A stretch of DNA of 5,550 nt from a virus, in IMG/VR virus record IMGVR_UViG_3300045988_001679, positions 1 to 5,550 of that record; one strand, written 5' to 3'. This document shows positions 1-5,550 of this stretch, in pieces. The position numbers and the translations under genes are program-made. Positions within the stretch are counted from its first letter, which is position 1, and every line of letters begins with the position of its first letter. The notes under the pieces were generated by a model. It did not search any database. It worked only from the letters and a program-made list of their open reading frames with translations, and was not told the DNA's origin.

Positions 1-99
1 CTCCCAGATGTCCGTTTTTGATTCCGTCATTGAACGATATCCCGGGTTTGGTTGTTTCTCCGGGTGATGACACGCTTGTTGCATTGAAGTTTGCCCCAA
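1..99. repeat. Terminal redundancy: 1-99 is identical to 5452-5550. This is a circular-genome overlap (unit 5451 bp), not a biological repeat.
   Basis: Exact 99-nt identity at both window ends. The VP1 reading frame is continuous across the junction only if the sequence is circularised at this overlap. Confidence 0.9.
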
Positions 100-868
100 A
101 GTCATGTTGCAGCCGCTCTTCAAGTTTTTCTGTTTTGAACGTTGTTACAGGTGCATTTCCTGTCAGTGCAATTGTTACTTCCGGTCCTCTCTGCGGATAC
201 GGCAGACAACTTGAGAAGTAATCGTGGAATCGGCTTACAGGTAAGCACCGTCCACCTTTGTATGCGTTTTTGAGTGTTGCATCTTTATCATTTTCGTCGT
301 TGTCCTGGTAGTTTACTGTTTCATCTCCCGTTGAGTTTACTGCGGGGTTTCCGACGTTTTGGTCTCTGAAAAATTCGTTCCAGATTTTTACGTATGCTCT
401 TATCGGTAGTGCGTTGATTTCTATGTCTAGCTCTTTTCCTTTTTTAATTCTTGTTGGCACTCCCATGTAGTCAAGGATTCCGTTTGCGTATGGTAATTTT
501 TCTTCTTCGGTTTCGTCTCCTTTGATTCTGATTGTTGGAATCTTGTATGTTTTTGTTGGCATCCACGGATTATCGTCTGCTTCGCCCATGAATCGCTTGA
601 AGTTATCCCATAGGATTCTGTTCGGGCAGAAGAAGTAGTAGAAGTCGATAAATGCATCGTCAAAAACCGGGTATTTCGGTGTGGTCATTCGGATGATTGC
701 CGCTGTATCCACGCTGAAAGTATCGCCGGGTAGTACTTCGTCTACATAGAACGGAATCAGCTTGCCTGCATCGAAGGTTGTCAGAATGTTCTGGTCTCTG
801 TTGAAGCGTGTCCGGCTGACGTGTGTTTCTGGTACTTGGTTGAAGTGTCTCTCATTATTCCGGTTCAT
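1..868 (-). CDS. Major capsid protein VP1 (F-like), N-terminal 289 codons. The gene starts at ATG 868-866, runs off the left edge and continues at 5451 on the circular genome.
   Basis: Minus-strand translation from 868 gives MNRNNERHFNQVPETHVSRTRFNRDQNILTTFDAGKLIPFYVDEVLPGDTFSVDTAAIIRMTTPKYPVFDDAFIDFYYFFCPNRILWDNFKRFMGE... and later ...GGRCLPVSRFHDYFSSCLPYPQRG. These are canonical gokushovirus VP1 N-terminal motifs. The frame is open to position 1 and in phase with the 4673..5524 ORF once 1 is mapped to 5452. The start ATG overlaps the upstream gene stop as ATGA. GGAG lies 11 nt upstream. Confidence 0.93.
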   Translation of the reverse strand, partial: MNRNNERHFNQVPETHVSRTRFNRDQNILTTFDAGKLIPFYVDEVLPGDTFSVDTAAIIRMTTPKYPVFDDAFIDFYYFFCPNRILWDNFKRFMGEADDNPWMPTKTYKIPTIRIKGDETEEEKLPYANGILDYMGVPTRIKKGKELDIEINALPIRAYVKIWNEFFRDQNVGNPAVNSTGDETVNYQDNDENDKDATLKNAYKGGRCLPVSRFHDYFSSCLPYPQRGPEVTIALTGNAPVTTFKTEKLEERLQHDFGANFNATSVSSPGETTKPGISFNDGIKNGHLG

Positions 869-1257
869 TGTTCATTGTTCTCCTCTTGTTTCTTTGGTTC
901 GCTTGCTGCCTTTTCCTGCATTCGCTGCAGTTCCTTTGCGTTGGCTTGTGCTGTTGCCATCATGGCGTGATATTCGTGAATATTGGTAGGCCATTCGGTC
1001 ATATCCACGGTCTCGTCCGTTTTTGCGCTATCTACCAGACTTTTTGCAAACTGCGGGTCAAAGCTAGCCTTGCGGACGATGTTTTTGATGTCGCATTCGT
1101 CTGCGTAGCTTTCGATTTCAGCTTGAATGTCGATTGATTCTGTTTCAATCAGCTTGTTTTCTCCTTCTTTGTCTTTGCCCCAGACGTACTGTTTACGCAT
1201 TTTTTCGCCTGGATTTGAAAAGAAGGGCTCCCGCCCTTCTTCGTATCTCTTATTCAT
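865..1257 (-). CDS. 130-aa acidic protein immediately upstream of and coupled to VP1; possible VP3 internal scaffolding protein. The track gives a 149-aa version from 1314.
   Basis: ATG 1257 preceded by SD GGGAGGG (8-nt spacer) and overlapping the previous stop. Stop TGA overlaps the VP1 ATG (ATGA). Contains YADECDIKNIV, which resembles the E-C-D-I-N motif I recall from Chlamydia-phage/gokushovirus VP3 scaffold proteins. That is memory only, not verified. Confidence 0.5.
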   Translation of the reverse strand: MNKRYEEGREPFFSNPGEKMRKQYVWGKDKEGENKLIETESIDIQAEIESYADECDIKNIVRKASFDPQFAKSLVDSAKTDETVDMTEWPTNIHEYHAMMATAQANAKELQRMQEKAASEPKKQEENNEQ

Positions 1258-1492
1258 GCGTTTTGCCCTCCCAGACTTTTTCCGGCTCGATGCTTCTGAA
1301 TTCGCCGGTTTCATCGTTGAAGTTTGCGATGTGGTAGCCTTTGTAGTCTTCGGGCGACTGGCCTAGAAACGTTTTTTCATCTTTTTCCATGATTTCGCAC
1401 ATTCGTGCAAAGGTCTTGTCGTTTTTGCTCTCGCCGATGTAGCAGTAGCACTTTGCTACGCTGTCGTAGATGCCATAGTATCCGTGAATCAT
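1250..1492 (-). CDS. Hypothetical protein, 80 aa (ORFan)
   Basis: ATG 1492 preceded by SD AAAGGAG (8-nt spacer). Stop TAA 1252-1250 overlaps the next gene start region (ATGAATAA). No recognisable motif. Confidence 0.55.
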   Translation of the reverse strand: MIHGYYGIYDSVAKCYCYIGESKNDKTFARMCEIMEKDEKTFLGQSPEDYKGYHIANFNDETGEFRSIEPEKVWEGKTHE

Positions 1493-1590
1493 CTTTTTTT
1501 CTCCTTTACAGTCTGATGCCGCCTCGCATGGGTTTCTGGCTTAAGTTGATACTCTTTGTTTTGCGTGCCGTCACGTTGAACATTCGTTTG

Positions 1591-1836
1591 TCAGTGCGTA
1601 CTGGCATTTTCTGCCTGTGCTTCATGTGTGTACTCCCTTCTGAGCAGCTCTAGTTCGATGTCATTTGCCCATTTCTTCATAATCCAGATTCGGTCAATGA
1701 TTTTTTTTGCTTCTTCTGAGCTGGAGACTTTTTTTATCATCTTGTATCCAGCTTCTATCTGTTTGTATAGTCTTTCGGCTTCTAGCCTAATATCTTCTTC
1801 GGGCTGGTCTCGTACGTTCCATGTTTTGTGCATCAT
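1591..1836 (-). CDS. Hypothetical protein, 81 aa (ORFan, predicted helical, charged)
   Basis: ATG start with SD AAGGAG 6 nt upstream. Same strand as all the recognisable genes. No recognisable motif. Confidence 0.55.
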   Translation of the reverse strand: MMHKTWNVRDQPEEDIRLEAERLYKQIEAGYKMIKKVSSSEEAKKIIDRIWIMKKWANDIELELLRREYTHEAQAENASTH

Positions 1837-1839
1837 GCT

Positions 1840-1944
1840 TTACTCCTTTTCTTTCAGGATGTGATAGATCTCGTCGAGCTTTTCCAGAACTTTTTTGATC
1901 ATCTGGATTGCTTCCCGCAGATCTTTGACCTTAATCAATGCCAT
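1840..1944 (-). CDS. Micro-ORF, 34 aa (MALIKVKDLREAIQMIKKVLEKLDEIYHILKEKE). Predicted amphipathic helix. Not in the supplied ORF track.
   Basis: ATG 1944 sits 3 nt after the peptidase stop (TAA 1950-1948), with SD AAAGGGGGTG 6 nt upstream. Its own last codons (AAGGAG TAA) form the SD for the next gene (ATG 1836). Fits the coupled gene chain. Confidence 0.45.
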   Translation of the reverse strand: MALIKVKDLREAIQMIKKVLEKLDEIYHILKEKE

Positions 1945-1947
1945 TGG

Positions 1948-2331
1948 TTACACCCCCTTTCTGTATCTATTTTCACGCACATCCACGTGTACGAAGTTGG
2001 TGTATCTGATTATTCCGCCTTGTTCCATGATGCTATCTGCGTACTTTGCAACTTCTTTACTTGAGCGTCCTTTTACTACGATATCGGCGGCCATTCCTTT
2101 GCAATGGTATGAATTTGGTGTTCCACCTACTTTTGTATTCCAGCTCGGTGTGCGGTATCCGCTGTTGATGATGACCGGAGTGTCGAAGTGGTTTCTGATT
2201 GTTTCCAAGATTTCGAGTAGTTTAGGTGCCCACAAGAATTCTTTTGTTTTGTCTTTGCATCTAAACTCTTCAGCTTTGAAGTGTTGCGTTAATCGGTCGT
2301 TGTTTGTTTGGTTTAAGATTGCTGTACTCAT
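1948..2331 (-). CDS. Peptidase M15 family zinc D,D-/L,D-peptidase (Peptidase_M15_3 / VanY-YcbK-like); putative peptidoglycan hydrolase (lysis). 127 aa from ATG 2331. The alternative TTG start at 2412 gives 154 aa.
   Basis: Motifs SGYRTPSWNTKVGGTPNSYHCKGMAADI and FVHVDV match the H...D...H zinc-ligand signature of the M15 family. ATG 2331 is preceded by SD AAGAGGTGG (7-nt spacer) and by the promoter at 2382-2354, which lies inside the longer TTG-initiated ORF. No signal peptide or TM segment. Confidence 0.85.
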   Translation of the reverse strand: MSTAILNQTNNDRLTQHFKAEEFRCKDKTKEFLWAPKLLEILETIRNHFDTPVIINSGYRTPSWNTKVGGTPNSYHCKGMAADIVVKGRSSKEVAKYADSIMEQGGIIRYTNFVHVDVRENRYRKGV

Positions 2332-2353
2332 TTTTTTACCACCTCTTGTTTTT

Positions 2354-2400
2354 TTTATATCATACCCGGCTTGATAAGTCAAGGATTTTTGAAAAAAATT
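2354..2400 (-). promoter_or_regulatory. Sigma70-type promoter on the minus strand: -35 TTGACT (2382-2377), 17-nt spacer, extended -10 TGaTATAAA (2362-2354), AT-rich UP-like tract (2400-2383). Predicted TSS about 2347.
   Basis: Read directly on the minus strand: AATTTTTTTCAAAAATCC TTGACT tatcaagccgggtatga TATAAA aaaaacAAGAGGTGGtaaaaaaATG. Near-consensus hexamers, 17-bp spacing, TGn extended -10, then SD and the ATG of the peptidase. Confidence 0.6.
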
Positions 2401-2433
2401 TTTGACGTTCAAGTCGGATGCCCGCGGCAGGCG

Positions 2434-2536
2434 TTTTCAACATTTTCAACATACTTTTCAACATTTCAACATTGTTAAACTTTAGCATAATAGAGTGTTT
2501 CAACAATTCAACAAGTTTTCAACAAATCTTTCAACA
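2434..2536. repeat. Eight same-orientation copies of TTCAACA (mostly TTTTCAACA) in two clusters of four (2436-2471 and 2499-2536). Start-to-start spacings are 9, 12, 8, 34, 8, 11 and 12 bp, with phased T-tracts. Iteron-like array / curved DNA upstream of the promoter.
   Basis: Copies begin at 2436, 2445, 2457, 2465, 2499, 2507, 2518 and 2530. There is a degenerate ninth copy (TTCAACT) at 2584. TTTTCAACA differs by one base from the DnaA-box consensus TTWTNCACA. Confidence 0.7.
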
Positions 2537-2635
2537 TTTCTTTTCAGCTGTTTTTTACGCTCTGTCGTTATAAAATAGTAGTTTTCAACTTTTCCACATA
2601 CTCTACTACTACGACTACAACAAGTTATATTATAA

Positions 2636-2684
2636 TACGTGCGCACGCGTGCGCGTGTACTTTTCGCGTGTACGTGTGTGCGCG
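2636..2684. repeat. GC-rich strictly alternating pyrimidine/purine tracts (25 nt at 2636-2660; 20 nt at 2665-2684) with a perfect 14-bp palindrome GCGCACGCGTGCGC (2641-2654) and the direct repeat CGCGTGTAC x2. Z-DNA / cruciform-prone element.
   Basis: Sequence tacgtgcgcacgcgtgcgcgtgtac ttttcgcgtgtacgtgtgtgcgcg. This is the only GC-rich island inside an AT-rich non-coding region. Confidence 0.7.
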
Positions 2685-2704
2685 ATTAGAATAATTAGTT
2701 AAAT
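2677..2704. other. Possible dif-like XerC/XerD recombination motif (TGTGCGCGATT AGAATA ATTAGTTAAAT)
   Basis: Partial match to E. coli dif GGTGCGCATAA TGTATA TTATGTTAAAT (GTGCGC in the left arm, GTTAAAT at the right end; about 18/28 ungapped). Gokushovirus prophages of Enterobacteria are reported to integrate at dif. Confidence 0.3.
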
Positions 2705-2744
2705 AGTAATAATTATCACTTTTCACGTGAGACTAAACAATAAT

Positions 2745-2776
2745 AGCCCAGTACCTTACTTGATAGGTACTGGGCT
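2745..2776 (-). terminator. Perfect 11-bp stem / 10-nt loop hairpin (AGCCCAGTACC ... GGTACTGGGCT), 12 nt downstream of the Rep stop. Likely intrinsic terminator closing the genome-long transcription unit; could also be an ssDNA-form priming/ori hairpin.
   Basis: 2745-2755 is the exact reverse complement of 2766-2776. In mRNA sense it is followed by AUUAUUGUUU (U-rich). It sits between the Rep stop (2791-2789) and the AT-rich non-coding region. Confidence 0.5.
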
Positions 2777-2788
2777 AGGTGACACCAA

Positions 2789-3808
2789 TTATAAAATACC
2801 ACGCTTTTTCGTTTGTTTTTTGGTGACACGTTCTTTTGTCTCTAGGATCGTTTTATAGTCCTTTCCTTCCAGCTGTAGACGCTTCTGCTCTATTGCGTTT
2901 TTCTGCCTGTTTTGTTTGATTCTCCACAGTCTTTGTGGGTTTTCTGCTTCCATCTGCTTTTCGTAGTATCTAGGAATTTGTGCTTGTTTTCCGTTGCTGC
3001 ATTGAATGTATCCTTGTTTCCAAATTTCTGCCTTGTGCTCTTGGTAGTAATGGTCTCCAAGGCCCGGCTTTAGACTCATGCAAGCAAATGGCTTTGTTTG
3101 TCCCAACTCGTAGTATGCATTGGCTTTTTTTCCGTCTATTTCGTACATTTTTTTTGTAACATACCCTGCAACATATCTATAGGTTTCTGGAACGGCTTGC
3201 GCTATCTGTATTTGACCCATGCCCCACAGGTCTTTCAACCACTCGCTGGTGTAGTATCCATTGTGGTGAATTTTGTACAAGTTTTTTAGGTCTGTCGGCT
3301 CCCAACCATATAGTATCATGTGATAGTGCGGTCTCGCTGTTTGTTCTCCGTATTCACCCGCTACAAAATAGCGTAATTTGCTCCTGTAAGCCTTTCTGAG
3401 ACGTTTTAAGAATTTTTGAATATCCTCATATAGCAGAATTTGTACGCTGTCTGGGCGCTTCTCTCCCGGCTTCCATGTGTATTGTACTTTTCGCATGATT
3501 TCGCCTGTCTTTACTATCATGCCTGGTACGTGGTCATCGTCATAAGTTAGTGTGATAAACCATACCTGCTCTTTTGGGTAATCTCTTGCTTCCAGCTCGA
3601 TTCGTGTTGTCCAGTCCTCTCGCTGCCTGATTCTGCATCCGATGCATTGTCCGCATGGTATCAACATAACTTTCGGATTATACATCAAATCTTCATATCT
3701 TAGCTGTTTCCCGCTTAACTGAGAAATGCGGGCGAGTGAATACACCCGCCCGCTCACTTCCTTGTTGTTTGGGTTGTACAGCCTGATTAGTGGCTTGTAA
3801 CAACTCAC
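2789..3808 (-). CDS. VP4 rolling-circle replication initiator (HUH Rep), about 339 aa. Start GTG 3808-3806 overlaps the VP2 stop (GTGA). The track version extended to 3979 is less likely.
   Basis: HUH endonuclease motifs in order: WFITLTYDD (motif I), [10 protein letters not shown] (motif II, HxH), [11 protein letters not shown] (motif III, catalytic Tyr). N-terminal Cys cluster SCYKPL...[10 protein letters not shown]. Excellent SD AGGAGGAGGAAG plus a 6-nt A spacer before GTG 3808. The 3979 GTG has no RBS, and the first in-frame ATG is at 3685. Confidence 0.9.
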
Positions 3809-4650
3809 TTTTTTCTTCCTCCTCCTGCGTGGAATTTTCCTCCGCCCGCGTTGAATGGAATTGTTTTTTCTGTATCTTCCATCTGTTCGTATGTTTTTAG
3901 CAGGTCTTTTGTTAGCTCGTATGGGCTTGTATAGCCTTTTGACATTTGGGTTCCTACGGCTTCGGAGAGCTGATACCACGTTGATTTTGCAATGCTTTTA
4001 TTGTAGTAGCTGTTTGGCACGTTGCCGCTTAGCGCAGATACTCCCAGAGCGCTTGATGTTGGCATTCCCATGCTTGCGCCTGTGATTGTTGCACCTGCAC
4101 CTCCCGGTGTGCTTGCTCCGCCCTGTGCGTATGCCAAAATCGGGTTTAGTCCTGCTTTTCGCATATCTTCTACGGCTCTTTGATATGCTGTGTTGCTCAT
4201 TCTTTCTTGGAAATTGCGGTTTGCTAGCGCTTCTGCGCTGTTGTATTGCATTGCGGCGTTTTGTTCGATGTGGTTGTAAATACCCTGTTGGATTGCCCCC
4301 AGCGTGTTATAGCCCATCTGCATGAGCATGTTTTGTCGGTTTGTTTTGCTTTGGAATGCGTTTTGCCCGCCCTGCCAGTTGTAGTATTGACTGAGATATT
4401 TCATTATCTGTTCGTCATTCGTGCCGCCTTCTGCAACGCTTAGTGATGTTCCACCGCCCTTTCCTGTGCTTACGTTGCTTCCTTGGCTGATGTTTTCGCT
4501 TTTTTGGCCGTACATTGATGATAGTCCACCGCCCAGCAGTTGCATCGCTCCGGTTATGACTGCTGGGTTCTGTGCTAACCATGCTCCTGCTTTGGCTGCT
4601 CCACTTGCAAGCATTGCTCCTAGTCCTGCCATTTTAAATATAGCCCGCAT
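3805..4650 (-). CDS. VP2 minor capsid / DNA pilot protein (281 aa)
   Basis: Gly/Ala/Gln-rich protein with the conserved motif [22 protein letters not shown] typical of gokushovirus VP2. Located directly downstream of VP1. Strong SD AAGGAGGAA lies 12 nt before ATG 4650, 22 nt after the VP1 stop. C-terminal [13 protein letters not shown]. Confidence 0.85.
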
Positions 4651-4672
4651 TTCTGCGGGCTTCCTCCTTTCT

Positions 4673-5550
4673 TTACAGTTTTTCCAGACCCGGCACGCTG
4701 TACAGCGGCATGCAGCGAGTGGTTTTGTTCATTACCCTGATTGCCCCGAAGAACTGCGGTTCGTTCTGGACGATTAAAGTTCTTGCGATTTCTGTTTTGT
4801 CCTCGTTCATCCACTCTTGGCTCAGTGTCGGCACGGTGCTGTAGTTGTCCGCATAGTGCCAGAAGTCTAGCGTGCCTTCTGCATTGCTCCGCATTTTACC
4901 GCTTACCCGGTTAGGCTTCATTCGGTAGTCTGCCCAGGCTTCCTGGTAGCCGAACGTTTCATTATCTGTGCTTGTGCCGGTCAGCATGATTTCTTTCTTT
5001 TTGACAGGCTGTTCGCCCAGATTTGCAAACTGCGGGAAGTAGTAGTCCAGTCTGTCACTGCGGCTCCAGAATCGTTCCAAGCCTTGCTGATAGCTGTGAT
5101 TATGGCGAACACACATAACACCGATAACAAACCCGTGTTCCTCAAAGCTTTTTGTGAAGCTGCTTTCGTTAATCGGTGTGACAGACATTGCACCGGTTTC
5201 ACCGATAGGCGTATCGTCTGCGGTCTGCTGCCCGCTGGTCTGTACGATTTGGTTGATGTTTACATGATAGCGTCCGCCACCCAGATACTCCGGCACCTGA
5301 ACCGTTTTATCGCTGATGCTTACGCCAAACAGTGTTCGTACCTGTTCACGGTATCGGCTGCCTCCACGGGCCAGTGCTTCATAGTAGTGCTGAACTGCAA
5401 ATGCCTGACGCAGCTGGTTGATTGTTGCGGCTTCGATTCCCGTTAGGTCTGCTCCCAGATGTCCGTTTTTGATTCCGTCATTGAACGATATCCCGGGTTT
5501 GGTTGTTTCTCCGGGTGATGACACGCTTGTTGCATTGAAGTTTGCCCCAA
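4673..5550 (-). CDS. Major capsid protein VP1, C-terminal part (stop TAA at 4675-4673). Bases 5452-5550 duplicate 1-99. The full gene is 1647 nt / 548 aa across the junction.
   Basis: Track ORF 4673..5524 (the GTG 'start' is an internal Val codon). Conserved gokushovirus VP1 C-terminal blocks: [107 protein letters not shown]. Confidence 0.93.
5452..5550. repeat. Second copy of the terminal redundancy (same bases as 1-99)
   Basis: See the 1-99 feature. Confidence 0.9.

Follow-up and report, generated by a model that had tools for sequence, protein, structure and literature searches.

The lysis protein of phiX174, protein E, inhibits MraY, and to our knowledge every small-phage lysis protein whose mechanism has been characterised targets precursor synthesis. 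A review describes ssDNA phages as lysing their hosts by non-enzymatic single-gene lysis proteins (PMC10707117). Roux et al. (2012) reported M15_3 peptidase genes in five gut Gokushovirinae and six Alpavirinae, showed that these genes had been acquired horizontally with an affinity to Faecalibacterium, possibly from Firmicutes, and proposed an endolysin role for the encoded peptidases (PMC3394797). Kirchberger et al. place peptidases among the lysis-associated accessory genes of microviruses, and the marine Occultatumvirinae carry M15 peptidases as well. The presence of an M15_3 peptidase in gut gokushoviruses is already known. Among characterised enzymes, the endolysin LysPM1 of Proteus phage Homer, 116 aa in length, consists of a single M15_3 domain and has lytic activity in vitro; it lyses permeabilised cells, loses its activity with EDTA and regains part of it with Zn2+ or Ca2+ (PMC13461873). 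The microvirus Ebor, a member of the Tainavirinae that infects Rhodobacter, encodes an accessory peptidoglycan hydrolase, Gp7, that has been verified by zymogram (PMC11980548).

We analysed a peptidase gene of this kind in a 5550-nt stretch of viral DNA, referred to below as the window. A 99-bp direct repeat at both ends of the window indicates a circular genome of ~5451 nt. Every recognisable gene is encoded on the minus strand, in the order VP1, VP2, VP4, an intergenic region of ~460 nt, the peptidase, three small genes (o34, o81 and o39), VP5 and VP3. VP1, the major capsid gene, spans the junction (Phage_F, 8e-79); VP2, the pilot protein gene, lies at 3805..4650 (phrog_8742); VP4, the Rep gene (REP_ORF2-G2P), probably starts at a GTG at 3808 that overlaps the VP2 TGA stop; and VP5 and the scaffold gene VP3 match Phage_ORF5 and Chlamy_scaf, respectively. 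The genome has the size (a circle of ~4.5-6 kb) and the VP1-VP5 set of gokushovirus-type microviruses, lacks spike and external scaffold genes, and is 71-75% identical in nucleotide sequence to GenBank gokushoviruses from human, pig and monkey faeces. As had been proposed, it is a gokushovirus without a protein-E-like gene. In the nearest GenBank genomes, the gene in the same slot is labelled 'peptidase M15' (KX513868, Human gut gokushovirus) or 'similar to peptidase' (MG945781), and these two genomes share with the window the Pfam family, the virus group and the VP4-VP5 location of the gene. Nothing essential sets the window apart from the M15_3 peptidases of gut Gokushovirinae and Alpavirinae, of which it is another member.

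The peptidase had originally been placed at 1948-2412, a minus-strand open reading frame of 154 aa that begins with TTG. We rejected the TTG at 2412 in favour of the ATG at 2331, because a Shine-Dalgarno sequence (AAGAGGTGG, 2339..2347, minus strand) lies 8 nt before this ATG, because homologs are 127-131 aa long (hundreds of them, on contigs of ~5.5 kb), and because a conserved promoter (2354-2382) falls within the putative extension. GAGG or GGAG sites are equivalently placed 5' of the gene in relatives. The coding sequence is accordingly predicted to be 1948..2331, encoding 127 aa followed by a TAA stop, and the strong ribosome binding site of the original prediction is retained as AAGAGGTGG, 8 nt ahead of the relocated start.

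The product of the open reading frame matches Pfam Peptidase_M15_3 over profile positions 2-108 of 108 with 89.6 bits (cutoff 23.2, E 1.8e-25), confirming by HMM search that it is an M15 zinc peptidase, and it matches PHROG 894, 'endolysin', with an E value of 6.4e-37. Peptidase_M15_2/DUF882 also scores above its cutoff (30.9 bits, cutoff 27), 59 bits below M15_3. The only other M15 profile matched in the Pfam search, Peptidase_M15_4 ('D-alanyl-D-alanine carboxypeptidase'), remains under its cutoff (13.8 bits against 25, E 0.09), and VanY is not among the listed Pfam matches of the open reading frame. Periplasmic YcbK carries an N-terminal export signal of the Tat type; the window peptidase has a better match than DUF882, and its N-terminus has neither a hydrophobic nor a twin-arginine segment, so that it differs from YcbK/MepK. 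Thus, of an earlier description as VanY/YcbK-type, the VanY (M15B) part does not hold, and the likeness to YcbK is only the weak M15_2 match. The peptidase belongs to MEROPS M15A (Peptidase_M15_3), whose type enzyme is the DD-peptidase of Streptomyces albus G (PDB 1LBU).

Each of the motifs on which the family had first been recognised, SGYR, GG, SYHCKGMAADI and HVDV, is found in the protein. The SxHxxGxAxD motif corresponds to S74-H76-G79-A81-D83 and the (W/F)xH motif to F113-x-H115, placing the zinc ligand codons on the minus strand at 2106..2104 (H76, CAT), 2085..2083 (D83, GAT) and 1989..1987 (H115, CAC); R60, F113 and D117 are further active-site motif residues. Sequence and profile searches of the PDB returned a sole match, 1LBU, the zinc DD-peptidase of Streptomyces albus, in an alignment that sets SGYR...SYHCKGMAAD against GGFR...SRHMYGHAAD. 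In this alignment, R60 corresponds to R138, H76 to H154 and D83 to D161 of 1LBU, whose zinc ligands we take to be H154, D161 and H197. The numbering used here combines the alignment and these assumed ligands with R138, Y189 and H195, the residues of 1LBU that are named in the LysPM1 study (PMC13461873). When AF2 was run on a shallow alignment, the active-site loop came out disordered (pLDDT 77.5), and the model was rebuilt from a broader alignment. By global fit, its LAS-type fold is superimposable on 1LBU; the alignments and this fit together suggest that the three zinc ligands would superimpose as well. With the Pfam match, these comparisons point away from both outcomes that would have overturned the assignment, the lack of any M15 match and zinc ligands that could not be superimposed on known M15 structures. 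1LBU itself differs in being secreted, in having an extra N-terminal domain resembling a peptidoglycan-binding domain, and in its general base H195, which is replaced by F113 in the window peptidase, as in LysPM1.

Conservation among microviral copies agrees in placing constraint on the active site. The residues S57, R60, S74, H76, G79, A81, D83, Y110, H115 and D117 are the same in each of 56 microviral copies; position 113 is F in all of them except one, which has W. The median pairwise dN/dS of the microviral copies is ~0.23, showing that the peptidase is under purifying selection.

We next compared the peptidase with enzymes of tailed phages. The set of motifs described for LysPM1, namely a zinc triad, an Arg, (W/F)xH and an Asp two residues past the last His (PMC13461873), is also the set of the window peptidase. 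LysPM1 and the M15A endolysins of Burkholderia phage ST79 and Shewanella phage Spp001 (PMC13461873) come from tailed dsDNA phages of Gram-negative bacteria, and the enterobacterial enzymes have CKCGCG where the window peptidase has CKDKTKE. BLASTP aligns the peptidase with the M15-family peptidase of Proteus phage PM 116 at 40% identity (E 2e-24). In Proteus phage BigMira, a homolog annotated as an endolysin lies beside two annotated holins, whereas the window has no holin. Ebor Gp7 belongs to another virus subfamily and apparently to another enzyme family (HHpred match 6SSC). A role in lysis is supported by the PHROG endolysin family, the motifs shared with LysPM1, the BigMira cassette and the hydrolase activity of Ebor Gp7. 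We consider it likely that the endolysin of this gut gokushovirus is the product of this gene, a signal-less, cytoplasmic M15A murein peptidase. As judged from homology and genomic context, this horizontally acquired single-domain enzyme would hydrolyse peptide bonds of the host murein at the end of infection.

The resemblance to 1LBU also brings up a different target. A cytoplasmic peptidase could act as an enzymatic 'amurin' that breaks down murein precursors, cleaving, for instance, the terminal D-Ala off UDP-MurNAc-pentapeptide or lipid II in the manner of VanX or VanY. With their wall synthesis blocked, growing cells would lyse without any export of the enzyme, an outcome analogous to that of phiX174 E. 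The closest solved structure is indeed a D-Ala-D-Ala carboxypeptidase, and Arg60, which is invariant, is equivalent to Arg138 of 1LBU, the residue that binds the carboxylate of the substrate. Such a mode of action would also accord with the absence of an export route across the clade, described below, and with the review in which characterised small-phage lysis proteins all target precursor synthesis (PMC10707117). However, during infection by dsDNA phages, homologs with 40-45% identity build up in the cytoplasm and await holins; these homologs have been over-produced recombinantly and purified, and thus evidently lack acute toxicity; and the active site of the microviral enzyme is indistinguishable from that of the dsDNA-phage homologs. 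We therefore regard precursor destruction as distinctly unlikely. In relation to phiX174 E, the peptidase is alike in being probably the only lysis-related gene of a tiny ssDNA phage and differs in being a soluble hydrolase without a transmembrane (TM) segment, whereas E is a small membrane protein.

The gene is widespread. A tblastn search finds it in 878 phage records, of which well over 150 are microvirus records, and close homologs form 636 clusters in a large protein collection. Identity to the window peptidase is 47-67% for GenBank copies and reaches 92% for metagenomic copies. Within the gut clade, the peptidase is present in every locus that has an intact VP4-VP5 interval, and a search for close peptidase-less relatives with VP5 as bait returned only loci truncated at contig ends. 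The original prediction had called such peptidases uncommon in microviruses, which understates the matter for a gene that was published in 2012, is annotated in GenBank and is carried by all clade members with an intact interval. What appears to be new here, from the comparison of related loci, is the clade-wide lack of an accompanying TM protein and the conservation of the promoter.

This promoter is of the sigma-70/sigma-A type and occupies 2354..2382 on the minus strand, with a -35 element TTGACT (2382-2377), a 17-nt spacer and a -10 element TATAAA (2359-2354) that is extended by a TG at 2362-2361. Most of 51 relatives have TTGAC[AT]-17-(TGn)TATAAT-like elements approximately 48-57 nt 5' of the peptidase ATG; the spacer sequences vary among them while the architecture stays. 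A simple promoter and terminator scan showed no enrichment and missed this promoter, because position 6 of its -10 element is A. In the only large intergenic region, a near-consensus promoter thus precedes the peptidase, which is predicted to be the first cistron, as the original prediction held, now with support from most of the 51 relatives. Further 5' lies an array of TGTTGAA(A) with eight exact repeats in two clusters of four (2436..2536, minus strand). TGTTGAA occurs nine times in the window against 1.1 expected, a count reached in none of 200 shuffles, and close relatives have 7-9 copies, on the coding strand throughout. Six copies are found in L100, a relative without the peptidase, and the array is a feature of the intergenic region of the lineage that is not specific to the peptidase. 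A GC-rich segment of the intergenic region was compared by eye with XerCD dif sites, and the likeness was judged unconvincing.

At the other side of the intergenic region, directly after the VP4 stop, we observed a perfect stem-loop with a 13-bp stem and the loop ATCAAGTA (2744..2777, minus strand), which is a terminator-like match. It is stable in an ssDNA fold and is conserved throughout the clade, where one pair of the stem has changed in a compensatory manner (C.G, A.T or T.A). An Rfam search found nothing. This putative element may mark the end of a genome-length transcription unit, or alternatively a Rep origin. Given the promoter before the peptidase and the covarying stem-loop after VP4, the genome looks like one transcription unit that starts at the peptidase.

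We looked for export signals and for a membrane partner. The N-terminus of the peptidase is hydrophilic (MSTAILNQTNNDRLTQHF / MSTAILNQTNNDRL...), and the first 40 residues of 57 family members have a maximum KD15 of 1.24 and a median of 0.21. No signal peptide or SAR segment is present in the peptidase, which sets it apart from secreted and SAR endolysins, and it has no TM segment; longer N-terminal variants in databases proved to be start-calling artefacts and are not hydrophobic. As a soluble 127-aa hydrolase fold without a TM segment, it also differs from single-gene lysis proteins of the phiX174 E type. A scan for TM open reading frames on the coding strand recovered the annotated 58-aa TM protein of Dulem virus 189 as a positive control and found no conserved one in 60 related loci, where the few hits were frame artefacts. 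Thus, in the window and the 60 relatives the enzyme is present without the conserved TM open reading frame of a holin-endolysin cassette, and the earlier observation that there is no signal peptide, TM helix or adjacent holin-like gene extends from the window to 56-60 relatives. Dulem virus 189 is itself a peptidase-bearing microvirus with another gene order, in which the 58-aa TM open reading frame is a holin-like candidate, and Ebor encodes a 45-aa membrane protein (Gp1), for which the window has no counterpart. Since both of these viruses have a small TM protein, its lack in the window is unusual even among microviruses.

Among all coding-strand frames of the window, the only TM-like segment is a 73-aa open reading frame in the +1 frame inside VP1 (4981..5202, minus strand; KD19 1.93), which lies outside the proposed system and had been named as a candidate route to the murein. 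If translated, this frame (5202..4981) could lesion the membrane as an overprinted holin, in an arrangement like that of E within D of phiX174, and a TM-bearing open reading frame is kept at this place in a few of the closest relatives (L006, L007, L016 and L034). Among 32 codon-aligned relatives that keep the peptidase, however, stops interrupt the frame, leaving only five open codons in many of them, the start codon varies, and the hydrophobic stretch is frequently missing. The frame has a GTG start with no obvious Shine-Dalgarno sequence upstream, and its hydrophobic string is an off-frame reading of a conserved VP1 segment. We rejected it as the holin, since stops break the frame in most relatives, and consider this explanation extremely unlikely. 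A second TM-like open reading frame, at the VP4 end and hairpin (CHLAQYLSSKVLGIIILIA, nine relatives), was likewise discarded as an artefact of the conserved hairpin and an A/T-rich run; the window copy is not hydrophobic. Taken together, the searches argue that a canonical holin is not the means by which the peptidase would pass the membrane.

The small genes directly downstream had also been suggested as an export route. The first, o34 (1840..1944, minus strand), encodes a 34-aa, heptad-patterned amphipathic helix that is conserved in the clade; o81 (1591..1836) encodes an 81-aa soluble helical protein, a core gene product of the lineage that is conserved in relatives; and o39 (1506..1625) encodes a highly basic 39-aa protein (net charge +11; phrog_10695) that is kept at 50-97% identity among relatives and is probably a DNA-binding or packaging protein. 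Neither o34 nor o81 matches a Pfam or PHROG family, o81 has no hydrophobic segment, and the amphipathicity (muH) is 0.72 for o34 and 0.63 for o81. The final codons of the peptidase double as the Shine-Dalgarno sequence of o34 (AAGGGGGTG); in nearly all relatives the peptidase end AAG GGG GTG TAA serves in this way, with a gap of 2-4 nt. The peptidase is predicted to be translationally coupled to the downstream small genes.

This coupling invites the idea that o34, o81 or both act as an export helper, for which the chaperone-like Gp1 of mycobacteriophage Ms6, which delivers LysA to Sec, is a precedent (PMC6116005). Both proteins are small, helical and amphipathic, and a natural in-frame fusion of peptidase and o34 exists (P0036). 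This fusion is the sole one among 34 aligned clusters. In the window, o34 is in frame with the peptidase, with TAA-CCA alone between them, but the frame relation varies among relatives (0 in 31, 2 in 16 and 1 in 4), and programmed readthrough to a fusion protein was rejected on these grounds. The genes also occur without each other. All three small genes are kept in MG945382 (L100), the peptidase-less relative, which has an unrelated 60-aa open reading frame in the peptidase slot and a 33-aa TM open reading frame elsewhere; o34 and o81 are absent from the most distant peptidase-bearing subclade, L054-L059. Ms6, moreover, still requires a holin (PMC6116005). The retention of o34, o81 and o39 in MG945382 suggests that they have another primary role, and the lack of a TM segment further weakens the case for o34 and o81 as partners dedicated to export of the peptidase. 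We consider a helper role of these proteins very unlikely.

For the endolysin that we favour, the position of the gene as first cistron after the promoter, its strong Shine-Dalgarno sequence and its coupling to the small genes suggest that the folded, signal-less enzyme would be synthesised as a cytoplasmic protein as soon as gene expression begins. Our best guess is that another virus protein that accumulates late would then lesion or depolarise the membrane and thereby give the enzyme access to the murein. The only weakly hydrophobic conserved segment is the Gly/Ala-rich N-terminus of VP2 (KD19 1.13), and VP2 as the source of the lesion is a guess. Alternatively, and also as a guess, the route could be host-assisted, as for signal-less endolysins of Gram-positive systems. 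It counts against the endolysin reading in general that no means is known by which a cytoplasmic endolysin encoded by the first cistron could, in the absence of a holin, gain access to murein or time lysis.

Three lines of indirect evidence favour Firmicutes or Clostridia over Bacteroidota or Enterobacteria as the host. Strong Shine-Dalgarno sequences of the GGAGG type precede every gene, and the extended -10 promoters are of the sigma-A type, not of the Bacteroidota type. The closest VP1 relatives on large bacterial contigs belong to MAGs of Lachnospiraceae, Oscillospiraceae, Peptostreptococcaceae and other Clostridia; one of these relatives, on a 317-kb contig beside an alanyl-tRNA synthetase-like gene, is clearly a prophage. 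In VP1, these Clostridia prophages are only ~45% identical, and they do not encode the peptidase. Outside the microviruses, the closest homologs of the peptidase in an exhaustive search have 49-55% identity and are modular proteins in which M15_3 is accompanied by SH3_3, PG_binding_1, GH25, Amidase_2 or dockerin domains, one of them from a Eubacteriaceae MAG; the enzymes of Gram-negative phages are 40-46% identical. From the promoter and Shine-Dalgarno type, the Clostridia prophage relatives and the modular homologs of Gram-positive style, the host is probably a Firmicute of the Clostridia type. The affinity to modular homologs agrees with the findings of Roux et al. (PMC3394797). Lysins that lack a wall-binding module are found more typically in phages of Gram-negative bacteria (PMC13461873), and the single-domain lysin of the window counts in this respect against a Gram-positive host. 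A 5.8-kb peptidase-bearing contig binned with Prevotella was not trusted as host evidence.

A thick Gram-positive wall would make an enzyme especially useful at entry, and the peptidase could instead be a low-copy, virion-borne enzyme that digests the wall during DNA delivery and has no role in release. Tailed phages of Gram-positive bacteria commonly need virion-associated lysins (PMC6116005). Traces of Ebor Gp7, the only biochemically verified microviral peptidoglycan hydrolase, were found in purified virions by LC-MS/MS (PMC11980548), and an entry function would remove the need for a holin. On the other hand, the trace signal in Ebor may be contamination, no place for an enzyme of 14 kDa is known in the T=1 capsid of gokushoviruses, close homologs are endolysins in lysis cassettes, and the virus would still be left without a lysis function. 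We consider an entry enzyme unlikely.

We also considered a broader proposition, in which the whole clade, probably infecting Gram-positive Clostridia, lyses its hosts by a signal-less M15A peptidase without a holin, either through attack on precursors or with VP2, o34 or o81 doubling as the lesion factor. This proposition is unlikely on present evidence. If it is true, precursor attack or a doubling lesion factor would be a lysis strategy undescribed for any phage.

The gene itself is no discovery. Its distribution nonetheless means that what appears to be a true murein hydrolase is encoded throughout a group of gut gokushoviruses that is large and abundant, contrary to the picture of ssDNA phage lysis given in review (PMC10707117). 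The window is a clean and complete example, in which the enzyme is conserved, under purifying selection, proximal to the predicted promoter and without a holin. The hints of a Firmicutes host matter because microviruses of Gram-positive bacteria have so far barely been documented. The holin-less state is clade-wide and experimentally tractable, comprising a 127-aa protein and six candidate partner open reading frames, and it sharpens a question that has stood since 2012, namely how gokushoviruses lyse their hosts and how a cytoplasmic lysin may act without a holin.

The window carries a direct repeat of 99 bp at its two ends (1-99 and 5452-5550), and because of this terminal repeat we conclude that it is a complete genome, circularly permuted and approximately 5451 nt long. 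The gene for the 548-aa major capsid protein, VP1, spans the junction of the window ends. The gene for VP4, the Rep protein, probably starts at GTG 3808, which has GGAGGAGGAAG upstream and overlaps the stop codon of the pilot protein gene, VP2, as GTGA (3805-3808). With this start, VP4 would probably be approximately 339 aa long, as compared with 396 aa in the listed ORF.

Directly 3' of the VP4 stop codon, the minus strand holds a perfect 13-bp stem-loop (2744-2777) whose loop, ATCAAGTA, is invariant among relatives, while one stem pair covaries (C.G, A.T or T.A). The complement of the loop, ACTTGATA, is presumably similar to the core of the phiX174 origin. This stem-loop could be a Rep nicking origin, either instead of a terminator or in addition to one. 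The intergenic region that follows is AT-rich except for a GC-rich segment of alternating purines and pyrimidines, CGCGCACACACGTACACGCG...GCGCACGCGTGCGCACG, at approximately 2640-2690. Similar segments are also present in MG945382, a related gokushovirus, and in the related locus L035, and the segment might be a complementary-strand origin. Upstream of the promoter, a minus-strand array of eight exact TGTTGAA(A) repeats is arranged in two clusters of four (2436-2536). The whole window has 9 copies of this motif, as compared with 1.1 expected, and relatives have 2-9 copies, with 6 in MG945382, which lacks the peptidase; with the exception of L044, these copies lie on the coding strand throughout. 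The array is iteron-like and is possibly a binding site for Rep or a regulator.

Several related loci (L101-L109) are gokushovirus prophages on large contigs from Clostridia MAGs (Lachnospiraceae, Oscillospiraceae and Peptostreptococcaceae). The L103 prophage occupies 5850-10379 of a 317-kb contig, with membrane-protein ORFs upstream and, downstream, ORFs of 872 aa and 159 aa that we take by eye to be alanyl-tRNA synthetase and ruvX-like, respectively. There is so far little documentation of microviruses that infect Gram-positive bacteria.

The peptidase gene and o34, the small conserved ORF downstream of it, are closely coupled. The peptidase stop codon (TAA, 1950-1948) and the o34 start codon (ATG, 1944) share a reading frame, with one codon between them (1942-1953), and the last codons of the peptidase gene make the o34 Shine-Dalgarno sequence. 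A natural fusion of the two is found in one metagenomic protein, P0036 (167 aa).

A hydrophobic 73-aa ORF on the minus strand (4981-5202) is a conserved segment of VP1 read off-frame. It is kept by a few of the closest relatives, and most relatives do not keep it. A chance ORF, rather than a young overprinted gene, is the most likely reading. In Dulem virus 189 (PP511348), whose peptidase is 52% identical to that of the window but whose gene order differs, an annotated 58-aa hypothetical protein with a TM helix at its N-terminus and a charged C-terminus is encoded directly after VP2 (2607-2783). This protein is a holin-like candidate, whereas the window's clade has no counterpart. In MG945382, the peptidase slot holds an unrelated 60-aa ORF (1581-1763), and a strongly hydrophobic 33-aa ORF (2290-2391) lies between o39, another small conserved ORF, and VP5. 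Likewise, the related locus L039 has a hydrophobic 29-aa ORF in the same place. These MG945382 and L039 ORFs may be other ways in which members of the lineage achieve lysis.

Follow-up and report, generated by a model that had tools for sequence, protein, structure and literature searches.

The question raised by this locus is what the structured non-coding gap beside the replication gene of a gokushovirus does. The window (the whole 5,550-nt stretch analysed here) holds a circular gokushovirus genome of 5,451 nt with every gene on the minus strand, and positions 2413-2788 form the gap between the replication gene VP4 (stop codon at 2789-2791), which matches Pfam REP_ORF2-G2P and is a homologue of the phiX174 A protein, and the next operon. 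An initial annotation had seen in this gap an origin-like arrangement of repeats, initiator box, triplets and unwinding element, and most of the features it listed are real although their coordinates are off by 1–3 nt. The module stands, but the kind of origin proposed does not: the repeats are Oscillospirales oriC DnaA boxes and the triplets are DnaA-trios. On balance we favour the reading that 2434-2637 was copied from, or mimics, the dnaN-proximal part of a host oriC, the host most likely belonging to the gut Oscillospirales (Oscillospiraceae or Ruminococcus, Clostridia), and that the phage probably draws on the DnaA initiator of this host. This core is not a phiX174-type Rep origin. Our literature search returned no paper linking Microviridae, gokushovirus or microvirus to DnaA boxes and no prior description of the element; non-coding regions go undiscussed in the papers on these genomes and on microvirus classification. 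The core is built from the following elements.

2434-2471, plus strand: DnaA-box cluster I, four co-oriented boxes (box search, conservation, host oriC boxes)
2497-2536, plus strand: DnaA-box cluster II, four co-oriented boxes (2497-2505, 2505-2513, 2516-2524, 2528-2536)
2537-2581, plus strand: weakly conserved spacer from cluster II to the unwinding unit, with a semi-conserved ACG...CGTTA(A/T)AAA (conservation profile)
2582-2598, plus strand: proximal tandem box pair, TTTTCAACT (2582-2590) overlapping TTTTCCACA (2590-2598), starts 8 nt apart
2599-2602, plus strand: 4-nt spacer, TACT, separating the box pair from the triplets
2603-2623, minus strand: DnaA-trio array, reading CTA CTA CTA CGA CTA CAA CAA on the plus strand
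2624-2637, no strand assigned: predicted AT-rich duplex-unwinding element GTTATATTATAATA (composition, relatives)

The core contains ten boxes of the TTTTCAACA/TTTTCCACA type, all in the same orientation. The heptamer TTCAACA occurs nine times in the whole window against about one expected, a count that none of 200 shuffles reached, and eight of these copies fall on the plus strand within 100 nt (2436-2536). They form the two clusters of four described initially; the helical-turn spacing ascribed to them holds on average, the individual spacings (9, 12, 8 and 8, 11, 12) being irregular. Cluster I consists of TTTTCAACA at 2434-2442, 2443-2451 and 2455-2463 and ATTTCAACA at 2463-2471, while the offsets of the cluster II boxes from the triplet core (−107, −99, −88, −76) are fixed in 62–81 of the 119 unique module sequences. 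One cluster II slot is filled by the canonical TTATCCACA in one phage clade and by TTTTCAACA elsewhere. Across 1,031 box instances from the 119 unique module sequences the logo reads t-T-T-T-C-A(86%)/C(14%)-A-C-A. The 9-mer singled out earlier as a DnaA box, TTTTCCACA, fits the consensus TTWTNCACA with one mismatch to TTATCCACA and lies at 2590-2598 rather than 2591-2599, but a box of this type is not significant by itself, being found in 75 of 200 shuffles; the remaining nine boxes are the Oscillospirales oriC variant TTTTCAACA. Two further boxes had been overlooked: TTTTCAACT at 2582-2590 abuts TTTTCCACA.

Downstream of the tandem pair, the CTA/TAC triplet run is as real as had been claimed, with an extent of 2603-2623 rather than 2601-2620. 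Its minus strand reads 3'-GAT GAT GAT GCT GAT GTT GTT-5', so that the first three triplets are perfect GAT and triplets 4, 6 and 7 (GCT, GTT, GTT) deviate from the middle-adenine rule. Published searches for basal unwinding units allow up to 2 mismatches in the box, judged against TTATCCACA or a species-specific box, and up to 16 nt of spacer, and they ask for 3 or more trios; the commonest layout has a second box in tandem just upstream. The box, spacer and trios of the window fall within these bounds. A box end with CTACTACTA within 16 nt occurs once in the window and in none of 200 shuffles. On the plus strand CTACTACTA constitutes two consecutive TnnT pairs opposite the trios, the sequence criterion for a DnaD recognition element in Firmicutes. 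The spacer TACT is not GC-rich in the window, and CCCT or CTCC takes its place in other phages. All 13 positions of 2625-2637 are A or T, a composition that relatives keep with a different sequence. Thus a box, a tandem second box, a spacer, trios, an AT stretch and TnnT pairs, the features of an oriC-type unwinding region, are all present, and the ten boxes, tandem pair, 4-nt spacer, trios and AT-only element would together make up a complete 'basal unwinding system'. A chromosomal oriC would further be expected beside dnaA/dnaN; the phage module sits between VP4 and the peptidase M15 gene of a microvirus genome, and we therefore call it oriC-like rather than a chromosomal oriC.

The match to host origins was found in a genome-wide scan, in which TTTTCAACA arrays ending in the same unit lie between dnaA and dnaN (both confirmed by Pfam) in Oscillospiraceae, Ruminococcus and Clostridiales assemblies (L155, L204, L172, L177). 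The Ruminococcus unit reads TTTTCCACAgTTTCAACAtaccCTACTACTACTACTA and then AT-rich sequence, and one example of a host-origin terminal unit includes CACAgTTTCAACAtaccCTACTACTACTACTA, likewise followed by AT-rich sequence. The boxes of these origins are of the TTTTCAACA/TTTTCCACA type, as in the phage. The spacer is TACC in the Ruminococcus oriC, CCCC in Oscillospiraceae and GGCC in Bacillus subtilis. The whole module of about 200 nt is colinear with the Oscillospiraceae, Ruminococcus and Clostridiales origins at 65–67% identity. The host origins differ in being longer, in carrying boxes in both orientations where the phage boxes have one, and in lacking CTACAACAA, which is invariant in the phages. 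This invariance suggests an additional phage-specific constraint that goes beyond what the host-oriC model explains. The origin match points to gut Clostridia (Oscillospiraceae/Ruminococcus) as the most likely hosts, in agreement with a CRISPR-based study that predicts Clostridiales as hosts of gut Gokushoviridae (PMC10159846). The dnaA-dnaN origins make up 4 of the 120 genome loci listed, and TTTTCAACA-type boxes also occur in Anaerolineae and Mesoaciditoga; the host assignment therefore leans also on the gut habitat of the phages. A search of the same 120 listed loci for a prophage or host link found gokushovirus proteins in none.

Boxes alone would be all that a DnaA sink or decoy needs. 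With ten boxes on each of its many copies, the replicative form could titrate host DnaA and so block or retime chromosome initiation or DnaA-regulated genes, without the module ever firing. The identity of the boxes as host DnaA boxes serves this explanation just as well as the one we prefer, a sink would work in either orientation, and there are precedents: oriC box regions in multicopy are inhibitory to the growth of B. subtilis (hence the names incA/B/C), and E. coli datA titrates DnaA. Yet the most conserved part of the module is the triplets, the exact 4-nt spacer and the AT-only stretch, the triplet array being the best-conserved element even in loci that had not been chosen for triplets, and this points to selection on unwinding. 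We regard a pure sink as unlikely.

The host-origin copy that we favour is also supported by how the module is distributed. Comparison with related gokushoviruses, proposed at the outset as a check, found it very strongly conserved: more than 119 contigs in IMG/VR and some 65 gokushoviruses in GenBank carry it, with a nucleotide identity of 75–89% in more than 120 gokushovirus genomes that still amounts to 75–79% where VP4 protein identity is 38–50%. Some records match the window solely in the module region. Distant gokushovirus clades have exchanged the module as a mobile cassette, and its conservation exceeds that of all their proteins. It has the orientation of the window in 92 of 119 genomes and is inverted in the other 27, where it lies between VP2 and VP4 in 23 cases. 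The existence of both orientations and two positions argues against a strand-specific nick site, and such independence of orientation and position is consistent with an element that works on double-stranded DNA. Skews over the whole genome and at third codon positions go with the genes whichever way the module points, and the idea that module orientation sets the packaged strand is accordingly unsupported. Nor did skew prove a reliable marker of polarity: on the coding strand, third positions show T>A and G>C in Chp2 and SpV4 and A>>T and C>G in phiMH2K and the window clade, and phiMH2K, despite its A>>T and C>G, has an ACTTG hairpin loop on the coding strand. A scan for the canonical TTATCCACA with CTACTACTA added no further microviruses; it returned chance matches within coding sequence, a hairpin from one microvirus (L412) and a 7.3-kb contig (L367) with five boxes and no match to the microvirus proteins of the window.

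Another reading is a hybrid origin, in which DnaA would melt the module, so providing VP4 with single-stranded DNA, and VP4 would nick in or beside the invariant CTACAACAAG / ACTTGTTGTAG to start rolling-circle synthesis. Several points speak for it. HUH endonucleases require a single-stranded substrate, CTACAACAA is invariant in the phages and no part of host origins, and its complement ACTTGTTGTA shares an identical 10-nt stretch with the phiMH2K intergenic hairpin loop and resembles both the Chp2 hairpin loop CTACTTGAT and the phiX174/pC194 nick motif, CTTG/AT. However, a 10-nt match has a chance expectation of about 1 in 10, the gene-strand motif of the window sits on the strand that DnaA itself would cover, and inversion of the module in 27 of 119 genomes would swap the displaced and packaged strands, while compositional skews track the genes in both groups. 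A hybrid of this kind appears to us improbable. Avoidance of CTTGAT on the gene strand (0–3 observed versus 40–53 expected, the second most depleted hexamer) was considered as nick-motif evidence and rejected, since it is part of a general CTTGNT/TnnT depletion that arises because T is avoided at third codon positions.

The remainder of the gap, between the core and VP4, divides into three parts.

2638-2688, no strand assigned: GC-rich alternating purine/pyrimidine tract flanking the unwinding element (61% GC, 86% alternation)
2689-2743, no strand assigned: A+T-rich stretch including the 'dif-like' motif (78% A+T)
2744-2785, minus strand: hairpin element of fixed strand, shortly past the VP4 stop (perfect 13-bp stem at 2744-2777)

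The two tracts and the perfect hairpin are confirmed. As single-stranded DNA the GC-rich tract folds with z = −2.6 on the plus strand only; a comparable tract is present in relatives, where both its sequence and the flank of the module that it occupies vary. The A+T-rich stretch is lineage-specific filler, missing or far shorter in close relatives, and the dif-like motif within it fails as a XerCD site: the match to E. coli dif is 18/28 (2677-2704), which 12 of 60 shuffles equal, no match to B. subtilis dif is found there, and the stretch is missing or unconserved in close relatives.

The hairpin at 2744-2777 has fold z-scores of −5.2 and −6.6. On the gene strand it comprises GTGTCACC, the 13-bp stem, the loop ATCAAGTA and a T-rich tail; the loop reads TACTTGAT on the opposite strand and includes ACTTGATA on the plus strand. 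With 13 pairs, 7 of them GC, a tail TTATTGTTTA and a start 11 nt past the VP4 stop, it has the features of an intrinsic terminator. Stems vary by clade yet remain complementary, and are perfect over 11–17 bp in 37 distinct hairpins when pairing is judged sequence by sequence, the automatic alignment having set clades out of register. GTGTCA and the loop CAAG are invariant, and the conservation of the loop suggests a role beyond termination. The hairpin retains the gene orientation in genomes with an inverted module. We describe 2744-2785 as terminator-like and as a candidate VP4 recognition/nick element, and being strand-fixed it is a better candidate for the VP4 nick site than the module.

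On its other side the core faces the late operon, and the intervening sequence includes a putative promoter.

2354-2382, minus strand: putative sigma-70-type promoter for the operon of peptidase, VP5, VP3 and VP1 (direct reading of the sequence)

It consists of a −35 TTGACT (2382-2377), a 17-nt spacer with TGn and a −10 TATAAA (2359-2354), followed by the Shine-Dalgarno sequence AAGAGGTGG and an ATG at 2331; it is missing from the scanner output because the scanner demands that the −10 hexamer end in T. DnaA is known to act in transcriptional control, and the box array ends about 50 nt upstream of this good gene-strand promoter, so the boxes could form a control array at which DnaA or another host factor such as Spo0A regulates the adjacent late-operon promoter. 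We consider this very doubtful, as promoter distance and orientation vary widely among the genomes, the module can lie upstream of VP4, and the triplets and AT stretch are left unexplained. For Spo0A in particular, the consensus TGNCGAA never appears in the 1,031 boxes, whose complement is TGT(T/G)GAA with T or G and never C at position 4.

The origin first proposed for this region, in which the repeats serve as VP4 iterons and CAACAAGTTATATTATAATAC as a phiX174-like nick site, so that the module is the phage's own rolling-circle origin, is now very hard to sustain. It drew on a conserved non-coding region by the Rep gene with repeats and an AT-rich stretch, and gokushovirus origins are unmapped. 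The repeats, however, are host oriC boxes and do not co-vary with VP4 (38–96% identity), as Rep iterons like those of CRESS viruses and theta plasmids should. Shuffled sequence resembles the phiX174 origin core no less than 2618-2638 does, and this stretch, no more than an AT-rich unwinding sequence, varies in relatives beyond CAACAA; the best match in the window to the phiX174 core CAACTTGATATTAATAAC is 13/18 at 4273, outside the module, with 19 of 60 shuffles equalling it. A phiX174-type origin would also be fixed to one strand, whereas the module is found in both orientations. That the region instead yields a gene product (a small protein or structured RNA) or is functionless captured host DNA is scarcely credible, for although mechanical ORFs of 48–51 aa span it, the spacing between box clusters varies among relatives through non-triplet indels, no Rfam match falls in the region, its folding (z = −0.8 and −0.6) is the same as that of shuffles on either strand, and its conservation, which extends to deep clades and more than 120 genomes, is incompatible with junk.

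Returning to the host-origin copy, the sequences establish what the element is, that it matches host origins, and that it is conserved irrespective of orientation; from there we infer DnaA binding, unwinding and replisome loading, and the proposed sequence of events is as follows. The incoming single strand would first be converted to the double-stranded replicative form, on which host DnaA-ATP would bind the box array. From the proximal box pair DnaA would oligomerise along the 3'-GAT-5' strand and melt the AT-rich element beside the GC-rich tract, and DnaA, with the exposed CTA/TnnT strand, would bring in the helicase-loading machinery of the host. The replicative form would then begin replicating in a way that depends on DnaA but not on orientation, alongside VP4-driven rolling-circle synthesis. 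No microvirus is known to require DnaA, VP4-driven rolling-circle replication being thought enough. Autonomous replication of B. subtilis-type oriC plasmids requires more than the incC half, so that the 205-bp module may not suffice as an origin by itself.

If correct, the proposal would provide the first indication of a microvirus recruiting the host chromosomal initiator DnaA and would endow a replication scheme so far taken to be endonuclease-only with a host-dependent step, either theta-like or DnaA-titrating. The box variant and unit geometry would provide a sequence-based host signature (Oscillospiraceae/Ruminococcus), consistent with the CRISPR-based predictions, for very abundant uncultured gut phages whose hosts are largely unknown, and the gokushovirus origin question becomes directly testable. 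More speculatively, and at a likelihood we would put rather low, gut gokushoviruses could be partly DnaA-dependent mini-chromosomes whose replicative form fires from the captured host-origin module, giving persistence like that of a plasmid, timed to the host cell cycle (a carrier state with no integration) and/or presenting DnaA-melted DNA to VP4 for nicking at the invariant ACTTG/TTG by the trios. Were the hybrid version true, module orientation rather than gene orientation would decide the packaged strand, and some microviruses would be negative-sense.

Among known systems, the phiX174 origin (CAACTTG/ATATTAATAAC) lies within gene A and has no DnaA boxes, whereas the module has no above-chance match to it and is not strand-fixed. 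The origins of P1 (oriR), F, pSC101, RK2 and R6K are alike in belonging to mobile replicons that recruit host DnaA via origin boxes. These melt DNA with their own Rep and iterons and have one to few DnaA boxes and no DnaA-trios; the phage in contrast has a full DnaA-only unwinding unit, and its Rep is a rolling-circle endonuclease. E. coli datA and the B. subtilis DnaA-box clusters are titrating loci outside oriC that bind many DnaA molecules, and the phage module resembles them as a DnaA-box cluster outside oriC but, unlike them, has a trio array and an unwinding element. Finally, the basal unwinding system of B. subtilis consists of DnaA-box 6 and 7, DnaA-trios and an AT-rich region (Richardson 2016, Pelliciari 2021 and 2023), with TnnT pairs forming the DnaD recognition element. 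The B. subtilis unit reads, in succession, TTATCCACA, AATCCACA, GGCC and CTACTATTACTTCTACTA (scaffold sequences, PMC8287927 supplement), and that of the window TTTTCAACT, TTTCCACA, TACT and CTACTACTACGACTA, then AT-rich sequence. The phage unit differs in lying in a 5.4-kb phage genome with no dnaA/dnaN neighbour, in the A at position 6 of its box variant, in a spacer that is not GC-rich and in its distal triplets CGA, CAA and CAA. In both, the box pair (box 6 and box 7 in B. subtilis) is arranged head-to-tail with starts 8 nt apart; beyond a spacer of 4 nt lie CTA-type triplets, whose complement reads 3'-GAT-5' with TnnT pairs opposite it, and after them an AT-rich stretch.

The window holds a complete, circular 5,451-nt microvirus genome (positions 1-99 are the same as 5452-5550) with every gene on the minus strand, and its nearest GenBank relatives are gokushoviruses of pig, human and monkey faeces. 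Given this gene layout, the finding covers the large non-coding gap from VP4 to the next operon.

Genes and non-coding features of the window
868 down to 1, then 5451 down to 4673, minus strand: VP1, major capsid protein (Phage_F)
Minus strand: VP2
Stop codon 2789-2791, minus strand: VP4, rolling-circle initiator (REP_ORF2-G2P)
ATG at 2331, minus strand: peptidase M15
Minus strand: VP5
Minus strand: VP3, scaffold protein
2582-2590, same direction as the TTCAACA boxes: box TTTTCAACT
2590-2598, same direction as the TTCAACA boxes: box TTTTCCACA
After the box at 2590-2598 and before the triplets: spacer TACT
2603-2623: triplets CTA CTA CTA CGA CTA CAA CAA
2625-2637: run of thirteen consecutive A/T
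2638-2688: GC tract, 61% GC, 86% purine/pyrimidine alternation
2689-2743: A+T-rich stretch
2744-2777: perfect 13-bp hairpin, fold z = -5.2 and -6.6
2744-2785, minus strand: hairpin element, on the gene strand GTGTCACC, then 13-bp stem, loop ATCAAGTA and T-rich tail

The A+T-rich stretch that separates the hairpin from the GC tract is an insertion specific to the lineage, part of which (AATAGTAATAATTATCACTTTTCACGTGA) is in tandem duplicate in one compared contig (L259). Two further GC-rich hairpins give sub-threshold Rfam matches to RyhB and Termite-leu that are almost certainly due to chance. One, GCCCGCATTTCTGCGGGC (window 4636-4660), lies where the mechanical VP2 ORF starts, immediately downstream of VP1 and its stop codon, and the other, GCGGGCGGGTGTATTCACTCGCCCGC (window 3720-3750), falls within the 5' portion of the VP4 reading frame.

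Most of the features listed for this region in the initial annotation are present, with coordinates shifted by 1-3 nt. The TTCAACA repeats are borne out, with 8 copies on the plus strand in 2436-2536 where about one is expected per whole window; the window total of 9 is reached by none of 200 shuffles. The proposed canonical DnaA box exists as a single copy but is not significant by itself; a box end with CTACTACTA within 16 nt is significant (1 match in the window vs 0/200 shuffles). The suggested dif-like motif does not exceed chance level (18/28 matched, with 12 of 60 shuffles equally good), and neither does the likeness to the phiX174 origin.

The ten boxes of the module share one direction, and the logo built from 1,031 boxes, t-T-T-T-C-A(86%)/C(14%)-A-C-A, is that of the DnaA-box consensus TTWTNCACA but with A in place of C at position 6. 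At the end of the array the layout of the Bacillus subtilis basal unwinding system is reproduced. In the B. subtilis unit two head-to-tail boxes start 8 nt from each other, and after 4 nt of spacer come triplets complementary to the DnaA-trio 3'-GAT-5', the experimental scaffold being ACTTATCCACA-AATCCACA-GGCC-CTACTATTACTTCTACTA (PMC8287927 supplement). The window unit, TTTTCAACT-TTTCCACA-TACT-CTACTACTACGACTA followed by AT-only sequence, conforms to the published search rules for such systems, and TnnT pairs, the DnaD recognition element, are present on the strand opposite the trios.

A scan for three closely spaced TTCAACA in one genome per bacterial species recovered, amid much noise, four dnaA-dnaN loci, from Oscillospiraceae (L155, L204), Ruminococcus (L172) and an uncultured Clostridiales genome (L177). 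Pfam confirms the flanking genes as dnaA (Bac_DnaA, Bac_DnaA_C) and dnaN (three beta-clamp domains), and between them lie dense TTTTCAACA arrays with some TTTTCCACA that end, just before dnaN, in a phage-type unit (TTTTCAACAgTTTCAACAccccCTACTACTACTACTA plus AT-rich sequence in L155, TTTTCCACAgTTTCAACAtaccCTACTACTACTACTA plus AT-rich sequence in L172). The whole phage module runs colinear with these origins over about 200 nt, with 65-67% identity, and one phage clade carries the canonical TTATCCACA in the slot filled by TTTTCAACA elsewhere. The arrays at dnaA-dnaN, the colinear alignment and the slot swap together argue that TTTTCAACA is the DnaA-box variant of these Oscillospiraceae, Ruminococcus and Clostridiales genomes, and, judged by its sequence, that the phage module is a miniature oriC of those bacteria. 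The variant is not unique to Oscillospirales, since TTTTCAACA-type arrays with CTA triplets and then AT-rich sequence behind them are also present in unrelated phyla (an Anaerolineae MAG, L147, and a Mesoaciditoga MAG, L246), and the host inference therefore rests also on the gut origin of the phages. It agrees with the CRISPR-based prediction that gut Gokushoviridae infect Clostridiales (PMC10159846). Oscillospiraceae/Ruminococcaceae contigs (L144, L156, L164, L169, L170) contain further TTTTCAACA/TTTTCCACA clusters outside dnaA-dnaN, frequently with both orientations represented; these may be additional DnaA-box clusters or belong to other mobile elements.

The module forms a discrete cassette. 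Its approximately 200 nt (2434-2637) are 72-86% identical in about 65 GenBank gokushoviruses, including records with no coding region detectable by megablast, and a 22-nt pattern taken from the triplet region retrieved more than 119 IMG/VR contigs of 4-6 kb. With that pattern left out, the upstream 175 nt are 75-79% identical to the window in clades whose VP4 and VP1 are only 38-50% and 45-56% identical, and are better conserved than any protein of these phages. The TTCAACA strand is antisense to the genes, as in the window, in 92 genomes; the module is inverted in 27, of which 23 belong to a distant clade with the module between VP2 and VP4 and the remaining 4 to the window's own clade. In these four close relatives (L016, L058, L086, L119) the inverted module lies in the non-coding region after VP4 beside a flank, ACGCGCACAGCGCTAAAAA...GGCGCTAAAGCGCC, otherwise typical of the clade with about 40% VP4 identity, which indicates recombinational exchange of non-coding cassettes between distant gokushoviruses. 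MG945388 has the module flipped with the hairpin still in gene orientation, and base skews track the genes in both orientation groups. Because the module tolerates inversion and relocation, action on the packaged single strand is unlikely, and action on double-stranded DNA more likely.

Third-codon-position skews of the coding strand (window, L012-L130, L251-L253) separate gokushoviruses into two types: T>A with G>C in Chp2 and SpV4, and A>>T (about +0.4) with C>G in phiMH2K and the window's group.

Building on the feature identity, the match to real origins, the conservation and the orientation-independence established here, we propose that DnaA-ATP would fill the box array on the replicative form, spread from the proximal box pair onto the 3'-GAT-5' strand (window minus strand) and melt 2624-2637; the exposed strand and DnaA would then recruit helicase-loading proteins, so that the replicative form would be replicated in a DnaA-dependent manner. 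There are two main rivals. One is a hybrid origin, in which DnaA melting offers single-stranded DNA to VP4. Its appeal is that CTACAACAA never varies in the phages but is absent from host origins, and that the complement ACTTGTTGTA matches the phiMH2K hairpin loop over 10 nt; the occurrence of the module in two orientations speaks against it. The other, a DnaA sink, is plausible but leaves unexplained that conservation is highest in the triplets, the spacer and the AT stretch. Transcriptional control, a Rep-iteron origin, an RNA and a small protein are disfavoured.

DnaA boxes are known in plasmid and phage origins. The literature searched yielded no paper connecting microviruses with DnaA boxes, and papers describing these genomes or classifying microviruses do not discuss the non-coding regions. 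That a single-stranded DNA phage carries a complete unwinding unit of the DnaA-only kind, copied from its host's origin, appears not to have been known previously. A 7.3-kb IMG/VR contig (L367) with no match to the window's microvirus proteins has five TTATCCACA boxes followed by CTACTACTA, and a 5.9-kb microvirus (L412) has a hairpin with TTATCCACA in the stem and CTACTACTA in the loop. Chlamydia phage Chp2 (L251) carries at 2820-2841 two reverse-oriented, DnaA-box-like TGTGCAAAA repeats 12 nt apart, with no trios after them and with the intergenic hairpin about 80 nt downstream.

Finally, the hairpin element starts 3 nt, and its stem 11 nt, past the VP4 stop codon, and this position directly after the gene suggests a terminator-like structure. 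Its stems vary by clade (AGCCCAGTACCT, GTGGGCCTAATCCT, CTCAGCCAAGTA, TGGCGCAAG) with perfect complementarity in all, while neither GTGTCA nor the loop CAAG varies, and a conserved loop is not expected of a mere terminator. The heptamer CTTGATA occurs twice in the whole genome (2370-2376 and 2759-2765), both times on the plus strand of the non-coding region, one copy being part of the hairpin loop and the second falling within the spacer of the putative operon promoter; the latter is probably due to chance, since few close relatives have it. The gene strand's apparent avoidance of CTTGAT proved a codon-position artefact. On the strand opposite the genes the loop reads TACTTGAT, which we take to resemble the phiX174/pC194 nick motif. 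When the hairpins of the window (2744-2785, minus strand), Chp2 (L251, 2903-2940) and phiMH2K (L252, 3296-3336) are compared, GGTGA(T/C)A follows the hairpin on the motif strand in both Chp2 and the window. The loop motif common to gokushovirus intergenic hairpins is CTACTTG(A/T)T, and the loops of Chp2 (TCTACTTGATC) and phiMH2K (CCTACTTGTTGT), which resemble TACTTGAT, carry it on the coding strand, whereas in the window's gut group it lies opposite the genes.

Follow-up and report, generated by a model that had tools for sequence, protein, structure and literature searches.

What is an array of short direct repeats, all in one orientation, doing between the Rep gene and the peptidase gene of a small gokushovirus? 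The window analysed here, a stretch of 5,550 nucleotides, comprises a circular 5451-nt gokushovirus genome and a 99-nt terminal overlap, and all of its genes lie on the minus strand. Gokushoviruses are among the commonest viruses of the gut, and the hosts of the gut lineages considered here are uncultured. To our knowledge no replication origin has been mapped for these lineages, and none was found in the literature that was searched.

The 7-mer TTCAACA occurs nine times in the window where 1.02 occurrences are expected (sd 0.99), a number that was reached in 0 of 200 dinucleotide shuffles. Eight exact copies occupy the plus strand from 2436 to 2536, with starts at 2436, 2445, 2457, 2465, 2499, 2507, 2518 and 2530, so that the eight copies in one orientation reported in the initial annotation are borne out against an expectation of about one. 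They are separated by start-to-start steps of 9, 12 and 8, then 34, then 8, 11 and 12 bp, with a mean step of 10.0 bp inside the clusters and a T4 tract in each unit, and Tandem Repeats Finder calls TTTTCAACA as the repeat unit of the arrays. Two degenerate copies on the same strand had escaped that annotation: TTCAACT at 2584-2590 and TTCCACA at 2592-2598, the latter of which, taken as the 9-mer TTTTCCACA, fits the relaxed DnaA-box consensus TTWTNCACA perfectly. Two ORFs run across the repeats, one of 51 aa on the plus strand and one of 42 aa on the minus; both were set aside as by-products of the repeats themselves (MLK repeats). A search for structured RNA returned no Rfam match at gathering thresholds, and a dif/XerCD site or parS in the AT-rich or variable intergenic parts was rejected by eye, neither being conserved among relatives. 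In coordinate order, the parts of the cassette and its surroundings are as follows.

2354-2382, minus strand: promoter-like site of the downstream peptidase M15 operon (TTGACT, 17 nt, TATAAA), outside the conserved cassette.
2434-2471, plus strand: distal box cluster, farthest from the nick; boxes TTTTCAACA, TTTTCAACA, TTTTCAACA and ATTTCAACA at a spacing of 9, 12 and 8 bp.
2472-2496, no strand: inter-cluster spacer without boxes, moderately conserved in a profile of 73 cassettes.
2497-2536, plus strand: proximal box cluster; boxes GTTTCAACA, AATTCAACA, TTTTCAACA and CTTTCAACA at a spacing of 8, 11 and 12 bp.
2506-2517, minus strand: pseudo nick core AACTTGTTGAAT, inside the proximal box cluster and conserved there.
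2537-2581, no strand: A/T-rich spacer of low conservation, its sequence differing between relatives.
2582-2598, plus strand: box pair adjoining the triplets, TTTTCAACT (2582-2590) and TTTTCCACA (2590-2598), with T2590 common to both.
2599-2602, plus strand: 4-bp spacer TACT; GGAG or GGGC on the coding strand of relatives, and cact, tagc or cccc in hosts.
2603-2620, minus strand: DnaA-trio-like triplets, 5'-TTG TAG TCG TAG TAG TAG-3' on the coding strand and CTA CTA CTA CGA CTA CAA on the plus strand.
2615-2626, minus strand: putative Rep nick core AACTTGTTGTAG, with the inferred nick after AACTTG, between 2621 and 2620.
2621-2637, no strand: short AT-rich tract CAAGTTATATTATAATA of ~17 bp, at the same position as the AT-rich unwinding element of host origins.
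2638-2684, no strand: GC-rich tandem repeat of alternating purines and pyrimidines, flanking the cassette.
2744-2777, minus strand: terminator-like hairpin following the Rep gene, which bounds the intergenic region on its upstream side.

A motif search across related microviruses, which the initial annotation had called for, finds the boxes conserved in about 200 related gut gokushoviruses, in a cassette of fixed geometry. Along the plus strand this runs from 4+4 boxes through the box pair, the 4-bp spacer and CTA-CTA-CTA to the invariant AACTTGTTGTAG (on the minus strand) and the AT-rich tract; in 50 loci the first box is 28 nt away from the start of the nick core and in another 27 the distance is 36 nt, the length of the cassette is 184-196 nt, and in the window ten repeats, all on one strand, fall between 22 and 190 nt downstream of the putative nick. 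The most conserved parts are the box pair, 4-bp spacer and TAG triplets together with their fixed distance to the nick core, and in the 73-cassette profile the box pair at 2582-2598 is highly conserved. The three CTA triplets at 2603-2611 (TAG TAG TAG on the coding strand) correspond to between three and six TAG in relatives, and the TACT spacer of the window is not GC-rich. The distal cluster is kept in relatives, and the proximal one is conserved even where the relative's Rep is only ~40% identical. Boxes at the same position alternate among TGTTGAA, TGTGGAA and TGTGGATAA, and the canonical DnaA boxes TGTGGAAAA and TGTGGATAA replace the TTCAACA type at equal positions. The GC-rich repeat at 2638-2684 is probably dispensable, because a relative (L057) does without it. 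Both orientations and two genome positions are represented: of 114 classified relatives, 26 have the entire cassette turned round (MG945867 and KT264784 are examples) or placed elsewhere, between VP2 and Rep, and such cassettes always keep the nick core, not a promoter, as their companion.

The same arrangement is found in bacterial chromosomes. A BLAST search with the cassette led to two fecal contigs labelled 'Bacteriophage sp.' that encode DnaA and DnaN, the match being their dnaA-dnaN intergenic region. When 185,579 species genomes were then scanned for the triple box, at least 120 stretches were returned, and among the matches listed most come, by record title, from Oscillospirales-type Clostridia, cultured species with the motif including Hominimerdicola aceti and Caproiciproducens galactitolivorans; in tblastn, none of the triple-box host loci tested encodes the phage Rep, and there is thus no sign of integration at these loci. 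In 24 Oscillospirales chromosome fragments (L097 and L100 among them), from Ruminococcus, Gemmiger, Subdoligranulum and other genera, the motif lies between dnaA and dnaN. The layout there is the dnaA stop codon, TTCAACAttTTCAACAnagttTTCAACA, further boxes, the box pair, 4 bp, CTACTACTA, an AT-rich tract and dnaN, so that the 9/12-bp triple of the phage distal cluster is what follows the dnaA stop codon in the host origins, and a pair equivalent to that at 2582-2598 occupies the same place (for example TTCAACCatTTCAACA and TTCCACAgaTTCAACG). Common to the phage and the 24 host loci are thus the boxes, the 9/12-bp spacing and the box-box-spacer-CTACTACTA core. A pattern of box, box, spacer and at least two CTA has 14 matches in 1.8 Mb of host DNA, all 14 of them in dnaA-dnaN regions that total 12.3 kb; it is present in 70 of 93 phage loci, in the window at 2584-2611, and in 0 of 2000 shuffles of the genome. 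The host loci were retrieved with the phage motif, which introduces some circularity, lessened by masking of the search pattern and by the independence of the trio-proximal core: with the pattern masked, the commonest 7-mers in the host origin regions are TTTCAAC (92) and TTCAACA (76), the canonical TTCCACA occurring 20 times.

TTTTCAACA is the dominant DnaA-box variant in these host origins. It departs from the CACA core found in nearly all described DnaA boxes, and its label as a DnaA box therefore rests on position in predicted origins. All 23 readable host DnaA proteins carry a diverged DNA-binding signature, [RK][DN]HST, where B. subtilis has RDHTT; this fits an altered box preference, and the basis for linking such a change to box specificity is reportedly to be found in Fujikawa et al. 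2003, while a 2026 review yielded nothing on the base-contact residues of DnaA. Host genomes have the triple box at sites other than the origin too, within mutL in 22 of them and between a U32 peptidase gene and a dUTPase gene in about seven, and boxes alone are therefore no proof of a role in unwinding.

In order and strand, the parts of the cassette agree with origin architecture as published. In published bacterial origins, boxes are followed by a short spacer, by 3'-GAT-5' trios on the other strand and by an AT-rich element (PMC8287927, PMC7561715, PMC10201434); read on the strand complementary to the boxes, the consensus trio is 3'-GAT-5' (PMC8287927, PMC10201434), that of C. difficile is 5'-CACCTACTACTATTACTACTATGA-3' (PMC7561715), and the boxes of an unwinding module have at most 2 mismatches to the box of their species, lie 0-16 bp from the trios, face them and usually form a tandem pair (PMC8287927). 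In the window, the pair TTTTCAACT and TTTTCCACA stands on the CTA strand, 4 bp away from the triplets, an arrangement shared with host origins, and TAG TAG TAG (2603-2611) supplies at least three consecutive central-A trinucleotides opposite the box strand. The cassette thus resembles the bacterial basal unwinding system (B. subtilis incC, Richardson/Murray; PMC8287927, PMC6669920) in order and polarity alike: tandem boxes come first, then ~4 bp of spacer, three or more 3'-GAT-5' triplets on the opposite strand and a short AT-rich tract, with extra same-orientation boxes upstream, and it is almost identical in arrangement to the 24 Oscillospirales dnaA-dnaN regions. It differs from the latter in that neither dnaA nor dnaN lies beside it, in that its last triplets incorporate a rolling-circle Rep nick core, and in size (~200 bp as against 300-1600 bp in hosts); its AT-rich tract after the trios is also short, ~17 bases (2621-2637) before the GC-rich repeat begins, where host origins have 30-60 bases or more. 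Because it is sited in a 5451-nt microvirus and not beside dnaA or dnaN, the cassette is a copy or mimic and not a chromosomal origin.

We hold with moderate confidence that the TTCAACA repeats are DnaA boxes of the Oscillospirales (Clostridia) type, contained in a ~200-bp copy of the host origin unwinding module that has been joined to a Rep nick core, and the best reading of the sequence is that the module copied would be the 'basal unwinding system', the dnaA-dnaN (incC) part of oriC. Host DnaA had been one of several binders suggested by the initial annotation, and it gains support from the same motif and 9/12-bp spacing in 24 Oscillospirales dnaA-dnaN loci and from the adjoining DnaA-trio-like CTA repeat in origin-type orientation; judged from these features, binding of DnaA to the boxes is very likely. 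We are fairly confident, too, that the cassette would serve in the initiation of replication. Motif, spacing and order are as in host origins, and the cassette is conserved, is independent of the promoter, moves and inverts along with the nick core, and has no hairpin.

About 80 relatives have the nick core AACTTGTTGTAG without a change, and at least 119 viral contigs match the extended pattern AACTTGTTGTAGNNGTAGTAG; four matches to the nick-core pattern in viral contigs of 10-77 kb proved to be coding repeats of low complexity and were discarded. The 12-mer corresponds to the ACTTG nick cores known from phiX-type phages and cultured gokushoviruses: a phiX-type phage has ACAACTTGATATTAATAAC inside gene A, and the related cores ACTTGTTGTA, ACTTGTTATA and CTACTTGAT are found in hairpin loops of phiMH2K, SpV4 and Chp2. 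At the phiX174-type Microviridae origin the gene A protein nicks at CAACTTG/ATA, and by analogy to phiX174 we place the putative nick of the window after AACTTG (2621/2620). As in the phiX174-type origin, the conserved ACTTG core is on the coding (viral) strand and the Rep is a two-tyrosine HUH protein (HUH motif HYH, sequence YVAGYVTKK); unlike in phiX174, the site is intergenic and not inside the Rep gene, and its neighbours are DnaA boxes and triplets of host type in place of the phiX 'key' binding sequence. It also differs from the sites of phiMH2K, SpV4 and Chp2 in having no hairpin: neither hairpin nor cruciform is predicted at the nick core (minimum free energy of the segment 0 kcal/mol, z +1.9), as against z values of -3.7, -6.0 and -7.7, respectively, in those three phages. 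The single-stranded oligonucleotide sequence for the putative Rep nick site is TATAACTTGTTGTAGTCG. A pMV158-type nick was considered as well, as the 9-mer TACTACGAC (PMC1851628) is present on the plus strand at 2607-2615, and was dismissed as coincidental, since relatives differ at its CG (CGG, CGT, CTC) while AACTTGTTGTAG on the opposite strand is invariant.

With the AACTTG/TTGTAG nick core at the far end of the triplets, a path from DnaA to Rep can be proposed. Host ATP-DnaA would fill the boxes on the double-stranded replicative form and oligomerise from the box pair along the coding-strand TAG triplets; the duplex would then open at the border of triplets and AT-rich tract, where Rep would need its nick site single-stranded, and a Rep nick in the opened DNA would start rolling-circle replication. 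In other gokushoviruses a hairpin presents the nick core, and the cassette would here take its place. We put forward only tentatively that opening would serve Rep nicking specifically, rather than helicase loading or titration of DnaA.

Several other readings of the repeats have to be set beside this one. In the initial annotation they were phased iterons or curved DNA upstream of the only strong promoter, that is, an activator site, a UP element or a bend boosting the site at 2382-2354. The site itself is there, with TTGACT, 17 nt, TATAAA and an upstream TG on the minus strand (it is missing from the promoter-scan list because its second hexamer ends in A), but the scan lends no support to its being the only strong one, promoter-like sites across the whole window numbering 6 against 6.1 expected, which is chance level. 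DnaA can act as a transcription factor, and in the window the clusters lie ~55-155 bp upstream of the -35 hexamer with a mean step of 10.0 bp and a T4 tract per unit; the individual steps of 8, 9, 11 and 12 bp are nevertheless out of phase, and they appear to be copied from host origins. An activator or UP element should keep a fixed position and orientation relative to the -35 hexamer, and here the gap that separates the last repeat from the nearest following promoter-like site measures 50-367 nt among relatives (median 114), the intervening DNA (2333-2430 in the window) is not conserved, the downstream gene varies, and the 26 inverted or relocated cassettes go with the nick core. A promoter role is thus extremely improbable. 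Hardly better placed is another host protein such as the sporulation regulator Spo0A, whose 7-bp box TGNCGAA has the same length as TGTTGAA and differs from it by one base. The hosts are Clostridia, phage phi29 exploits Spo0A, and in the origin of B. subtilis there is overlap between Spo0A sites and DnaA boxes; in 73 phage cassettes, all the same, TGTCGAA occurs 0 times against 465 for TGTTGAA, and in the host origin regions 5 times against 169. The motif moreover stands next to the trios, which is the defining position of a DnaA box, and alternates with TTCCACA and ATCCACA, all of which makes Spo0A a very unlikely occupant.

More serious is the thought that the repeats are a binding locus for Rep, like pMV158 direct repeats or the iterons of CRESS-DNA viruses, their likeness to host origins being secondary. 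The double-strand origin of pMV158 consists of a nic locus and a bind locus, the latter 84 bp from the nick (PMC1851628). Like that rolling-circle origin, the cassette has one pair of repeats close to the putative nick and more distal direct repeats about 85 bp downstream of it, at distances that are fixed; repeat and nick core also both contain TGTTG, and the pseudo core AACTTGTTGAAT is conserved within the cluster. In pMV158, though, the repeats are bound by the plasmid's RepB and a hairpin loop contains the nick, whereas those of the window equal host DnaA boxes. Rep iterons typically co-vary fast with their cognate Rep, and TTCAACA is unchanged across Reps that are 38-96% identical to that of the window; identical repeats, spacing and box-spacer-triplet core recur in bacterial dnaA-dnaN regions that have no phage Rep, and canonical DnaA boxes substitute for the repeat. 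Because the arrays are identical in host chromosomes and constant across such different Reps, Rep or a small phage protein, both named as binders in the initial annotation, is disfavoured, and we regard this alternative as quite unlikely. The remaining one accepts the DnaA boxes and makes them a sink or regulator and not an opener: replicative forms would soak up DnaA like datA or the DnaA-box clusters of B. subtilis, with host initiation blocked or phage gene expression tied to DnaA levels as possible effects. The off-origin triple boxes of the hosts (mutL, U32 peptidase/dUTPase) imply that such arrays have roles other than unwinding, B. subtilis origin fragments on plasmids cause incompatibility, and in the window the array is upstream of a promoter-like site. 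A sink, on the other hand, would have no need for the box pair, the 4-bp spacer, TAG triplets in origin orientation or a fixed distance to the nick core, and the cassette stays with that core and not with any promoter; we consider it unlikely.

Returning to an unwinding module copied from the host, there are replicons that recruit the host initiator in a comparable way. The origins of P1 oriR, pSC101, F, RK2 and R6K use host DnaA boxes, and the phage cassette is like them in placing such boxes beside the site of its own initiator. Those replicons replicate by the theta mode, have one to few boxes and rely on iterons of their own Rep for opening; in the open-access literature we found no report of a full box-trio module or a rolling-circle nick site in any of them, nor a prior description of DnaA use by gokushoviruses or other Microviridae, of DnaA-trios in a phage, or of DnaA boxes in a rolling-circle origin. 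It is tempting to suppose, if still tentatively, that a large clade of gut ssDNA phages may have joined the host's DnaA unwinding module, boxes and DnaA-trios together, to a rolling-circle nick site, so that the host initiator would license phage replication.

If this is true, it would provide a concrete origin map for these phages, with the nick site, the module that opens the DNA and the binding sites all placed, and a mechanism by which host DnaA is borrowed for rolling-circle replication in place of a hairpin. Host assignment (to Oscillospirales, including Ruminococcus-type bacteria) would become readable from the phage origin, offering sequence-based host prediction for uncultured phages, and a major order of gut bacteria would be seen to use a variant DnaA box, TTTTCAACA, with a diverged DnaA recognition helix. 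The DnaA-trio model would become testable on a natural 200-bp module outside the chromosome. For the phages themselves, DNA synthesis would be coupled to host ATP-DnaA and to the state of the cell cycle, and plasmid-like persistence of the replicative form would be possible. A cytoplasmic carrier state has been reported for gokushoviruses (PMC7062461), and a DnaA-driven origin could help to explain it.

An exact 99-nt repeat at 1-99 and 5452-5550 identifies the 5550-base window as a circular genome of 5451 nt (45% G+C) with a terminal overlap, cut within the capsid gene, and its nearest BLAST company is uncultured gut Gokushovirinae from the faeces of human, pig and monkey. Every gene lies on the minus strand, and the sole large non-coding stretch, 2333-2788, reaches from the Rep stop codon to the peptidase start codon and contains the repeats; an Rfam search matched zero families.

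Genes of the window
868, wrapping round, minus strand: major capsid protein
4650-3805, minus strand: VP2-like protein
3685-2789, minus strand: Rep/VP4 (Pfam REP_ORF2-G2P)
2331-1948, minus strand: peptidase M15
minus strand: ORF5
minus strand: Chlamydia-phage-type scaffold protein

The eight same-strand copies of TTCAACA described in the initial annotation are borne out: they lie on the plus strand at 2436-2536 with spacings of 9, 12 and 8, then 34, then 8, 11 and 12, where 1.0 copy is expected in the whole window and 0 of 200 shuffles reached the observed total. That inventory was nevertheless incomplete, as it overlooked two further plus-strand copies, TTCAACT at 2584-2590 and TTCCACA at 2592-2598. 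Tandem Repeats Finder gives the unit of the arrays as TTTTCAACA, which departs from the usual CACA core of DnaA boxes; TTTTCCACA matches the relaxed DnaA-box consensus TTWTNCACA. The plus strand of the proximal part reads TTTTCAACT TTTCCACA TACT CTA CTA CTA CGA CTA CAA CAAGTT ATATTATAATA, and CTA on the box strand is the DnaA-trio 3'-GAT-5' on the opposite one. Boxes, 4-bp spacer, triplets, a 12-mer (minus strand, 2615-2626) and an AT-rich tract together make up what we call the cassette. Directly adjoining the AT-rich tract is a GC-rich tandem repeat in which purines and pyrimidines alternate (2638-2684; CGTGCGCACGCGTGCGCGTGTAC...), with a 14-bp palindrome; this repeat is kept in most relatives, is missing from the relative L057 and is present too in the unrelated microvirus PQ007026.

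The initial annotation had proposed a motif search across related microviruses, and among the relatives sampled (80 via Rep, others via DNA similarity) nearly all of those fetched share the 4+4 arrangement of repeats. When 73 cassettes are aligned, three segments prove almost completely conserved, namely TATAACTTGTTGTAG followed by GTAG/TAG triplets, the box pair GTGGAAAAGTTGAAAA and the eight repeats, while the DNA from the last repeat to the downstream promoter is unconserved. The cassette spans 184-196 nt, with 28 nt (50 loci) or 36 nt (27 loci) from the start of the 12-mer to that of the first box; AACTTGTTGTAG is exact in ~80 loci, and the extended pattern AACTTGTTGTAGNNGTAGTAG matched at least 119 microvirus-size IMG/VR contigs, four matches in large contigs being discarded as low-complexity coding repeats. 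Among 114 classifiable genomes, the cassette follows Rep in gene orientation in 88, follows Rep inverted in 4 (L046, L057, L075, L088) and lies inverted between VP2 and Rep in 22, whose Reps are 38-42% identical to that of the window; L090, L092 and 22 IMG/VR contigs have this last arrangement. One relative, L076 (IMGVR_UViG_3300045988_086966, 8781 nt), has no cassette in the 5.9 kb fetched and carries an unrelated insert after Rep. The repeats thus accompany the 12-mer and triplets, at two positions and in either orientation, rather than a promoter, which counts against the earlier suggestion that they boost the promoter at 2382-2354 as activator sites, an UP element or curved DNA. That promoter is present (minus strand; TTGACT, 17 nt, TATAAA), but it fails the rule of the scan tool, promoter-like sites across the window occur at chance level, and in relatives the last box lies anywhere from 50 to 367 nt (median 114) away from the next such site; on position and orientation in relatives, the promoter reading fails.

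The decisive lead came from BLAST of the cassette, which gave two weak matches to the fecal contigs MT838777 (L097) and MT837552 (L100). Each carries genes for DnaA and for the DNA polymerase III beta subunit, with the match inside the dnaA-dnaN intergenic region, which from dnaA to dnaN reads TTCAACAttTTCAACAtagttTTCAACA, more boxes, TTCAACCatTTCAACA cact CTACTACTA and an AT-rich tract. Both are labelled 'Bacteriophage sp.' in GenBank yet are bacterial dnaA-oriC-dnaN fragments, and their DnaA proteins share 99-100% identity with DnaA from MAG contigs that bear the names Ruminococcus, Hominimerdicola, Cibiobacter or Acutalibacteraceae. The order of the cassette is that of the bacterial 'basal unwinding system', in which boxes, a short spacer, trios and an AT-rich element follow one another (PMC8287927, PMC6669920, PMC10201434), although at the place of the AT-rich element it has a tract of only about 17 bases, against 30-60 or more in host origins. 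In C. difficile the trio reads 5'-CACCTACTACTATTACTACTATGA-3' (PMC7561715). A scan for TGTTGAAAANNNNGTTGAAAATGTTGAAA, one genome per species, found at least 120 stretches, which the record titles place mostly in Oscillospiraceae, Ruminococcus, Acutalibacteraceae, Faecalibacterium, Gemmiger, Subdoligranulum, Caproiciproducens, Hominimerdicola and less precisely named Clostridia. The contigs that bear it are mostly tens of kilobases long, the largest being a complete 2.5-Mb chromosome, and none of the tested loci encodes the Rep of the phage.

These host loci were selected by the phage motif itself. In 24 loci, MT838777 and MT837552 included, the match falls between dnaA and dnaN and the architecture is the same. 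The pattern box-box-spacer-(CTA)≥2 matched 14 times in 1.8 Mb of host DNA, every time in dnaA-dnaN regions totalling 12.3 kb; it is present in 70 of 93 phage loci and arose in 0 of 2000 phage-genome shuffles and 1 of 2000 intergenic-region shuffles. With the search stretch masked, the commonest 7-mers of the host origin regions are TTTCAAC (92) and TTCAACA (76), against 20 for the canonical TTCCACA, and the 8-bp box spacing is found there too (L183, L218). The likeness is limited to the two ends, the triple box (three boxes at 9/12-bp spacing) and the box-trio core, and the middle differs. In the phages, TGTTGAAAA (218), TGTTGAAAG (146), AGTTGAAAA (64) and TGTGGAAAA (56) alternate at a given position among relatives, some of which have the textbook box TGTGGATAA.

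All 23 readable host DnaA proteins (among L097, L100 and L106-L218) carry [RK][DN]HST, followed in most by Y or T, where B. subtilis DnaA (PDB 8btg) has RDHTTVIHA. The origins of these Oscillospirales use TTTTCAACA more than TTTTCCACA, which, together with the diverged DnaA signature, suggests a lineage-specific DnaA-box preference. In the complex of E. coli DnaA with its box, it is presumably this signature segment that contacts the bases. Host DnaA, one of the binders initially put forward, is thus supported by the same motif, spacing and order in dnaA-dnaN regions. From these sequence comparisons we conclude that the TTCAACA repeats are Oscillospirales-type DnaA boxes, to which DnaA would bind, and that the cassette copies or mimics the host incC origin segment in compact form, whether by capture or by convergence; indirectly, this points to Oscillospirales-type bacteria as the phage host. 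PQ007026 (bajarodmic virus 789), in which TTTTCAACA and TTTTTCCACA face three TGTTGAAAACTA repeats at about 2140-2220 with no CTA triplets, suggests that such boxes occur in other microvirus lineages too. The intergenic region of the cultured phage Chp2 has 11-12-bp phased A-tracts at about 2815-2880, including two TGTGCAAAA that match the relaxed DnaA-box consensus ~95 nt upstream of its hairpin.

Like phiX174 protein A, the Rep carries an HUH motif (HYH) and paired tyrosines (YVAGYVTKK). A phiX-type database phage has ACAACTTGATATTAATAACACTATAGACCAC, the classical phiX origin, within gene A. Related intergenic cores occur on the coding strand of three cultured gokushoviruses, where a strong hairpin holds each of them in its loop; these ACTTG-type cores are candidate nick sites.

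Cores in cultured gokushoviruses
L093 3291-3340, coding strand: phiMH2K, core ACTTGTTGTA, hairpin z -3.7
L095 505-552, coding strand: SpV4, core ACTTGTTATA, hairpin z -6.0
L094 about 2900-2950, coding strand: Chp2, core CTACTTGAT, hairpin z -7.7

The 12-mer is most likely the corresponding Rep nick site of the window, the exact nick position being our inference. It is merged with the triplets at their far end, the coding strand reading 5'-AACTTG/TTG TAG TCG TAG TAG TAG-AGTA-box-box-3'. The homologous segment of the window is wholly unstructured (minimum free energy 0, z +1.9; wider region z +0.6), so this lineage has kept the core and lost the hairpin by which the core is normally exposed in single-stranded form. 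On the plus strand at 2607-2615, the 9-mer TACTACGAC, is identical to the nick sequence of the pMV158 family (PMC1851628); because its central CG varies among relatives, we judge it a chance match. Should the cassette contain the nick site, genomes with an inverted cassette (4 after Rep; L090, L092 and 22 IMG/VR contigs between VP2 and Rep) would be expected to encapsidate the strand that is antisense to the genes, which to our knowledge is undescribed for Microviridae.

The main alternative is that the repeats are iterons of the pMV158 type bound by Rep. Their geometry fits, TGTTG is common to repeat and nick core (TGTTGTA in the core and TGTTGAA in the box differ by a single base), and a pseudo nick core, AACTTGTTGAAT, which arises from two adjacent boxes on the minus strand at 2506-2517, is conserved even where Rep is ~40% identical; against this, arrays exist in host chromosomes, and the repeats show no co-variation with Rep. 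At the level of the motif, the counts exclude Spo0A boxes (TGTCGAA 0, TGTTGAA 465). The sequence is compatible with three uses of DnaA, namely opening of the duplex for Rep, as set out below, and two others. The cassette might titrate DnaA away from the host or be regulatory, a variant kept alive by triple boxes at non-origin sites, within the mutL linker (reading VEKxVENVEK) in 22 genomes (e.g. L104, L114, L155) and between a U32 peptidase gene and a dUTPase gene in about 7 (L171 and others), which may represent extra-origin clusters of DnaA boxes. It is also possible that DnaA loads the host helicase for theta-type or carrier-state replication; for the gokushovirus EC6098, persistence of the DNA in the cytoplasm is documented (PMC7062461).

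The use of DnaA boxes by extrachromosomal origins is well known; in the open-access literature searched we found no prior description linking gokushoviruses or other Microviridae to DnaA boxes or trios, nor of DnaA boxes placed at the nick of a rolling-circle origin. For the cassette, the most economical mechanism would have three steps: ATP-DnaA would fill the boxes on the double-stranded replicative form, DnaA would then spread out of the box pair over all six triplets, and the duplex would melt at the border between triplets and AT-rich tract, leaving the nick site single-stranded for Rep. In phiX174, negative supercoiling is required for a single-stranded nick site, and in other gokushoviruses a hairpin makes it so, whereas in the lineage described here that role would fall to opening of the duplex by DnaA.

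Follow-up and report, generated by a model that had tools for sequence, protein, structure and literature searches.

Gokushoviruses are the dominant ssDNA phages of animal guts, and in our literature search no paper presenting a map of a gokushovirus replication origin was found. In rolling-circle plasmids, the sso is usually located upstream of the dso. In other microviruses, a role in negative-strand initiation has been proposed for intergenic hairpins that show compensatory changes (PMC9865509). The minimal rolling-circle origin of pC194 contains the heptamer CTTGATA (PMC7072734). For bacterial origins, the published search rule for the basal unwinding system (BUS) consists of a DnaA box with at most 2 mismatches, a spacer of 0-16 bp, and at least three NAN trios with the consensus 3'-GAT-5' (PMC8287927).

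Here, we describe a GC-rich hairpin with an alternating purine/pyrimidine sequence (hereafter the GC hairpin) from a gut gokushovirus. It belongs to a hairpin family of the non-coding origin region of these phages that is conserved and apparently undescribed. No description of the GC hairpin, of the neighbouring hairpin with a CTTGATAG loop, of a link between microviruses and Z-DNA, or of gokushovirus strand polarity was found in the literature search.

The alternating block and its genomic setting

The analysed stretch of DNA, called the window, comprises the 5,550 nt of IMG/VR record IMGVR_UViG_3300045988_001679. Its first 99 nt are identical to its last 99 nt, and the window therefore represents a genome that is circular and 5,451 nt long. 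Every recognisable gene of this gokushovirus was located on the minus strand (Table 1). The nearest sequences in megablast and blastn searches were gut gokushoviruses from pig, human, and monkey faeces. The GC hairpin lies in the sole long non-coding region of the genome (2332-2788), and since only one spurious ORF of 48 aa touches it, the hairpin was regarded as non-coding. In several relatives (H22-H26), DNA identity to the window of 80-85% was confined to this non-coding region, and the genes were too diverged for alignment.

Table 1. Coordinates of the genes and non-coding features of the window
Feature	Position	Strand	Remark
VP1, major capsid protein	wraps the window ends	-	Pfam Phage_F
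VP3, scaffold	865-1314	-	
VP5	1250-1492	-	
M15 peptidase	1948-2331	-	
Iteron module, ~230 nt	2434-2637	+	conserved in >100 contigs
Perfect relaxed-consensus DnaA box TTTTCCACA	2590-2598		in the iteron module
DnaA-trio-like CTACTACTACGACTACAACAAG	2603-2624		complement reads 3'-GAT-5' three times
AT-rich element TTATATTATAATA	2625-2637		in the iteron module, directly beside the GC block
Arm 1 of the GC hairpin	2635-2660	+	unbroken alternating Pu/Py run, 26 nt; 2638-2655 pair with arm 2
Palindrome GCGCACGCGTGCGC, perfect 14 bp	2641-2654		inside arm 1
Loop TGTACTTTT, 9 nt	2656-2664	+	GC hairpin of the window
Arm 2 of the GC hairpin	2665-2684	+	alternating run, 20 nt; 2-nt bulge at 2670-2671
AT-rich spacer between the GC hairpin and the CTTGATAG hairpin	2685-2743		sometimes with extra small hairpin cassettes in relatives
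Hairpin 1, 12-13-bp stem TAGCCCAGTACC/GGTACTGGGCTA	2744-2777	+	loop exposes CTTGATAG at 2759-2766
Candidate VP4 nick site CTTG^ATA	between 2762 and 2763	+	putative, from CTTGATAG
Conserved AGGTGACACC	2777-2786	+	follows hairpin 1 directly; outside VP4, 2 nt from its stop codon
VP4, replication initiator, HUH Rep	2789-3685	-	Pfam REP_ORF2-G2P; gene end adjoins the non-coding region
VP2	3805-4650	-	

The block had been picked out from the letters of the window as a GC-rich element in an AT-rich region, and its composition agreed with this description. The GC content was 63% in 2636-2684, compared to 35% in the intergenic stretch 2340-2790 and 45% window-wide. The original prediction gave two alternating runs of 25 and 20 nt; the second was confirmed at 20 nt, and the first proved to be 26 nt long. 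Both the predicted 14-bp palindrome and the predicted twofold repeat of CGCGTGTAC, at 2652 and 2665, were found. When the genome was simulated 1000 times with a first-order Markov model, the longest alternating run had a mean length of 12.8 nt and never exceeded 23 nt. Thus, adjacent runs of 26 and 20 nt are far above chance. No further GC-rich alternating run of 12 nt or more was present elsewhere in the genome. As regards a possible restriction or CpG effect, CpG occurred 269 times outside the hairpin against 275 expected, showing no genome-wide depletion, and CGCG was rare (2 versus 13.9 expected).

When the plus strand was folded as ssDNA, positions 2638-2655 paired with 2665-2684 in an 18-bp hairpin that contained a 9-nt loop and a bulge of 2 nt. 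The folding energy of this hairpin was -16.6 kcal/mol, compared to only -9.6 kcal/mol on the minus strand. The predicted stable ssDNA hairpin thus forms, but by pairing of arm 1 with arm 2 and not by folding of the 14-bp palindrome, which folds back on itself only in the weaker structure of the minus strand. The palindrome is a by-product of alternation and not a conserved fold. Against dinucleotide-preserving shuffles of the 121-nt surroundings, z-scores were unremarkable (-1.3 and +1.2), since the shuffles retain the CG and TG dinucleotides and every (CG/TG)n mixture is self-pairing. Local folding energy is therefore uninformative, and the case for the hairpin rests on the comparison with relatives.

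The block had also been described as directly adjoining a dif-like motif, which was not borne out. A dif site spans 28 bp, with 11-bp arms on either side of a 6-bp centre. The best match to the E. coli or B. subtilis dif sequence in 2591-2700 was 15/28, and the motif in question is the AT-rich end of the iteron module. A dif/XerCD site elsewhere in the genome was rejected as well: the best match reached 18/28 in ungapped comparisons with E. coli dif, B. subtilis dif, and the XerD arm, which is the level of shuffled genomes. A VP4-based scan of 185,579 genomes detected no integrated relatives. A motif scan of genome contigs returned at least 120 loci, and among the matches listed none carried VP1/VP4 or the module. 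The GC hairpin is not dif-associated.

A hairpin family in related genomes

Relatives were collected by IMG/VR scans with the module motif CTACTACNNCTACAACAAG and with a hairpin pattern, together with GenBank relatives. The comparison set consisted of 118 microvirus genomes with an identifiable VP1, which shared about 35% to 100% VP1 identity. A bipartite GC-rich alternating block was present in 88 of the 118 genomes. It occurred once per genome, always in the VP4-adjacent non-coding region and essentially nowhere else. The two arms were unbroken alternating CG/TG runs of 14-38 nt (mostly 17-26) with 0-6 nt between them, and the arm junction was mostly GTTTC, CTAC, TATC, or ATTA. Loops of 3-4 nt prevailed, mostly T-rich (TTT, CTAC, TATC, ATTA), and loops of 8-9 nt were also seen. 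Every one of the 54 unique versions folded into a single continuous hairpin of 13-32 bp. Across relatives, the architecture was kept while the primary sequence drifted. A search of 2.9 million IMG/VR contigs with the pattern GCGCGTGCGCG-N3-CGCGCGYGTGCGC gave 34 matches, 33 of them in microviruses, including phages at 31-42% VP1/VP4 identity that lack the neighbouring module.

The GC hairpin was absent from 30 of the 118 genomes. Between close relatives (L044/L080 versus L012) it appeared as an indel, a clean cassette of ~60 nt beside other small hairpin cassettes. These two observations indicate that the GC hairpin is dispensable or replaceable.

The folding energies of the 54 versions ranged from -11 to -32 kcal/mol, with a mean of -21.8 kcal/mol compared to -15.9 kcal/mol on the opposite strand. 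Chimeric arms reached -19.2 kcal/mol and alternation-preserving shuffles -19.0 kcal/mol (mean z = -1.2). The energy advantage of the native hairpins is modest, so energy alone is no proof of selection and partner statistics were required. Two loop-anchored alignments of the non-coding strand were used. Standard pairs were found in 99.1% and 99.0% of their cells, and 18 and 17 cells, respectively, had changed on both sides, values reached by none of 500 shuffles. When the register was slid by 2 nt, pairing was still 88-96%, but the double changes fell to 1-4. In the stem, A faced T in 96 of 107 cases, although T made up only 33% of the stem pyrimidines. These partner statistics show that the two arms are a true, maintained inverted repeat. 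Compensatory changes across relatives, which the original prediction had named as a check, are present, and the element occupies the equivalent site in most relatives.

Wobble pairs also had preferred places. Counted from the loop, most sequences of either loop class had a wobble at pair 6 and at pair 9 (T·G in 19/22 and 16/21; G·T in 14/22 and 13/21). The stem composition was G.43, C.34, T.17, and A.07 (77% G+C), whereas silent sites read on the non-coding strand were T.51, C.20, G.17, and A.12 (63% A+T). The GC content of the stem is held against the mutation pressure of the genome.

Part of this picture would also be produced by a largely non-functional, self-perpetuating palindromic microsatellite that grows by slippage and moves as a cassette between co-infecting phages by recombination, its strand bias being a mere reflection of the C-to-T mutation bias of the genome. 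Arm lengths varied in slippage-consistent steps, the loop was lost in one relative (L039), and close relatives differed cleanly in having or lacking the cassette described above. The module inversion described below breaks exactly at the hairpin end, and the mutation bias has the right sign. We nevertheless consider a microsatellite unlikely, since the element persists at only 35-45% VP1 identity despite strong AT-ward pressure and is always single, of the same polarity, and in the VP4-adjacent non-coding region. Moreover, A·C pairs were ~6-fold depleted compared to random placement (11 observed, ~72 expected) while T·G pairs were barely depleted, and the two wobble positions are the majority state regardless of loop class.

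Strand polarity and neighbouring origin-like signals

Watson-Crick pairs made up ~80% of the stem pairs. The remaining ~20% were G·T on the plus strand of the window and C·A mismatches on the coding strand. On the non-coding strand, 218 G·T wobbles were counted against 11 A·C. All 88 hairpin-bearing genomes had the T-rich version on the non-coding strand, including 10 whose adjacent iteron module is on the coding strand. The 366-nt non-coding region as a whole folded better than its shuffles on the plus strand (z = -3.7, 0/100), compared to z = -1.6 on the minus strand. Proper pairing was found on one strand only, with the caveat that the mutation bias has the same sign.

The G·T excess is partly expected because of the genome-wide C-to-T bias on the non-coding strand. 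By a rough estimate, mutation bias alone gives a G·T:A·C ratio of 3.7:1, compared to ~20:1 observed among sequences of which many are related by descent. Strand-specific selection on the hairpin is supported, not proven. However, selection and mutation bias alike imply exposure of the antisense strand as single-stranded DNA, and proper pairing only on the strand opposite the genes suggests a replication signal that is read on that strand.

The block had originally been viewed as a Z-DNA or cruciform candidate. One rival explanation is a supercoil-driven structure of the duplex RF, in which the arms adopt the left-handed Z form or the repeat extrudes. Such a structure would absorb negative supercoils by the AT-rich element and the iteron module, tuning origin opening or VP4 nicking. 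The sequence fits Z-DNA: Z-forming DNA calls for an alternating CG plus TG/CA tract of ~12 bp or more, and the runs here measure 26 and 20 nt. Perfect alternating CG/TG arms, a classic Z-forming sequence that no hairpin needs, were present in 54 of 54 unique versions. The block lies directly beside the AT-rich element at 2625-2637 and has AT-rich flanks, which favour C-type cruciform extrusion. A two-state estimate for the 5.45-kb circle placed the B-to-Z transition at sigma ~ -0.04; effective superhelicity in vivo is usually lower than this value, which speaks against Z-DNA. Furthermore, Z-DNA is strand-symmetric, yet TG was on the non-coding strand in all 88 genomes. It requires no fixed central loop, equal arms, or A-T compensation between arms, and one arm of a cruciform would carry ~20% C·A mismatches. 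The literature search returned no paper on microviruses and Z-DNA. Judged by its sequence and the estimated sigma, the block could adopt Z-DNA, but the strand asymmetry, the conserved central loop, and the A-T compensation are left unexplained by plain Z-DNA and by a duplex cruciform. We regard a supercoil-driven structure as improbable.

The strand difference was larger still with RNA parameters, which gave a mean of -37.0 kcal/mol for the non-coding sense (window, -36.2) and -24.5 kcal/mol for the coding sense (window, -17.2). Together with G·U tolerance, the usual signature of RNA structure, this would fit a G·U hairpin in an antisense transcript, acting as a terminator, stabiliser, or regulatory RNA, or else an mRNA barrier. 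However, no consistent promoter was located upstream on the non-coding strand, where the neighbouring sequence differs by lineage, and a promoter scan found no sigma-70-like promoter in the stem or feeding the hairpin. The full hairpin is followed by no U-tract on either strand. It does not qualify as an intrinsic terminator, and a terminator scan flagged only an internal 6-bp sub-hairpin and hairpin 1, which already appears to fill the role of a VP4 terminator. A search of 2300-2820 against Rfam 15 returned only noise (best mir-3149, 21.7 bits versus a threshold of 100, E = 0.15). A role at the RNA level is therefore very improbable.

Hairpin 1 is located 60 nt downstream of the GC hairpin on the plus strand and abuts the VP4 stop codon; on the minus strand it is VP4-terminator-like. 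Its stems vary by lineage (CCCAGTACC, GGGCCTAATC, CAGCCAAGTA) and covary, while the loop is always CTTGATAG, followed by (A/C)(G/T)TGACAC. The CTTGATAG sequence was on the non-coding strand in 94 of the 118 genomes and on the coding strand in none. It contains the heptamer CTTGATA, which is the core of the phiX174 ori CAACTTGATATT (CAACTTG^ATATT). CTTGATA is the cleavage site in both phiX174 and pC194. The 30-nt origin of phiX174 had no significant match anywhere in the window, and only the CTTGATA core is common to both. From this shared motif, we infer that CTTGATAG is the putative nick site of VP4. An invariant cleavage motif in the loop of a covarying stem was thus found in hairpin 1 and not in the GC hairpin, whose loops (TTT, CTAC, ATTA) have no conserved nick motif. 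The GC hairpin is unlikely to be the nick site, and the suggestion that it serves as a Rep nicking hairpin is unlikely to hold.

The GC hairpin and the CTTGATAG hairpin occurred together in 71 genomes, and in each of these the GC hairpin lay 19-190 nt to the 5' side of the other, with both on one strand. This is the location of an sso: non-coding, just upstream of the presumed nick site, and on what would be the displaced strand. In the distant L247-type lineage, a hairpin with a variant loop was located 5', not 3', of the GC hairpin.

The proximity of the two hairpins would also suit an accessory ssDNA recognition site for VP4 or another protein. Such a site might enhance termination or re-circularisation, serve as a packaging landmark, or be a G·T-wobble hairpin read by an HUH enzyme, as at REP/RAYT and IS200/IS605 ends. 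HUH enzymes read imperfect hairpins, and the conserved wobbles at pairs 6 and 9 in both loop classes as well as the fixed polarity are consistent with this role. The distance to the nick hairpin is variable, however, a quarter of the genomes that retain VP4 and hairpin 1 lack the GC hairpin, and no loop sequence is conserved. We know of no phiX174-type initiator that requires a second hairpin, and we hold a recognition site to be quite improbable.

The iteron module holds ~10 TTCAACA iterons, which are DnaA-box-like at one mismatch (TTTTCAACA). Five of them fit the relaxed DnaA box TTWTNCACA with at most 1 mismatch, on a single strand and within 165 nt, and CTACTACTACGACTAC begins 4 nt past the DnaA box TTTTCCACA. 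The module conforms to the published rule for a bacterial-origin BUS, and the relative orientation of its box and trios presumably agrees with that of B. subtilis oriC. The module was found in both orientations relative to the genes, even at 85% VP4 identity (L009, L067, and L109 compared to the window). This inversion breaks exactly where the GC hairpin ends, and the GC hairpin itself never flips. Because the base skew is equal in genomes with opposite module orientations, it is unlikely that the module determines the packaged strand by acting as the rolling-circle origin.

By convention, Microviridae are regarded as positive-sense; the single-stranded form would then be the coding strand, on which the hairpin pairs poorly. 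The silent sites were compared in this respect. At fourfold-degenerate sites of the coding strand, this phage had A.51 and T.12, and phiMH2K had A.47 and T.24. A T-rich coding (virion) strand was seen in phiX174 (T.63, A.07), Chp2 (T.52, A.24), and SpV4 (T.65, A.28). On the non-coding strand of the clade, silent sites followed the order T>C>G>A, which is that of the phiX174 virion strand. Three independent clues, namely the wobble pattern of the hairpin, the strand of CTTGATAG (94 versus 0), and the silent-site composition, point to a large gut gokushovirus clade whose mRNA-complementary strand would be the one that is nicked, displaced, and packaged. Such negative-sense Microviridae are conceivable, although we put the idea forward with some doubt. 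Under this model, the GC hairpin and the CTTGATAG-loop hairpin would be the single- and double-strand origin signals on the virion strand, and a host-oriC-like unwinding module of DnaA box and DnaA trio would be situated beside both.

The wobble asymmetry would thus act as a built-in strand marker, with the single-stranded strand opposite to the textbook polarity of the family. If confirmed, this would change the orientation of Microviridae genomes, their annotation, and the interpretation of their mutation spectra.

Proposed role and comparison with known systems

We tentatively propose that the GC hairpin acts in the origin region as an ssDNA structural signal, most likely one for starting the complementary strand. 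Its alternating CG/TG stem of ~18-20 bp with a small, mostly T-rich loop would fold on the antisense strand. This strand, which also carries CTTGATA, may be single-stranded when displaced in rolling-circle replication or in the virion. There, the hairpin would offer a stable duplex landmark for the start or the positioning of complementary-strand synthesis. It would thereby be a possible functional counterpart of the sso in rolling-circle plasmids and of the hairpins in the intergenic regions of phiX174 and G4. We infer both that the antisense strand is the single-stranded one and that the GC hairpin has a priming role. A complementary-strand start signal fits the polarity, the site 5' of the presumed nick, the cassette-like gain and loss, and the precedents of phiX174, G4, and the small microviruses.

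Among known priming motifs, neither ssoA RS_B, CS-6, a promoter-like stem, nor a fixed primase trinucleotide was conserved in the GC hairpin. Only the CG/TG alternation and the short loop were conserved. A hairpin needs no perfect purine/pyrimidine alternation, so something else also shapes the sequence, such as Z-DNA potential, slippage, or protein recognition. Since a complementary-strand start does not explain the alternation, the rival explanations keep real weight. The GC hairpin, the CTTGATAG hairpin, and the iteron module together provide a concrete, testable map of a gokushovirus origin. If confirmed, they would supply cis elements for replicons and reverse genetics of uncultured gut microviruses.

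The GC hairpin was compared to four groups of known elements. The first group comprises the complementary-strand origins of ssDNA phages, including the n'/PriA assembly hairpin of phiX174, the primase hairpins of G4, hairpins B and C of Ff phages, and the hairpins of small microviruses (PMC9865509). Like these, the GC hairpin is a stable intergenic hairpin that is strand-specific, shows compensatory changes, and lies near other origin signals. Unlike these, it has a pure alternating CG/TG stem without sequence similarity to them and is absent from a quarter of relatives. It also pairs on the antisense strand, whereas the hairpins of phiX174 and G4 pair on the coding (virion) strand.

The second group consists of the plasmid elements ssoA, ssoU, ssoT, and ssoW. 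These share with the GC hairpin an orientation-specific position upstream of the presumed nick on the displaced strand, and likewise behave as interchangeable, individually dispensable cassettes. However, a plasmid sso is 150-300 nt long and carries RS_B and CS-6 or promoter-like motifs, while the GC hairpin spans ~45 nt and has none of them.

Z-DNA tracts of the d(CG)n/d(TG)n type and cruciform repeats form the third group. Perfect purine/pyrimidine arms of 20-26 bp, an inverted repeat, and AT-rich flanks are common to them and the GC hairpin. In contrast to Z-DNA tracts, the GC hairpin is bipartite with a loop, has compensatory A-T pairs, and is strictly strand-asymmetric, and one of its arms would be mismatched in a cruciform.

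The fourth group includes the HUH-read palindromes of REP/RAYT elements, IS200/IS605 ends, and CRESS-virus origin stem-loops. These are likewise short, GC-rich, imperfect one-strand hairpins of HUH-replicated elements with conserved wobbles. Unlike them, the GC hairpin is present in a single copy and has no conserved cleavage motif in or beside it, and the nick-like motif is in the other hairpin. The GC hairpin is unusual in composition and polarity within a known kind of element, the intergenic origin hairpins of ssDNA replicons.

Genome completeness and gene content

The first 99 nt of the window (1-99) are repeated exactly at its end (5452-5550). The window is thus a complete, circularly permuted genome of 5,451 nt, and VP1 spans the terminal junction. 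The position of the Peptidase_M15_3 gene is taken by other genes in some relatives.

Features of the non-coding region and its downstream gene
Feature	Position	Strand	Description
Peptidase_M15_3 (cell-wall hydrolase-like) gene	1948-2331	-	Directly downstream of the non-coding region
Module	2434-2637		About 230 nt, conserved; contains TTCAACA iterons as well as CTACTACnnCTACAACAAG; one end is AT-rich
oriC-like part of the module	2581-2637		DnaA-box-like sites, spacer, DnaA-trio-like repeats and AT-rich element, in that order
Covarying hairpin	2744-2786	+	Immediately follows the stop codon of VP4, the replication initiator

Orientation of the module and its borders

Both orientations of the module relative to the genes were found among the window and the related loci L009, L067, L109, L257 and the L008 type, even between phages whose VP4 is 85% identical. 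One inversion breakpoint coincides exactly with the end of the GC hairpin (alternating CG/TG arms, 2635-2660 and 2665-2684), and the other is located at a short sequence containing ACGCGCAC. Outside 2635-2684, CGCG is rare: the whole window has two such sites where its base frequencies predict about 14. CpG as such shows no depletion there (269 versus 275 expected).

A motif resembling dif, the XerCD site, had been placed beside the GC hairpin in the original prediction. No stretch of the genome matches E. coli dif better than TGTGCGCGATTAGAATAATTAGTTAAAT (2677-2704, + strand, overlapping the second arm at its 3' end). Its score of 18/28 is no better than in shuffled genomes, and its GTTAAAT half is not conserved among relatives. 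The dif/XerCD reading was rejected.

In relatives, the sequence immediately 3' of the GC hairpin also holds additional unstructured copies of ACTTGATAGACTGAATAG. Further small structured cassettes, accumulated between the same landmarks, were observed in the non-coding regions of L002 (1405-1490), the L013/L014 type, L030, L051, L110, L044 and L080. CGGCGCTTGTGAGCTTGCGAACAATAGCGCCG is one example; others are C-tract/G-tract hairpins, among them CCCCCTTGCTAGGGGG. Several of the cassettes carry CTTG in the loop.

Candidate nick site and strand polarity

The hairpin adjoining the VP4 stop codon is a candidate VP4 nick site. Its invariant loop CTTGATAG, followed by AGGTGACACC, contains the phiX174/pC194 nick heptamer CTTGATA. 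The loop motif lies on the non-coding strand in 94 of 118 microvirus relatives and on the coding strand in none. The opposite strand of this hairpin looks like the VP4 terminator.

The coding (minus) strand is extremely A-rich across the window (A.373, T.178), reaching A.51 and T.12 at fourfold-degenerate sites, and this A-richness is common to the whole clade and phiMH2K. In contrast, phiX174, Chp2 and SpV4 have a T-rich coding/virion strand. This opposite bias may indicate that, in the window's clade, the virion strand is antisense to the genes.

Similarity of the module to bacterial oriC

The oriC-like part contains tandem DnaA-box-like sites (TTTTCAACT and TTTTCCACA), a 4-nt spacer, three DnaA-trio-like 3'-GAT-5' repeats on the minus strand, and then a 13-bp AT-rich element. 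Because this layout resembles the basal unwinding system of bacterial oriC, it suggests that the module could recruit host DnaA.
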